Below, one piece after another: positions 1 through 64,000 of a DNA stretch of 64,000 nucleotides. The notes below the pieces were generated by a model. It was not told the origin of the DNA. It ran no database searches and saw only the letters and a program-made list of their open reading frames with translations. A program made the position numbers and the translations under genes. The stretch is taken from contig CAVTBK010000001.1 in assembly GCA_963732935.1 (NCBI GenBank), positions 497,624-561,623 on the forward strand. The letters are read 5' to 3'. The DNA is from an uncultured Acidobacteriota bacterium (GTDB lineage Bacteria; Acidobacteriota; Vicinamibacteria; Fen-336). How positions within the stretch are numbered: the first letter of the stretch is position 1; each line of letters opens with the position of its first letter.

Positions 1-837
1 GGGCCCTCCATGGCGTCAGGCAGCCAGACGTAGAGCGGGAGCTGGGCGCTCTTCCCGCGTCGCGCCCACGAAGAGGAAGAGCGCGATCAGGGTGAGCGTG
101 CCGCCCCAGGCCAGCTCGACCGGCATCCCGGCGGCGGCGGCCATCACCCGGCGGAAGTCCAGGGTGCCGAAGGTCGTGAAGACGAGGAACATCCCGAGCA
201 GGAAGCCGGCGTCCCCGATACGGTTGACGATGAAGGCCTTCTTGCCGGCGTCCGAGGCGCTCTGCTTGTGGAACCAGAAGCCGATCAGCAGGTACGAGCA
301 GAGCCCGACGCCTTCCCAGCCCACGAAGAGGACCAGGTAGTTGGCCCCCAGCACCAGGGTGAGCATGGCGAACATGAAGAGGTTCAGGTACGCCATGTAC
401 CGGGCGTAGCCGCCGTCGTGCGCCATGTACCCGATCGAGTAGACGTGGATCAGGAAGCCGACGACGGTGACGACCAGGACCATCACCGAGGAGAGCGGGT
501 CGAGGAGGTAGCTCCAGTCGACGCCGAGGGCGGTCGTGCCGGCCAGGCCGTGGACGCTCGTCTCGGCGGCACCGCCGGGCAGCCAGGTCCAGAGCGTCTC
601 CACGATCGTGCCTTCGGGCGCGCCGTGCGCCGCCACGACCGCCCAGGCGGCGACCAGGAGGGAGAGGAAGACCGCACCGCAGGCGACCAGACCCACCAGG
701 AGCGAGGGCGCCTGGTGGCCGGGCCCGTCGTGCGCCCCGTCGCTCGCCCGGCGCGTCAGGACGCGGACGCCGATCGTGATGTTGAAGAGGAAGCCGAGCA
801 GCGGGAGGAGAGGAATCAGGAACAGGGACGGGCGCAT
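1..837 (-). CDS. NuoL/MrpA/DabB-family proton-translocating membrane subunit (PF00361-type); 5' part, runs off window start; frameshifted (possible pseudogene or sequencing error)
   Basis: ORF 16..837 starts MRPSLFLIPLLPLLGF and has NuoL-type TM helices. After ...LFLFVGA it reads TREERP..stop, while the neighbouring frame of nt 1-45 encodes GKSAQLPLYVWLPDAMEGP, the invariant motif of this family. One extra C in the acgcggg run breaks the frame. Confidence 0.6.
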
Positions 838-1025
838 GTCACCCCAGCAGTTGTCGGTCGGCCATCATATGGGCGGCCCCCGGAGCCGTCAAGGCGGCTG
901 GGCGCCGCCGTTGGCGGAACCGGCCGGAGCGTACTATCGTGGGCAAGACGGTCGGCTCGGGCGGCCATGGGGAAGACGGTCGTCCCGGGGGCGGCGAGCG
1001 CCGAAGGGAGCACGGAGGGAACCGG

Positions 1026-1886
1026 ATGATCGCAGCGACGCTGGCGGCGCTTCTCCTGACGCAGGCGACCAGTGTCGCGCCCGGCACCGAGATCCGCGCG
1101 GTCACGGTGAGCTTCGTGGACGAGAAGGGCGCGGAGGTGCGCGACCTGGGGGTCAAGGACGTGGCCCTGCTCGAGAACGGCGTCACCCGCGACATCACCT
1201 CCTTCAAGCCGGACACCCGCCCGCTCGACGTGGCGATCCTGGTCGACTCGAGCGCGATGGTCGCGACCAGCTTCCGGCTCAACCTGTTGGACGCGGTGCT
1301 GGGTCTGGTCGCGCGCCTGCCGGAGGGAAGCCGCTACGCGATCTGGACGACCGGGGACCGTCCCACCAAGATCGTCGCCTTGACCGGCGACAAGGGCGCG
1401 GCCGGCGGTGCCCTGCGCCGGGTCGCCCCCCAGGGCGGCAACACCATGCTCGACGCGCTCGCGGAGGCCTCGGCCGACCTCGCCAAGACCGCGCGCGAGG
1501 GCGACCGCACGGCCGTCATCGCGATCACGGAGACCGGCCCCGAGCTGAGCAGCCGCGACCGCTTCCGCGCCCTGGAGGAGACGCTGCGCAGCCGCGCCTG
1601 CGTGCTCGCGGTGGAGGTCGACGACCCGGAAGGCGACTTCGATGCCCGCGCCCGGCTGAGCTACGTCTTCGACCGGCTCGCCAAGGCGACCGGTGGGCGC
1701 TACGAGGTGGTGCTTTCCTCGATGGCGGCCGACAGCGCGCTCCGCAAGGTCTCGGCCGTCATCCGTGGCAGCTACCGGCTCGCCTATGCGACCGTGCCGG
1801 ACCTCGAGAAGCGCAGCCTCAAGATCAGCGTGGCGCGGCCCGGAACCAGGGTCCTGGTGCCGGCCGCGGTCGCGCAGAAGCCGTAA
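1026..1886 (+). CDS. VWA domain protein, acidobacterial TIGR03436-like, secreted
   Basis: GGAGGGAA RBS 5 nt before ATG 1026. Signal peptide MIAATLAALLLTQA. VWA body with DVAILVDSSAM. Confidence 0.75.
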   Translation: MIAATLAALLLTQATSVAPGTEIRAVTVSFVDEKGAEVRDLGVKDVALLENGVTRDITSFKPDTRPLDVAILVDSSAMVATSFRLNLLDAVLGLVARLPEGSRYAIWTTGDRPTKIVALTGDKGAAGGALRRVAPQGGNTMLDALAEASADLAKTAREGDRTAVIAITETGPELSSRDRFRALEETLRSRACVLAVEVDDPEGDFDARARLSYVFDRLAKATGGRYEVVLSSMAADSALRKVSAVIRGSYRLAYATVPDLEKRSLKISVARPGTRVLVPAAVAQKP

Positions 1887-1916
1887 CCCCGGAGCCCCGG
1901 CGGCGGAATCATCAAG

Positions 1917-2852
1917 ATGATGGCAAGGAAGCTTCTCCTGACGACTCTCGGTCTGGCGGTCGCGGGCGCGGCCGTCCCCGCCGGCTGGGCGCAGGCGCGC
2001 CAGCCTCCCACCTTCGGCACCGGCATCGAGATCATCAACCTGAGCCTCTCCGTCACCGACGCGCAGAACAACTTCGTGACCGACCTCACCCAGAAGGACT
2101 TCGCGGTCTACGAGGACGGCATCCGCCAGGATCTGAGCCTCTTCACGCACGAGAACCTGCCCATCTCGATGGTGCTGATGATCGACTGCTCGGCGTCCAT
2201 GGAGGAGAAGCTCCCCACCGCCCAGGCGGCGGCGGCGCGCTTCGTGAAGACCCTGCGCCCGCAGGACGTCGCGGAGGTCGTGCAGTTCAACGACCGCTCC
2301 ACGATCCTGCAGCCCTTCACGAGCGACCAGGGCGCGCTCGACGCGGCCATCCGCAGGACCGAGGCTTCCGGCCCGACCGCGCTCCACAACGCCCTCTACA
2401 TCGCCCTCCAGGACCTGATGCGGGACAAGAAGGCAGCCGAGCTGCGCCGGCGCGCGATCGTGCTGCTCTCGGACGGCGAGGACACCGCCTCGCTGGTGAG
2501 CGACGACCAGGTGCTGGAGCTGGCGCGCAAGAGCGAGATCAACATCTACGCGGTCGGCCTGCGCAGCAACCCGCGCAGCGACCGCGAGGGTCAGGAGTTC
2601 AGCCCAGCCGAGTATCTGCTCACCTCCCTCGCCCGTGACACCGGCGGCCGGGCCTACTTCCCGAACTCCCTCTCCGAGCTGGACAGCGTCTACGACCGGA
2701 TCGCCGAGGAGCTGCGCACGCTCTACAGCATCGGCTACGTCTCCTCGAACCCGCGCCGCGACGGCAAGTGGCGCCGGATCGTGGTCCGGGTGCCCGGCCG
2801 CGAGGGGATGAGCGTCCGCCACAAGATCGGCTACTACGCACCGGCCTCGTAG
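1917..2852 (+). CDS. VWA domain protein, TIGR03436-like paralog, secreted
   Basis: Signal peptide MMARKLLLTTLGLAVAGAA. MIDCSASM metal-ion-site motif. Similar overall to the upstream gene. Confidence 0.75.
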   Translation: MMARKLLLTTLGLAVAGAAVPAGWAQARQPPTFGTGIEIINLSLSVTDAQNNFVTDLTQKDFAVYEDGIRQDLSLFTHENLPISMVLMIDCSASMEEKLPTAQAAAARFVKTLRPQDVAEVVQFNDRSTILQPFTSDQGALDAAIRRTEASGPTALHNALYIALQDLMRDKKAAELRRRAIVLLSDGEDTASLVSDDQVLELARKSEINIYAVGLRSNPRSDREGQEFSPAEYLLTSLARDTGGRAYFPNSLSELDSVYDRIAEELRTLYSIGYVSSNPRRDGKWRRIVVRVPGREGMSVRHKIGYYAPAS

Positions 2853-2938
2853 CAGGGGCCCGCTGGCGGGCGACGGGGGCGGACGGTAGGCCAGGGAGGG
2901 AGCCGCGTCCGGGCGGGACCGGACCAGCCGCGGCTACG

Positions 2939-2972
2939 AAAAAGGGGTGACGGGCCGAAGCCCGCCACCCCT
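2939..2972 (-). terminator. Rho-independent terminator hairpin between convergent genes
   Basis: aaaaa then GGGGTGaCGGGCcgaaGCCCGcCACCCC, a nested GC hairpin. Read on the minus strand the stem is followed by UUUUU, just downstream of the TonB receptor stop (3016). Confidence 0.55.
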
Positions 2973-3015
2973 CGATCAGATCAGGCGACCCGAGCGACGG
3001 GCCGCGCGATCGTGG

Positions 3016-5925
3016 CTAGAAGCGGAAGCCGACCGCGAAACGGAACTCGCGGGCCAGCGGGTAGTTCGAGTTCGCCGTGCCGTTCCCGAAATTCTTGCCC
3101 TTGATGTAGTTCGTGGGCAGGCCGTTCGCGTCCTTCGGCCCGTTGTTGTCCGGCGTCACCGCGATGTTCCACGAGGTCAGCGTGTCGTTGTTGAAGGCGT
3201 TGCGCAGCTCGAGCTTGACCCAGGGCCGGAGCGTCTTCCAGACCGGCACGCTGTAATTGAGGCCCAGGTCGAAGATGTGCGCCCCGGCGAAGTTGACCGA
3301 GCCGCGCTCGCCGAAGTAGAGCGTCTGCTTGGTCGGCGGCGAGGTGTAGACGGCCGGGATGCGCGCCTTCTGGATCGACGAGAGCGGCACACTGGACGCC
3401 GTCAGGCTGCCGGTCAGGGCCGAGTCGTAGCTGTACAGGAGCGAGGGCGTGAAGACGCCGGCCCGGCCCAGGTCGAGATCGTAGGTCGTCCAGGCGCGGA
3501 CCTTGTGCCGCTGGAAGCCCGAGAGGCGCCCGAGCGGGAAGTTCCGGGACTCGACGTAGATCTCGGGGTAGTCGCCCCAGGCCGAGGCGATGCCGGGCTG
3601 GTTGCGCGCCTCACCCTCGAAGTCGCCGTAGTTCTTGAGCTGCACGGTGTAGTTCGCGTTGATGTTCCAGCGGCTGTAGGGCCGCAGGTTGGTCTGGAAG
3701 GTGATCGCCTGGTACTTGCGCGTCGGCAGGTTCGAGTTCCGGTAGACGACGTTGTCGAAGGGTCCCACCTCGAGCCCCTGCAGGGTCCCGGTCGAGCTGC
3801 CGGTCGTCGTGTCGGTGAAGTTCTCGATGAAGTTGCTGATCTTGCGGTTCGTGTAGAGGACCTTCAGGTAGCCGTTCCTGGGCAGCGCGTAGGACGCCCC
3901 GAAGGCGAACTCGTCCGTCGTCGGCGAGTGGAGCTTCGAGTCGAACTTGACGTTGACGGTCGGCAGGACTCCGCCGAAGGTCACCCAGTTGTTGGGATCG
4001 AACGCCGGCGCGAAGCTCGCGCCCACCCCATCCGGACCCGTGTAGTACTGGTAGAGGTAGCTCGGGTTGCCGACGGAGGTGTTGTTCCCGATCTGCGCTT
4101 CGCTGTACTTGCCGGCGTAGCGCGCATAGGAGGCGTCCAGGCGGATCTTCTCGTTGCCGAGCAGATCGTAGGAGGCCGCCAGGCGCGGCACGATCGTAGT
4201 GGTGTCGATCGCGTTGATGCCGCCCGTCGCCTTGCTCCGGACGATCTCCATCCGGGCCCCGAGGTTCGCCGAGAGCCGGTTCATGATCTGCCAGGAGTCG
4301 TTGATGTAGAGCGACTGGGTCGTGATGTCGAGCTCGGCGCCGCGGCTGGCTACCCAGTCGATGCGCACGTTCTCGCCGCTCACCCAGATCGGCTGGAAGC
4401 GGCCGTTGTCGAGCAGAGGCTTGCCGTTGGCGTCGGTCACGTAGTCGGCGTAGAAGACGAAGTCGGTCGGGCTCTGGGAGTTGCCGCCGGTGCGCTTGCT
4501 CCTGTAGTTCTCGTAGCCCAGCTTGATGTCGTGCCGTCCCAGCTTGCCGGTGGACAGGAAGTAGGAGAGGGCCACCGAGATCTGCCGGTTGTCCCGGTCC
4601 TCGGGGTCGGTCGCATCAAAGTAAGGGGCGTTGTAGTGCCCCGCGCCGCCGATCCCGTTGTAGATCCCCTCCGTGAAGAAGGGCGAGCCGTTCATGATGT
4701 TCGTGTCGGTCCCGCCGGCGTTCTTGAACTGGAACTTCTTCCGGGAGAACTGGGCCTCCAGGAAGAGGTTCGAGGTGAGGACGCCGCTGTAGTTGATCCC
4801 GAGCAGGCTGTTGGGCAGCGAGCGGCTGTAGTAGGTCCGGGGATCGATGCTGCGCAGGCCCGAGCTGGCCGTGATGCTGAAGGTGGGCTGGCTCTGGTCG
4901 GTCGCGTTGTAAGTGTAGGTGCCGGTGATCGTGTGGTTCTTGGCGATCGTGCCGGTCAGCTTGGCGATCAGACGCTTGTTGTCCAGCTTCGACGTGACCG
5001 CCTGGCCGAGGTCGGGATAGCTGCCGGCCGTGTCGCTCTTCTCGGACCGGCCCGCCACGAAGAACCAGAGCTGGTCCTTCAGGATCGGCCCGCCCAGCGT
5101 CGCCTCGAAGACCTTGTTGAGGGTCGAGTCGTGGGTGATGTCGTTCGACTTCTCGTACGGCGTCTCGGTCTGCCAGGTGGGGTTCGTGAGGTTGGCGCGG
5201 AAGCTGCCCTCGAACTTGTTGCCGCCGCGCTTGGTGATCGTGTTGATGATGCCGCCGCCGAAGCGGCCGTACTCCGCCGAGATGCCGGACGTGATGACCT
5301 GCTGCTCCTCGATCGCGTCCTCGATGAACAGGTTGTTCGCGGTCCCGAAGAGGTTGTCGTTCACGTCGACGCCGTCGACCAGGAACACGTTGTCGTAGGA
5401 GAAGCCGCCGCCGATCGTCACCTGGCCGGCGTTGGGCGTGTTGGTGGTGAGGCCCGGCGCGAGCGCGGCGATCGCGGCGACCGTGCGTCCGGTCGCGAGG
5501 GTGTCGATCTCGTTGGCCTGGTAGTTCGCGCCGCCGCTCGCGGTCTCGACGATGCTGGGCAGCGTCTCGGTGACGGTGATCGCCTCGGTGACACCGCCGA
5601 CCGTGAGGGTCGCGTCGACGGTCATGGCACGGCCCAGCTCGACCCGGGCCGCCTTCTCGAGCGTCTGCATGCCCTTCACCTGGAAGGACACGACGTAGTC
5701 GCCGGGGGGCAACGCCCGGAAGATGTAGTTGCCGTTCCCGTCCGACGTGACAGTGCGCACGCCCTGCAGGGCGGGGCTCTTGACCGAGACGCTGACACCG
5801 GGGAAGACCAGACCGTCAGGCGACTGGACGGTGCCGGAGATCGACCCGGTGAGCACCCCTTGCGCCTGGGCGGACCCGAAGGCCGCCAGGACGAAGAGTG
5901 CGGTCAATAGGATGTAACGCTTCAT
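3016..5925 (-). CDS. TonB-dependent receptor with N-terminal carboxypeptidase-regulatory-like domain
   Basis: AAGGAG RBS before ATG 5925. Signal peptide MKRYILLTALFVLAAFGSAQA. CarboxypepD_reg-like start (GVLTGSISGTV..DGNGNYIFRALPPGDY), then plug and barrel ending in terminal F. Confidence 0.85.
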   Translation of the reverse strand: MKRYILLTALFVLAAFGSAQAQGVLTGSISGTVQSPDGLVFPGVSVSVKSPALQGVRTVTSDGNGNYIFRALPPGDYVVSFQVKGMQTLEKAARVELGRAMTVDATLTVGGVTEAITVTETLPSIVETASGGANYQANEIDTLATGRTVAAIAALAPGLTTNTPNAGQVTIGGGFSYDNVFLVDGVDVNDNLFGTANNLFIEDAIEEQQVITSGISAEYGRFGGGIINTITKRGGNKFEGSFRANLTNPTWQTETPYEKSNDITHDSTLNKVFEATLGGPILKDQLWFFVAGRSEKSDTAGSYPDLGQAVTSKLDNKRLIAKLTGTIAKNHTITGTYTYNATDQSQPTFSITASSGLRSIDPRTYYSRSLPNSLLGINYSGVLTSNLFLEAQFSRKKFQFKNAGGTDTNIMNGSPFFTEGIYNGIGGAGHYNAPYFDATDPEDRDNRQISVALSYFLSTGKLGRHDIKLGYENYRSKRTGGNSQSPTDFVFYADYVTDANGKPLLDNGRFQPIWVSGENVRIDWVASRGAELDITTQSLYINDSWQIMNRLSANLGARMEIVRSKATGGINAIDTTTIVPRLAASYDLLGNEKIRLDASYARYAGKYSEAQIGNNTSVGNPSYLYQYYTGPDGVGASFAPAFDPNNWVTFGGVLPTVNVKFDSKLHSPTTDEFAFGASYALPRNGYLKVLYTNRKISNFIENFTDTTTGSSTGTLQGLEVGPFDNVVYRNSNLPTRKYQAITFQTNLRPYSRWNINANYTVQLKNYGDFEGEARNQPGIASAWGDYPEIYVESRNFPLGRLSGFQRHKVRAWTTYDLDLGRAGVFTPSLLYSYDSALTGSLTASSVPLSSIQKARIPAVYTSPPTKQTLYFGERGSVNFAGAHIFDLGLNYSVPVWKTLRPWVKLELRNAFNNDTLTSWNIAVTPDNNGPKDANGLPTNYIKGKNFGNGTANSNYPLAREFRFAVGFRF

Positions 5926-6236
5926 CCGGAAAACTCCTTTCGATCGTTTCAGACGATCCAGAGCTGTTGGATTGTGGCCTGGTAGGCACACTCCCAACGG
6001 GTAACTAAGTTGGTTGTCTGCAACAAACGAACCGGGAGACGGCTCCGCCCCGCGCGGAAGCCAGGTCTCCAATTTGTTGAGCTTCAAGGAGTTGCATGTG
6101 CGCTGGTTTTGTCTCTCTTGGGGCCAATACGGGCCACCGGATCGCGCCTGGAACCGCGATGGCCATTCACGCTTTGTGACATCTGAGTTTACCTGCCGGA
6201 TTCAATCCAAGCGAGGGGAATATTCGGCCGGCTGGA

Positions 6237-8363
6237 TCAGCTGCCGGCCGCCAGGCGGCCCGCTCGGGTCCGCCACTTCCGGGCGCCCGTCCGGTCGCCC
6301 AGCGTCTCGAGGGTCTCGGCGGCCAAGGTGGCGCTCGCCGCCGAGCGGTCGGCGTCGAACATCCTGCCGAGCAACCGGTCGACGTCGCCGTAGGTGCGGT
6401 GCAGCATCCCGTAGACGATCGCCAGACGGGCATAGGCCTGGCGGTTGCGCGGGTGGTCGGCGATCTCCCGCTCGAACGCCGTCGCCGCCTGGGCGGGGCG
6501 GTCGAGGCGGGCGAGCGCATCTCCCCTCAGGAAGGAGAGGTCGCGCGGGCGGCCCAGCCCGCGCTTCGCGATCAGGCGCTCTGCGGCGTCGAGCTGCTCG
6601 AGGGCGCCGGCGGGCTGCCCGCGGCGGATCGCGATCTCCGCCCGGAGCAGCAGCGCGTTCGTCTCGGCCACCGAGTCGCCGGTGACCTTCAGGAGGTGCG
6701 CCTCCGCCCCGGCCAGGTCGCCGCGGGCGAGCGCCACCCGGCCCAGGATCTCGTGGGCGGCGCCGGGGTTCGTGCTCATGCCGATCTCGGCGTTCCTCTC
6801 GGCCTCGTCCACCTCCCCGAGGTCGAGGCAGACCCGGGCGAGCGGCACCCCGAGCGCCGGCGCCATCACCGGCGAGGCGGTCATGGCCTGCCGGTAGGCG
6901 TCGTAGGCCTGCTTGACGTGGCCCAGGCGATGCAACACCCGACCCAACTGAAAGAGCACGTCGAAGAACTGCGGCTCGCTCTTCAGGACGCGGCGCAGCA
7001 GGACCACCGACTCCTCGTCGTGCCCGGTCGCGCTCAGGCGGAAGGCGGCGTGGACCTCGTCGAGGACCTGGATGTGGTCGCGCGGGTTCGGCAGCGGCCC
7101 TTTCGTCTCCGCCGCCCCGCCCAGATAGCCGAGCGCGGCCAGGCGCGCCATCTCCTCGGAGCTCACCGCCTCCGGGCCGGAGAAGCCGGCCGGGAACCGC
7201 GCGAGCGCCGAGCGCATCTCGCGCGTCAGCTCCGGCCGCGCGCTCGCCAGGTCACGGGTCTCGTGCGGGTCGGCCACGATGTCGTAGAGCTCGGCCCGCG
7301 GCGACTCGATGAACTGGTGGCGGGCGTCGATCACCGAGGTGAGCTCGCTCCAGCCAAGGTGAACGCGGGGGTAGTAGGTCTCGGAGTAGACCGTCTCGGC
7401 CTGGCGCCGGCCGAGCAGCGAGCGGCCCTGCCAGCCTTTCGGCAGCGGGAGGGAAGCGGCCTCGAGCAGGGTCGGGGTCACGTCGTCGAGCGGGACGGAC
7501 GCCGCGACGCGCTCTCCCGCGCGCGTGCCACCCGGCAGCTTCACCACCAGCGGCACGTGCAGCACTTCCCTATAGAGGAGAATGCCGTGGTACTCCTCGC
7601 CGTGGTCGCGGAGCCCCTCGCCGTGATCCGACAGGAGCATGACGAGCGACTGCCGGTAGAGCCCAAGGCGGCGCAGCTCGTCGAGGAGCCGGCCCACGAT
7701 CGCGTCGGCGCTGGCGATCTCGCCGTCGTAGGGATTGGCGTAGCGGCTCTTGAACGGCTCCTTCGGCTCCCAGGGCGCATGGGGCTCGTAGATGTGGAAG
7801 AAGAGGAAGAAGGGGTGACCCGCCGCCTTGGCGAGCCAGGGCAGCAGGAGGTCGAGCGTCTCGTCACCCGGGCGCTGCACGGCCCCGGCCACGTCGACTC
7901 CGGCCGGGGCGACCAGCGAGTCCTCGTAGAAGTCGAAGCCCGCGCGCATCCCCGTCGCCCCGCGCAGCACCCAGGCCGAGACGGCCCCGCCGGTCGCGTA
8001 GCCGGCCTCGTGGAGCCGCATGGCGAGGGTCGGGTGCCTGGCCGAGTCCAGGTGATAGCCGAGGTTGTCGCGGACGCCGTGCTCGGGGGGCAGGAGTCCC
8101 GTCATCAGCGAGACGTGCGACGGGAGCGTGAGCGGCGCGTGCGAGTAGGCGTTCTCGAAGAGGATGCCGTCCTTGACCAGGGCGTCGATGTGCGGCGTCG
8201 CGACCTTCGTGTAGCCGTAGGCGGGCAGGTGGTCGGCACGCAGGGTGTCGATCGAGATCAGGACGATCGGGGGCTTCACGGCCGGGCCACGCGCGCGGCA
8301 GCCGGACCCGAGCACGAGCACGGGGGCCAGGACCAGGAGCGGCAAGCGCGGCCGGCGGAGCAT
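6237..8363 (-). CDS. Sulfatase (alkaline-phosphatase superfamily) fused to C-terminal TPR repeats; lipoprotein
   Basis: Lipobox LVLGSGC. IVLISIDTLRADHL and SDHGE motifs of sulfatases. C-terminal roughly 280 aa are TPR-like helical repeats. Confidence 0.75.
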   Translation of the reverse strand: MLRRPRLPLLVLAPVLVLGSGCRARGPAVKPPIVLISIDTLRADHLPAYGYTKVATPHIDALVKDGILFENAYSHAPLTLPSHVSLMTGLLPPEHGVRDNLGYHLDSARHPTLAMRLHEAGYATGGAVSAWVLRGATGMRAGFDFYEDSLVAPAGVDVAGAVQRPGDETLDLLLPWLAKAAGHPFFLFFHIYEPHAPWEPKEPFKSRYANPYDGEIASADAIVGRLLDELRRLGLYRQSLVMLLSDHGEGLRDHGEEYHGILLYREVLHVPLVVKLPGGTRAGERVAASVPLDDVTPTLLEAASLPLPKGWQGRSLLGRRQAETVYSETYYPRVHLGWSELTSVIDARHQFIESPRAELYDIVADPHETRDLASARPELTREMRSALARFPAGFSGPEAVSSEEMARLAALGYLGGAAETKGPLPNPRDHIQVLDEVHAAFRLSATGHDEESVVLLRRVLKSEPQFFDVLFQLGRVLHRLGHVKQAYDAYRQAMTASPVMAPALGVPLARVCLDLGEVDEAERNAEIGMSTNPGAAHEILGRVALARGDLAGAEAHLLKVTGDSVAETNALLLRAEIAIRRGQPAGALEQLDAAERLIAKRGLGRPRDLSFLRGDALARLDRPAQAATAFEREIADHPRNRQAYARLAIVYGMLHRTYGDVDRLLGRMFDADRSAASATLAAETLETLGDRTGARKWRTRAGRLAAGS

Positions 8364-8469
8364 GATGCTCCGAGGATGTCGTGCCGAAGGGCCGTCGGTC
8401 AAGGCGGTCCCGGACGCCGGCTCCCCGGGCGGCGCAGCGCCGGCCCGCGGGGGCGCGGCGACGGACCCG

Positions 8470-8952
8470 CTACTCCACCCAGACGTGGACGGTGGCGTCG
8501 TCGTCGTCGATGTCGACGAGGCTCTCGCCGGAGTCCAGCGCCCGCAGGACGTCGCCCAGCGTGCGTCCGCCGGGATGGTGCCCGTCGTGGCAGTCCTCGA
8601 TCTTCAGGTCCTCGCCAAGGGCACGCACGATGTCGAGCGGCAGGTTCACCGAGACCCGCCCGTGCTTCTCCCCCTTCTCGGCGATGCGCACGCGGAACCA
8701 GCGCGGCTCGTTCTTGCGCGCGCGGACCCGGTCCCGCGAGGCCCGCTCGGGCGAGGCCTTCTCCGCGCGCCGCTCGGGGGCCGCCTTCTCCGCCGGCCGG
8801 GGCGCGGCTTCGTCCGCCGCCGGACGCGCCTCCGCCGTCACCGTCGTGCCCACCGCCTTCTTGACCGCGGCGAGGTCGTCGTCGATGCGGTCGGCCGCCA
8901 GCGGCGACGCGAGCGCGCCCAGAACCACGGCCGTCAGGAACGCCTTCCTCAT
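8470..8952 (-). CDS. Secreted hypothetical protein with conserved C-terminal about 75-aa domain shared with the upstream gene
   Basis: Signal peptide MRKAFLTAVVLGALASPLAA. C-terminus WFRVRIAEKGE..VSVNLPLDIV..ATVHVWVE aligns with the C-terminus of 8961..9806. Confidence 0.65.
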   Translation of the reverse strand: MRKAFLTAVVLGALASPLAADRIDDDLAAVKKAVGTTVTAEARPAADEAAPRPAEKAAPERRAEKASPERASRDRVRARKNEPRWFRVRIAEKGEKHGRVSVNLPLDIVRALGEDLKIEDCHDGHHPGGRTLGDVLRALDSGESLVDIDDDDATVHVWVE

Positions 8953-8960
8953 GACCCCTC

Positions 8961-9806
8961 CTACTCGATCCAGACCTGGATCCGCTCCCCCTCGTCACCC
9001 TCGATGGTGAGGATGTCGGTGGGGCCCGTCTTCTTCAGTCGCCGCCAGAAGCTCGCCGCGTCGTATCCCTCGTGGCGCAGCTCGCGCCGCGTGTCCGCGG
9101 GCAGCCCCTCGAACACCATCTCGGCGAGCGCGACGGGGAGATTGATCGCCAGCTGCGGCTTGCTGGCGCCCTTCTCGTAGATCCGCACGCGGATCCAGCT
9201 CATGGTCGCCCTGCCACTGCCGGCGATCTCCGGCGCGACGCCGAGCGCCTCGGGGTCGAGCCGCACCAGGTAGAGCTTCGCGCGGTCGACCAGGTCCGGG
9301 TCCTGCTCCTTGTGCAGGATCTCCTTCAGCACCGGCACCGCGGCCCGGCCCTGCTCCTTTCCCAGCGAGGCGAGCTGCAGGGCCGCGAAGTATCGGACGG
9401 TCCGGCTGGGGTCCGCGAGGGCCTCGCGCGCGAGGTCGAGGTAGCGCTCGCGGTCCCGGGCCGGCCTGGCGCTCTTCGCCAGCCGTACGGCGAGCGCGAC
9501 GCGGCTCGTCCGTGCCTCCTCGGCGAGGGTACGGTCGGCCGGCCGGCTGGCCAGGAACTCCCCGTACTCGGCGAGGGCGCGCTGGCGCTCGCCCAGGCTC
9601 TCGCTGCACCGGGCGATCCAGTAGAGGGCCTGCTGGGCGTCGCCGCCGCCGGAGGCGCGTACCGAGTGGAACAGAGTCCGGGCCTGGGCGTACTGGCGGT
9701 CCAGGAAGAGCGCCTTGGCGTTGCGGAGCGTCTCGTCCTGCGACTGCGCCAGGAGGGTGACGGGCGCCAGCAGCGCCAAGAGCACGAGCGACAGAACTGC
9801 TTTCAT
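8961..9806 (-). CDS. Secreted TPR/HEAT-like protein with the same C-terminal domain
   Basis: Signal peptide MKAVLSLVLLALLAPVTLLA. C-terminus WIRVRIYEKGA..LAINLPVALA..ERIQVWIE. Start ATG overlaps the anti-sigma stop. Confidence 0.65.
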   Translation of the reverse strand: MKAVLSLVLLALLAPVTLLAQSQDETLRNAKALFLDRQYAQARTLFHSVRASGGGDAQQALYWIARCSESLGERQRALAEYGEFLASRPADRTLAEEARTSRVALAVRLAKSARPARDRERYLDLAREALADPSRTVRYFAALQLASLGKEQGRAAVPVLKEILHKEQDPDLVDRAKLYLVRLDPEALGVAPEIAGSGRATMSWIRVRIYEKGASKPQLAINLPVALAEMVFEGLPADTRRELRHEGYDAASFWRRLKKTGPTDILTIEGDEGERIQVWIE

Positions 9807-10615
9807 CCTTCCAGCTCCCGTGTCATCAGGCGGATCCGCATCAGCAGCTGCCGTCGCTCGACGTCGCGGCGCACGCGCTCGACGTCGCGGCGCTTGACGC
9901 AGGCGGGAAGGTCGGCCACGTCGCGGAGCGCCATCTCGACGTCGTCCAGCACCCCGCGCGCGCTCGCCACCGCCTCGCTGCCCGCGCCCACCACCAGCCG
10001 CCTCTTCTCGAGCAGCTCGCGGCTGCGCTCCGGCGCGGCGCCGACGTCCAGCCGGCCTTCCCCGTGGTCGCAGTCGCTGCCGGTGGCCGCCACCGCCACC
10101 AGGACGTCGCCCGCCTGGCTCAGGTAGCGGACGGCCTGCTCGCGGGCCAGGTTCCGCTCGATACGCCGGAGCGCGTCCTCGCTGACGAGCGGCGTCGCCT
10201 CGGAGGGGGGGATCTCGGCACGGGCCACCGGCGCACCGGAGCGGGAGCGCTCCACGAGCTTCGGCACGGCGAGCGCGAGGGCCAGGGCCGCGGCGGCAGC
10301 GGGCAGGGCGACCAGCCAGGCACGGCGGCGCAACGGCCGCGGCCGGACCGCGCGTTCGAGGGCTTGCTCGACGCGCGCGACCAGCACGTCGAGGGGCAGC
10401 TCGGGCTCCTCGGCGCGCACCGGATCCTGCTCGATCGCCGTGACGACCACGCGCAGCTCTTCGTGTTCCTCTCGGCAGCCGCGGCAGCGGTCGAGGTGAT
10501 CGAGGGTCTCCCCGCGCGCGGGGTCCTCGAGGGCGCCGGAGGCGAGCAGCGCCAGGCGGGCGCGGGCGCGCCCGTGCTCCCGCACGCCGGCCAGCCACTC
10601 GAGGGGCGATCTCAT
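9803..10615 (-). CDS. Anti-sigma factor, zf-HC2 type, single TM
   Basis: HLDRCRGCREEHEEL zinc-binding motif. TM AWLVALPAAAAALALALAV. Start overlaps the ECF sigma stop (ATGA). Confidence 0.7.
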   Translation of the reverse strand: MRSPLEWLAGVREHGRARARLALLASGALEDPARGETLDHLDRCRGCREEHEELRVVVTAIEQDPVRAEEPELPLDVLVARVEQALERAVRPRPLRRRAWLVALPAAAAALALALAVPKLVERSRSGAPVARAEIPPSEATPLVSEDALRRIERNLAREQAVRYLSQAGDVLVAVAATGSDCDHGEGRLDVGAAPERSRELLEKRRLVVGAGSEAVASARGVLDDVEMALRDVADLPACVKRRDVERVRRDVERRQLLMRIRLMTRELEG

Positions 10616-11187
10616 GGCCTTGCCTCCCCCGCGAAGCTCCCCCGCAGACGCTGGAGCGCCCTGTGCAGGCTGCTCTTGACGGTCCCAAGGCTCATGTCGA
10701 GCGCGGCGGCGATCTCGTCGAGGCTCAGCTCCTGATAGTGCCGGAGCACGACCACGGCCCGCTGACGCTCCGGCAGCCGGGCGAGCGCCGCGCGCACCCG
10801 CTCTCCCACCTCGCGTGCGTGCAGCCGTCGGTCGGGCTCCGGGCCCGTGGCGGCGAGCGAAGGGGCATGATCGCCCTCGCCGAGCGGCGAGAAGGTCTGG
10901 GCCCGGCGCCGGTTGCGCCGCCAGCGGTCGATCGCGAGGTTGACCGTGATCCGGGACAACCAGGGCCCGACCGCCGCCCCGTCCCAGCGGGGCGCCGCCT
11001 GGAAGGCCCTCACGAAGGCCTCCTGCACGACGTCGAGGGCATCCTCCCTCTGACGCAGGTAGGCGAGGGCGATCCGATAGAGGCGGCGGTAGTGGATCCC
11101 CATGAGGGGAGCGAGCGCCTCTCGGTCTCCCGCCGCCAGACGGGCCATGAACGCCCGGTCATCGGCATCCTCCCGCACCGCCTCCAT
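10612..11187 (-). CDS. ECF (sigma-70 family group IV) RNA polymerase sigma factor
   Basis: Region 2 (YRRLYRIALAYL, DVVQEAFV) and region 4 (LSLDEIAAALDMSLGTVKSSLHRA). GGAGGGGG RBS. Confidence 0.85.
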   Translation of the reverse strand: MEAVREDADDRAFMARLAAGDREALAPLMGIHYRRLYRIALAYLRQREDALDVVQEAFVRAFQAAPRWDGAAVGPWLSRITVNLAIDRWRRNRRRAQTFSPLGEGDHAPSLAATGPEPDRRLHAREVGERVRAALARLPERQRAVVVLRHYQELSLDEIAAALDMSLGTVKSSLHRALQRLRGSFAGEARP

Positions 11188-11323
11188 CCGCTAGAAGCCC
11201 CCTCCGAACGGCGACATCGTGACATGGGACCACGAGGCGGGGCGCCCGCCGCGCCTCATGCCTTTCCCTCCGATCTGGCTAACGCACGGGCGCCCGCGGA
11301 GGTTCCTCTGCAGAGGGGTCGAA

Positions 11324-11351
11324 TTGCGCCTGCGGCGGCGCCTGCCATAAT
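11324..11351 (+). promoter_or_regulatory. Putative sigma-70 promoter TTGCGC-N16-CATAAT for the LOG gene
   Basis: -35 and -10 hexamers with 16-nt spacer, about 26 nt upstream of TTG start; AAGGAG RBS in between. Confidence 0.35.
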
Positions 11352-11376
11352 CCATACGGTGCGAAGGAGTTCTGGC

Positions 11377-12039
11377 TTGAACGACACCCGCCGTGACGCT
11401 GACTTCACCTCGGACGACACCTGGCGGATCTTCCGCATCATGGCGGAGTTCGTCGAGGGCTTCGAGATGCTCTCCCGGATTCCGAAGGCGGTCACCGTCT
11501 TCGGCTCGTCCCGCTCGCGGCCCGGCGACCCGGACTACGTCCGGGCCGAGGAGCTCGGCCGCGCGCTGGCGCTGGCCGGCCACACGGTCATCACCGGCGG
11601 CGGCCCCGGTGACATGGAGGCGGTCAGCAAAGGCGCCTTCGAGGCGGGCGGCCAGACGATCGGGGTCTGCATCGACCTGCCGCACGAAGAGAAACCGAAC
11701 GGCTACCTGACCTCCCAGGTCTCCTTCCGCTACTTCTTCGTGCGCAAGGTCATGTTCCTCAAGTACTCGAAGGCGGTCGTGATCCTGCCGGGCGGCTTCG
11801 GGACGCTCGACGAGCTCTTCGAGGCGCTCACCCTGGTGCAGACCCGCAAGATCCCGGCCTTTCCGGTGATCCTGGCGGGCGATCACGGCTTCTGGGACGG
11901 CCTGCTCGACTGGCTCGGCTCCTCGCTCCTGCGCTGCGGCAAGATCGCGGCCGAGGACCTGTCGCTCCTGAGCCGCGCGCTCACGACCGAAGAGGTGATC
12001 CGGCTCCTTGGTCCCGCCTCGCGGCCTGAAGCCCGCTAG
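11377..12039 (+). CDS. LOG family protein (TIGR00730; cytokinin riboside 5'-monophosphate phosphoribohydrolase-like)
   Basis: AAGGAG RBS 7 nt before TTG. Motifs VFGSSR, PGGFGTLDELFE, GGGPG. Confidence 0.8.
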   Translation: MNDTRRDADFTSDDTWRIFRIMAEFVEGFEMLSRIPKAVTVFGSSRSRPGDPDYVRAEELGRALALAGHTVITGGGPGDMEAVSKGAFEAGGQTIGVCIDLPHEEKPNGYLTSQVSFRYFFVRKVMFLKYSKAVVILPGGFGTLDELFEALTLVQTRKIPAFPVILAGDHGFWDGLLDWLGSSLLRCGKIAAEDLSLLSRALTTEEVIRLLGPASRPEAR

Positions 12040-12392
12040 GGCCTCGGCGGCTTCGGGCCCAGCACGGCCCAGATCAGCCAGTTCACGAGCATGATCACGA
12101 GGCTGCCCAGGATCCCGGCCCACAGACCACCCACGTGGTAGCTGGGCATGAACCAAGAGAAGACCACCAGCAGCAGCCCGTTCACGACGAAGTAGAAGAG
12201 CCCGAGCGTGAGCACGATGAACGGCAGGGCCAGGAGCAGCACGAGCGGCCGCACCACGAGGTTCAGGACGCCGAAGATGGCGCCCGCCAGCAGCAGCCCG
12301 ACCAGGCTGCCGCTCCAGGTGATGCCGGGCACGAGCCGCGTGGTCGCGTAGAGGGCGACAGCGTTGCCGGCGACCGTCAGCAGGATCTTCAT
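12036..12392 (-). CDS. 4-TM membrane protein of the phage-holin-family-IV / PF04020 type
   Basis: 118 aa, AVALYATTRLVPGI ... RPLVLLLALPFIVLTLGLFYFVVNGLLL, typical of this family. Start ATGA-coupled to upstream gene. No other phage genes nearby. Confidence 0.65.
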   Translation of the reverse strand: MKILLTVAGNAVALYATTRLVPGITWSGSLVGLLLAGAIFGVLNLVVRPLVLLLALPFIVLTLGLFYFVVNGLLLVVFSWFMPSYHVGGLWAGILGSLVIMLVNWLIWAVLGPKPPRP

Positions 12393-13147
12393 CGCGGCTC
12401 CTTCGCGGGGGGGCGGCGGGGCTCGCTGGCGGGCGGGGCCTCGCTGGCGGGCGGGGCCTCCTTCACGACGCGGAAGCCGCGCGGGACCAGGAATCGCTCC
12501 GGCGCGACCTGCAGCTCGCGGATCGTCGTGATCGTGGAAACGGTCTCCTGCGGCTCCCCGAGCACGTCCACCCGCACGCGGGTCTCCAGCGGGAAGCCCG
12601 GCAGGCCGCGGATCGCCCTCACCAGCGCGGGAAGGGCCTGACCGGCGCCCGACCACTCGATGAAGTCCGCGAACTGCCCGGCGCGCAGGGCCAGGTCCTC
12701 CGCGACCCATGCCTCCACCGTCACCGTGGCGCCGGAGAGCCGGAACCCGCGGCACAGGTGGCCCGCGATCGTCCGACGCCGCGCGAGCGGGGTCCGACGC
12801 AGCCTCTCCTCGTCCGGCCCGCTCATGAGACCGGCCGCGACCGCGGCGTCGGCGTTCGAGCGAGCCCGCAGGCGCGCCGCGTCGAGCTCCGTGGCGAGGC
12901 GCGCTTCCGGGTCCAGGCGCAGGACGCGGCCCTCGTCGAGGCGCAGAACCAGGGCGGGCCCGCCCGGCACGTCCGCTGACTCGAGACGCATCCTCGGTCC
13001 CGCGCACCAGACGCGCGAGCGCACGCCCGGCGTCGCGACGCCGTCCGGGCGCAAGACCCGGGTCGTCTGCTCGAAGTAGAGCCCCGAAGCCGGGGGTGCG
13101 GCGGGTGCGCCGGCGAGAAGGGCGGCGAGGAGAGTCGCGCTCAGCAT
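12389..13147 (-). CDS. Secreted hypothetical protein with tandem APPASE repeat at C-terminus
   Basis: Signal peptide MLSATLLAALLAGAPA. 18-bp perfect tandem duplication at 12412..12447. Confidence 0.5.
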   Translation of the reverse strand: MLSATLLAALLAGAPAAPPASGLYFEQTTRVLRPDGVATPGVRSRVWCAGPRMRLESADVPGGPALVLRLDEGRVLRLDPEARLATELDAARLRARSNADAAVAAGLMSGPDEERLRRTPLARRRTIAGHLCRGFRLSGATVTVEAWVAEDLALRAGQFADFIEWSGAGQALPALVRAIRGLPGFPLETRVRVDVLGEPQETVSTITTIRELQVAPERFLVPRGFRVVKEAPPASEAPPASEPRRPPAKEPR

Positions 13148-13214
13148 GGGCTTCCAGCGATCATGCCAGCGTTCGACCGCCGCGTCATCCGGCTGTGCTA
13201 GTCTCTGGTACGAA

Positions 13215-14249
13215 ATGCAGCGTTACCTTTCCCGGCTCTGCTTCGCCTCGACGGCCCTGTTGCTCGGCTCCTGCGGTGGCGGCAGCACGTCACCCACGAC
13301 TCCCACCACGCCTGCCCCGCCCACCTACTCCGTCACCGCGACCGTCTTCTACGACGAGGACGGCAACGGACAGCTCGGCGCCCAGGAGCACGTCCGAGTG
13401 CCGGGGGTCGAGGTGGTGATCGGATCGGCCTCGGCCACGACCGCTCCGCGAACGGGTGAGGCCGTGGTCTCGGGGATCACGGCCGGGCAGGCCTCGGTCG
13501 GCGTGCGCTCCGACACGCTGCCCGCCTATTTCCAGCTCCATCCGGTGGCGTCCATCCAGGTCCCCGGGACGGCGGAGGTGCGGATCCCGGTCACGCTGTC
13601 GATCGGCGACAACAACGCGAACGTCTACCTCGGCTACGGCGACAGCATCACCCACGGCGACGGCTCGAGCGACGGCCAGGGCTACGTGCTCAAGCTGCAG
13701 ACGCTGCTGGTGGGCCAGCTGGGGCGCGCCCAGGTCCGGGCCTGGGGCCGCGAGGGCGACACCAGCGAGGAATCGGGGGAAGTCGCCGTGGTCCGGAAGA
13801 CGCTCGGCTGGTTCGACCCGGCCTATACCCTCATCCTGCTCGGCACCAACGACTGGCACCAGTGCAAGAGCATGCCGCCTTCGCAGTGCTTCACCATCGA
13901 GTGGCTGCGCACGATCGTCGAGACGGTCAAGGACTGGCACAGCCTGCCCGTGATCGGCACCCTCCCCCCCGTGAACCCCGCCCTGGCTCCCGTCTCGCGC
14001 AACGAGTGGAACGACACCATGAACGCGCTGATCAAGACCATGGCACGCCAGGAGGGCGTGGCGGTCGCGGACCTCAACGCCGAGTTCAAGGCGGAGGGTA
14101 GCCTTTCCTCCCTGTTCGACGACGACGTGCACCCGAACGACGCCGGCTACGAGGTGATGGCGCGGGGCTGGATGAAGGGCATCGTGGGGGCACGCGCCAC
14201 GACCACGTCTTCCCGCGGCTGGCGCTTCGGCTTCTCGTCCGGCCGCTGA
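13215..14249 (+). CDS. SGNH/GDSL hydrolase lipoprotein
   Basis: Lipobox LLLGSCGG. GYGDSITHG (block I), GTND (block III), DDVHPNDAGY (block V). Confidence 0.8.
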   Translation: MQRYLSRLCFASTALLLGSCGGGSTSPTTPTTPAPPTYSVTATVFYDEDGNGQLGAQEHVRVPGVEVVIGSASATTAPRTGEAVVSGITAGQASVGVRSDTLPAYFQLHPVASIQVPGTAEVRIPVTLSIGDNNANVYLGYGDSITHGDGSSDGQGYVLKLQTLLVGQLGRAQVRAWGREGDTSEESGEVAVVRKTLGWFDPAYTLILLGTNDWHQCKSMPPSQCFTIEWLRTIVETVKDWHSLPVIGTLPPVNPALAPVSRNEWNDTMNALIKTMARQEGVAVADLNAEFKAEGSLSSLFDDDVHPNDAGYEVMARGWMKGIVGARATTTSSRGWRFGFSSGR

Positions 14250-14256
14250 TCGACCC

Positions 14257-16176
14257 TCAAGGGGCGTCGGCACGAAGCCTGGCGAGCGCGCGCTGGGCGG
14301 CACCTCGGACGTTCTCGTCCGGGTCGGTGAGGTGCCGGCGGAGGGCCGGAAGGGCCTCCCTGGCCTGCAGGCGCCCGAGCGCCGTCGCGGCAGCCCGGCG
14401 GACGTCCGGGTCGCGATCCTCGAGCGCCCGCACCAGCACCGGCACGCCGGCCACAGCGGCGGGCCCGCCGATGCGACCGACCGCGATGATCGACTCCTGG
14501 CGCACGTGGCCGTTCTCGTCGGACGCCTCGGCGAGCAGGGTCGGCACGGCGTCCTGGGCTAGCGGACCGAGGTGGCCGAGGGCGCGCGCCGCCTTCCAGC
14601 GGTAGTCGGCGTCGCCCTTCCCGCGCAGCGCGCTGGCGAGGGCGGCGATGCTGGTCGGGTCGCCTTGACCGATCCGCGCCAGGGCCTGCACCGCCACCGC
14701 GCGCACCCCGGGCTCCGGATCACGGGCGGCCGCCGTCAGGGCGGACAGCGCCGGACGGGCCTCGGGTCCCAGGTCGCGTAGGATCCAGATGGCACCCGCG
14801 CGGACGTAGGCGTCGGGGCTGGCCAGCGCCGTGGCGAGCGCCGGGAGCAAGGCGGCCGTGTGCCCGCCCAGCTTCCAGGCGGCGTCGATCGCATGCCAGC
14901 GGACGCTCGCGCGCGGGTCGGCCGTCTTGGCGAGGAGATCCGGCAGGGCGACCCGCCCGGCCTGCCCCGTCTCGCCCAGGGCGGAAGCGGCGTCCGCACG
15001 CACGCACTCGTGATCGTCGTGCAGGGCGCGCAGAAGACTGGGGATCGCCGAGGCCGCCGCCGGCCCCAGACGGCCGAGGGCCCAGGCCGCCTCGGCGCGC
15101 AGGCGTTCGCGGCGGGAGACGAGGGCCCGCTCGATCCCGGGGAGTTGCCCGGGGCCGAGCGCCGGGGCCCCGGAGGGTCCGGTCGCGTCGCCCAGCGCCA
15201 ACGCCAGCGCGTGCGCGGCGACGACCCGGTCCGGGATCAGACGCTCCGCGAGGATCCGCTCGGCCACCACGCGCCGCCCCGGCAGGCGGAAGTGCAGCAG
15301 GTCCAGGAAGGCCTCCTGGCCGAGCGGCGCGAGGGCCGGCAGCAGGTCGACGCAGCGGATGCCCTCGCTCGCGCAGAAGGCCGCCAGACGCCGCTGGGCG
15401 AGCGGGGGCGGTGGCGCCTCGCCGAGCTGGAACTGGACCGGGAAGACCAGGATCGAGAGGGTCGCCCCCTGCGCCTGGACCTCGGCCCGCAGCGCCCGCA
15501 GCTCCGAGAACAGCCGCTCGTAGCCGCGCCGCACGCGCGGCGTGTCCGTGAAGAGCTCCTCGATGCTGTGGATCTGGCGCGTCTCCGCGTGCACGAGGCG
15601 GCGCACCAGCGCCGAGTGGCGATGCAGCTCGGAGAGGAGCAGCGGCGGCCGCTCCAGGTTGTTCTGCAGCTCCTCGACGTCGTTCAGGCACAGGCCCACG
15701 ATCACCTGGTCCGGGTGGTAGCGCCGGGCGATGCGCTCGAACGCGGTGCGCTCCTGGCGCGTGCTCCAGCCCCAGAGCGCGACGTTCAGGACCTCGACCC
15801 AGGGACCCTGCTGCTCGAGCTGCGCCTGCAGCATGGCCGGGAAGCTCTCGGCCGGCTTGAAGGGCGTCCCCGCGGTCACGCTGTCGCCCAGGATCACCAC
15901 CCGCCAGACGCCCTCCGGCTTCTCGGTCGCGTGCGTGCGGTCCTGGAGCCCCTCGGGGTTGATCGGCTGGGAGGGGGGCCAGCCGGCGCTCGTCGAGTGC
16001 ATCAGGTAGAAGTCCCCTGCCCAGACTTTCTCCCAGAGCGCGAGCTTCTCGCCGAAGGGGTCGCTCATGCGGTGCTCGATCGCGCGCGCTATGAGCTCCC
16101 CGCCGCCGAGCAGGCTCACGCTCACGGCCAGGGAGAGGCCGAGGTTCACGGCCAGGGACTGACGCTCCGCTGCCAT
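14257..16176 (-). CDS. SGNH hydrolase domain fused to C-terminal HEAT (PBS-lyase-type) repeats
   Basis: VVILGDSVTAG and LCLNDVEE SGNH blocks in the N-terminal half. About 8 repeats of the ..RxxAAxALGxLG.. HEAT-like pattern in the C-terminal half. N-terminal hydrophobic anchor. Confidence 0.7.
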   Translation of the reverse strand: MAAERQSLAVNLGLSLAVSVSLLGGGELIARAIEHRMSDPFGEKLALWEKVWAGDFYLMHSTSAGWPPSQPINPEGLQDRTHATEKPEGVWRVVILGDSVTAGTPFKPAESFPAMLQAQLEQQGPWVEVLNVALWGWSTRQERTAFERIARRYHPDQVIVGLCLNDVEELQNNLERPPLLLSELHRHSALVRRLVHAETRQIHSIEELFTDTPRVRRGYERLFSELRALRAEVQAQGATLSILVFPVQFQLGEAPPPPLAQRRLAAFCASEGIRCVDLLPALAPLGQEAFLDLLHFRLPGRRVVAERILAERLIPDRVVAAHALALALGDATGPSGAPALGPGQLPGIERALVSRRERLRAEAAWALGRLGPAAASAIPSLLRALHDDHECVRADAASALGETGQAGRVALPDLLAKTADPRASVRWHAIDAAWKLGGHTAALLPALATALASPDAYVRAGAIWILRDLGPEARPALSALTAAARDPEPGVRAVAVQALARIGQGDPTSIAALASALRGKGDADYRWKAARALGHLGPLAQDAVPTLLAEASDENGHVRQESIIAVGRIGGPAAVAGVPVLVRALEDRDPDVRRAAATALGRLQAREALPALRRHLTDPDENVRGAAQRALARLRADAP

Positions 16177-16284
16177 CGCCTTGAAGGTTAATCGAGCCGC
16201 AGGCCGGGGCGAAAATCGAGGCGGGCACGCGCCGCATCCCGCCCTCGACAGGTTTGTCTGCCCTGCTGCAAGGGGCGACATTTC

Positions 16285-16293
16285 TGTCATACT
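16285..16293 (+). promoter_or_regulatory. Extended -10 box TGtCATACT 7 nt upstream of ATG 16301 (leaderless-type geometry)
   Basis: TGn plus CATACT immediately upstream of the start codon; no SD sequence. Confidence 0.3.
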
Positions 16294-16300
16294 CGGCGCG

Positions 16301-17830
<1,530 letters not shown>

Positions 17831-18072
17831 GCGCGGCCTCGGTCGGTGCGGTGCCGGCTGGGACCGGCTCCGGCGTTGATAGGCCCGGAGTGACACTCTT
17901 GTTGCCCCTGGGAGTGCACGCGCCAATCCTGTCGGATCGCGCGTGGGCGCACGGCCGCGGCGCCAGGGCGGCAACGCGTTCGGAGCGTGTGACTTGAAAG
18001 GTACACGCCCAGGAAGGCGCCCGCGCACGGCCTTTGCATCTCTTCACCGATGCAAGGGAGGTGTGTGGACCC

Positions 18073-19386
18073 ATGGAGCCGACTCCAACTCTCGTCGCGC
18101 CCGACGTGGCCTGGATGCTGATCGCGACGGCGCTGGTGCTGCTGATGACGCCGGCGCTCGCGTTCTTCTACGGCGGCCTCGTCCGCTCGAAGAACGCGCT
18201 CAACACGATGATGATGAGCGTGGCCGCGCTCGGCTTCGTCGGCGTGAGCTGGGCCGTGCTCGGCTACACGCTCGCCTTCGCCGACGGAAACGCGTTCGTC
18301 GGGGGGCTCGGGAACGCCTTCCTGAGCGGCGTCGGACTCGAGCCGCACGGCACCATCCCGCACCTGCTCTTCATGTGCTACCAGGGCACCTTCGCCATCA
18401 TCACGGCCGCGCTCGTCTCGGGCGCGATCGTCGAGCGCATGCGCTTCGGCAGCTACCTCGCCTTCATCACCCTCTGGAGCCTGGTCGTCTACGCGCCCGT
18501 CGCCCACTGGGTATGGGGCGGGGGCTTCCTCGCGCAGCTGGGCGCGCTCGACTTCGCCGGGGGGACCGTCGTGCACGTGAACGCGGCCGTCGCCGCGCTG
18601 GTGGCAGCGGTGGTGATCGGCAAGCGCAAGGACTACGCGCGCCAGGCGATCCTGCCGCACAACGTCCCCTTCACCCTGCTCGGGGCGGGGCTGCTGTGGT
18701 TCGGCTGGTTCGGCTTCAACGCCGGCAGCGCTCTCGCCGCCAACGGCATCGCGGCGCTCGCCTTCGCCAACACCATGCTCGCCCCCGCCGGCACGCTGTG
18801 CGCGTGGACGCTGCTCGATCTGCTGCGCACGGGCAAGGCGACCGCGGTCGGCGCCGCGACCGCGATCGTGGTCGGCCTGGTCGCGATCACGCCCGCCGCC
18901 GGTTTCGTGGGTCCGATGGCCGCGCTGGCTATCGGGATCCTGGCCACCTTCCCGAGCTACTTCGCCCTGCTCTATCGGGCGCGAACCCGGCTCGACGACT
19001 CGCTCGACGTGGTGGCGGCGCACGGCCTCGGCGGGACGGTCGGCGCTCTCTTGACCGGCGTCTTCGCCTCGAAGGCCTGGAACGGCACCGCGGACGGGCT
19101 CCTGCACGGCAACCCCGCGCAGCTCGGCATCCAGGCGCTCGCGGTCCTGGCCGCGATCGCCTACAGCGGCGTCATGACCTACGTGCTGCTGAAGGGCTTG
19201 GCTCTCGTGACCAGCCTGAAGGTGGAGAAGCGCGAGGAGGGCATGGGGCTCGACGTGAGCCAGCACGGGGAGGAGGCCTACGCCGACCACGAGGGCGCGA
19301 TCCTGGTGCTGGAGAGGACTGAGACGGATACAGCCGCGCCGCTACCGGCGCTCGCCGCCCCGGCGGTGGACGGAGGCCGCTCATGA
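18073..19386 (+). CDS. amt: Ammonium transporter
   Basis: AGGGAGG RBS. Amt signature TMs (LLMTPALAFFYGGLVRSKN, DFAGGTVVH). Confidence 0.9.
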   Translation: MEPTPTLVAPDVAWMLIATALVLLMTPALAFFYGGLVRSKNALNTMMMSVAALGFVGVSWAVLGYTLAFADGNAFVGGLGNAFLSGVGLEPHGTIPHLLFMCYQGTFAIITAALVSGAIVERMRFGSYLAFITLWSLVVYAPVAHWVWGGGFLAQLGALDFAGGTVVHVNAAVAALVAAVVIGKRKDYARQAILPHNVPFTLLGAGLLWFGWFGFNAGSALAANGIAALAFANTMLAPAGTLCAWTLLDLLRTGKATAVGAATAIVVGLVAITPAAGFVGPMAALAIGILATFPSYFALLYRARTRLDDSLDVVAAHGLGGTVGALLTGVFASKAWNGTADGLLHGNPAQLGIQALAVLAAIAYSGVMTYVLLKGLALVTSLKVEKREEGMGLDVSQHGEEAYADHEGAILVLERTETDTAAPLPALAAPAVDGGRS

Positions 19387-19754
19387 AGATGGTGGTGGCG
19401 GTGGTTCGGCCGGAGAAGGCGAACGACGTCCTCGAGGCCTTGTTCCGGAGCGACGTCCAGGGGCTGACGATCAGCCGGGTTCAGGGCCACGGCGGGGAGA
19501 CCGAGAGGGTCGAGACCTACCGGGGCACGACCGTGAAGGTGGAGCTGCAGGAGAAGGTGCGCTTCGAGATCGGCGTGTCGGACCACTTCGTCACGCCCAC
19601 CGTGGAGGCGGTCCTGGGCGCGGCCCGCACGGGCGACGTCGGCGACGGGAAGATCTTCGTGCTGCCGGTCGAGAAGGTGTACAGGATCCGCACCGGCGAG
19701 CAGGACCGGGCGGCAGTGACGCCGGTCCAGGTGGTGGCCGCCGGACGAGGGTAG
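19383..19754 (+). CDS. glnK: PII-like nitrogen regulatory protein (GlnK-like) lacking the T-loop Tyr51
   Basis: ATGA overlap with amt. TGDVGDGKIFV and IRIRTGE PII signatures. T-loop reads ETYRGTTV instead of ELYRGAEY. Confidence 0.8.
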   Translation: MKMVVAVVRPEKANDVLEALFRSDVQGLTISRVQGHGGETERVETYRGTTVKVELQEKVRFEIGVSDHFVTPTVEAVLGAARTGDVGDGKIFVLPVEKVYRIRTGEQDRAAVTPVQVVAAGRG

Positions 19755-19830
19755 CGCTCGTCGTTTCGCCCGGCCGGCCCGGCCGCGTCGGTAGAATGGT
19801 GTGTCCCGCCGGATAGGAGCGGAGGCCGCC

Positions 19831-21066
19831 ATGGCGTCGCGACTGCACCCGACCGTCCGCAGCCTCGGGCTGGTCAGCCTGTTCACGGACGTGAGCAGCG
19901 AGATGATCTTCCCGCTGCTACCCGCCTTCCTGACCGGGGTGCTGCGCGCGGGGCCCGCATTCCTGGGCATCGTCGAGGGCGCGGCCGAGACCGCCGCCGC
20001 CGTCCTCAAGATCGTGTCGGGCCGGGCTTCGGACCGCAGCCGGAGGCGCAAGCCGCTGGTCGTCGCGGGGTACTCGCTGTCCTCGCTCGTGCGGCCGCTG
20101 GTGGCACTGGCGAGCGCTCCCTGGCACGTCCTCGCGATCCGGCTCGCCGACCGGGTCGGCAAGGGCGTGCGGGGCGCGCCGCGGGACGCGCTGGTCGCCC
20201 AGGTCACGCCGGCCGCGGAGCGAGGACGGGCCTACGGCTTCCACCGCGCCATGGACCACGCGGGCGCGACGCTCGGTCCGCTGCTCGCCTCGGCCGTGCT
20301 CGTCTTCACGGACGATCTGCGCCTCGTCTTCGCCCTCGCGGCCCTGCCCGCGGCGGTCGCCGTCGCGACTGTCGCCTTCCGCGTGCACGAGGACCAGCGC
20401 CCGCTGCCGACGGATCCCTCCGGGGCGCGCGCCAGCGCGGAGCCGCTGAGTCCGGCCCCGCCGCTCGGGGGGAACGCGCCGGACGAGGGAGGGCGGAAGA
20501 CGAGCGGGTTCTCACGCTATCTCCTCGTGCTGTCCCTCTTCACGCTCGGCAACTCCTCCGACGCCTTCCTGCTCCTGCGCGCGCAGCAGGCCGGGGTCGC
20601 GCTGGCGTTCGTGCCTCTCGTCTGGTCGCTCCACAACCTGGTGAAGGCGACGGCGAGCACCTCCGGGGGGATCCTGTCGGATCGGATCGGCCGGCGGCGG
20701 ACGATCGTGCTGGGCTGGGGCGTCTACGCGCTCGCCTACTCCGGCTTCGCCCTCGCCCGCTCGGCGTCGGCCGTGGTCGCCCTCTTCGCTTTCTATGGCC
20801 TCTTCCACGCGCTCAGCGAGGGACCGGAGCGGGCGCTGGTGGCCGATCTCTCGGCGGACCGCACGCGCGGGCGCGCCTTCGGCCTCTACCACGCGGTGAC
20901 GGGCGCCGCACTCCTCCCCGCGAGCATCCTGACCGGCGTCGTCTGGCAACGGCTCGGGGGGCCGGCCGCGCTCGCGATCGGCGCCGGCCTGGCCGCGCTC
21001 GCCGCGGTCGGGCTCCTGGCGCTCGTCCCCGAGCCCGGCGCCGCTCGCGCCCCCGCGCGACCTTGA
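19831..21066 (+). CDS. MFS transporter
   Basis: 12 predicted TMs. GGAGCGGAGG RBS. TAGAAT -10 about 30 nt upstream. Confidence 0.75.
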   Translation: MASRLHPTVRSLGLVSLFTDVSSEMIFPLLPAFLTGVLRAGPAFLGIVEGAAETAAAVLKIVSGRASDRSRRRKPLVVAGYSLSSLVRPLVALASAPWHVLAIRLADRVGKGVRGAPRDALVAQVTPAAERGRAYGFHRAMDHAGATLGPLLASAVLVFTDDLRLVFALAALPAAVAVATVAFRVHEDQRPLPTDPSGARASAEPLSPAPPLGGNAPDEGGRKTSGFSRYLLVLSLFTLGNSSDAFLLLRAQQAGVALAFVPLVWSLHNLVKATASTSGGILSDRIGRRRTIVLGWGVYALAYSGFALARSASAVVALFAFYGLFHALSEGPERALVADLSADRTRGRAFGLYHAVTGAALLPASILTGVVWQRLGGPAALAIGAGLAALAAVGLLALVPEPGAARAPARP

Positions 21067-21097
21067 GCTAACCTAGGTAACCTCGGGAGGAGAGCTG

Positions 21098-21814
21098 ATG
21101 GCGACTGCGACGCCGGCGCCGGGCGGGACCATCGACTTCGGTCGCTCGTTCACGTTCGTCACGGAGGACCCGGACTGGATCAAGAAGGTCCTGATCGGAG
21201 GGGCCTTCACGCTCGCCTCGGCGCTGCTGGTCGGCGTCCCGTTCGTGCTCGGCTACTTCGCGCGCACGCTGCGCAACGTGGTCGACGGCGCGGCTCGCCC
21301 GTTGCCGGAGTGGGACGATCTCGGCGGCCTCTTCGGCGAGGGGCTGCGCCTCGCCGTCGTCTACCTCGTCTACGTGATCGGCGGAATGATCGTCGCCGCG
21401 GCGCCCGGCTGCCTGCTGATGGCGCCCGCCATGCTGGCGAGCGGCATGCGCCACGCCGAAGCGACCGGGTCGGCCGAGACGGCCCTGGTCGGCCTCGGCA
21501 TGCTGGCTTTCTACGGCCTCACCATGCTCCTCTCGGTCGCGATCCTCGTCTATCTGCCCGCGGCGCTCGCCCGGGCGGCGCTGCGAGGGACGATCGCGGA
21601 CGGCTTCGACTGGCGCGCGAACGTCGCCTTCATCCGCGCCAACCTCGGCAACTACCTGCTCTCGCTGGTCGCCCTCCTGGTAGCGAGCTTCGCCGCGCAG
21701 TTCGGCCTGCTGCTCTGCTGCGTGGGGATCTTCCCGGCCTCGTTCTGGGCCTACCTGGTGCTGGCCGTGTCGCTCGGCCAGACCGTGCGCCTGAGCCAGC
21801 ACGGCGGCGTCTGA
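21098..21814 (+). CDS. DUF4013-like integral membrane protein
   Basis: GGGAGGAGAG RBS. FTFVTEDPDWIKKVLIGG N-terminus followed by TM-rich body. Confidence 0.55.
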   Translation: MATATPAPGGTIDFGRSFTFVTEDPDWIKKVLIGGAFTLASALLVGVPFVLGYFARTLRNVVDGAARPLPEWDDLGGLFGEGLRLAVVYLVYVIGGMIVAAAPGCLLMAPAMLASGMRHAEATGSAETALVGLGMLAFYGLTMLLSVAILVYLPAALARAALRGTIADGFDWRANVAFIRANLGNYLLSLVALLVASFAAQFGLLLCCVGIFPASFWAYLVLAVSLGQTVRLSQHGGV

Positions 21815-21828
21815 GGCGCGGCCTCTCT

Positions 21829-23163
21829 CTAGAGCAGGTCGGCGACGGTCCGCGCGCCCGCGGCTTCCCGCGCCTTGCCGTGCAGCGCCGCCACCACGGC
21901 CCAGGCCGGCCCCTCTCGGGCCGGCTCGCCGAGCGTGTGACGGGAGGCGAGCGCCACCACGCGTGCCAGGGGCACCCTTTCTGCCGGCAGCGCGAGCATG
22001 AGGCCGACGTCCTCGGAGCGGGGATGCGTCACCTCCACCACCAGGCCCTCGTCCTCGAGGCAACGGACCAACTCGGCGACCGCCTCGAGCCGGAGCGTCA
22101 GCTCCTCGGCGAGGGCCTGCCGGCTGGCGGGCCGGCCCTCGCGCGAAGCGCGCGCGATCGCCGCCAGGACCGGCAGCAGCCACTGCGGGTCGCTGGCCGC
22201 GAAGGCCCCTCGGGTGTCGGGTGTCTCGAACAGCCGGCCCCGCATCGCCTGAAGCGTGAAGGCGACCTCGAGCCCGAAGAGCACGATCAGCCAGTTGAGG
22301 TAGAGCCAGAACAGGAAGAGCGGGATGAGGCCGATCGCCCCGTAGAGCTTGAGGTAGGGCAGGGCGCGGCTGACGTAGAGGCCGAACCCCCACTTCGAGG
22401 CGTCCCAGAGGGCCGCGGCGATGATCGCGCCGGACAGCGCCGGCCGCCAGCGCACGAGGGTGTTGGGCAGGAGCTTGTAGAGCAGCGCCAGCGCCAGGAA
22501 GCTGCCGCCGAGCGAGCCGAACTCGCCCAGGAGCGCGGAGAGGGGCCCGACCACCGGTAGTGCCTCGGCCCGCCCCAGCCAGAACTCGGCGGCGTAGAGG
22601 ACGCTCAGCAGCAGCAGGGGCCCGAGCGTCAGCACCGACCAATAGACCCCGATCCGCGTCAGCCAGCCGCGGCCGCGGGGCGCGCGGTAGATGCGGTTCG
22701 CGGCGTTCTCGAAGGAGACCAGCAGGCTGAGCGCGGCCCAGATCAGGAGCAGGGCCCCGAGCGCGCCGATCGTCTCGAAGCTCAGCCCGCTGACGCTGCG
22801 CACGACCTGGAGGATGCGCTCGTCGAGCATGGCCTTGAACGCGGCCGCCTCCGGCCGGGCCGCGTCCACCTGGTAGTTGAAGAAGCCGTAGGTCGCCCGC
22901 TGCAGCTGGCGCGCGGCGGCGTCCATGTCGCCGAAGAGCCGGAACGCCAGCATCGAGACCATCAGCAGGGGCACCAGGCCGAAGATGGTCCGGTAGGTGA
23001 GGGCGGCGGCCATCTCCCCGGCATCGTCCGAACGCAGCTCGCCGCTGCAGTGGCGCACGAGATCGACCGTATAGCGGAGGCCTCGCTGCGCGCGGTTGAG
23101 CTCGGCGACGGGCCGGCTCACCAGCCACCGCAGGTAGTCCTCGACCTTGGTGATCGGGTCCAT
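21829..23163 (-). CDS. YihY/BrkB (virulence factor BrkB / RNase-BN-like) family membrane protein
   Basis: AALTYRTIFGLVPLL and WxxxxxFGLxVAF motifs. 6 TMs plus C-terminal soluble extension. Confidence 0.75.
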   Translation of the reverse strand: MDPITKVEDYLRWLVSRPVAELNRAQRGLRYTVDLVRHCSGELRSDDAGEMAAALTYRTIFGLVPLLMVSMLAFRLFGDMDAAARQLQRATYGFFNYQVDAARPEAAAFKAMLDERILQVVRSVSGLSFETIGALGALLLIWAALSLLVSFENAANRIYRAPRGRGWLTRIGVYWSVLTLGPLLLLSVLYAAEFWLGRAEALPVVGPLSALLGEFGSLGGSFLALALLYKLLPNTLVRWRPALSGAIIAAALWDASKWGFGLYVSRALPYLKLYGAIGLIPLFLFWLYLNWLIVLFGLEVAFTLQAMRGRLFETPDTRGAFAASDPQWLLPVLAAIARASREGRPASRQALAEELTLRLEAVAELVRCLEDEGLVVEVTHPRSEDVGLMLALPAERVPLARVVALASRHTLGEPAREGPAWAVVAALHGKAREAAGARTVADLL

Positions 23164-23230
23164 GGCGCGATTATCTCCCACTGCCTTCCGGGTCGGCCCC
23201 GGCGCCGATGCTAGAATCGCTCCTCGCCCC

Positions 23231-26200
23231 GTGACCTCGCGTCCTCTGGTCCTGCTCGTCCCTTCCCTGGCAGCGGCGCTCGAGCTGCCGCGGCGGCTCG
23301 CCTCGACCGGGGCGGCCCTGGCGGACCTGTACGCGTGGAAACCGCTCGACCTGGCCCGCGAGGTCGCCGAGCCGGTGCTGCTCGGGCGCGGGCTCCAACC
23401 CTGGACCGGCGGACACGATGCGCTCCTCGCCACCCGGCTGCTGGGTGAGGACGGCGAGCGGGGCCTCGTCCTTCCCCAGGGCGCGCCGCGGGCGCCGGTG
23501 GCGGCGGCGCTGGCTCGTACCCTCGCGGCCCTGCGCCGCAGCCGGGTCGCGCCCGAGGCCGTGGCCGCGCTCGCCGAGCGGGCGGACGACGTCGAGGACG
23601 TCCGGCGCCTCCGCGCGCTCGCCCGTCTCCAGCGCCGCTTCGAGGAAGCCCTCGAGGGCAGGACGGCCGATCCGGTCACGATCCTGGACGCCGCGCGCGC
23701 CGAGCTCGCGCGGGCGCCCCTCCTGGCCGACGCCGAGATCCTGCTGGTCGACGACCTCGAGCTCGAGCCGGGGGAGCTCGCGCTCGTAACCGCGCTCGCC
23801 GAGCGTGGATCCCTGCGTGTCGTCCGCCGGCCGCTGCCGCCCTCACTGCGTCCCGGCTCGCTCCGCGCAGCCCTCGCCGCGCACGGGGTGGCGGAGGTGG
23901 ACTGGTCACTGACCCCGCTCGCCCCGGTGGCGCCTGCCGAGCCGCCCGCGTCGCTCCTCCGGCTGCGCGAGCGGCTCTTCGAGCCCCCGAGCGGCGAGGC
24001 CCTGGAGGACGGCGCGGTCGAGCTGGTGACGGCCGCCGGCGAGGCAGGCGAGGCCCGCGCGGTGGTCCGGCGCCTCCTGCGTGCGGCGGCCGCCGGCGTG
24101 CCCTTCGAGGAGATGGGCGTCGTGCTGCCGCGGCCCGAGGCCTATGCGCCGCTCTTCACGGACCTGCTGACGCGGCTCGGCATCCCGCATCGGCTCCACC
24201 CCTCCTTGCCCCTGCGCTTCGGGCGCGCGGCGCGCTCGCTCCTCCTGCTCTTCCGCTGCCGCGGCCTCGAGCGACCCGCGGTCATGGAGCTCCTGACCTT
24301 CGCGCCGGTCCCCTTCGAGGCGCTGCTCGGCACCGAGGTCGAGGCGTGGCCTTCCCGCTGGGACGCGCTCAGCCGGGAGGTCGGCATCGTCTCCGGATTG
24401 AGCCGCTGGATCGTCGGGCTGCGGGCCGCGGCCGAGGCCGAGCGCGAGGCCGCCGCGGGCGAGCCTGAGGGCGAGCGGCGGAGCCATCGGCTGCGCCAGG
24501 CGGCCGACGCCGAGGCGCTGCTGCACGTGGTCGAGATCCTCGGGGCGACGCTCGAGTCGCTCGCCGGGGAGGCGTCCTGGCCCGAGTGGGTGGAGCGCCT
24601 GCGCACGGTGTGCGACCAGTGGATCGGGGCCGAGCGCGACCGCGACGCGCTGCTCGAGCTGATCGCGGACCTGGGCGCGCTCGGCTCCGTGTCTTCGCGC
24701 GCGGCCTGGGGGGAGGTCGAGCAGGTCCTCGAGGCGCGCCTCGAATGGGAGCGCCTGCCCGCCGATCCCCCGGCGAGCGGTGCCGTGCACGTCGGGGCCC
24801 TCGACGCGATGGCCGGCCTCAGCTTCCGCGTGCTCGCGATCCCCGGTCTGGTCGAGGGCGGCTACCCGGGCGTGTTCCGCCAGGACCCGTTCCTGCTCGA
24901 TGCGGAGCGGATCGCCCTCGCCGCGATGCCGCCGAGCGGCGGAGGGCGGGCGGCGGAGACGGGCGGGCCCCGCGCGCAACGCGTCCCGCGACCGGCGCGA
25001 GGGCGCCACGCGCGAGGACGCGACCAGGCCGGAGGCGCGCAGCTCGAGCTGTTCGGAGGGGCCACGCCGGACGCAAGCGGGCCGGCGCCGGAGGCGGCGG
25101 CGAGAGAGAGGATGCCTCAGGCCTCGACGCCGATCGCGACGCCGCTTCCCACCAGCCAGGATCGTCTCCAGGAAGCCAGGCGGCTCTTTCATCGGGCGGT
25201 CTCGCAGGCGGGCGAGCGTCTCGTCCTCTCCTATCCGCGCGCGGACGGACGCAGCGGGCGCGAGCGTTTGCCGTCGCTCTTCTTCGCCGCCGCAGCCGCG
25301 ACCCTGGCCGGGCGGCCGCTCGCGGGACCCGAGCTCGCGGGGCTCGTGAGCGAGGATGACCCCGCGGCGCTGGCGCTCGAGGACGCGCTCGACGCGGGCG
25401 AGCGGGACCGCCTCCGCCTGCTGCGCGACCCGTCCGCGGCCACGGCGATTGCGGCGGGCTCGGCGTGCTTCCGCCACTCGCGCCTCGCCAGCCAGGCCCG
25501 CTGGTCGGGCCGGCTCACCCGCTACGACGGGATGGTGGGCGACGCCGACGGGACGTTGGCCGAGCGCTTCGATCCCCTGGCGGCCCCGCACCCCGCCTCC
25601 GCCAGCCGGCTCGCGACCTACGCCCGCTGCGGCTTCCAGTACCTGCTCGCGCACGTGATGCACCTCGAGCTCTCGCCCGAGCCGGAGGAACGCAGGCGGA
25701 TCGAGCCGCTCGAGCGGGGCGACCTCTTCCACCGCGTGGCGGAGCGCTTCCTGCGGGAGTGCCGCGACCGGGGCGAGCTGCCGCTCGTCGACGGCGAGCC
25801 GGTCCGCGCGCGCCTGCGCGTGCTGGCCGAGGAGGCGCTCGAGGGGCTGGTCGCGTCGAGCCCGCCGCGCTTCACCCTCCTCTGGCAGCGCGAGAAGCGG
25901 CGCTTCCACGAGACCATGCAGGACTGGCTGGGCCGGGAGGCGGCCGCTCGCGGCCGCTCGACGCCCGTCCACTTCGAGCTCAGCTTCGGCCTCGGCCTGC
26001 GGCCGGGCCCGGAGGAGCCGCACGACCCCGACCCGCTCGAGATCGATCTGGGCGACGGCCGTACGCTGCGCGTCTGCGGGCGGATCGACCGCATCGACCG
26101 CCGCGCGGAGGGCGGCCTCGTGCTGCGTGACTACAAGACAGGGCGGGCCCCGCGCGACGACGGCGGGATCTTCCGCGGCGGGCGGCAGCTCCAGATCCCC

Positions 26201-26509
26201 TTCTACGTGCTGGCGGCAGGCCGGCTGCTGCCGGGCGAGCCGGTGGTCGACGCCTTCCTCGACTACGTCGACGGGGGCCGCCAGGTCGCTTTTCGTCCCG
26301 ATCTCGTGTCGAGCGAGTCGTTCCGCGGTCTGCTGCGGAGCCTGGTCTCGCTGATCGCGCGGGGCGCGTTCGTCCAGGAGCCGACCGCCTGCGACTGGTG
26401 CGACTTCACCTCGGTCTGCGGGCCCAAGGCGCTTCTCGCGCGACGTCAGGGGATGAAGGTGGGGGACGCCGTGTTGCAGGAATACCTGCGCCTGCGGGAC
26501 GTGGGATGA
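23231..26509 (+). CDS. addB: AddB-like double-strand-break repair nuclease (PD-(D/E)XK with C-terminal Cys cluster); start uncertain (GTG 23231 chosen)
   Basis: C-terminal LVLRDYKTGRAP and FxxPxxTACDWCDFTSVCG (Fe-S type nuclease domain). Extended -10 TGcTAGAAT at 23209..23217. Confidence 0.65.
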   Translation: MTSRPLVLLVPSLAAALELPRRLASTGAALADLYAWKPLDLAREVAEPVLLGRGLQPWTGGHDALLATRLLGEDGERGLVLPQGAPRAPVAAALARTLAALRRSRVAPEAVAALAERADDVEDVRRLRALARLQRRFEEALEGRTADPVTILDAARAELARAPLLADAEILLVDDLELEPGELALVTALAERGSLRVVRRPLPPSLRPGSLRAALAAHGVAEVDWSLTPLAPVAPAEPPASLLRLRERLFEPPSGEALEDGAVELVTAAGEAGEARAVVRRLLRAAAAGVPFEEMGVVLPRPEAYAPLFTDLLTRLGIPHRLHPSLPLRFGRAARSLLLLFRCRGLERPAVMELLTFAPVPFEALLGTEVEAWPSRWDALSREVGIVSGLSRWIVGLRAAAEAEREAAAGEPEGERRSHRLRQAADAEALLHVVEILGATLESLAGEASWPEWVERLRTVCDQWIGAERDRDALLELIADLGALGSVSSRAAWGEVEQVLEARLEWERLPADPPASGAVHVGALDAMAGLSFRVLAIPGLVEGGYPGVFRQDPFLLDAERIALAAMPPSGGGRAAETGGPRAQRVPRPARGRHARGRDQAGGAQLELFGGATPDASGPAPEAAARERMPQASTPIATPLPTSQDRLQEARRLFHRAVSQAGERLVLSYPRADGRSGRERLPSLFFAAAAATLAGRPLAGPELAGLVSEDDPAALALEDALDAGERDRLRLLRDPSAATAIAAGSACFRHSRLASQARWSGRLTRYDGMVGDADGTLAERFDPLAAPHPASASRLATYARCGFQYLLAHVMHLELSPEPEERRRIEPLERGDLFHRVAERFLRECRDRGELPLVDGEPVRARLRVLAEEALEGLVASSPPRFTLLWQREKRRFHETMQDWLGREAAARGRSTPVHFELSFGLGLRPGPEEPHDPDPLEIDLGDGRTLRVCGRIDRIDRRAEGGLVLRDYKTGRAPRDDGGIFRGGRQLQIPFYVLAAGRLLPGEPVVDAFLDYVDGGRQVAFRPDLVSSESFRGLLRSLVSLIARGAFVQEPTACDWCDFTSVCGPKALLARRQGMKVGDAVLQEYLRLRDVG

Positions 26510-29500
26510 GCGGCTTTCGCCCCGTCGACGAGGAGGCGCGCGCCCGCACGCGCGGCGACCACGCGTCCAGCCTCGTGCTCGAGGCCGGCGCCGGAACCGG
26601 CAAGACGACCCTGCTGGTGGACCGGATCGAGGCGATGCTGCGCGCGGGCGCGGCCCGCCTGGAGGAGATCGCGGCCGTCACCTTCACCGAGAACGCGGCC
26701 ACCACCATGAAGCTCCGCCTGCGCGAGCGCCTGGAGCGGGCGCGGGCGGACGAACGCCTGCCCGCGAGCGAGCGGGAGCGTGTGGCCGCCGCGCTCGAGG
26801 TCCTCGAGCGGGCCAGCATCTCGACCATCCACGCCCTGTGCGCCCAGATCCTGCAGGAGCGCCCGCTCGAGTGCGGCGTCCTGCCGGGCTTTCGCGTGGC
26901 CGACGAGACGGAGGCGGACCGCCTGTTCACGGCGGCCTGGGAAGAGTGGCTGGGCGAGCACCTGGCCGGGGGCGACGAGGTCCTGCTGGATGCCCTCGAC
27001 CGTGGCATCCCGCTCGAGGGCGAGGGCCCCTGGGGCGAGCGGGGCTCGCTGCGCGGCCTCGCCCGCACGCTCCTCGAGCAGCGCGACCTCCAGCCGCTGG
27101 CCGCCGACGGCGCCTTCGTGCCCGAGGCCGCGCGTGAGGAGCTGCTGGCGCGGGCCGCGCGGACCCGAGAGCTGGTCGCCTCGGTGAGCGAGGGCGACAG
27201 CCTGGCCGGTCGCCTTCTCCGTCTCGCGGAGCTCGCCGAGGAGTCGCGCGGCCTTTCCGGGAAGGACCTCGAGCGGCGGCTGCTGGCCCTCGAGCCGATT
27301 CCAGCCAACTTCGGCTTCAAGCCTCACTGGCCGTCGCCGGAGGCGCTGGCGGAGGGCCGGGCGATCGCGGGCTGGTCGAAGGAGGCCCGCGCCCGCTGGA
27401 CGGCGGCGGTCGGGTCGGACCTGCACGGCCGCCTGGTCCGCGCGCTCGGCGGGGTGGCGGCTCTTTACGAGCGGCGCAAGGCCGAGCGAGGCGTCCTCGA
27501 CTTCCTCGACCTGCTGCTGCGGGCGAGGGACGCCCTCCGCGATCGCGCGGGCGTCCGCGCCTGGTTCGCGCGGCGTTTCCTGCACCTGGTGATCGACGAG
27601 TTCCAGGACACCGACCCGCTGCAGGTCGAGATCGCGCGGCTCCTCACCCGGGGCCGCCCCGGGGGGCTGGTGGTGGTCGGCGACGCCAAGCAGTCGATCT
27701 ATCGCTTCCGGCGCGCGGAGGTGCGGCTCTTCCGCGAGCTGGCCCGGGCCGCGGAGCCGGCCTCGGCGGGGCCGGCCATCCTGCACCTGGTGCAGAACTT
27801 CCGCTCGCGGCCGGCCATCCTGCGCTTCGTCAACCGCGTCTTCGCCGAGCTCATCCAGTCCTCGGAGGAGGCGGATCAGCCGGGCTACGAGGCGATCGCG
27901 CCGCCGCCGGGGCTCCCCGACGAGCCGGCGGTCGTGGCCCTTCGTTTCCCGGCCCCGCCCAACGCGAGCGGGGAGGACCTGCTCAAGGCCGAGGCTGGGG
28001 CCCTCGCGGCCTTTCTGGCCGACATCGGCCGCGGGCGCGAGCCGGTCCGCGATCCCGTCTCGGGCACGGTGCGCCCGAGCCGGGCCGGCGACGTGCTGGT
28101 GCTCGCCCGCCGGCTGACGCAGGTGGCCGCGCTCGAGGAGGCGCTCGAGGCGGCGGGGCTGCGCTTCAGCGTCGAGGGCGGGAAGTCGTTCTTCGACCGG
28201 CAGGAGGTCCACGAGGCGCTCGCGGTGCTGCGGGCGATCGACGATCCTTTCGACCGCATCGCGCTCGTCGCGGCGCTTCGTTCGTCCTTCTTCGGCGTGA
28301 GCGACCGCGACGTCGTGGCCTATGCGCTCGCCGGGCCGCGTCTTTGGGGCCCGATCGACGAGGATCGGCCCGGCGCCGAGGCGCTCGCCCCTGCCTTCGC
28401 CCTGCTCGGGGAGCTGCACCGGCTGCGCCGGCACGCGAGCGTCCCCTTCCTGCTCGAGCGGCTCTACGAGCAGACGCGCGTGCTGGCCGCGCTCACCGGG
28501 TCGCGGCGCGGCGAGGCGCAGATCGCGAACCTGGAGAAGGTCGCGGCGCTCGCGCGGGAGGCCTCGGCGCTCGGCGCCCTGACCCTGCGCGGCTTCACGC
28601 GTCTGCTCGAGGACCGGATCGCGAACGCGCGCGAGGAGCCGGACCTGCCCTCGACGCGGCCGGGAGACCCCGACACCCTGCGGATCCTCTCGATTCACAG
28701 GGCCAAGGGGCTCGAGGCCCCGGTCGTGGCCCTCTACGACACCGCCGACAGCGGCCGCAGCGCGGTCGACACCGTGGCGCTCTGGGACGAGGGGCGCATC
28801 GCGGTGGGCTTCCGGGGCGGCTGCCAGCCTCCGGGCTGGGACGCGCTCGTGCGCCAGGAGGAGAAGAAGGCGCGCGCCGAGTCGCGGCGCCTGCTCTACG
28901 TGGCCTGCACCCGCGCCCGCGACCTCCTCGTGATCCCCCGCCCGCCCGCGGACGCGGCCCTGGGCGACTTCTGGAAGGAGCTCGTGGAGCGGCTCCCGGC
29001 GAAGAGCGACGCCGAGGTGCGCGTCGTCGACGCCGAGACCGTGGCGACCCCCGAGCCGGCCGGCCGCGGGCGCGAGCTGTGGGCGCTCGCTTCGGCCGAA
29101 GGTGGCGACGCCGTCGCCGCCCGCTGGCACGAGGAAAGGCGCCTCCTGCTCGAGCGGGCCGGCGAGCGCCTGCTGCCGATTTCCGCGACCCGGCTGGCGG
29201 CACGCACTGCGCCTCCCCCGGTCGTCGCCGAGGGGGTGAAAGGCGGGCGAGACTTCGGCAGCCTCGTGCACCGGCTGCTGGAGTTGCTTCCCTTCGACGT
29301 CGCGGAGCCGCGCGCCCGGGCGATGGCTGAAGCGCTCGCCCCCTGGTTCGGTCTCGACGCGGCGGCGGCCGAGCGCGCGGCCGTCCAGGTGGAGCAGATC
29401 CTGCGCTCGTCCCTGCTCGAGCGCGCGCGGCGGGCCTCTCGCGTCTGGCGCGAGCTGCCTCTGTGGTTCCCGGACGGCGGGCGTCTGGTCGAGGGCGTCG

Positions 29501-29706
29501 TCGATCTCGTGTTCGAGGAAGACGGGCAGCTGGTGGTCGTCGACTACAAGACCGACGCGATCAGCGAGGAGCAGGCGCTGGCGCAGGCCGCGCACCACGC
29601 GCCGCAGCTCCAGCTCTACGGCCGGGGCCTGGCGCAGGCCCTGGCACGACCGGTGCGCGAGCGCCTGGTCGTCTTCACCACGAACGGCCGCAGCGTGCCG
29701 GTGTAG
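26506..29706 (+). CDS. addA: AddA-like UvrD/Rep-family helicase-nuclease
   Basis: ATGA overlap with addB. Helicase motifs: Walker A AGAGTGKT, HLVIDEFQDTDPLQ, RILSIHRAKGLEAPVV. C-terminal nuclease VVDYKTD. Confidence 0.8.
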   Translation: MSGFRPVDEEARARTRGDHASSLVLEAGAGTGKTTLLVDRIEAMLRAGAARLEEIAAVTFTENAATTMKLRLRERLERARADERLPASERERVAAALEVLERASISTIHALCAQILQERPLECGVLPGFRVADETEADRLFTAAWEEWLGEHLAGGDEVLLDALDRGIPLEGEGPWGERGSLRGLARTLLEQRDLQPLAADGAFVPEAAREELLARAARTRELVASVSEGDSLAGRLLRLAELAEESRGLSGKDLERRLLALEPIPANFGFKPHWPSPEALAEGRAIAGWSKEARARWTAAVGSDLHGRLVRALGGVAALYERRKAERGVLDFLDLLLRARDALRDRAGVRAWFARRFLHLVIDEFQDTDPLQVEIARLLTRGRPGGLVVVGDAKQSIYRFRRAEVRLFRELARAAEPASAGPAILHLVQNFRSRPAILRFVNRVFAELIQSSEEADQPGYEAIAPPPGLPDEPAVVALRFPAPPNASGEDLLKAEAGALAAFLADIGRGREPVRDPVSGTVRPSRAGDVLVLARRLTQVAALEEALEAAGLRFSVEGGKSFFDRQEVHEALAVLRAIDDPFDRIALVAALRSSFFGVSDRDVVAYALAGPRLWGPIDEDRPGAEALAPAFALLGELHRLRRHASVPFLLERLYEQTRVLAALTGSRRGEAQIANLEKVAALAREASALGALTLRGFTRLLEDRIANAREEPDLPSTRPGDPDTLRILSIHRAKGLEAPVVALYDTADSGRSAVDTVALWDEGRIAVGFRGGCQPPGWDALVRQEEKKARAESRRLLYVACTRARDLLVIPRPPADAALGDFWKELVERLPAKSDAEVRVVDAETVATPEPAGRGRELWALASAEGGDAVAARWHEERRLLLERAGERLLPISATRLAARTAPPPVVAEGVKGGRDFGSLVHRLLELLPFDVAEPRARAMAEALAPWFGLDAAAAERAAVQVEQILRSSLLERARRASRVWRELPLWFPDGGRLVEGVVDLVFEEDGQLVVVDYKTDAISEEQALAQAAHHAPQLQLYGRGLAQALARPVRERLVVFTTNGRSVPV

Positions 29707-29730
29707 CGGTCCTGGGGCGCTCCGCGCGCG

Positions 29731-29739
29731 TGCTAGAGT
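29731..29739 (+). promoter_or_regulatory. Extended -10 box TGcTAGAGT exactly 10 nt upstream of ATG 29750 (leaderless-type)
   Basis: TGn plus TAGAGT; no SD between box and start. Confidence 0.35.
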
Positions 29740-29749
29740 CGCTCTGCAG

Positions 29750-30682
29750 ATGGCGTCTCCCCTCCCCGCTCCGGATCGCCCGGCCTTCTCGTGGTCGGCC
29801 TCGCGCCACGACACCTTCGCGACCTGCCGCCGGCGCTACTTCTACTCGTACTACGCCTCCTTCGAGGACGAGGAGGTACGGCGTCTCAAGAAGCTGTCGG
29901 CGCTGCCCCTCTGGGCCGGCAGCGTCGTCCACGACGCGATCGAGCGCTTCCTGCGCGAGAACGACGCCGTTCCCGATCCCGAGGCGCAGGAGGCGCTCGT
30001 CCGCCAGGTGGTCCACGGCACGATGGTGTCCGACTGGCGCGAGAGCGAGGCCGGCGGGCGCTTTCGCCTCTTCGAGCACGAGTACCAGGTGCCGGTCGAG
30101 CAGGAGGACAAGCGGATCGCGGTGAACGTGGTGATGCGCTCGCTGCGCAGCTTCTTCCGGGGAGAGACGCTCGCGCACGCGATGGAGCTCGGCCGCGGGA
30201 GCCGGCTCGCGCTCGAGGACCTCGCTTCCTTCCCGGTCGGCGACACGGAGGTGCTGGTCCGCATGGACCTCGCCTACCGCGAGCCAGACGGCCGGGTGGT
30301 GATCGTGGACTGGAAGACGGGCCGGGGCGAGGGCCGCTTCAACGAGGTGCAGATCGCCGGCTATGCGCTCTGCGCTGTCGAGAAGGGCTGGGTCGACGAT
30401 CCCGAGCAGATCACGACCCAGCTCGACTACCTGGCCCTGCCCAAGAGCGTGCGTCGCTCCGTGACCCCGCAGAAGATCGAGGCCGCCCGGCGTTTCATAG
30501 AGCGCAGCGCCCGCGACATGAAGGCCCTGCTCGTCGATCCGATCGCGAACCTCGGCCGGATCGAGGACTTCCCGATGATCGACCGGCCTCAGGTCTGCCG
30601 TCGCTGCAACTTCCGGCGGCTCTGCTTCCCGCGCGCCGAGGAGACCCGGCTCTCCGGCGCGGCGCCGACGCCCTCCCGCTGA
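29750..30682 (+). CDS. PD-(D/E)XK nuclease, Cas4/RecB-family-exonuclease-like, with 4-Cys cluster
   Basis: N-terminal C..RRYFYSYY, core D..E.K-type (VIVDWKTG), C-terminal CRRCNFRRLC. Confidence 0.65.
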   Translation: MASPLPAPDRPAFSWSASRHDTFATCRRRYFYSYYASFEDEEVRRLKKLSALPLWAGSVVHDAIERFLRENDAVPDPEAQEALVRQVVHGTMVSDWRESEAGGRFRLFEHEYQVPVEQEDKRIAVNVVMRSLRSFFRGETLAHAMELGRGSRLALEDLASFPVGDTEVLVRMDLAYREPDGRVVIVDWKTGRGEGRFNEVQIAGYALCAVEKGWVDDPEQITTQLDYLALPKSVRRSVTPQKIEAARRFIERSARDMKALLVDPIANLGRIEDFPMIDRPQVCRRCNFRRLCFPRAEETRLSGAAPTPSR

Positions 30683-30691
30683 GCGCCGGCA

Positions 30692-30721
30692 CCGGCCGGA
30701 CCGAATCCTTCGGGCGGCCGG
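30692..30721. terminator. Possible bidirectional terminator hairpin between convergent genes (no U-tract)
   Basis: CCGGCCG ga CCGAAtccTTCGG g CGGCCGG nested palindrome. Confidence 0.3.
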
Positions 30722-30722
30722 G

Positions 30723-31469
30723 CTACTCCTTCAGGTACCGGGCCAGGAAGGCCGTCGTCCGCGCCCAGGCGTCCTTCGCCGCCTCGGGGCGATAGCCGCC
30801 CCAAGGGTTGTGGGCGTTGGCGAAGGCATGGCCGGCGCCTGGGTAGATCTTGACGTCGATCGTCTTGCCGTCCTTCTTCATGGCCGCCTCGAAGGCCCGC
30901 ACCAGGTCCGGGCCCACGCCCTTGTCGTCGGCGCCGTAGTTGCCGAGGACGGGTGCCTTGATCGCGGCGACCGCGGCCGGGTCCGTGGGAGGAGTGCCGT
31001 AGTAGGCGACCACCGCCCGGAGCGCCGGCTCTTTGGTCGCGAAACGGAGCGCGTAGCCGCCCCCCATGCACCAGCCGATCACGCCGATCCGGTCCTTCTT
31101 CACGTCCGCGCGGGCCTCGAGGGTCGCGAAAGCGCCGTGCAGGTCGCGCAGGGCGCGGTCCTCCGGCATGCCCATCATGAACTGGTGCGCCTCCTCCTGC
31201 TTCGCGGTCACCTTGCCGTGATAGAGGTCGGGGGCGAGCGCGACGTAGCCCTCCTGGGCGAGCGCCCGAGCCTGGTCCTTGATCCAGTCGTCGAGCCCCC
31301 ACCACTCCTGGATCACCACCAGGCCGGGAAAGGGCCCCGTCCCATCCGGCGTCACCAGGAAGCCGGACGCCGTGTCGTCACCGCTCTTGAAGGTCACCGT
31401 CTGCTCGGCGGCGGCCGCGAGCGACGCCGTCGCCCACACGGCCAGCGCCAACGTCAACACCTTCCTCAT
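30723..31469 (-). CDS. Dienelactone hydrolase family protein, secreted
   Basis: Signal peptide. GWCMGG nucleophile elbow, GAGHAF. Confidence 0.85.
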   Translation of the reverse strand: MRKVLTLALAVWATASLAAAAEQTVTFKSGDDTASGFLVTPDGTGPFPGLVVIQEWWGLDDWIKDQARALAQEGYVALAPDLYHGKVTAKQEEAHQFMMGMPEDRALRDLHGAFATLEARADVKKDRIGVIGWCMGGGYALRFATKEPALRAVVAYYGTPPTDPAAVAAIKAPVLGNYGADDKGVGPDLVRAFEAAMKKDGKTIDVKIYPGAGHAFANAHNPWGGYRPEAAKDAWARTTAFLARYLKE

Positions 31470-31586
31470 TCACTCACCTCTGTCGGCGGGAAGCGACGAG
31501 AGAGCCGCTCCCCGCGAGCGTTGTCATCACGCCCCCTTCACGGATTGCCGTCTTTGCGATCGCCTGTCCCCGAGCAGACCTGCCCG

Positions 31587-33254
31587 CTAGCGAACCGGCT
31601 CCGGCAGGGCCGACCGAGGCAGCGCATGCTTCTCGAGCTCGAGGCGGCGCCGCAGCAGGGCCGCGGCGATCACGAGCACCTCGAAGGCGACGAAGCCTCC
31701 CACGTACCAGTAGCCGCCCGATCCGAAGCCGTAGGAGTGGAGCCCGGTGCCGAGCACGAAGTTGACGCCGTACCAGGCCATCAGCACGAGCAGATAGCCG
31801 AGCAGCGAGCCGACCGCCATGCCGAAGTCCTTGATCCAGCCCACGAAGCGCGCGTGCAGGACCGCGAGATAGCCGAGGGTCGCGATCAGGGCCCAGGTCT
31901 CCTTGGGGTCCCAGCCCCAGAAGCGTCCCCACGAGTACGAGGCCCACACGCCACCCAGCATGGTGCCGACCGCCAGGAAGAGCGTTCCCAGCTGGAGCGC
32001 GCGGTACAGGAAGAGCGAGAGCGACTTGAGCAGCCCCGCTCTGCGCGGGGCGAAGAAGTAGAGGCCGAGGTTGAGGTGGCCCAGGGCCATCGCCAGGGTG
32101 AAGGCGGCGTAGCCGAGCATGATGGTGAGGACGTGGATGGTGAGCCACATGTTGTCACGCAGCACCGGGACCAGCGGCGAGATCGAGCCGTCGAAGATCG
32201 GCACGCTGTCCGCGATCAGGAGCGCGATGGTCGCGACCGCAGAGGCACAGACGGCGAAGAAGCGGGCCCGGTAGATCGCCTCGAAGATCAGGGCGAAGAG
32301 CATGCCGCCCCAGGAGACGAAGACGATCGTCTCGTACATGTTGGTCACCGGCGGCCGCCCGGCGATCAGGATGCGCAGCAGCATCCCGTACGAGACGAGG
32401 GCGAACCCCGACACGATCGCGACGAAGCCCGCCGCCGTGACGGCGCGCGAGGCGAGCGGGAAGCTGGAGAGGAGCAGGAGCAGGCCGGCGAGGTAGAGGA
32501 TCCAGGCGATCCGGTACGGCTGGAGCGAGTTGTAGTGCAGCTCGAGAGCGAGCTGCCGCTGGCTCGGGTAGACGCCGGGCGCGGACTCCGCCAGGCGCCG
32601 GCCCAAGGCGGCGCCGGCCGCCTGGACGCCCGCACGGTCGCCCTCGCGATAGGCCGTCACCAGCGCCGCGACCAGCATCTCCAGCCGCTGCGCCTGGGGC
32701 ACCCTGCCGGAGCTGAGGTCGGCGAGCGAGGACCAGGTCCCCCTGGGATCACCGGGCGTCGGCACGAGGTGGAGGGCCGAGCCCGAGATGACCCCGCTCA
32801 CGGTCCGAAGCGTGTCGTAAAGGTTCGCCACCTCGCGGTCCACCGGACCCAGCGGCTGGTCTTTCTGGCTCTTCGCCCGCGCCGCGGCGAGGGCCTTGTC
32901 GAGGCCCGGACTGGCCAGCAGCTCGTTGAGGCTGAAGCGGTCCCGACCCGACGGCAGCCCGATCGCTCGGCGCAGATCGGCGTGCGTCACCTTGATGATG
33001 GGGCGGTCCCGCCACTCGTCCGGACGCGACAGCACCGCGAGCAGCCACTCCGCCGGCTCCAGGCCGTCCACGCGCTCGAGGCCGAAGGGCCGCGCGCCCT
33101 GCACGCGCTTCACCAGGTCCCGCGCGAAGGTGTCGAGCGGCTTGGTGCGCCCGCCGTCCTGGATGGCGAGGGCCTTGAAGGGCCCGATCTCAGGCCCCGC
33201 CAGGAGCGGGCTCGCCGTGCCGGCCAGCAGACAGATCAGAAGGGTTCGCTTCAT
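31587..33254 (-). CDS. ccsA: Cytochrome c-type biogenesis protein CcsA/ResC (system II) with large N-terminal periplasmic domain
   Basis: WGGMLFAL and WGRFWGWDPKETW tryptophan-rich heme-handling motif. Confidence 0.85.
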   Translation of the reverse strand: MKRTLLICLLAGTASPLLAGPEIGPFKALAIQDGGRTKPLDTFARDLVKRVQGARPFGLERVDGLEPAEWLLAVLSRPDEWRDRPIIKVTHADLRRAIGLPSGRDRFSLNELLASPGLDKALAAARAKSQKDQPLGPVDREVANLYDTLRTVSGVISGSALHLVPTPGDPRGTWSSLADLSSGRVPQAQRLEMLVAALVTAYREGDRAGVQAAGAALGRRLAESAPGVYPSQRQLALELHYNSLQPYRIAWILYLAGLLLLLSSFPLASRAVTAAGFVAIVSGFALVSYGMLLRILIAGRPPVTNMYETIVFVSWGGMLFALIFEAIYRARFFAVCASAVATIALLIADSVPIFDGSISPLVPVLRDNMWLTIHVLTIMLGYAAFTLAMALGHLNLGLYFFAPRRAGLLKSLSLFLYRALQLGTLFLAVGTMLGGVWASYSWGRFWGWDPKETWALIATLGYLAVLHARFVGWIKDFGMAVGSLLGYLLVLMAWYGVNFVLGTGLHSYGFGSGGYWYVGGFVAFEVLVIAAALLRRRLELEKHALPRSALPEPVR

Positions 33255-34695
33255 ACACGCTCTCCCGCGCCCGGCGGGCCGCCAGGGCCTGGGCCGCCTG
33301 GCGCCGCGCCAGGTACGGCTTGACGTAGAACATCCACACCACACCCGCGGCGACCAGAAAGACGCCCAGGTAGACGAGCGGGAGACCCGGCGCGCGAGCG
33401 ACCGAGAAGATCGACATCATCGGGCTTCCCTCGACGAAGGAGGACTGGAAGAAGATGTACCCGCGGTAGTGGAGCGGGTGGTTCATCGAGATCAGGGTCT
33501 CGAAGCTGCCCCGCTCGGGGTCCTCGATGCGTACCGTGCTCTCGTAGGTCGCCGCCATCTGCGAGCCGGGGTACGGCTCGTCGTTGAAGTGGAGGAGCGT
33601 CACTCGGAAGGGCAGCGCCCGCAGGGGTGCCTGGTAGCCGACCATGACGTACCGCGAGCCGAGGCGCACCCCGCGCCGCTCGCCCCAGAGCACCCACTCG
33701 GGGTCGCTGCGCGCGGCACCGCTCTCGAGATGGACGCGCACGGCGGGCCGTCGCTGCTCCTCCTTGGCCGGCGGGGTCTCGGGCGCGACCGTGCGGACGA
33801 GCGCGGCCGACGGGATCAGGTGGTCGACGGTCACCCCCAAGCCCGGCCAGCCCGTGGGGATCGGCTGCCCCGCCTCGACGACCCCGGTACGCAGGACACC
33901 CCGGCCGTCGGCGGCGGCGAAGCGGATCTCGTCCCCGGGGCCGATCACCAGCGAGAGATGATTGGGCCCCTCGCCGCGCTCGAGCAGCCGGCGCGCCCCG
34001 TCCTCGTCGGCCGCGGAGCGGAAGTCGAACGCGACCATGCCGAGGTCGAGGCGGCTCCGCTGCGGGTCGTCGGGAACCAGCCAGGAGTCCTGGGTCGCCA
34101 TGGGCGCCTGCACCAGGAGATGCAGGGCCGGCGAGCCAACCGGGGCCGGTCGGTAGCTCTCCCGCACCGAGACGTGCGGCTGGTAGGCGTCGGCCACCAG
34201 AACCAGGTCGGAGCCGGGGACCCGGTAGCGCTGCTCGTGCCCGGGACGCGGGGCGTGCTGCTCGAATACGACCGGAAAGCTGCCGCGCGCTCCGTTCGGC
34301 GCCGTCACCTGGAGGGCCTTCTCCAGCAGCATCACGCGGTTGGAGGTCTCGCCTTCGTAGAGGGGCATGTTGGAGTCGAGCCCACCGAAGAGCGAGAGCA
34401 CCGATCCGAGCAGGATGGTGAGGATCCCCACGTGGGCTGTCAGGAAGCCGATGTGGTGCTTGGTCCAGGGGTAGCGGCTCACCATCACCGCGACCACGTT
34501 CGTCCCCAGCAGCGCCAGCAGGAAGGTGAACCAGGGCGTGTGGTAGATGTTCCGCTGGACGGCGGGCGTGCCGTTGCGTGCCTCGTAGAAGGTGGCGAAG
34601 GCGCAGACCGAGCCGAGCGTCACCATCGTCACGACCGCGAGGCGGAGCGAGGACAGAAAGGCCAGGGCTTGGCCTGCGACACTTTTGTGCTGCAT
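33190..34695 (-). CDS. resB: Cytochrome c biogenesis protein ResB/Ccs1 (system II)
   Basis: ResB-like TM pattern, large periplasmic domain, C-terminal TM. 65-nt overlap with ccsA start. Confidence 0.8.
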   Translation of the reverse strand: MQHKSVAGQALAFLSSLRLAVVTMVTLGSVCAFATFYEARNGTPAVQRNIYHTPWFTFLLALLGTNVVAVMVSRYPWTKHHIGFLTAHVGILTILLGSVLSLFGGLDSNMPLYEGETSNRVMLLEKALQVTAPNGARGSFPVVFEQHAPRPGHEQRYRVPGSDLVLVADAYQPHVSVRESYRPAPVGSPALHLLVQAPMATQDSWLVPDDPQRSRLDLGMVAFDFRSAADEDGARRLLERGEGPNHLSLVIGPGDEIRFAAADGRGVLRTGVVEAGQPIPTGWPGLGVTVDHLIPSAALVRTVAPETPPAKEEQRRPAVRVHLESGAARSDPEWVLWGERRGVRLGSRYVMVGYQAPLRALPFRVTLLHFNDEPYPGSQMAATYESTVRIEDPERGSFETLISMNHPLHYRGYIFFQSSFVEGSPMMSIFSVARAPGLPLVYLGVFLVAAGVVWMFYVKPYLARRQAAQALAARRARESVYEANPSDLSAGRHGEPAPGGA

Positions 34696-34757
34696 CTCTC
34701 TAGGGCTGTTCGAACCATTCTAGGGGGGTGCTCGCGAGGGTGTCAACGAGCTCAGCA

Positions 34758-34787
34758 TTGACGTGCCCGGCCGAGCATCTCTAGAAT
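34758..34787 (+). promoter_or_regulatory. Putative sigma-70 promoter TTGACG-N18-TAGAAT upstream of FHA gene
   Basis: Near-consensus hexamers; GAGGAGAG RBS follows. Confidence 0.4.
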
Positions 34788-34833
34788 CGCCGAGACTTCC
34801 GCCTGCACGCGCGAAGTGCGAGGAGAGCACCCC

Positions 34834-35844
34834 ATGCCCAGCCTGCGGCTCGTGCCCGTCTCCGGTCCCCCGATCGAGGTCGCGAAGGAGCAGAACGTGG
34901 TCGGGCGGGATCCGGGTTGCGACATCGTCGTGACCGACGGCTCGGTGTCGCGCCGCCATGCGCGTCTGGAGCTGCGCGGCTCCGAGTGGTGGGTGATCGA
35001 CCAGGGCAGCGCGAACGGCACCTACCTCAACAGCGTCCGGGTCGCGGAGCAGGCGCTCAAGAGCGGTCAGGAGCTGCGCTTCGGCGCGCTCGCCTTCCAG
35101 GTGGACATCGCCGAGGACCCGGAAGCGACCGTGGCGACGCCCGTCCTCGACGAGAACGCCGAGGTGACCGTCCTCTCGGCGGCGCCGCCGCCGCCTGTCA
35201 CTCCCCCGCCGGCCGCGGCTCCGCCGGCCGCCCCGCCCCCGGCCGCGAGGGTGCCCGCGGTGCCGGCTCCGCCATCGCCCGCTCCGCCGCGTGCTGCGGC
35301 GCCCCCGCCCGCCCCCCGACCTCCGGCGGCCCCCGTCAGCCCGCGCGCAGCCGCGCCGCCCATGCCGCCGCGCCCCACCTCGCGCAGGCCGAGCGCGCCG
35401 GTGCCGCAGATGCCGGCCGGCGCCGCAGCGGCCAAGAAAGGCCGCTCGCCGATCGTGTGGGTGGCGGTCGGCTGCTGCGGCTGCCTGCTGCTGGTCGCCG
35501 CCCTGATCGCGGTGATCGGCGGCGGCGCCTACGTCGCCTCCAAGGGGGCGGCGGACGCCGCCCATGCCTGGATCGCCGAGGTGCGGCAGGGAGGAGGCTC
35601 GGCCGGGGCGCCGTACCTCAGCAGCGGCTACTCGAGCCAGGTCTCGCAGGAAACGAACGCCGCGATCATCGCGGCGATCCAGCAGTCGACCGACGCCACT
35701 TTCCTGCAGCGCTCGATCGAGAACGATCGGGCGGTCCTGCGTGGAGTGCTGACCGGGGGCGGCTCGACCCAGCCGCTCACCGTCCACCTCGTCAAGGAGG
35801 ACGGCGTCTGGAAGGTCGACTCTGTCGCTCTCGGGCCCGAGTGA
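34834..35844 (+). CDS. FHA-domain protein with Pro/Ala-rich linker, single TM and C-terminal extracytoplasmic domain
   Basis: FHA core (VVGRD..CDIVV..SVSRRHARLEL..VIDQGSANGTYLN). Linker PPPPVTPPPAAAPPAAPPPAA. TM IVWVAVGCCGCLLLVAALIAVIGG. Confidence 0.75.
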   Translation: MPSLRLVPVSGPPIEVAKEQNVVGRDPGCDIVVTDGSVSRRHARLELRGSEWWVIDQGSANGTYLNSVRVAEQALKSGQELRFGALAFQVDIAEDPEATVATPVLDENAEVTVLSAAPPPPVTPPPAAAPPAAPPPAARVPAVPAPPSPAPPRAAAPPPAPRPPAAPVSPRAAAPPMPPRPTSRRPSAPVPQMPAGAAAAKKGRSPIVWVAVGCCGCLLLVAALIAVIGGGAYVASKGAADAAHAWIAEVRQGGGSAGAPYLSSGYSSQVSQETNAAIIAAIQQSTDATFLQRSIENDRAVLRGVLTGGGSTQPLTVHLVKEDGVWKVDSVALGPE

Positions 35845-35860
35845 GAGCGTCGGTGTCCGG

Positions 35861-36181
35861 GTGAGCGATCCCGCAGCCGAGCCGACCGAGATCCGTCACA
35901 AGCGCGCCGACCGGCGTGTTCTGGTGACCTGGAGCGACGGACACGAGTCCGTCTTCCCGCTCGACTACCTGCGCAGCTGGTGCCCGTGCGCCCTGTGCCA
36001 GGGGCACTCCGCCGAGTCGCGCTACCTGGACCTCCACGACCAGGAGCTCGTCCACCTGGAGGCCGTCGGCAACTACGCGGTTTCGTTCACCTGGCAGGAC
36101 GGCCACAACACCGGCATCTACCCCTATCGGCTGCTGCGGGCGCTCTGCCCCTGCCCGGTCTGCGACGGACCGAAGGGCTAG
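35861..36181 (+). CDS. DUF971 family protein (gamma-butyrobetaine-hydroxylase-like N-terminal Zn domain)
   Basis: CPCALCQGH...IYPYRLLRALCPCPVC. Confidence 0.7.
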   Translation: MSDPAAEPTEIRHKRADRRVLVTWSDGHESVFPLDYLRSWCPCALCQGHSAESRYLDLHDQELVHLEAVGNYAVSFTWQDGHNTGIYPYRLLRALCPCPVCDGPKG

Positions 36182-37098
36182 CGACCCTGGTCCGAGACCG
36201 GCAGGGGCGGCGCCACCGCCTCGTGCCCTTCCGGCTCGAGGTGAACGACCACGTCCACGATCGCCGGATGGGTGGTGACCAGGGCGGCCTCGATCCGGTC
36301 GGCGATCCCGTGCGCGGTCGCCAGCGAGAGCTTCGGGTCGAGGTGAACGGTGAGGTCGACGTAGACGGCGTCGCCGCGGCCGCGGGTGCGTACGTCGTGC
36401 ACCTTCAGGACGCCGGGTACCGCCGCTGCCAGCCGCTCGAGCGGCTCGGCCGCGATCGCCGCCCGGTCGGTGAGCACGTTGAAAGCGGCGAGCAGGATGC
36501 GTGAGGCCTGCCAGGCGATGATCCCGCCGATCGCGACCGCCACCACCGGGTCGGCCCAGACGAGGCCGAGCTTCGCGGCCACGAACGACGACACGACTCC
36601 CAGCGAGACGTAGAGGTCCGCTCGGGTGTGGGTGGCGTCGGCCGCCAGGAAGGCGCTCTTCAGGCGGCGGCCCTGGCGCGCCTCGTACCAGCTCACCAGC
36701 ACGTTGACCGCGATGGTGGCGGCCATCACCGCCCAGTTGAGGAACCCGATCGTGGGCAAGGCCGGCTCGTCCCCGCGCCCGAGCGCCCCGGTGACGACCT
36801 CCCAGGCGAGCGCGAGCAGAGCGATCCCGATCAGACTGGTGGCGGCGGTCTCGAACTTGCGGTGGCCGTACGGGTGCGCACGATCAGGCGGGGCGAAGGC
36901 GAAGGCGGCGACGATCAGGCCGATCACGTTGTTCGAGCCGTCGACCAGGCTGTGATAGCCGTCGGCGACCATCGCCAGGCTGCCCGAAAGATGGCCGACG
37001 ACGACCTTGCCGGCGCTCACGGCCAGGTTGAGGCCGAGCGTGATCCAGAGCACCCGGCGGACGCCGCGACTCTGGACGCCGGTGTCGATGCTCGCCAT
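36178..37098 (-). CDS. Cation diffusion facilitator family transporter
   Basis: 6 TMs with HSLVDG..N and HxxxD-type motifs. C-terminal cytoplasmic domain. Confidence 0.85.
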   Translation of the reverse strand: MASIDTGVQSRGVRRVLWITLGLNLAVSAGKVVVGHLSGSLAMVADGYHSLVDGSNNVIGLIVAAFAFAPPDRAHPYGHRKFETAATSLIGIALLALAWEVVTGALGRGDEPALPTIGFLNWAVMAATIAVNVLVSWYEARQGRRLKSAFLAADATHTRADLYVSLGVVSSFVAAKLGLVWADPVVAVAIGGIIAWQASRILLAAFNVLTDRAAIAAEPLERLAAAVPGVLKVHDVRTRGRGDAVYVDLTVHLDPKLSLATAHGIADRIEAALVTTHPAIVDVVVHLEPEGHEAVAPPLPVSDQGR

Positions 37099-37152
37099 CA
37101 GCGAATCGCTCGAGCGCTCCCCTGGGCGGACCCTCGCTTCAGCGGCGCGGGG

Positions 37153-38637
37153 TCAGGCTTCCTGCTGGCGCGGCACCAGCCAGTCGAGGCTCTGGGCCAG
37201 GGACATCCCGGAGGTGTAGAGGAAGCCCCACTGGAACAGCGCGATGAAGGGAAGCGTGCCCACGAGGCCGTAGGTGAGCGCGTAGAGATTGACGAAGGTG
37301 AAGTAGCAGGCGAGCGCGAGCTCGGCGTAGGGAACCCAGCTCGACTTGCCCTTGTAGATCTTCGTCTTCCAGTCGTCGCCCGCGCCCTCGATCCGGTACT
37401 TGGGGGTGCGGGTGAACTCGGAGGCCTTGCCGAAGAGGCCTTCCAGGACCGCGATCGCGTTGTTGATGCTGATCCCGATCCCGATCGCGAGCACGGCCGG
37501 GATGTACTTGAGCTTCGACTTCCAGGTGTCGGGGAACTGCTCCCGCTGCGAGATCGCGTAGAAGGCGCAGACCGACGCGGTCGCGGCCAGGAAGATCGGC
37601 AGGTCGACCACGAACATCTCGGCCCAGCCCATGCTGTAGCGCAGCACCATGGCGGGGAACACGAGCGCCGAGAGCAGGAGCATCAGCGGGAAGGCGAGGT
37701 TCGCGGTGAGATGGAAGGTCGCCTCGACCTTCTCCCGCCAGGGCAGCTCCGAGGCGAGGATGCGCGGCAGCAGCTTCTTGCAGACCTGCACCGAGCCCTT
37801 GGCCCAGCGCTGCTGCTGCGTCTTGAAGGCGTTCATCTCGACCGGCAGCTCGGCGGGCGCCACCAGGTCGGGCAGGTAGACGAAGCGCCAGCCCCTCAGC
37901 TGCGCCCGGTAGCTGAGGTCGAGGTCCTCGGTGAGCGTGTCGTGCTGCCAGCCGCCCGCGTCCCCGATCACCTCGCGCCGCCAGATGCCGGCCGTGCCGT
38001 TGAAGTTGAAGAAGCGGCCGCCCCGGCTGCGCGCCCCGTGCTCCATGACGAAGTGCCCGTCGAGCATGATCGACTGCACCTCGGTCAGCAGCGAGTAGGA
38101 GCGGTTGATGTGGCCCCAGCGGGCCTGGACCATGCCGACCTGCGGGTCTTCGAAGTGGCCGAGCGTCTTCTCGAGGATGTCGGGCGGGGCGACGAAGTCG
38201 GCGTCGAAGATCAGGACGAACTCGCCGGTCGCCTGCCTCAGCCCAGCGTCGAGGGCGCCCGCCTTGTAGCCGGTCCGGTCGTCGCGGTGCAGGTAGTGAA
38301 TGTCGAAGCCCTGCGCGCGGAAGCGCTCGACGACGCGGCGGGTGATGACGGTCGTCTCGTCGGTCGAGTCGTCGAGGACCTGGATCTCGAGCAGCGGCTT
38401 CGGATAGCGGATGGCGGCGACCGAGTCGAGCAGGCGCTCGATCACGTACAGCTCGTTGAAGATCGGCAGCTGGATCGTGACACGGGGCAGGCGTTCGGGC
38501 AGCGGCGCCGGGCGCGGCTTGCGGTCCTTGTGCTTGAAGTAGAGCCACACCATCAGGTAGCGGTGTGCCCCCATGATCGCGAGGATCACCAGGGTGAGGA
38601 AGTAGAGTCCCAGGACGCCGAACTCGAACGCGCTCAT
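37153..38637 (-). CDS. Processive family-2 glycosyltransferase (cellulose-synthase-like / CslA-like beta-glycan synthase)
   Basis: N-terminal TM, then D,D,D motifs (VLDDSTD, IFDADF). QQQRWAKGS (QxxRW). C-terminal multi-TM channel-like region. Confidence 0.8.
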   Translation of the reverse strand: MSAFEFGVLGLYFLTLVILAIMGAHRYLMVWLYFKHKDRKPRPAPLPERLPRVTIQLPIFNELYVIERLLDSVAAIRYPKPLLEIQVLDDSTDETTVITRRVVERFRAQGFDIHYLHRDDRTGYKAGALDAGLRQATGEFVLIFDADFVAPPDILEKTLGHFEDPQVGMVQARWGHINRSYSLLTEVQSIMLDGHFVMEHGARSRGGRFFNFNGTAGIWRREVIGDAGGWQHDTLTEDLDLSYRAQLRGWRFVYLPDLVAPAELPVEMNAFKTQQQRWAKGSVQVCKKLLPRILASELPWREKVEATFHLTANLAFPLMLLLSALVFPAMVLRYSMGWAEMFVVDLPIFLAATASVCAFYAISQREQFPDTWKSKLKYIPAVLAIGIGISINNAIAVLEGLFGKASEFTRTPKYRIEGAGDDWKTKIYKGKSSWVPYAELALACYFTFVNLYALTYGLVGTLPFIALFQWGFLYTSGMSLAQSLDWLVPRQQEA

Positions 38638-38821
38638 GACCGCCGTCGCCCCCGTCCGCTCGTAACGTCACCCGCGGGGAGACACGAGCCCGTCTCCCTT
38701 GACAACGTCCGAATCACCGGTGGATGATGCCGAGTTCGGAGTTGCGTCCCGTCTCAGACGATCGAGGCGCTCATGCCTCCCGGCACTCCGGAGAGTCTAC
38801 TCAACCAATCGGCTGGATTCA

Positions 38822-39604
38822 ATGGACCCCGTGAGCCTCAAGGAGCTGCTCGAAGCCGTCAAGGCCGGCCGCGTCTCGCCGGAGCAGGCAGTCGAGCGGC
38901 TGGCGACCCTGCCCTACGAGGACTTGGGGTTCGCCAAGGTCGACCACCATCGGGCCCTCCGCCGCGGCTTTCCCGAGACGGTGTACGGCGAGGGCAAGAC
39001 GGCCGAACAGATCGAAGCGATCGTCGGGCGGATCGCGGCACGGGGCCAGCGCGCCCTCGTCACACGGACGACCGCCGAGATCGCGCAGCGTCTTGCCGCG
39101 TCGCGTCCAGACGTCCGCTTCCACGAGGCGGCCCGTTGCCTGACCGTCGATGCGGGGCAAAGGCCCGAGCTCCCCGGCTCGATCGCCATCGTCGCGGCGG
39201 GGACCTCCGATCTGCCGGTCGCCGAGGAGGCGGCCGTCGTCGCGGAGTTCCACGGCGCGCGAATCGAGCGCATCTACGACGTGGGCGTCGCGGGCCTCCA
39301 CCGGCTGTTGGACCGGACCGATTCGATCCGGCGCGCTGACGTGGTGATCGTGGTGGCCGGAATGGAGGGCGCGCTGCCCTCCGTCGTCGCCGGCCTGGTC
39401 GACGCACCGGTCGTCGCGGTCCCGACCAGTGTCGGCTACGGGGCTTCTTTCCATGGACTTGCCGCCCTGCTCGCGATGCTGAGCTCGTGCGCCTCCGGCG
39501 TGGGTGTCGTCAATATCGACAACGGGTTCGGCGCCGCCCACCTCGCCTGCCTGATCCTCAGGGGGCGATCGGGCGCTGGCGGACGTCCGACCCTCAAGGA
39601 CTGA
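38822..39604 (+). CDS. larB: LarB-like / PurE-like protein (nickel-pincer cofactor pyridinium-3,5-biscarboxylic acid mononucleotide synthase homolog)
   Basis: N-terminal helical domain plus PurE-like fold (AIVAAGTSDLPVAEEA, VVAGMEGALPSVVAGL). Confidence 0.7.
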   Translation: MDPVSLKELLEAVKAGRVSPEQAVERLATLPYEDLGFAKVDHHRALRRGFPETVYGEGKTAEQIEAIVGRIAARGQRALVTRTTAEIAQRLAASRPDVRFHEAARCLTVDAGQRPELPGSIAIVAAGTSDLPVAEEAAVVAEFHGARIERIYDVGVAGLHRLLDRTDSIRRADVVIVVAGMEGALPSVVAGLVDAPVVAVPTSVGYGASFHGLAALLAMLSSCASGVGVVNIDNGFGAAHLACLILRGRSGAGGRPTLKD

Positions 39605-39790
39605 TCGAGACCACAGCCCCCGGCCGGGCGGGCCGGAAGCACATCTGCCTTGACAAAAGGGTTGATTCTTCTGATCTTTTAAGGGACTGTCCCGCCGTGT
39701 CCCACCCAAGCAACGCGCGGAAGGGCCTCGGCTGTGCGCGGAGAAGACCCCTGAAGGGGCAGATCGGAGCCGGCGGGAGAAGCAGAAAAG

Positions 39791-42241
39791 GTGGCCGGGG
39801 CTTGGTGTGTGAACGCTAACTCTTTCAGTGCATTGGAGTTCGATAGGATCCGGGCGCTGCTGCTGCAGCACGCCGGGTCTGCGGAGGGTGCTGCCCGCCT
39901 GACCGCCCTGCACCCCCTGGTGGAGGCGCCCGCCGTGCGTGCCGCCCTGGCGCGGACCACGGAGGCGGTCGCCCTCCTCCGAGCCCTCGGCCGGCAGCCG
40001 TACCATGACCTGCCCGATCCCGCGGAGGCCCTGCTCGTGGCGGGCATGAGGGGAGCGCACCTCGAGCCGCGGGCGCTCGCCGACGTCGCCTCGTTCATCG
40101 AGGGCGGCACGGAGGTCGCGCGGCGCGTCGCGCAGGTGGAGGGCGCGCCGGGGCTCTCCCGGCTCGCCTCCGAGGTGCGGGACACGAGCGAGGTGGCGGC
40201 GGCCGTCCGTCGCGCGCTCCTGCCCTCGGGCGAGGTCGCCGACGACGCGTCGCCGCGCCTCGGAGATCTGCGCCGGACGCTCCTCCGCCTCAAGGCCCAG
40301 CTCACGAGCGTCATGGAAGGCTACCTGCGCAGCCGCGACGCCGAGCGGCTTCTGCAGGACCGGATCATCACCACCCGCAACGACCGCTACGTGCTGCTGC
40401 TGAAGGCCGAGCAGAAGGGCCAGCTCCCGGGGATCGTCCACGGCAGCTCCGGCTCGGGCGCCAGCTTCTTCCTCGAGCCGCTGCCGGCCGTCGAGCTCAA
40501 CAACGACATCGTGTCGCTCCAGGACGAGGAGCGCGCCGAGGTGCGACGCATCCTCGAGGCGCTGACCTCGCGGGTTGGCGAGCGCGCCGACGACGTCGCG
40601 CATCTCTCCTCGGTGATGGGCGAGTTGGACGCGGCGCAGGCGATGGCGCTGCTCGCGGTCGAGATGGACGCCCATCCCCCCGAGATCGTCGCCGAGCGCG
40701 ACGGGATCGAGCTGCTCGACTCGCGCCATCCGCTGCTGATGCCGAAGGTCGCGGAGCGACTCGGCATCCACCGCGCCAAGGAGCCGGTGCCCGTCAGCCT
40801 GCGCGTGGGCGGCGAGACACCCGTGCTGGTGATCAGCGGCCCGAACACCGGCGGCAAGACGGTCGCCCTCAAGACGGTGGGTCTGTTCGCCCTCATGGCG
40901 CAGTGCGGGCTCCACGTCCCCGCCGCCCCCGGCAGCCGGCTGCCGGTGTTCCGGCGCGTCTACGCCGACATCGGCGACGAGCAGTCGATCGCGGAGAACC
41001 TCTCGACCTTCTCCTCGCACCTCGGCACGGTCGTGGAGATGACGCGGGACCTGACCAGGCCCACCCTGGTGCTGCTCGACGAGGTCGGCGCCGGGACCGA
41101 CCCGACCGAGGGCGGTGCGCTCGGCGTCGCGATCGTCGAGCACTTCCGCGCCCAGGGCGCGATGGTGATCGCGACCACTCACCACGGCCTCATGAAGGCC
41201 TACGCCCTCTCGACGCCGGGTGTCGCCTGCGCGTCTTTCGGCTACCGGCCCGAGAGCTACGAGCCGACCTTCCGGCTGACGCTCGGCGCCCCGGGCCGCA
41301 GCCTCGCCCTCGAGATGGCGGAGCGTCTCGGGTTGCCGGCCTCGATCGTTACCGACGCGCGGGCGCGTCGGGACGACAAGGAGCGGCAGGCCGAGGCGCT
41401 GCTCGAGCGGCTGGAGCGGGAGAAGGCCGAGATCGAGCGCGAGCGGCAGCTGGTCGACACGATCAAGAACGAGGCCGAATGCGCGCGGGCGCGGGCGCTG
41501 GTCGTGGAACGCGAGATTCAGGCGCGCAAGCGCAAGGAGATCGAGGTGTTCGCCCGCGACCTCAGGCGCCGCGTCGAGGAGGCGGAGCGCAGGGCGGCCG
41601 AGCTGATCGGCGAGGCCGTCGCGAAGGTCGAGGCCGCCCAGAAGGCGGCGGCCCTGGCACCGCGGGCGCGCACCGAGGCGCTGCGGACGATCCGGGCGGC
41701 TCGTGACGAGCTACTGCGCGATCCCGAGCTCGCGATCCCGGAGGAGCGGGCGGAGCCGACGGCCCCGCTGGTGGTGGGGGGCCGCGTGCGCGTCACGGCC
41801 ATGGGCGTCACGGGCGAGCTGCTGGCGCTCAAGGGCGAGGTCGCCGAGGTCGCCGTCGCCGGCAAACGTCTGCGCGTGCCCCGGGAGGAGCTGGTCGGCG
41901 GTTTCTCTTCCGACGCGGCCCGCGGACGCGGTCCGACCCGGGCAGCCGCTCCTTCCGCGAGCCCGACCGGCGGTGTGAGCCGTCCTGCCAAGGTCGTTCC
42001 CGCCGAGGTCAACCTGATCGGCCTCACGGTCGACGAGGCGCGCGAGCGGGTCGACAAGCTGCTGGACGACGCCGCGCTCTCCGACCGCCGCGAGATCCGG
42101 GTCATCCATGGCTTCGGCGCCGGGAAGCTCCGCAAGGCGGTCGCCCAGATGCTCGGGGGGCACCCTCTGGTCGCGTCGTGGCGGATGGGCGCGCCGAGCG
42201 AGGGCGGGGGCGGGGCGACCATCGTGGAGCTGAAGGAATAG
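39791..42241 (+). CDS. mutS2: Endonuclease MutS2 (MutS domain plus C-terminal Smr)
   Basis: ISGPNTGGKTVALKTVG Walker A, DEVGAGTDP. C-terminal Smr (VNLIGLTVDEA...IRVIHGFGAGKLR). Alternative GTG start at 39809. Confidence 0.85.
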   Translation: MAGAWCVNANSFSALEFDRIRALLLQHAGSAEGAARLTALHPLVEAPAVRAALARTTEAVALLRALGRQPYHDLPDPAEALLVAGMRGAHLEPRALADVASFIEGGTEVARRVAQVEGAPGLSRLASEVRDTSEVAAAVRRALLPSGEVADDASPRLGDLRRTLLRLKAQLTSVMEGYLRSRDAERLLQDRIITTRNDRYVLLLKAEQKGQLPGIVHGSSGSGASFFLEPLPAVELNNDIVSLQDEERAEVRRILEALTSRVGERADDVAHLSSVMGELDAAQAMALLAVEMDAHPPEIVAERDGIELLDSRHPLLMPKVAERLGIHRAKEPVPVSLRVGGETPVLVISGPNTGGKTVALKTVGLFALMAQCGLHVPAAPGSRLPVFRRVYADIGDEQSIAENLSTFSSHLGTVVEMTRDLTRPTLVLLDEVGAGTDPTEGGALGVAIVEHFRAQGAMVIATTHHGLMKAYALSTPGVACASFGYRPESYEPTFRLTLGAPGRSLALEMAERLGLPASIVTDARARRDDKERQAEALLERLEREKAEIERERQLVDTIKNEAECARARALVVEREIQARKRKEIEVFARDLRRRVEEAERRAAELIGEAVAKVEAAQKAAALAPRARTEALRTIRAARDELLRDPELAIPEERAEPTAPLVVGGRVRVTAMGVTGELLALKGEVAEVAVAGKRLRVPREELVGGFSSDAARGRGPTRAAAPSASPTGGVSRPAKVVPAEVNLIGLTVDEARERVDKLLDDAALSDRREIRVIHGFGAGKLRKAVAQMLGGHPLVASWRMGAPSEGGGGATIVELKE

Positions 42242-42244
42242 GCG

Positions 42245-44011
42245 ATGGCCTTCCCGGAGAGCTTCGTCGAGGAGGTGCGCCGCACGGCGGACATCGTGCG
42301 GGTGATCTCCGAGCAGGTCGCGCTCAAGCGGCTCGGGACCTCCTGGAAGGGGTTGTGTCCGTTCCACCAGGAGAAGACCCCTTCCTTCAACGTCCGGCCG
42401 GAGCCTCCGGTCTTCCACTGCTTCGGCTGCGGAGAGGGCGGCGACGTCTTCAAGTTCGTGATGCTGCGCGAGCGGGTGAGCTTCCCGGAGGCGGTCGAGA
42501 TGCTCGCCCGACGCTACGGCGTGCCCGTGCCCGAAGGGCGCTTCGAGGTGGGCCCCGACCGCAAGGAGCGCGACGCGATGCTCGCGCTCATGGAGGCGGC
42601 GGCGCAGCACTTCACCCGGAGCTTCTGGGCCGCCCCGGGGACGAAGGCGCGCGAGTACCTGCTGGGGCGGGGCTTCCAGAAGACGACCCTGGAGCGGATC
42701 CGAGCCGGCGCGGCGCGTGACGCCTGGGACGATCTGCTGGGCGCGCTGCGCGCGAAGTTCCCGCCGCCTCTGCTCGCCAAGGCCGGGCTGGTGGTCGAGC
42801 GGCAGGGGAAGGAGGGTCACTACGACCGCTTCCGCAGCCGCGCGGTGTTCCCGATCCTCAACGAGTCCGGACAGGTGGTGGCCTTCGGCGCTCGCTCGCT
42901 CGACGGCAGCGAGCCCAAGTACCTGAACTCGCCCGAGACGCCCGTCTACTCGAAGAGCCGCGTCCTCTACGGGCTCTCCTGGGCGCGCGAGACGATCGTG
43001 CAGGAGAAGCGGGCGGTGCTGATGGAAGGCTACCTCGACGTCGCGCGCACGATCGAGCACGGTCTCACCGGCGCCGTCGCCACCTGTGGCACCGCGCTCA
43101 CCAGCCAGCACGCGCGGCTCCTGCGCCGCTTCGCCGAGACGGTGGTGCTCAACTTCGACCAGGACGCCGCCGGCCAGAAGGCGGCGCGCAAGAGCCTGGA
43201 GATCCTGCTCGAGGAAGGCCTGCGGGTCCGCATCGTGGAGCTTCCCGAGGGGCACGACCCCGACACGTATCTCAAGGCCGAGGGGGCGGACCGCTACCGC
43301 GAGCGGCTCGAGGAGGCCCCCGAGGCCGCCGAGTGGCTGATGCGCCGGGCCGCGGAGACCCACGACCTCGGCTCGCCCTCGGGAAAGGCCGGGTTCTTCG
43401 CGGAGGTCCTGCCGGCGCTCGTGCGCACGGGCAACGCGGTCGAGCGCTCGGCCTGGCTCGCGCGGGTCGTGGAGCGGGGCGCCCTCGATCCGGGCGCCGC
43501 CCGCGAAGAGCTGCGGCGCGCGCTCAGCGGGCGCGCGAGGACGGACTCGCCCGTCGCCGAGGCGGCGGCCCGCCAGGCGCGGGCGGCCTCTCCGCGGGCT
43601 TCGGCCCTCCTGCCCGCGGAGAGGCTGCTGCTCGCGCTCGTGACCCAGGGCGCGGCCGGGATCGAAGCCGCCCTCGACACGCTCGAGGAAACGGACCTCG
43701 CCGGGCTGCGCGGAGGCGGGCTCCTGCGGGCGGCGCAGACGGTCGCCCGCCGCGAGCAGCGCCTGACGCTGGCGACGCTCGAGGACGAGCTCGAGGACGA
43801 GTCCGAACGGCGGCTGCTCTCGGAGATCGCCGTCGCGGGGGCGCCCAGCGAGGGTCTCACCCCCCAGGACTGCGTGCGCGAGCTGCGCACGCGCCCGATC
43901 GCGGCGCGCATGGAAGAAGTGCAGAGGCGGATCGGTATGGCGAGCGGGGAGGCGCTGGATGCGCTCCTCGTCGAAAAGGGCTCGCTCAAGAAGCGAATGG
44001 CGGAGCTCTAA
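42245..44011 (+). CDS. dnaG: DNA primase
   Basis: Zinc finger CPFHQEKTPSF..HCFGCGEGGD. TOPRIM EGYLDV. 3 nt after mutS2 stop. Confidence 0.9.
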   Translation: MAFPESFVEEVRRTADIVRVISEQVALKRLGTSWKGLCPFHQEKTPSFNVRPEPPVFHCFGCGEGGDVFKFVMLRERVSFPEAVEMLARRYGVPVPEGRFEVGPDRKERDAMLALMEAAAQHFTRSFWAAPGTKAREYLLGRGFQKTTLERIRAGAARDAWDDLLGALRAKFPPPLLAKAGLVVERQGKEGHYDRFRSRAVFPILNESGQVVAFGARSLDGSEPKYLNSPETPVYSKSRVLYGLSWARETIVQEKRAVLMEGYLDVARTIEHGLTGAVATCGTALTSQHARLLRRFAETVVLNFDQDAAGQKAARKSLEILLEEGLRVRIVELPEGHDPDTYLKAEGADRYRERLEEAPEAAEWLMRRAAETHDLGSPSGKAGFFAEVLPALVRTGNAVERSAWLARVVERGALDPGAAREELRRALSGRARTDSPVAEAAARQARAASPRASALLPAERLLLALVTQGAAGIEAALDTLEETDLAGLRGGGLLRAAQTVARREQRLTLATLEDELEDESERRLLSEIAVAGAPSEGLTPQDCVRELRTRPIAARMEEVQRRIGMASGEALDALLVEKGSLKKRMAEL

Positions 44012-44053
44012 GGCAAGGCATCGGGCAGGAAGCAAGGGGCAGGCGGAACGGCA

Positions 44054-45721
<1,668 letters not shown>

Positions 45722-45825
45722 CATCGGCCCGAGATCGCGTCGGCCCGCGCTGGCGGCACGGGCGGCGACATCCTCTGCGTCACGGCTCCGCCAAGGACCG
45801 CCGCGGTTCTGCTACGCTTCCCGGC

Positions 45826-45899
45826 GGGCCTGTAGTTCAGATGGTTAGAACGGCCGGCTCATAACCGGCTAGTCGAAGGTTCGAGTCCTTCCAGGCCCA
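45826..45899 (+). tRNA. tRNA-Met (anticodon CAT), elongator-type (G1-C72 paired; could alternatively be tRNA-Ile2 if lysidinylated)
   Basis: GGGCCTG acceptor; D-arm GTTC/GAAC; anticodon stem GCCGG/CCGGC with loop CTCATAA; T-arm GAAGG TTCGAGT CCTTC; discriminator A; CCA not encoded. Confidence 0.8.
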
Positions 45900-45959
45900 T
45901 TCCACGCGCCCGGTACCCGAGAGCGGCCGGCATCAGCGCCCGGGCGCCCGGGCCGGCGC

Positions 45960-48152
45960 TCAGCGCCCGGCGGGTGGCGGGGAGGCGCTCTCCCCGCTCG
46001 GAAGACCCGCGGCGATCGCCTTGCCGAGGAGAGCCCGGAGGCGCTCGAGCCGCTGCGGGGGCAGGGCCCGGGCGCCGCGAGCGAGGAGATCCACGACGGC
46101 GCGCTCGTCGGCGGCGAAGACGGCGCCGCTCGTGCGCGCGCGCTCGTAGCCGCGGACGTCGTCGCGCTCGATCGGGTTGAGCCCCCGGACGAGCTCCTCC
46201 CGCAGCGCATCCAGCTCGAGAGCCTCTTCGCGAGTGAGCGCCCTCCGGCCGCGGTCGGCGGCGTCTCCCGCCGCCTGGAAGACGTGGATCAGGTCGGGGG
46301 TCTCGTCGGAGCTGCGCGAGAGGACGAGCTGGATCGTCGCGGACGAGAGCTGCGGCAGCTGCTCGGCGCCTTCCTCCAGCAACCGCTGTCGCGCCTGGCC
46401 GATCCGCTCCGAGCGCACCTGCCGGTCGATGCGAGTGAGGGCCGCCTGCCCGACTTCGCCCGCTTTCGGGAACCAGCTGCGCCAGGTCATGGCGGCGAGA
46501 GCGCCGCCGCCCACGAGGAGCGCAAGCAGGACGACGCGCTTCGTCCAGAGCCAGGCCACGGAGACGAACGCCCGGAACCCTGGCCCCGCCTCGCCGTCGT
46601 CGCCGTCGTAGACCTCGCCCCACGTCTCCGGCTCAGGGACCTCGGCCAGACGGAGCGTGGGCAGCTCGCCGAGGGCGGGCGGCGGCTTCAGGGCCGGGGG
46701 CGCCGGCAGGAGCGGCAGGAGCGGACGGGGCTGCGGGGCGGGCGGGCGCGGCTCGACGGCGGGCGTCACGGGAAGGAGCGGCTTTGCTTCGGGCACTCGG
46801 GCCGGCTTGCGCGGAGCCGGAGCGATGCTGGCCAGCAGCTCACCGAGCGAGCGGGGTTCGTCGACGGGCGGAGGCCCCTCGCTCGCCGCCGCGGCCGCGA
46901 TGCGCTGCGCTTCCTCTCGCCGCTTCGCTGCCTCGCGCCGAAGGGCGGCACGCCGCAGCCGTTGCTGCCGTTCGAAGCGGACCAGCGCATTCAGGAGGCG
47001 GCTCAGGAAGCCCCCGAAGGTCGCGAGGGCCTGGAAGAAGGCGACGTCCGCGGGGTCCCTGAGGGTCGAGAGCTCCTCCGCGCCGTCCGGATAGTCCGCG
47101 TCTTCCGGGGCGCGCGGGGTCGAGAGCGCGCCACCCTGCCAGACCGTCTCACGGTCCCGTTGCGCGTCCGCCTCGAGGGGCTTCAGCGGGATGACCGGGA
47201 AATCCTCTTCGTAGGCCTCCGTCGGTGCTCGATCAGGGGAGGCAAGGGGATCGGCGGCGACCACGAGGTTCGGTGTCTGCGCGGAGGCCGGGTCCTTCGC
47301 GAGGGGGACGACCTTCGTGAGCGGCTCCTCCTCGAGGGGCACCAGCGGGATCGGCGGTGCGCTGTCATCCGGTCGCGTCGTGGGACGCGGAACGGGCTTC
47401 CATGCGGGCGCCGTTGGCTCGGGCGTGCGTGCCTCGCGTTTGCGACGTGGCGCGGGCTTGGGCGGACGCTCGGCGGCGGGTTCGGCGGCCAGCACCTCCA
47501 CCTGCGCGATCACGCGGCGCTCGACGATGACGGAGGGTGGAGCCACGGCCGGGGGCTCGACGGGGGCCGGGGGCTCGACGCCTGTGGAGACTGTGGATGG
47601 CGCCGGGGCAGAAGGCGGCGGTGTTGGTGGCGACGGCGTCCACGGCGGGCTCGAAGGCGGTGGGGGCGGCGGTGGCGGCGTCGGCGGTGGCGGCGTCGGC
47701 GGTGGCGGCGTCCAGTGCGGCGGGCTCGCGAGTGGCGTGCGCACGGGTGGCGGTGGCTCTGGCCGTGGCTCTGGCGGCGTCGGGGGCGGTGGCGTCGGAG
47801 GCTCGGCCATCGGAGGGCGCGCGCTGGGTGTCACGGGTGGCGGTGTCGGTGGCGGCGGGGTTGGCGTTGGCGCTTCGTCGCGCTCGCGCACCGGCTCTCC
47901 CTTGGGCGGCGGCGGGATGAGCGGAAGCTCCGCGCGTGTTCTCGCCGTCCGCCGAGGCGTCGCGCGCCGCTCCGCCGCCCGCTCCGCCACCTGCTCCGCC
48001 GCCAGGAACTCCCTCAGCGGAACCCGGAGCCTCGAGCCCTCGGGCTGCACCATCGCCTTGCGGTCCACGAGCCAGGTGCTCAGGCTGTCGTGGTCCACGA
48101 GAAGGATCGTGCCGTCGCCGAGATGCAGTTGGTAGCGCTGGGACAATGCCAA
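45960..48152 (-). CDS. Proline-rich repeat protein with single TM, unknown function
   Basis: 730 aa. Structured N-terminus, long PPPPTPPP tracts, TM WLWTKRVVLLALLVGGGALAAM, C-terminal helical domain. Confidence 0.6.
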   Translation of the reverse strand: MALSQRYQLHLGDGTILLVDHDSLSTWLVDRKAMVQPEGSRLRVPLREFLAAEQVAERAAERRATPRRTARTRAELPLIPPPPKGEPVRERDEAPTPTPPPPTPPPVTPSARPPMAEPPTPPPPTPPEPRPEPPPPVRTPLASPPHWTPPPPTPPPPTPPPPPPPPSSPPWTPSPPTPPPSAPAPSTVSTGVEPPAPVEPPAVAPPSVIVERRVIAQVEVLAAEPAAERPPKPAPRRKREARTPEPTAPAWKPVPRPTTRPDDSAPPIPLVPLEEEPLTKVVPLAKDPASAQTPNLVVAADPLASPDRAPTEAYEEDFPVIPLKPLEADAQRDRETVWQGGALSTPRAPEDADYPDGAEELSTLRDPADVAFFQALATFGGFLSRLLNALVRFERQQRLRRAALRREAAKRREEAQRIAAAAASEGPPPVDEPRSLGELLASIAPAPRKPARVPEAKPLLPVTPAVEPRPPAPQPRPLLPLLPAPPALKPPPALGELPTLRLAEVPEPETWGEVYDGDDGEAGPGFRAFVSVAWLWTKRVVLLALLVGGGALAAMTWRSWFPKAGEVGQAALTRIDRQVRSERIGQARQRLLEEGAEQLPQLSSATIQLVLSRSSDETPDLIHVFQAAGDAADRGRRALTREEALELDALREELVRGLNPIERDDVRGYERARTSGAVFAADERAVVDLLARGARALPPQRLERLRALLGKAIAAGLPSGESASPPPAGR
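47665..47709. repeat. 15-bp tandem repeat x3 inside the Pro-rich gene
   Basis: ggcggcggtggcggc / gtcggcggtggcggc / gtcggcggtggcggc; encodes PPTPP repeats on the minus strand. Confidence 0.7.
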
Positions 48153-48390
48153 CCTCCTACGGATCCCTCGTTGACATCGTCCGCGGTGTGCCGAACACGG
48201 ACACTACCGCCGAGGGGCACGAACGTCAATGCCTTCGCTCGCCTCGCCTGGCTCCCCGAGACGGGAGGCCGGCAGCAGGTTCGAGGCCCGAGCCACGGCC
48301 GCGTGGAACGCCGCCGGCGCCCGCCTCCGGGCGGCCGGGGCGGCGGGTGCTAGAATGCGGGTCGATGAGACCTTCGGCAGTGCCGTCCGC

Positions 48391-49119
48391 ATGAACGCCG
48401 ACCTCGAGAAGCTCGTCCGCCTCCACCGTGTCGAGAGCGAGCTCAACCACTTCGAGAGCGAGCTCGGCCAGATCCCCGTCCAGCGCCAGGAGCTCGAGGC
48501 CCGCATCGCGCGCGACCGCTCGCGGCTCGACGACGCGAAGGCGGCGCTCGACACCTCGATCAAGGCCCGCAAACAGCACGAGTCGTCCGTGCAGGACCTC
48601 GAGGGCAAGCGCTCGAAGTACAAAGGCCAGCTGATGGAGGTCAAGACCAACAAGGAATACACGGCGATGCTCCACGAGATCGAGGGCGTCGAGCGGGAGA
48701 TCCGCGCCCGCGAGGACCAGGTGCTCGAGGAGATGGAGAAGGCCGAGGCGATGGCCCAGGACGTGAAGCGCGAGGAGGCGGCCTACAAGCTGGTCGAGCA
48801 GACGGGGAAGAGCGAGGCGGCCGGGCTCTCCGCGAGGGAGAAGCAGCTCTCGGAACGAGTCGCGGTTCTGCGCCAGGAGCGCCAGCAGGTCGCTGCCTCG
48901 GTGCCGGAGGAGGCGCTCGCCCTCTACGAGCGGGTCGCCAAGCGCCGGCACACGGCCGTCGCGGAGGCGCGCGACGGCGTCTGCCAGACCTGCCACGTGA
49001 AGCTGCGCCCGCAGGTCTGGGTGGAGGTCCGGAAGAACGACACCCTCTATCAGTGCGAGTCGTGCAACCGCGTGCTCTTCTACGAGACGCCCGCGCCCAC
49101 GGTCGTCGCCGAGCCGTGA
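48391..49119 (+). CDS. COG1579-type coiled-coil protein with C-terminal C4 zinc ribbon
   Basis: Coiled-coil body ending CQTCHVKL...YQCESCNRVLF. Start alternatives 48355 or 48391. Confidence 0.7.
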   Translation: MNADLEKLVRLHRVESELNHFESELGQIPVQRQELEARIARDRSRLDDAKAALDTSIKARKQHESSVQDLEGKRSKYKGQLMEVKTNKEYTAMLHEIEGVEREIRAREDQVLEEMEKAEAMAQDVKREEAAYKLVEQTGKSEAAGLSAREKQLSERVAVLRQERQQVAASVPEEALALYERVAKRRHTAVAEARDGVCQTCHVKLRPQVWVEVRKNDTLYQCESCNRVLFYETPAPTVVAEP

Positions 49120-49568
49120 GCGACGCGGCCGCGCTGCGCCTCCACGTGGACGGCGCCAGCCGGGGCAACCCGGGCGAGGCGGGCTTCGGGATCCAGGTGA
49201 CGACCGTCGACGGGCAGCCGGTCGCGGCCCTCTACGGCTACCTGGGACACGCCACCAACAACGTCGCCGAGTACCAGGCCCTGCTCCACGCGCTGCGCTT
49301 CGCGCTCGACCGCGGCGCGCGGGAGGTCGAGGTCTTCTCGGACTCGGAGCTGCTGGTCCGCCAGCTCGGGGGCCGCTACCGCGTCAAGAACCCCGGCCTG
49401 CAGCCGCTCTTCCGCGAGGCGAACGGCCTGCTGGCGCGCTTCGCCCGCTCGCGGGTCGCGCACGTGCCCCGCGAACGCAATCGCGAGGCGGACGCGCTGG
49501 CCAACCGGGCCGTGGACGAGCGCGGCTGCAGCCCCGGCCTCAATCCGCCGCGAACCCCACGAAGCTGA
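49116..49568 (+). CDS. rnhA: RNase H (type 1-like)
   Basis: GTGA overlap with upstream stop. HVDGASRGNPG, NNVAEYQALL, SDSELLV, READALAN catalytic motifs. Confidence 0.75.
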   Translation: MSDAAALRLHVDGASRGNPGEAGFGIQVTTVDGQPVAALYGYLGHATNNVAEYQALLHALRFALDRGAREVEVFSDSELLVRQLGGRYRVKNPGLQPLFREANGLLARFARSRVAHVPRERNREADALANRAVDERGCSPGLNPPRTPRS

Positions 49569-50241
49569 TCATCCTTCCCGCGCCCCGACCCTCGCGGCGG
49601 AACGAGTGGTAGCGGTCGCGTTGGCAGAAGGTGCAGGCGTCGACCTGGGACAGGTGGTGAGCGGCGAGCCCCGCCGCCAGCAGCTGCCGCGTGTTGGCGA
49701 GGCGCAGGTCGAGGTGGGGCCGGCCCCTCGGGCCCGGACGGAAGACGTGCTCCGCTTCGGAGCCGAAGGCCGCCCGCAGCTCCTCGCCCACCTCGTAGCA
49801 ACAGGGCCCGATCGCCGGCCCGAGCGCGGCCAGAAGCTCTCCCGCGAGCGAACCGCCCGCCACCAGTGCCTCGATCGTACGCAGGGCGACTCCGGCGGCC
49901 GTCCCGCGCCAGCCCGCGTGCGCGGCGGCGACCGCCCGCCGGCGGGGATCGACGACGAGGATGGGCAGGCAGTCGGCGGTCTCGATCCCCAGGAGCAGCC
50001 CGGGGGCTGCGGCGAGCGAGGCGTCTGCCTCGGGCGTCCCCTCCCAGGGCGCCGTCACCACGCGCGCCCCGTGGACCTGCTTCAGCAGCAGCAGGCGGCC
50101 CGTCGGGGCCAGCGCGAGGGCGGCGCGCGCGCGAGTCTCCTGGCGGCCTTCCGGCGCGGCCGTCGGGGCGCGTTCCCCGAAGCCGTGGACGAGCCCCGGG
50201 ACGGCGGTGAAGGCGGGCAGGGTCGCGAATCCGGGCGGCAC
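49540..50241 (-). CDS. pgeF: PgeF/YfiH family purine-nucleoside phosphorylase / peptidoglycan editing factor (LACC1-like)
   Basis: LKQVHG, ADCLP, HAGWRG, GPCCYEVG, CTFC...YHSFRR. GTG start with GAGG RBS. Confidence 0.75.
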   Translation of the reverse strand: MPPGFATLPAFTAVPGLVHGFGERAPTAAPEGRQETRARAALALAPTGRLLLLKQVHGARVVTAPWEGTPEADASLAAAPGLLLGIETADCLPILVVDPRRRAVAAAHAGWRGTAAGVALRTIEALVAGGSLAGELLAALGPAIGPCCYEVGEELRAAFGSEAEHVFRPGPRGRPHLDLRLANTRQLLAAGLAAHHLSQVDACTFCQRDRYHSFRREGRGAGRMISFVGFAAD

Positions 50242-50276
50242 CCTCGCATGGTAGCAAGCGCGCCCGTGAGACACGG

Positions 50277-50282
50277 TAGACT
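50277..50282 (+). promoter_or_regulatory. -10 box TAGACT 10 nt upstream of ATG 50293 (leaderless-type)
   Basis: Same geometry as 29734 and 13199. Confidence 0.3.
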
Positions 50283-50292
50283 GTTCGGCAGG

Positions 50293-50676
50293 ATGTCCAC
50301 CGGTCCCCCGCACGGCGACGGCGTGCGAGCGAGCGCGCTGGAGCTGGTCGAGGTCGACGAGGTCGAGCGCCTGCTCGCCTCTGGAGACACCGCCGCCTTC
50401 AGCGCCTCCGAGCTGGACTTCGCCCGCGCCCGATCCGACCCGGCCCGCCGCCTGGCAGCCCGGCTGGCGGCCAAGCGGGCGGCGATCCGCCTGCTCGGGG
50501 CAGGACTGGTCCCGTCGGACTTCGAGGTCGCGCGCGAGGACGGCCCCCCGTCGCTCCGACTCTCGGCGCGGGCGCGGGAGCGTCTGGTGGTGCTGGGCGC
50601 GGCGCGCGTGCTGGTGAGCCTGACTCATGAGCGACGCCACGCGGCGGCTCTGGTGCTGCTCCTGGAGGACGCCTGA
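50293..50676 (+). CDS. acpS: Holo-[acyl-carrier-protein] synthase
   Basis: About 127 aa, C-terminal SLTHE..AAALVLLE typical of AcpS. Confidence 0.7.
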   Translation: MSTGPPHGDGVRASALELVEVDEVERLLASGDTAAFSASELDFARARSDPARRLAARLAAKRAAIRLLGAGLVPSDFEVAREDGPPSLRLSARARERLVVLGAARVLVSLTHERRHAAALVLLLEDA

Positions 50677-50702
50677 CCCGGGTCGCGCTTCTCGCCCGGT
50701 CC

Positions 50703-51671
50703 GTGGCGGTGGTCGCGATCGCGGCCGCCGGCGGCCTCCTCTACCTCGCCTACGCGCCGGCGGGCGACGCCAGGCCGCATCCGTTCAACCACGATCGCAA
50801 CGCCGTCTGGCTCGAGCACCGCTGGCTCGAGCGCCCGCACAGCGAGGCGCAGATGGAGGCGCTCTTCCTGCGCCTGCGGCGGCGTGGCGTCATCTACCTC
50901 TATCCGCACCTGATCCCCTTCGACCGGGAGGGCAACCTGCCGCCCCACGACCGCGACGAGATGCGGGCCTTCCTGACCGTGGCCCGCCGGGTCGCCCCCG
51001 AGCTGCGGCTGCTGCCCTGGGTCGGGGGCCTGCGCGCCGGCTACAGGCGGCAGCGGGTGGGTGTCCTGGAGCTGAGCGACCTCAACCAGCGGCAACGCAT
51101 CGTCGCCGAGGTGCGTGGCCTGATGGACGAGGGGTTCGACGGGATCCACCTCGACGTGGAACCGGTGAACGACGGCAACGTGGAGTTCCTGGCGATGCTC
51201 CGCGCTCTGCGCCCGGCGCTGGGCGAGGGGCGTCTCCTCTCGGTCGCCGCCACCCGCCCCGCCCCGCTCGGCCTGCCGCCCGCGCCCAATTTCGCGTGGA
51301 GCCCCGAGTACTACGCGCGCGTCGCGCACCTGGTCGACCAGCTCGCGATCATGGCGTACGACACGGCGCTGCCGACGCCGGCCCTCTATCGGCGCTACGT
51401 CGAGTGGTCGGCCTCCTCCGTGGCGGGCGCGCTCTCCGCCTCCGGATCCGAGGCGCGCGTGCTGATGGGTGTCCCGACCTACGACAACTTCGGCTTCATG
51501 CACCGGGCCGGTGTCGAGACCCCGGAGAACGCGCTCCTCGGTATCGTGGCGGGCCTGCGGGGCCTGGGCGCGGGTGGCACCTTCGAGGGGGTCGCGATCT
51601 ACGCCGACTGGACGACCGACGATGCCGACTGGGCCGTCTACGAGCGGCTCTGGCGCAACCACGGGCGCTAG
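50703..51671 (+). CDS. Membrane-anchored TIM-barrel-like protein with GH18-type DGIHLDVE motif (putative glycoside hydrolase, DUF4015-like)
   Basis: N-terminal TM; FDGIHLDVEP resembles the GH18 DGxDxDWE catalytic motif. Confidence 0.45.
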   Translation: MAVVAIAAAGGLLYLAYAPAGDARPHPFNHDRNAVWLEHRWLERPHSEAQMEALFLRLRRRGVIYLYPHLIPFDREGNLPPHDRDEMRAFLTVARRVAPELRLLPWVGGLRAGYRRQRVGVLELSDLNQRQRIVAEVRGLMDEGFDGIHLDVEPVNDGNVEFLAMLRALRPALGEGRLLSVAATRPAPLGLPPAPNFAWSPEYYARVAHLVDQLAIMAYDTALPTPALYRRYVEWSASSVAGALSASGSEARVLMGVPTYDNFGFMHRAGVETPENALLGIVAGLRGLGAGGTFEGVAIYADWTTDDADWAVYERLWRNHGR

Positions 51672-51787
51672 GCACCGGAACTCCGGCTGAGCCTTCCGGC
51701 GCTCCCCCTTGAGCCGTCCGCGACTCCTTTTTCGCGTCTCTAGGTAGGGGGCGGCCTAAAGACCGCTCGACGCGGAAGGGGGAAGGC

Positions 51788-53074
51788 ATGGAGTGGGTTC
51801 GTAGCAGGACGGCAGGCATCCTGGCCTGCGCCGGATTCGCCGCCGGGCTGCTGAGCGGACGGACGGCCGCGGCAGTCGACGTCGACGGGGCCGGCAACGT
51901 GGTGATCGTGCCGCTGGTGTTTTCGGGGTTCGAGCGCTCCTCGAGCGTCACCGTGACCAACGCCGGGGGCGGCCCGATCGACGTCACCGCGGACTATGTC
52001 GGGGCGGAGGGCACGCCGAAGGATGCGGCGGTGGTCGGGCCGATCTCCTGCGGGAGCCAGAGGCTCGACGGCGGGCAGAGTCGCAGCTTCCCGCTCGCGG
52101 ACTGGTGTCCGCCGCTGGCCCCGGTGGACGTGGAGAACTTCGGCTACCTGAAGCTGACGTCGGATGGCGACGGCCGCATCAGCTTCTCCGCCACCAGCTC
52201 GATCAGGACCGCGAAAGGAACGGTCTCCGTCATTCCGGGGCAGCCCATAGGTGCCTTCGACCCGGGGAGGCGACCCCTCTCGATTCCGGGCGCGCCGTCG
52301 ACCCTGCGGGTGATGGGGTTCGAGGACATGCACCACGTGGCCTGCTACTTCGGGTCGCTCGACGAGCCCACGGAGGTGGAGCTGTCGCTGCTCGACACCA
52401 CCGGTCAGGTGATGGTCTCCGGCTTCAAGCTCAAGCTGGGCGCGGAACGCATGAAGCGCGTGCTTCCCTTCACCGCGTTCGGGCCGGTGCTGGACGCCCG
52501 CCTCGTCGTGGAGCCTTTGTCCGCACCCTCCCTGGTCGTCGCGAGCTGCGCCGAGGAGAGTCCGCTCGACGGCACCGTCGCCTACCTGCCGGCCCGGACC
52601 CCGGACCCTCTCGACGATTCGCGCCTCCACGTCGTGCTGGCAGACGCCGGCGTCCAGATGGGTCCCTACAGGGTCGGTGACCTCTGGACCCACAGGCTGG
52701 TCGGAGATCCGGCCAGCCGGAAGGTCACGCTCACCACCTACCTGCGCCCGGACGACCGGGTGTACTGCACTCTGAGAGTGCCACCCTACCCGGGCAGCTT
52801 CGATCCCAGCCCGTGGCTCGAGCTGCAGATGAGGGCTCCCGACGGGACCGTCGTGGCCGGGGGCAGCGGCGCCAAGGATACCGGCGTCTTCTCGACGGGT
52901 CATCGCGGACGCTACCGGGACGAACGCTGGCACCTGGACGTTTCCTTCGACGAGGCGGCAGGCCCCTGGCCGGGCAGCCAGCCGAAGGGAATCTGGGCGG
53001 TCGTCTGCGAGAGCGCCGCCGGCATGTCGTCGCTGCTCACGGTCGACGATCCGACGGCGACCGACGATTTCTGA
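51788..53074 (+). CDS. Secreted hypothetical protein, paralog A
   Basis: GGGGGAAGG RBS. Signal peptide. Shares VIxPLV...YVG...ISC...FGxLxL...VVCESxxGxSxL blocks with the downstream gene. Confidence 0.6.
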   Translation: MEWVRSRTAGILACAGFAAGLLSGRTAAAVDVDGAGNVVIVPLVFSGFERSSSVTVTNAGGGPIDVTADYVGAEGTPKDAAVVGPISCGSQRLDGGQSRSFPLADWCPPLAPVDVENFGYLKLTSDGDGRISFSATSSIRTAKGTVSVIPGQPIGAFDPGRRPLSIPGAPSTLRVMGFEDMHHVACYFGSLDEPTEVELSLLDTTGQVMVSGFKLKLGAERMKRVLPFTAFGPVLDARLVVEPLSAPSLVVASCAEESPLDGTVAYLPARTPDPLDDSRLHVVLADAGVQMGPYRVGDLWTHRLVGDPASRKVTLTTYLRPDDRVYCTLRVPPYPGSFDPSPWLELQMRAPDGTVVAGGSGAKDTGVFSTGHRGRYRDERWHLDVSFDEAAGPWPGSQPKGIWAVVCESAAGMSSLLTVDDPTATDDF

Positions 53075-53090
53075 GACCCGCGCAGGAGGA

Positions 53091-54329
53091 ATGGAGACCG
53101 CCATGTCACACGCACGAATCGTCACGGCAGCGCTCGTCGCCGGCCTCGCGACCGCCGCCGCTCCCCCGTCCCGCGCCGCGAGCGCCGGGGACGCGGGTCC
53201 CTCCCTGGTCATCCCTCTCGTCCAGTACGACGGAGCGGCGGACAGCGACGTGTACGTCGAGAACCACGAGCAGCACGACGTCGAGGTCCAGCTGCGCTGG
53301 GTGGGCGAGCCGGCCAGCAGCACGCCCGGACTCCGCATCTGCCGCAACGAGATTCTCCTCGCCCGCCACCTCACCGGGCTCCGGCCCGTCAACTCCTGCT
53401 CGCTCTCCCACACCAACGAATTCGGGATGCTGGTGATCCTCGCTACCAAACCCTCGGGTCTGGCGCGACTGTCGGCCCGCGGGAACATCGCGGTCAAGGG
53501 CGGCGGAAAGGTGATGGTCGACGGCCTGCCCCTCGCGGACCTCGAGTCCACCGACGTCGTCCACGTGGTGGGCGGTCTGGCGTCCGATCCCTCGGGGAGC
53601 CTGTTCCCGCCGTCCACCACGGACTGCCTGTTCGGCACCTTCTTCGACGGGAGCGGTGTGGGTGGCGCGGTGGTGCGCTTCGGGCTCCGTGACTCGGACG
53701 GGCGGCCGCTGGGCAAGGACGTCCTCGCCGCCGCGAAACCGTTCTCGCTGACGCGCTTCTCCGACGTCTTCAAGCTGGTCGGCGCCCCTCCCGCTGCCTA
53801 CGACGACGTCCGCGCCGTGTTCGCGCCGGGAGGCGGCGGCGACGCGGTGGTGGGCTATTGCCTGACGACGGCGCCGACTCCCCAGGGGGAGACACGGGCC
53901 TACGCGCTCGCGCGGGTGGACGAGCCCGAACAGGGAACGCGGCGGCGCATCATCAAGGTCGTTTCGACTCCCGAGGTGCTAGGGGGCCGGAGCTTCCGGC
54001 TCGATCCCTCCCTGAGCAAGGTTTCGCACGGGCTCTTCGTGCAGCACCCGGACCGCTTCCGATGCGCCGTGGCGTCGGCGAGCGGCGGTGGCGAGCTGGT
54101 CCTCACGATGGTCTCCCCCGACCATGTGTTCTTCGGGGGGCAGACCGCGTCGACGGGCTGGTTGGATACCGGCCCGCGCAGCCAGACGAACCGGGGCCAG
54201 GCGGGCCTGTGGGGCCTGGAGGTGTCCTGGGCCCCCGGCGCGACACGGAGCCGCCCCGTCGAGTACGTGATCTCGTGCGAGAGCGGCAACGGCGTGAGCC
54301 TGGCCGACCAGCTCGTGCGCGTGCCGTAG
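53091..54329 (+). CDS. Secreted hypothetical protein, paralog B
   Basis: AGGAGGA RBS. Signal peptide. Conserved blocks as above (YVISCESGNGVSL versus AVVCESAAGMSSL). Confidence 0.6.
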   Translation: METAMSHARIVTAALVAGLATAAAPPSRAASAGDAGPSLVIPLVQYDGAADSDVYVENHEQHDVEVQLRWVGEPASSTPGLRICRNEILLARHLTGLRPVNSCSLSHTNEFGMLVILATKPSGLARLSARGNIAVKGGGKVMVDGLPLADLESTDVVHVVGGLASDPSGSLFPPSTTDCLFGTFFDGSGVGGAVVRFGLRDSDGRPLGKDVLAAAKPFSLTRFSDVFKLVGAPPAAYDDVRAVFAPGGGGDAVVGYCLTTAPTPQGETRAYALARVDEPEQGTRRRIIKVVSTPEVLGGRSFRLDPSLSKVSHGLFVQHPDRFRCAVASASGGGELVLTMVSPDHVFFGGQTASTGWLDTGPRSQTNRGQAGLWGLEVSWAPGATRSRPVEYVISCESGNGVSLADQLVRVP

Positions 54330-54380
54330 CCAAGGCGAGCGGAGGGCCGCCGGCGCGCAGGGCGCGTCGGCGGCTCTGCG

Positions 54381-56198
54381 CTAGGCCCCCGCCCCGCCCC
54401 GCCCGGCCATCCTCTCGTAGAAGGGCAGCTGTCTCAGCCCCCGCCACTTCTCGGGCAGGGCGTAGGCCGGGTTGGGCTGCTCCGCGCAAACGCCGCAGCG
54501 GATGCAGCCTTGCAGCTCCGGGCAGTGCGGGGAGAGGCGCCCCTGGCGGCTCCTCTCCAGCTCCTTCCAGAAGTAGGCCTTCTCCACCCCGTTGTCGACC
54601 AGGTCCCAGGGCAGCGTCTCGGCGAAGGCACGCTGCCGGAAGAGGTAGAAGGCGGGATCGAGACCCTTCTCGCGGAGCGCACGCTTGAGGGGCAGCTCCT
54701 CGAGGACGGCCAGCTCCAGCGCGTCGGCGACGCGCCGGTCGCCGAGCGCCAGCACCGACTGGGCCGCGCCGGTGCGCGCGCTCTTGCAGATCGCCTCCAC
54801 GTTGGGCATGCGGGCGAAGGCCTTGCGCAGGTACTGAAGCTTGTGGTCCGTCTGCTTCGGGTCCTCCATCGGCAGCCACTGGAAGGGCGTGCCCGGCTTC
54901 GGCACGAAGGGGTTCACCGAGGGGTGGATGCGCCCGACCCGGCCGCGGCCGCGGGCGACGGCGAGCATCCGCTCGCGGATGGCGCTGGTCAGCTCCACGA
55001 TCGCCTCGACGTCGGCGTGCTCTTCGTAGGGGAGCCCGACCATGTAGTAGAGCTTGAGGTTCTGGATGCCCTTCTCGAAGATCCAGCTGGCGCGGTCGAG
55101 GATCTCGGCATTGGTGAACTGCTTGTTCAGCACGCGGCGCATGCGATCGGAGCCGCACTCCGGTGCCAGGGTCAGGCCCTCGACGCCCGTGTCGACCAGC
55201 TTGAAGACGAACTCCGGCGTCAGGTCGTCGAGCCGCAGCGAGGCGACCGAGACCTGGTAGCCCATCCCCGCCAGGTCGTCGACGATGCCCTCGATCTCCG
55301 GGTGGTCGCAGACCGCCGTCGAGACGAGGCCGATCTTGCCCGTCGCCCGCCGCACCTCGCGCGCGCGGGCGACCAGCTCCGCCCGCGAGAAGCCGCGTAC
55401 CGGGAGATAGTTGTACCCGGCCCAGCAGAAGCGGCACATGCAGGGGCAGCCGCGCGAGATCTCGACCAGGTACTTCATCGACATCTCGGTGTGGGGGGTG
55501 AGCACGATCGACTGCGGGAAGCCCATGGCCCCCGGCCAGCCGCGCTGGCGGCGGATTCTCCCGGGCCCGTCGTAGCGGGCCACCGTCCCGTCGCCGTGGT
55601 AGTGCACGTGGTACTGGGAGGGGAGATAGAAGCCGTCCCGCGGCTTGAGCTCGAGCATCCCCCGACGCGGATCGCTCGCGCCCATCAGGGCGTCCATCAG
55701 GCGGGGCACCAGCGCCTCGGCCTCGCCCACCGCCACCAGGTCCGCGAAAGGCGCGAGCGGCTCGGGGTTCAGGAAAGTGGCGGCCCCGCCCAGGATCACG
55801 AGCGGGTCGCGCGGGCCGCGGTCGCGGGCCCGCAACGGGATCCCCGCCAGCCGCAGCACGCGCAGCACGTGCAGGTAGTCGTTCTCGAAGGAGACCGAGA
55901 AGGCGATCGCGTCGAAGTCCCGAAGCGGCGTCCCGGTCTCGAAGCTCGGCAGCGGCCGGCCGGTCCGCAGCAGCTCGGCCGCGTCCTCGTCGTCGGGCAG
56001 GAAGGCGCGTTCGCAGACGACGTCGGGGGTCGCGTTCAGCAGCCGATAGACCGCCTGGAAGCCGAGGTTCGACATCCCGACGTAGTAGAGGTTCGGCCAG
56101 ACGAGCGCCACCCGGAAAGAGCCGCGCCGCGGCACCTCTTCCAGCCACACCTCGTCCCGGCGCAGCCGTTCGTGACGTTCCTGCAGCTTGAGGGACAA
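54381..56198 (-). CDS. B12-binding-domain radical SAM protein (TIGR03960-like)
   Basis: N-terminal B12-binding-like fold (RVALVWPNLYYVGMSNLGFQ). Cys motif CPCMCRFC (CxxxCxxC). Confidence 0.8.
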   Translation of the reverse strand: MSLKLQERHERLRRDEVWLEEVPRRGSFRVALVWPNLYYVGMSNLGFQAVYRLLNATPDVVCERAFLPDDEDAAELLRTGRPLPSFETGTPLRDFDAIAFSVSFENDYLHVLRVLRLAGIPLRARDRGPRDPLVILGGAATFLNPEPLAPFADLVAVGEAEALVPRLMDALMGASDPRRGMLELKPRDGFYLPSQYHVHYHGDGTVARYDGPGRIRRQRGWPGAMGFPQSIVLTPHTEMSMKYLVEISRGCPCMCRFCWAGYNYLPVRGFSRAELVARAREVRRATGKIGLVSTAVCDHPEIEGIVDDLAGMGYQVSVASLRLDDLTPEFVFKLVDTGVEGLTLAPECGSDRMRRVLNKQFTNAEILDRASWIFEKGIQNLKLYYMVGLPYEEHADVEAIVELTSAIRERMLAVARGRGRVGRIHPSVNPFVPKPGTPFQWLPMEDPKQTDHKLQYLRKAFARMPNVEAICKSARTGAAQSVLALGDRRVADALELAVLEELPLKRALREKGLDPAFYLFRQRAFAETLPWDLVDNGVEKAYFWKELERSRQGRLSPHCPELQGCIRCGVCAEQPNPAYALPEKWRGLRQLPFYERMAGRGGAGA

Positions 56199-56307
56199 CT
56201 ACCGCCACTATAGCAGTGGCAGCGTACGCTCACGGCCACCCAGGGGTACTGGGGGACGGCGCCGCCGGCGCGAGCGACCGCGCCCGACGAGCGATTTCGA
56301 CCTAGTG

Positions 56308-56523
56308 TCACGCGGCCGAGTTGCCGGCCCCTCCTGGTTTGGCCGCGACCTTCAGGCGTTCCAGGTTGACGCTGCCCGGGATGAAGGCTTCCAGCCAGCC
56401 GCCGCACATGCAGCGGAAGCGTCTCGGCGCCTCGGTCTCCGCGCCCGGGTTCGCCGAAGCGCCCGAGATCAGGTACTCCCGCCCGCAGCTCGGGCAACTC
56501 GCTTCGCGTGTGAACGAGGCCAC
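56308..56523 (-). CDS. Small Cys4 zinc-ribbon protein immediately downstream of ftsZ
   Basis: GTG start 1 nt after ftsZ stop. CPSCG ... CMCGG. Confidence 0.45.
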   Translation of the reverse strand: MASFTREASCPSCGREYLISGASANPGAETEAPRRFRCMCGGWLEAFIPGSVNLERLKVAAKPGGAGNSAA

Positions 56524-56524
56524 G

Positions 56525-57715
56525 CTACTCGCCCCCCAGGTCGCCCTTGAGGTCGCCGCCCTTGCGACGCAGGAAGGCGGGGACGTCGAGGTCGAAGCGG
56601 GCCCCGCCGCTGGCGGCCTTCGGGTTCGGCGTCTTGCGGTAGAAGTCGCCGCCCGCCGCGGCGGCCTTCGCCTGGGGCGTCGACTGGTAGTTGCTGAAGT
56701 CGACGGGCGTCGCGGTGGCCTTCTTGAAGCCGGTCGCGATCACGGTCACCTTCACGGCGTTGCCCATCTGCTCGTCGGTGACGATGCCGTAGATGACGTT
56801 GGCGTCGGGATCGGCCACCTTGGTGATGAGAGCCGTCGCCTCGGAGGCCTCGATCAGGGACAGGTCGGGGCCGCCGGTGATGTTGACGATGACGCCCTTG
56901 GCGCCCTCGATCGAGGAGTCTTCGAGCAGAGGATTCGAGATCGCGCGCTGGGCGGCCTCGGCAGCCCGGTTCTCGCCCTGGCCGATCCCGGTGCCCATCA
57001 CCGCCTGGCCCATGCCGCGCATCACCGCCCGCACGTCGGCGAAGTCGAGGTTGATCTGGCCGGGCACGGTGATGATGTCGGAGATGCCCTGCACGGCCTG
57101 GCGCAGGACGTCGTCGGCCACCCGGAAGGCCTCGGTGACCGGCGTGTTGCGCGCCACGGAGTCGAGCAGCCGGTCGTTCGGGATCGCGATCACGGAGTCG
57201 ACGCAGTCGCGCAGCGATGCGAGCCCGTCGTGGGCCTGCGCCATCCGTCGCTTGCCCTCGAGCGAGAAGGGCAGCGTCACGACGGCGACGCTCAGCACGT
57301 TGCCGCTCTCGCCTCCCAGCTGGCTGGCGATCGAGGCGACCACCGGTGCGGCACCGGTGCCGGTGCCACCCCCGAGGCCCGCCGTGATGAAGACCATGTC
57401 GGAGCCCTCGAGGGCGTCGCAGATCTTCTCGGTGTCCTCGACGGCGGCCTGGCGGCCGACGTCGGGGTTGGCGCCCGCGCCCAGGCCCTTGGTGAGCTTG
57501 GCGCCGATCTGGATCTTGACCGGCGCCCGGTTGGCGCGCAGCGCCTGCAGGTCGGTGTTGACGGCGATGAACTCGATCCCCTGCAGTCCCGAGGCGATCA
57601 TGCGGCTGATCGCGTTTCCCCCGCCCCCACCCACGCCCACCACCTTGATGCGGGCGCCGCGGACCTCCTCGTCGGCGAACTGGATTCGGCCTGGACGGTC
57701 GATCTCTTTGGTCAT
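56525..57715 (-). CDS. ftsZ: Cell division protein FtsZ
   Basis: [27 protein letters not shown] tubulin signature. Confidence 0.95.
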
Positions 57716-57924
57716 GCTCGCTCAATCCCCTGGGAACTACCCGCCATGAAACCGCAGTGGAGGCAGATGCGCTTGGAGTCGTACTCGACGACGGTCGAGC
57801 CGCAGATGAGGCAGGGCAGCTCGCCGGCGCTGCGGACGAGAAAGGGCCCGCGACGGGCGCGGGTGACACGCGGGTCGGCGACGGGCAACGGCGGGAGCGC
57901 GACGCCCTCGACCTTCTTGTCCAT
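57712..57924 (-). CDS. Small Cys4 zinc-ribbon protein between ftsA and ftsZ
   Basis: Strong RBS GGAGGAGGGGAG before ATG 57924. Stop overlaps ftsZ ATG (ATGA). CLICG ... CLHCG. Confidence 0.6.
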
Positions 57925-57935
57925 CTCCCCTCCTC

Positions 57936-59183
57936 CTAGAAAAAGTCGCTCAACCAGCCAATCAAGCGCCCGGTGACCCGACCGAAGGTCCCCGTCGCCG
58001 CCTGCCGCGTGGCGCCGATGCCGCGTCCCACGCGGTTGCGGTAGCCGGACTGCACGAGACCCACCGCCGTCGAGTAGACGGGGCTCGCCACCACGTCCAC
58101 GAGCCCGCCGATCCCGGCCGGGGTCCCGCGCCGCACCGGCATGTCGAAGATCTGTTCCGCGATCTCGGGGAGGCCCTCCAGGATCGCGCCTCCGCCGGTC
58201 AGCACGACGCCCGAGTTCAGGCTCCTCTCGAAGCCGGCGCGCCGGATCTCGGTCAGCACCAGCTGGCAGACCTCCTCGGCGCGCGCCTGCAGCACGTCGC
58301 CGAGGACCTGGCGGGCCATGATCCGGGGCTTGCGGCCGCCCACGCTCGGGACCTCGATCGAGTCCTCCTCGGGGATCATCGAGGTGAGCGCGCAGCCGTT
58401 CTTCTTCTTGATCTTCTCGGCCTCGTTGACGGGCGTCCGCAGGGCGACCGCCACGTCGTTGGTGAAGTGCTCGCCGCCGACCTGCAGGACCGCCGTGTGC
58501 CAGAGGGCGCCCTTCTCGAAGATGGCGAGGTCGGTGGTGCCGCCGCCCACGTCCACGATCGCGACGCCCAGCTCCTTCTCGTCCGGGGTCAGGCAGGTCT
58601 CGGCGGCGGCGATCTGGGTGAGCACGGTGTCGGCCACCTCGAGCCCGGCCCGGTTGACGCAGGTGACGGTGTTCTGGGTGGCGGTGGTCGAGCAGGTGAT
58701 GACGTGGACGTTCACCTCCAGGCGGGTCCCGGTCATCCCGGTCGGGTCCCCGATCCCGTCCTGGTCGTCGACCACGAACTCCTGCGGGAGCACGTGCAGG
58801 ATCTCGCGGTCGAGCGGGATCGAGACGGCCTTGGCGGCGTCGATCACCCGGCGCACGTCCTCCTTCTCGATCACCCGGTTCTTGCTGGAGACGGCGATCA
58901 CGCCGCGCGAGTTGAAGCCCTTGATGTGGGTGCCGGCGACGCCGACGTAGGCCGAGCCGATCTCGACCCCGGCCATCAGCTCGGCCTCCTCGATCACGCG
59001 CTTGATCGCGTCGACGGTGGCCTCCAGGTTGATGACGACGCCCTTGCGGAGGCCTCGGGACTCGGTCTGGCCGATGCCGATCACGTCCAGGCGACCCTCG
59101 TCGGTGATCTCGGCGACGATCGCGCAGATCTTGTGGGTCCCGACGTCCAGGCCGACGATGTAGCGTTCCTTCTTCTTAGCCAG
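57936..59183 (-). CDS. ftsA: Cell division protein FtsA, apparently initiating at a non-canonical CTG
   Basis: The conserved N-terminus ERYIVGLDVGTHKICAIV lies in-frame upstream of the first GTG (59084) and directly after an in-frame TAG (also the ftsQ stop). AGGAGG sits 6 nt before CTG 59183. Confidence 0.75.
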   Translation of the reverse strand: MAKKKERYIVGLDVGTHKICAIVAEITDEGRLDVIGIGQTESRGLRKGVVINLEATVDAIKRVIEEAELMAGVEIGSAYVGVAGTHIKGFNSRGVIAVSSKNRVIEKEDVRRVIDAAKAVSIPLDREILHVLPQEFVVDDQDGIGDPTGMTGTRLEVNVHVITCSTTATQNTVTCVNRAGLEVADTVLTQIAAAETCLTPDEKELGVAIVDVGGGTTDLAIFEKGALWHTAVLQVGGEHFTNDVAVALRTPVNEAEKIKKKNGCALTSMIPEEDSIEVPSVGGRKPRIMARQVLGDVLQARAEEVCQLVLTEIRRAGFERSLNSGVVLTGGGAILEGLPEIAEQIFDMPVRRGTPAGIGGLVDVVASPVYSTAVGLVQSGYRNRVGRGIGATRQAATGTFGRVTGRLIGWLSDFF

Positions 59184-59192
59184 ATGCGCCTC

Positions 59193-60233
59193 CTACTGTC
59201 TCTGCCGCGGCGCGGGCACGACGAACGCGACCCGGTCGCTGGTACCCAAGAGCGGCGCGCCCGCCTCGACGCTCGCCGGACGTGCGTGGCCGCCCCGGAC
59301 CGGCGCCGGTCTCGGCACCTGGGCGCCGGGCGGGGAGATCGCGGCCTGCGCCGCGTCGGCGTCCCCGTGGGCCCCCTCCGCGGTCGGGGCCGGGCGCCTC
59401 GCGTAGATGCGCCCGCGATAGCGCAGGTCGAACAGCTGCGCGTCCGGCACGCGCTCGGCGAGCTCCCCGCGCAGGCTCAGGAAGGTGAGCAGGCGCTGGC
59501 GGTAGGGGGGATCGCCGAAGAGGAGCGTCTCTCCGGCCCCCCGCAGCACCACCCGCAGGTCGCCGGAGGGCTGGACGAAGACCTCCGAGACCTCGCTCCC
59601 CAGCTCCGCCAGGTCCGCGAGCAGCTGCGCGGCCCGCCGCGCGCGCTCGCGGCGGGATTCCTCCTCCACCCCCAGCAGCCCGCGCACGATCGGCAGGTCG
59701 AAGCTGCCCGTGCGCGGCCCGTAGATCTCGATCAACCCGCCGTCCGCGTCCATCAGGTAGAGGCGGTCGAGCTCCGCGAGCGCCAGCGGCACGCGCTCGT
59801 GGATCTCGATGCACAGCGTGTCCGGAAGCCGTCGGGTGACGATCGCCTCGGCGACCCAGGGCGAGGCGCGCAGGCGTTCGGTGAGGGCCGCGATGTCGAG
59901 GGTGAGCAGGTTCTCGCCGAGCGCGGGCCCGGTCAGCTCCCGCACCTCGCCCTCGGAGAGGAAGTGGTTGCCGTGCACCTCGACCTGGGCGACGCGCAGG
60001 CGCTCGCTCGCGAAGACGCGCTGCCAGCCCAGCCAGACGGAGATGAGGGCGACCAGCCCGATCGCGGCCGCCTGGAGGGCGAACAGGAGGCGCGCGGTCA
60101 GCCCTCGCCGGCGCGGGCGGGGCCGGCTTCGGGCGCGGCGGCGCAGGAACGGAGACTCCTCGAGCCCCGTGTCCAAGAGGACGTTCGCCAGGTCCTCGGG
60201 CGGCGGGCCGACCGGCAGTCCCCTGCGGGTCAT
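59193..60233 (-). CDS. ftsQ: Cell division protein FtsQ (POTRA)
   Basis: TM LLFALQAAAIGLVALISVWL. POTRA VEVHGNHFLSEGEV. ATGA overlap with murB. Confidence 0.8.
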   Translation of the reverse strand: MTRRGLPVGPPPEDLANVLLDTGLEESPFLRRRARSRPRPRRRGLTARLLFALQAAAIGLVALISVWLGWQRVFASERLRVAQVEVHGNHFLSEGEVRELTGPALGENLLTLDIAALTERLRASPWVAEAIVTRRLPDTLCIEIHERVPLALAELDRLYLMDADGGLIEIYGPRTGSFDLPIVRGLLGVEEESRRERARRAAQLLADLAELGSEVSEVFVQPSGDLRVVLRGAGETLLFGDPPYRQRLLTFLSLRGELAERVPDAQLFDLRYRGRIYARRPAPTAEGAHGDADAAQAAISPPGAQVPRPAPVRGGHARPASVEAGAPLLGTSDRVAFVVPAPRQRQ

Positions 60234-61138
60234 GGCCGCGGCCTCCACACCTTCACCTCCAGCTGGAGGTCGAGGCCCGTCTCGGCGAGCACACGCTCGT
60301 GCACGAGCTCGAGCAGCCCCAGGACGTCCTCCGCCTTGGCGCCCCCCTCGTTCACCACGAAGTTGGCGTGCTTCGGGCTCACGACGGCCGCGCCACGGCG
60401 GGTCCCCTTGAGCCCCAGATCGTCGATCAGCCGGCCCGCCGACTTCTGTTCCGGGTTCTTGAAGACGCAGCCGGCGTTGCGGCCGCCGGGCTGGCTGAGG
60501 GCGCGCTGGCTCGCCAGCTCCCGGGTCTCCTCGCCCAGCAGCTCCGGGTCGTCGGCTCGCAGCTCGAAGCCGATCTCGGCGACCGCCGCGCCCTCGGGGA
60601 TCGACGAGCCGCGGTAGTGGAAGCGCCAGCCCTCGGGCGGGCTCATCGGCTCGCCTCCGCCGTCGAAGACGACGACCTCGCGCATGACGTCGCTGATCGA
60701 GAAGCCGTAGGCCCCGGCGTTCATCACGGCCGCCCCGCCCAGCGAGCCCGGGATGCCGACCGCGCTCTCCAGCCCGCGCCAGCCTGCCCGGCAGCAGGCG
60801 ACCGCGGTGCGGATCAGGTTCGCTCCGGCCTCGGCGCGGGTGTGCCCGTCCTCGCCGATGGCGATCGAACGCAGCCGCTCCGTGTTCACGACCAGCTCGT
60901 CGAGGCCCTCGTCGACGACCACCAGGTTCGAGCCCCCGCCGAGCACGCGGTGCGGCACCTCGAGCTCGGCGCGCAGGCGCAGGGTCCGGCGCAGCTCCTC
61001 GCTGCTGCGCGGGAAGGCCATCACCGCGGCCGGTCCGCCGACGCCCATGGTGGTGTGGCGCGAGAGGGGCTCTTCGCGGCGGTACGGGATCGCCGCTTCG
61101 TCGAGTGCCGCCGCCATTCGCGGGTCCATGTCAGGCAC
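60230..61138 (-). CDS. murB: UDP-N-acetylenolpyruvoylglucosamine reductase
   Basis: FAD-binding GGGSNLVV; C-terminal MurB domain. Confidence 0.9.
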
Positions 61139-62504
61139 CCCGCCTCCGCAGCAGCTCCTCGCCGGCGGTCCAGACGCTGCCGGCGCCGAGCGTCAGCACG
61201 ACGTCGCCCTCGCGCGTCTCCTCGGCCAGCCTCTCGGCGGCCGCCTTGAGGTCCCCCACCCACGCCACCTGCCGGTGGCCGCGCTCCCCGATCGCCTGGG
61301 CGAGCGCCTCGGCGGTGACGCCGGGGATCGGCTCCTCGGAGGCCGGGTAGATGTCGGTCAGGAGCAGGACGTCCGACTGGAGGAACGCCCGGCAGAACTC
61401 GTCCCAGAGGGCCTGCGTGCGCGTGTAGCGGTGCGGCTGGAAGAGCACCACCGTGCGGCGCGACCCCGCCCGGCGCCGCAGGGTGTCGAGGGTGGCGCGG
61501 ATCTCGGTGGGATGGTGGCCGTAGTCGTCGATCACCAGGATCCCGCCCGCCTCGCCCCGCACCTGGAAGCGCCGGTCGACGCCCGTGAACGACTCCAGGG
61601 CGGCGCGGATCGCGGAGAACTCGATCTCGAGGTCGAGCCCAACCGCGACCGCGGCGAGCGCGTTCGCCACGTTGTGCGCGCCGGGCACGGCGAGGGTGAT
61701 CGGGCCGAGCGAGCGGTCCTCGACCGCCACCGCGAAGCTCGAGCCCTTGGGCCCGAGCGCGACGTCTCGCGCGGAGACACGCGCCTGCGGGCTCAGGCCG
61801 TAGCTGATCACCCGTCGCTCGATGCGCGGCAGCACGTCCTGTACCGGCGGGTCGTCGAGGCAGAGGACGCAGGCGCCGTAGAAGGGGACCTTGTTCAGGA
61901 AGCCGGTGAAGGCGTCCTGGACGTCGGCGAGGTCGCGATAGGTGTCGAGGTGCTCGCGGTCGATGTTGGTGACGACCGCGATCGTGGGCGTGAGCTTCAG
62001 GAAGGAGCGGTCCGACTCGTCCGCCTCGGCGACCATGAAGTCGCCCTTGCCGAGCCGCGCCCCCGATCCCAGCACGCCCAGCCGCCCGCCCACGACCACG
62101 GTCGGGTCGAGCCCGCCGCGGTCGAGCACCAGGGCCACCATCGAGGTGGTCGTGGTCTTGCCATGGCTGCCGGCGATCGCGACCCCGTACTTGAGGCGCA
62201 TCAGCTCGGCGAGCATCTCGGCCCGCGGGATGACCGGGATCCCGCGGCGGCGGGCCTCGACCACTTCGGGGTTGTCGCGGCGCACCGCGGTCGAGGTGAC
62301 CACCACGTGCGCCTCGGCGACGTTCTCGGCCGCGTGACCCTCGGCGACGCGGGCGCCGCGCGCGACCAGCCGCTCGGTGAGCGGCGAGCGCCGGAGGTCC
62401 GAGCCGCTCACCCGGTAGCCGAGGTTCAGCAGCACCTCGGCGATCCCGCTCATGCCGGAGCCGCCGATCCCGACGAAGTGCACGTGCTGGTACTTCCTAA
62501 ACAC
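61131..62504 (-). CDS. murC: UDP-N-acetylmuramate--L-alanine ligase
   Basis: [25 protein letters not shown]. Confidence 0.9.
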
Positions 62505-63576
62505 GTGTCCCCTCCGTCCCCAGCAGGAGGTCCGCGACGCGAGCCGCCGCGTCGGGGCGACCCAGGCGCCGCGCCGCCCCTTCCATCTCGGTGAGCTCCG
62601 CCGGGTGATCGACGAGCGCTCGCAGGGCCTGCGCCAGCGAGCTGCCGTCGAGGCCCGGCTCCTCCAGCATGCGCGCCGCGCCGGCGGCGGCCAGGGCGCG
62701 CGCGTTGGTCCTCTGGTGGTCGTCGGCGGAGCGGGCGAAGGGCACCAGGATCGCGGCCTTGCCGGCGGCGGTCAGCTCGGCGCAGGTGGTGGCGCCGCTC
62801 CTGGCCAGGACCAGGTCCGCCTCGGCGAAGCGGCGCTCCATGTCGTCGAGGAAGGCGACCACCTCCCCTTCGCGCCCCGCCGCCTGATAGGCGCTCGCGA
62901 CCTCGTCCCGCATCGCCGGGCCCGTCTGGTGCACGATGCGCAGCTCGGCCGGTGGAGGCAGCAGCGGCAGCGCCGCGAGCAGCGCCCGGTTGAGGACCCG
63001 CGAGCCCTGGCTGCCGCCGAAGGCGAGCAGGCTGAGCGGGCGCGCGTGGGTCTTCGGAGCGAGGGTGGCGAAGCCGCCCCGGACCGGGTTTCCGGTGAGG
63101 ACGCCCTTGGCGCCGAAGCGGACGCGCGCCTCGTCGTAGGCGCAGGCCGCGGCGCGCACGAACGGGCGCAGCACGTTGTTGGTGAAGCCGGGCTTCGCGT
63201 TCGGCTCCAGGACGACCGTGCGCACTCCGAGCAGAGCCGCCATCAGCACCACCGGCCCGCCGGCGTAGCCGCCGATCCCGAGCACCGCCCGGGGGCGCAG
63301 CCGCAGGACGAGCAGGGCCGAGCGCAGCAGCCCCCAGGGCAGAGCGGCGAGCCCGAGCAGCAGCCTCGCGACGCCGACGGCGTTGAGCGGCAGGATCGGC
63401 AGCAGCTCCAGGGCGTAGCCGGCCTTCGGCACCAGGCGCGTCTCCAGGCCCTTCCTGGTCCCGGCGAAGACGACCCGGGTCGCGGGGTCGCGCCGGACGA
63501 GCTCGTCGGCGACGGCGATGCCCGGGAAGAGGTGCCCTCCCGTGCCGCCGGCCGCGATCAGGATGGTGGCTGCCAT
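62497..63576 (-). CDS. murG: UDP-GlcNAc:lipid I N-acetylglucosaminyltransferase
   Basis: [19 protein letters not shown]. Confidence 0.9.
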
Positions 63577-63582
63577 CGCTTC

Positions 63583-64000
63583 CTAGTCCCCGTGCTGCGA
63601 GATGTTCGCCACCAGGCCGATGCCGACCAGGGCGAAGACGAGCGAAGAGCCGCCCGCGCTGATGAAGGGCAGCGGGATCCCCTTGGTGGGAAGCAGGCCC
63701 AGAGTGACGGAGATGTTGATGAGCGCCTGGAACACGATCGAGAGGGTGACGCCGGTGGCGACGAAGCGCCCGAGCACGTCGGGTGCCGCCCAGGCCGCGT
63801 GCAGCCCGCGCCACAGGATCACGACGAAGGCGAGCACGATCGCGAGCGCGCCGATCATCCCCGCCTCCTCGCCGATCACGGCGAAGATGAAGTCGCTGTA
63901 GGGATAGGGCAGGAAGAAGAGTTTCTGCCGGCCCTCGCCGATGCCGACGCCGCTCACCCCGCCCGTGCCGACCGCGATCAGGCTCTGGATCACCTGATAG
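63583..64000 (-). CDS. ftsW: FtsW/RodA (SEDS) family protein, C-terminal part; continues beyond window end
   Basis: PLPFISAGGSSL SEDS motif. Confidence 0.8.
   Translation of the reverse strand, partial: YQVIQSLIAVGTGGVSGVGIGEGRQKLFFLPYPYSDFIFAVIGEEAGMIGALAIVLAFVVILWRGLHAAWAAPDVLGRFVATGVTLSIVFQALINISVTLGLLPTKGIPLPFISAGGSSLVFALVGIGLVANISQHGD

What the first reader, a model, noticed from the sequence alone, without database searches (positions are those of the whole stretch)
56308..57924. Two Cys4 zinc-ribbon micro-ORFs bracket ftsZ inside an otherwise canonical dcw cluster
Between ftsA and ftsZ lies a 70-aa ORF with a very strong RBS (GGAGGAGGGGAG) right after the ftsA stop. Its stop overlaps the ftsZ ATG (ATGA), and it carries CLICG...CLHCG. 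Directly after ftsZ, 1 nt past its stop, a 71-aa ORF carries CPSCG...CMCGG. Insertions between ftsA and ftsZ are rare, and translational coupling to ftsZ suggests co-expression. These could be small FtsZ-associated zinc-finger proteins not yet described.
Basis: seen in the sequence. Interest (0 to 1): 0.7.

Follow-up and report, generated by a model that had tools for sequence, protein, structure and literature searches.

The report
Two zinc-ribbon microproteins flanking ftsZ
Two real, conserved ~70-residue zinc-ribbon genes sit on either side of the cell-division gene ftsZ in a soil Acidobacteriota lineage (Vicinamibacteria); they belong to no described family and are candidate lineage-specific division factors, but no function has been shown.

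Summary
On the minus strand the order is ftsA, an 11-nt Shine-Dalgarno (ribosome-binding site, SD) spacer, ORF1 (70 aa, 57712-57924), ftsZ (ATGA overlap), a 1-nt gap, ORF2 (71 aa, 56308-56523), then a radical-SAM gene.

Both ORFs are genuine protein-coding genes:
- pN/pS in the called frame is 0.36 for ORF1 (0.17 in its zinc ribbon) and 0.48 for ORF2. Shifted frames give more than 1.
- All four core Cys are invariant in 127 unique ORF1 sequences. In ORF2 they are present in 70-71 of 71.

In 80 metagenome loci selected by FtsZ similarity alone, ORF1 lies between ftsA and ftsZ in 67 of 67 assessable loci. ORF2 follows ftsZ in only 32 of 71. The ftsA-ORF1-ftsZ order persists down to about 68% FtsZ identity.

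Neither ORF matches Pfam, NCBIfam, PHROGs, PDB sequences or the searched literature. Public metagenome annotations call them "hypothetical protein".

Best reading: these are translationally coupled, lineage-specific accessory proteins of the FtsA/FtsZ module. ORF1 is fixed in the lineage and ORF2 is dispensable. The division role rests only on synteny and coupling. An ORF1-like subfamily outside dcw clusters weakens it. The window's ATGA overlap and the loss of two extra Cys are peculiar to this genome and its nearest relatives.

The parts
57936..59183 (-). ftsA (415 aa if it starts at the CTG at 59183; the longest ATG/GTG/TTG ORF gives only 382 aa, starting at 59084)
   Evidence: FtsA and SHS2_FTSA domains. 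The C-terminus ends ...GRLIGWLSDFF. The frame stays open back to the ftsQ stop, and CTG sits where relatives have TTG, after an AGGAGG. FtsA is about 92% identical across related loci.
57925..57935 (-). Shine-Dalgarno spacer GAGGAGGGGAG between the ftsA stop (TAG, 57936-57938) and the ORF1 ATG
   Evidence: Read directly from the sequence. In relatives the ftsA stop to ORF1 start gap is mostly 9-15 nt, and 88 of 95 loci have an SD-like motif there.
57712..57924 (-). ORF1: 70-aa microprotein with an N-terminal K-x-EG-x-A-[LF]-PP-[LV]-P-V motif, a variable Arg-rich linker, and a C-terminal zinc ribbon (C38, C41, C54, C57)
   Evidence: Homologs: 67 clusters from the single-sequence search and 503 from the profile search. 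Present in 67 of 67 FtsZ-selected loci. pN/pS is 0.36 overall and 0.17 in the ribbon, against 1.3-2.0 in shifted frames. The four Cys are invariant in 127 unique sequences. The AF2 model has a disordered N-terminus and C-terminal beta hairpins, pLDDT 63.
56525..57715 (-). ftsZ (396 aa); its ATG overlaps the ORF1 stop (ATGA)
   Evidence: Tubulin and FtsZ_C domains. The C-terminal peptide [11 protein letters not shown] is present.
56308..56523 (-). ORF2: 71-aa all-beta zinc-ribbon microprotein (C10, C13, C38, C40) with a conserved NPG-x-ETE-x-P loop and an F-x-PGSVN motif; GTG start 1 nt after the ftsZ stop
   Evidence: 32 homolog clusters. Present in 32 of 71 FtsZ-selected loci, always directly after ftsZ with a gap of -4 to +7 nt. 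pN/pS in the core is 0.48, against 1.2-1.8 in shifted frames. The Cys are invariant. The AF2 model has pLDDT 80 and five strands.
54381..56198 (-). B12-binding radical-SAM gene (TIGR03960-like), the usual next gene after ftsZ or ORF2 in this lineage; listed as context only
   Evidence: Pfam Radical_SAM_N2 and Radical_SAM; TIGR03960 at 378 bits, below its 462 cutoff. Found downstream in most related loci.

Best explanation
ORF1 and ORF2 are two unrelated, genuine, expressed-as-protein microgenes. Each encodes a single zinc-ribbon domain, and both are embedded in the ftsA-ftsZ transcription and translation unit of Vicinamibacteria-type Acidobacteriota.

Shown here:
- Both are protein-coding and under purifying selection.
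- ORF1 is a fixed insertion between ftsA and ftsZ across the lineage, down to about 68% FtsZ identity.
- ORF2 was added after ftsZ in one sub-lineage and has been lost several times.
- The four genes are packed so tightly that ribosomes finishing one gene can start the next. The spacers are 9-15 nt carrying an SD, 2-9 nt or an overlap, and -4 to +7 nt. A GAGGGG that could act as the SD for ftsZ lies inside the last codons of ORF1 (...S-E-G-I).

Inferred:
- ORF1 is made together with FtsA and FtsZ and acts as a small soluble accessory factor of the FtsA/FtsZ module.
- Its invariant zinc ribbon would be the binding module, and the conserved proline-rich N-terminal peptide a second contact.
- ORF2 would be a dispensable modulator of the same module.
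- Which partner is bound (FtsZ, FtsA or another protein) and the sign of the effect are unknown.
For: Coding status:
- The called frame gives pN/pS of 0.36 for ORF1 (0.17 in the ribbon) and 0.48 for ORF2. Both shifted frames give 1.2-2.0.
- Third codon positions vary most, and GC3 is 0.81 and 0.93 against GC2 of 0.56-0.57.
- The core Cys are invariant in 127 unique ORF1 sequences and present in 70-71 of 71 ORF2 sequences.

Position:
- An unbiased FtsZ-only metagenome scan gave ORF1 in 67 of 67 and ORF2 in 32 of 71 assessable loci.
- Genome scan: 19 species-level genomes were recovered, and 18 of them show the dcw context.
- Divergent members P0165 and P0180 still sit between ftsA and ftsZ, where FtsZ is about 64-68% identical to the window's.

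Coupling geometry and SD motifs.

Composition is uniform at about 0.70 G+C, so there is no sign of a foreign insertion. No Rfam family and no convincing internal terminator were found.

Precedent: in Haloferax the zinc-ribbon protein CdpC binds FtsZ1 through a C4 zinc ribbon, and mutating the zinc ligands abolishes the interaction (bioRxiv 10.64898/2026.07.16.738847).
Against: - No experiment or interaction prediction links either protein to FtsZ or FtsA. The function rests on gene order alone.
- An ORF1-like subfamily with the same N-terminal motif and ribbon lies outside dcw clusters. It sits in contigs of 48-55% G+C, next to an RNase_H_2-type exonuclease gene; one contig is labelled Saccharibacteria. 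The fold and motif are therefore not tied to ftsZ.
- ORF2 is absent from more than half of the relatives, including secondary losses inside its own sub-lineage.
- Both evolve much faster than FtsA and FtsZ: pN is 0.17-0.25 against 0.04-0.07.
- The ORF1 model is low-confidence, pLDDT 63.
- Most ORF1 proteins carry six Cys with CX3CX2C and CX2CX5C spacings. An Fe-S or redox role cannot be excluded.
Confidence: 0.5

Rival explanations
1. Hitch-hiker microproteins. ORF1 and ORF2 are real zinc-ribbon proteins whose job has nothing to do with division, for example metal or redox sensing, or nucleic-acid or ribosome binding. They merely exploit a strongly and constitutively expressed operon.
For: - ORF1-like genes occur outside dcw in another lineage.
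- More distant relatives of the ribbon resemble the HVO_2523 zinc-finger microproteins, and one sits next to ECF sigma and anti-sigma genes.
- ORF2 is frequently lost.
- Six Cys in most ORF1 proteins could suit a redox or Fe-S role.
Against: - ORF1 is in exactly the same slot in 67 of 67 loci, and in lineages down to about 68% FtsZ identity, while flanking genes downstream of ftsZ vary.
- Every ORF2 detected in the fetched loci lies directly after ftsZ. Those loci cover only a few kb around ftsZ, so copies elsewhere in the genomes were not excluded.
Confidence: 0.3
2. Translational-coupling device. ORF1 exists mainly so that its translation controls how often ribosomes start on ftsZ, setting the FtsA:FtsZ ratio. 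The peptide itself would have little or no function in trans.
For: - ORF1 stops 2-9 nt before, or overlapping, the ftsZ ATG.
- A GAGGGG that could serve as the ftsZ SD lies within the last codons of ORF1.
- A strong SD precedes ORF1.
Against: - A pure spacer ORF would not keep pN/pS at 0.17 over a 33-residue ribbon, four invariant Cys in 127 sequences and a conserved N-terminal motif.
- Homologs keep these features where no ftsZ follows.
- In two divergent loci the gap to ftsZ is 73-145 nt, so coupling is lost while the protein is kept.
Confidence: 0.12
3. Chance ORFs in G+C-rich intergenic DNA, or a conserved non-coding regulatory region read as protein.
For: Spurious long ORFs abound here: 42 of at least 40 aa in 7.5 kb, including a 551-aa ORF antisense to ftsZ.
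Against: - Frame-specific purifying selection, codon-position periodicity and synonymous codon variation under conserved residues.
- No frame disruption across the roughly 70 distinct ORF1 coding sequences aligned. Some loci were excluded by length or stop filters, and several of those come from MAGs whose ftsA and ftsZ are also fragmented.
- No Rfam hit.
Confidence: 0.02

Closest known systems
CdpC of Haloferax volcanii (archaeal zinc-ribbon membrane anchor of FtsZ1; bioRxiv 10.64898/2026.07.16.738847)
   Same: A fast-evolving, lineage-restricted protein that uses a C4 zinc ribbon to bind FtsZ. It shows that this fold can be a Z-ring adaptor.
   Different: CdpC is archaeal. It has two ribbons, an N-terminal amphipathic helix and a long disordered linker. 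ORF1 and ORF2 have one ribbon each and no predicted membrane helix. No sequence comparison was made, and FtsZ binding by ORF1 or ORF2 is untested.
HVO_2523-family zinc-finger microproteins (NCBIfam NF041914)
   Same: Stand-alone zinc-ribbon proteins of about 30-70 aa. Distant relatives of the ORF1 ribbon (...HCK..C..CG..RDCSDP) score 19-30 bits against this model.
   Different: All scores are below the 60-bit cutoff. ORF1 itself and the typical member P0021 give no hit to this model. The one context examined is ECF sigma and anti-sigma genes, not dcw.
Small bacterial FtsZ/FtsA modulators encoded near division genes (ZapA, SepF, MciZ, SulA and similar; from general knowledge)
   Same: Small cytoplasmic proteins that act by binding FtsZ or FtsA. 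Several are lineage-specific and some are encoded in or next to the dcw cluster.
   Different: There is no sequence similarity to any Pfam or NCBIfam family of such proteins. To my knowledge none of them is a zinc ribbon and none lies between ftsA and ftsZ.
Ribosomal zinc ribbons bL33 and bL32
   Different: The scores are not significant. This is fold-level resemblance only.

Membership tests
C4 zinc-ribbon fold | Two Cys-pair knuckles, each at the turn of a beta hairpin, conserved across homologs | tested here: met
   ORF1 C38, C41, C54 and C57 are invariant in 127 of 127 sequences. ORF2 C10 and C13 are present in 70 of 71, and C38 and C40 in 71 of 71. The models place the knuckles between strands. 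The ORF2 second knuckle is CxC.
C4 zinc-ribbon fold | Actually binds zinc | not testable with these tools
   This needs metal analysis of purified protein. Most ORF1 proteins have two further Cys (C50 in 116 of 127, C63 in 125 of 127), so another metal or an Fe-S cluster is possible.
HVO_2523 zinc-finger family (NF041914) | Score at or above the curated cutoff of 60 bits | tested here: not met
   ORF1 and P0021 give no hit to this model. Only distant relatives score, at 19-30 bits.
Known FtsZ/FtsA-binding protein families (Pfam and NCBIfam models) | Significant match to a curated model | tested here: not met
   Only sub-threshold generic zinc-finger matches, with E of 0.03 or worse. No PDB sequence match. 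No PHROGs match.
dcw-cluster gene (operational definition: conserved position inside the cluster) | Same position in relatives chosen without reference to the gene itself | tested here: met
   ORF1 is present in 67 of 67 FtsZ-selected loci. ORF2 is present in only 32 of 71, so ORF1 meets the criterion and ORF2 meets it only for one sub-lineage.
Z-ring-associated or divisome protein | Physical interaction with FtsZ or FtsA, mid-cell localisation, or a division phenotype | not testable with these tools
   No complex prediction or experiment was available. Only synteny and coupling support this.
CdpC-like FtsZ anchor | Two zinc ribbons joined by a long disordered linker, plus an N-terminal amphipathic membrane helix | tested here: not met
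   Each ORF has one ribbon. ORF1 has only a short Arg-rich helix at residues 18-23, and ORF2 is all-beta. Sequence similarity to CdpC was not tested.

The most novel reading that the evidence does not exclude
ORF1 is an unrecognised core divisome component of Vicinamibacteria. It would be a zinc-ribbon (or six-Cys, metal- or redox-responsive) adaptor made in step with FtsA and FtsZ, binding FtsZ directly. A possible docking site is the lineage-specific N-terminal extension of FtsZ or the conserved FYRKTPN linker motif. That would make it a bacterial counterpart of the archaeal zinc-ribbon Z-ring factor CdpC, with ORF2 as an optional second modulator.
Probability: 0.25. Interest if true: 0.7.

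Novelty: new variant of a known kind. Interest (0 to 1): 0.5.

Why it matters
The ftsA-ftsZ junction is one of the most conserved gene adjacencies in bacteria. A protein-coding gene fixed in that junction across a major soil lineage, and translationally coupled on both sides, is a concrete candidate for a lineage-specific division factor in a phylum whose cell biology is almost unstudied. If it binds FtsZ or FtsA, it would add a zinc-ribbon class to the bacterial Z-ring modulators, matching the recent archaeal CdpC finding. It would also give two new small-protein families a function. If it does not, it remains a clean example of how conserved microproteins stay labelled "hypothetical" in metagenome annotation.

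Tried and rejected
1. Paralogy of ORF1 and ORF2: the profile-profile comparison gave 2.8% probability, so they are unrelated.
2. Known families: Pfam, NCBIfam, PHROGs and PDB sequence profiles gave nothing significant.
4. Non-coding alternatives: there was no Rfam match, no promoter-like site, and only weak terminator-like hairpins inside coding sequence.
5. Mobile or foreign origin: composition is uniform, and tblastn found nothing in plasmids or phages.
6. Names and taxonomy of divergent homologs through cluster look-ups: no names were returned.
7. Literature: no paper describes a gene between ftsA and ftsZ of this kind, or cell division in Vicinamibacteria.
8. Correlation of ORF2 presence with the FtsZ termini: it follows the sub-lineage split (RIQFAEEE/FLRRKG against RITFADDE/FLRKQG), so it is phylogeny rather than evidence of contact.
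9. The profile search for ORF1 (503 hits) lists only the best 120, so the distant tail could not be read there. The exhaustive representative search covered it instead.

Full report
**1. What is in the window**

[quoted passage not shown] Searches give the following layout:
- ftsQ (59193-60248).
- ftsA (57936 to about 59183).
- An 11-nt spacer, GAGGAGGGGAG.
- ORF1 (57712-57924, 70 aa, ATG start).
- ftsZ (56525-57715, 396 aa). Its ATG overlaps the ORF1 TGA as ATGA.
- One spacer base.
- ORF2 (56308-56523, 71 aa, GTG start).
- About 110 nt further on, a B12-binding radical-SAM gene (54381-56198).

Pfam confirms FtsA, FtsZ and the radical-SAM protein. ORF1 carries C38-x2-C41 and C54-x2-C57. ORF2 carries C10-x2-C13 and C38-x-C40. 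The window is 72% G+C, and one search lists 42 ORFs of at least 40 aa in 7.5 kb. The mere existence of these ORFs carries no weight.

**2. Are they genes?**

Single-sequence searches found 67 homolog clusters for ORF1 and 32 for ORF2, at 57-83% identity apart from the window's own ORF2 at 100%. Where a name was given, it was "hypothetical protein". A profile search found 503 clusters for ORF1. The window's own copies are already called as proteins in public collections.

Codon-level tests on DNA from related loci:
- In the called frame, pN/pS is 0.36 for ORF1 and 0.48 for the ORF2 core.
- Within ORF1, pN/pS is 0.17 for the ribbon (residues 35-67), 0.53 for the N-terminal motif and 0.60 for the linker.
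- The same alignments read in the two shifted frames give 0.9-2.0.
- Third positions vary most. GC3 is 0.81 and 0.93 against GC2 of 0.56-0.57, and conserved residues are encoded by several synonymous codons.
- In 127 unique ORF1 sequences, C38, C41, C54 and C57 are invariant. In 71 unique ORF2 sequences, all four Cys are invariant, with one gap.

There is no Rfam match and no convincing promoter or terminator inside the unit. Both ORFs are real protein-coding genes under purifying selection. They evolve faster than FtsA and FtsZ, whose pN/pS is 0.11 and 0.20.

**3. Conservation of position**

A genome scan with the ORF1 profile returned 19 species-level genomes, all Acidobacteriota or Vicinamibacteria MAGs except one outlier labelled Saccharibacteria. 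Eighteen of them show ftsA-ORF1-ftsZ, and most show ORF2 and then the radical-SAM gene. Contigs found through individual homologs show the same order.

That set was selected through ORF1, so I also ran an unbiased test. A metagenome scan used the window's FtsZ alone and returned 80 loci at 81-89% FtsZ identity. Results:
- ORF1 is present directly upstream of ftsZ in 67 of 67 loci with enough flank.
- ORF2 is present directly downstream in 32 of 71.

Where ORF2 is missing, ftsZ is followed directly by the radical-SAM gene, a PAP2-like membrane protein or a glycosyltransferase. ORF2 presence follows a sub-lineage defined by the FtsZ termini, with several losses inside that sub-lineage.

Very divergent ORF1 members still sit between ftsA and ftsZ. 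They include P0165, which has lost the N-terminal motif, and P0180, which matches at E of about 1e-6. In the P0165 locus FtsZ is 68% and FtsA 70% identical to the window's. In the P0180 locus only 28 FtsZ residues are available, at 64% identity.

**4. Coupling geometry (95 loci)**

| Junction | Usual spacing | Note |
|---|---|---|
| ftsA stop to ORF1 start | 9-15 nt | SD-like motif in 88 of 95 loci |
| ORF1 stop to ftsZ start | 2-9 nt | the window's 4-nt overlap is the only one |
| ftsZ stop to ORF2 start | -4 to +7 nt | |

Most ORF1 proteins end ...CSEGI-stop. The window and its nearest relatives read through to ...GIERA. A GAGGGG sequence that could serve as the ftsZ SD lies inside the S-E-G-I codons, so part of the C-terminal conservation may serve ftsZ translation. 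This SD role is an inference.

**5. What the proteins look like**

ORF1 and ORF2 are not paralogs.

ORF1:
- A conserved N-terminal peptide, K-x-EG-x-A-[FL]-PP-[LV]-P-V, predicted to be disordered.
- A variable Arg-rich linker.
- A nearly invariant ribbon, ELPCEMCG..VVAYHCKRICL.CGFMTGCSEGI.
- Most members have six Cys. C50 is present in 116 of 127 and C63 in 125 of 127.
- The window protein is the only one of 127 lacking both, with Ser at each position.

ORF2:
- A confident five-strand all-beta ribbon, pLDDT 80.
- A conserved acidic NPG-x-ETE-x-P loop and an F-x-PGSVN motif.

Neither protein has a predicted membrane segment. Median pI is about 7.6 for both families.

**6. Family limits**

An exhaustive HMM search of 1.84 billion representatives found only 78 proteins at E of 1e-3 or better, and 21 at 1e-10 or better. 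Nearly all are stand-alone proteins of 40-100 aa.

Two facts temper the ftsZ link:
- A subfamily that keeps both the N-terminal motif and the ribbon lies in contigs of 48-55% G+C, one labelled Saccharibacteria. It sits near an RNase_H_2-type exonuclease and a PD-(D/E)XK-like gene, not near ftsZ. Its members are P0167, P0182 and the gene in L027.
- More distant ribbons (...HCK..C..CG..RDCSDP) weakly resemble the HVO_2523 zinc-finger family, below its cutoff. One of them lies next to ECF sigma and anti-sigma genes.

**7. Interpretation**

Shown:
- These are two orphan zinc-ribbon microprotein families.
- ORF1 is fixed between ftsA and ftsZ throughout a Vicinamibacteria-type lineage.
- ORF2 is an optional add-on after ftsZ.
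- All four genes are arranged for coupled translation.

Inferred: the two proteins act on the FtsA/FtsZ module. I rate a division-related role at about 0.5. The rivals and my ratings are:
- Unrelated hitch-hiker proteins, 0.3.
- A pure coupling ORF, 0.12. The strong amino-acid constraint argues against it, as do homologs without a following ftsZ.
- Chance ORFs, 0.02.

The only precedent found for a zinc ribbon binding FtsZ is archaeal CdpC. No paper describing these genes was found.

**8. Verdict**

The conservation test was passed, clearly for ORF1 and partially for ORF2. The FtsZ association is untested.
- Novelty: a new variant of a known kind, namely lineage-specific small accessory proteins and zinc-ribbon microproteins, here placed in the ftsA-ftsZ junction.
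- Interest is moderate. The finding is a well-defined, testable candidate, but it sits in a little-studied lineage and has no functional evidence.

Noticed in passing
window 59181-59183 (minus strand): ftsA appears to start at a CTG codon. The frame is open from the ftsQ stop, an AGGAGG precedes it, and relatives have TTG at the homologous codon, giving a 415-aa FtsA. The longest ATG/GTG/TTG ORF would lack the first 33 residues, including the DVGT phosphate-binding motif.
   Followed up: partly
window 56525-57715 (FtsZ residues about 1-22 and about 350-365) and loci L001-L107: FtsZ of this lineage has a conserved N-terminal extension (..[12 protein letters not shown]..) before the IKVVGVGG start of the GTPase domain. 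It also has a conserved FYRKTPN.KAA motif in the C-terminal linker, upstream of the usual [11 protein letters not shown] peptide. Either could be a lineage-specific docking site.
   Followed up: partly
window 57712-57924: The window's ORF1 is atypical for its family. It is the only one of 127 unique sequences lacking both extra cysteines (C50 and C63 are Ser). It and its nearest relatives carry a 3-residue ERA extension, which creates the ATGA overlap with ftsZ.
   Followed up: yes
window 54381-56198 and most related loci: A B12-binding radical-SAM gene (TIGR03960-like, 378 bits, below its 462 cutoff) is the usual next gene after ftsZ or ORF2 on the same strand. This holds even in the distant locus L111, which suggests a conserved link to the division operon.
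   Followed up: no
L027 4001-4222, L110 4001-4204, L114 2322-2537: An ORF1-like subfamily occurs in contigs of 48-55% G+C, one labelled Candidatus Saccharibacteria. It keeps the EG-x-x-x-PP-x-P N-terminal motif and the ribbon. It lies near an RNase_H_2/PolB-exo-like gene and a hypothetical protein of about 250 aa that looks like a PD-(D/E)XK nuclease.
   Followed up: partly
window 56321-57976 (+) and 56469-57869 (-): Very long spurious ORFs (551 aa antisense to ftsZ, 466 aa in another frame) show how unreliable ORF length is as evidence in this 72% G+C genome.
   Followed up: yes
L001, L009, L010, L012, L018: Several long-read MAG contigs show fragmented ftsA or ftsZ matches and frameshifted or extended ORF2 reading frames. 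These are most likely assembly indel errors rather than pseudogenes.
   Followed up: no
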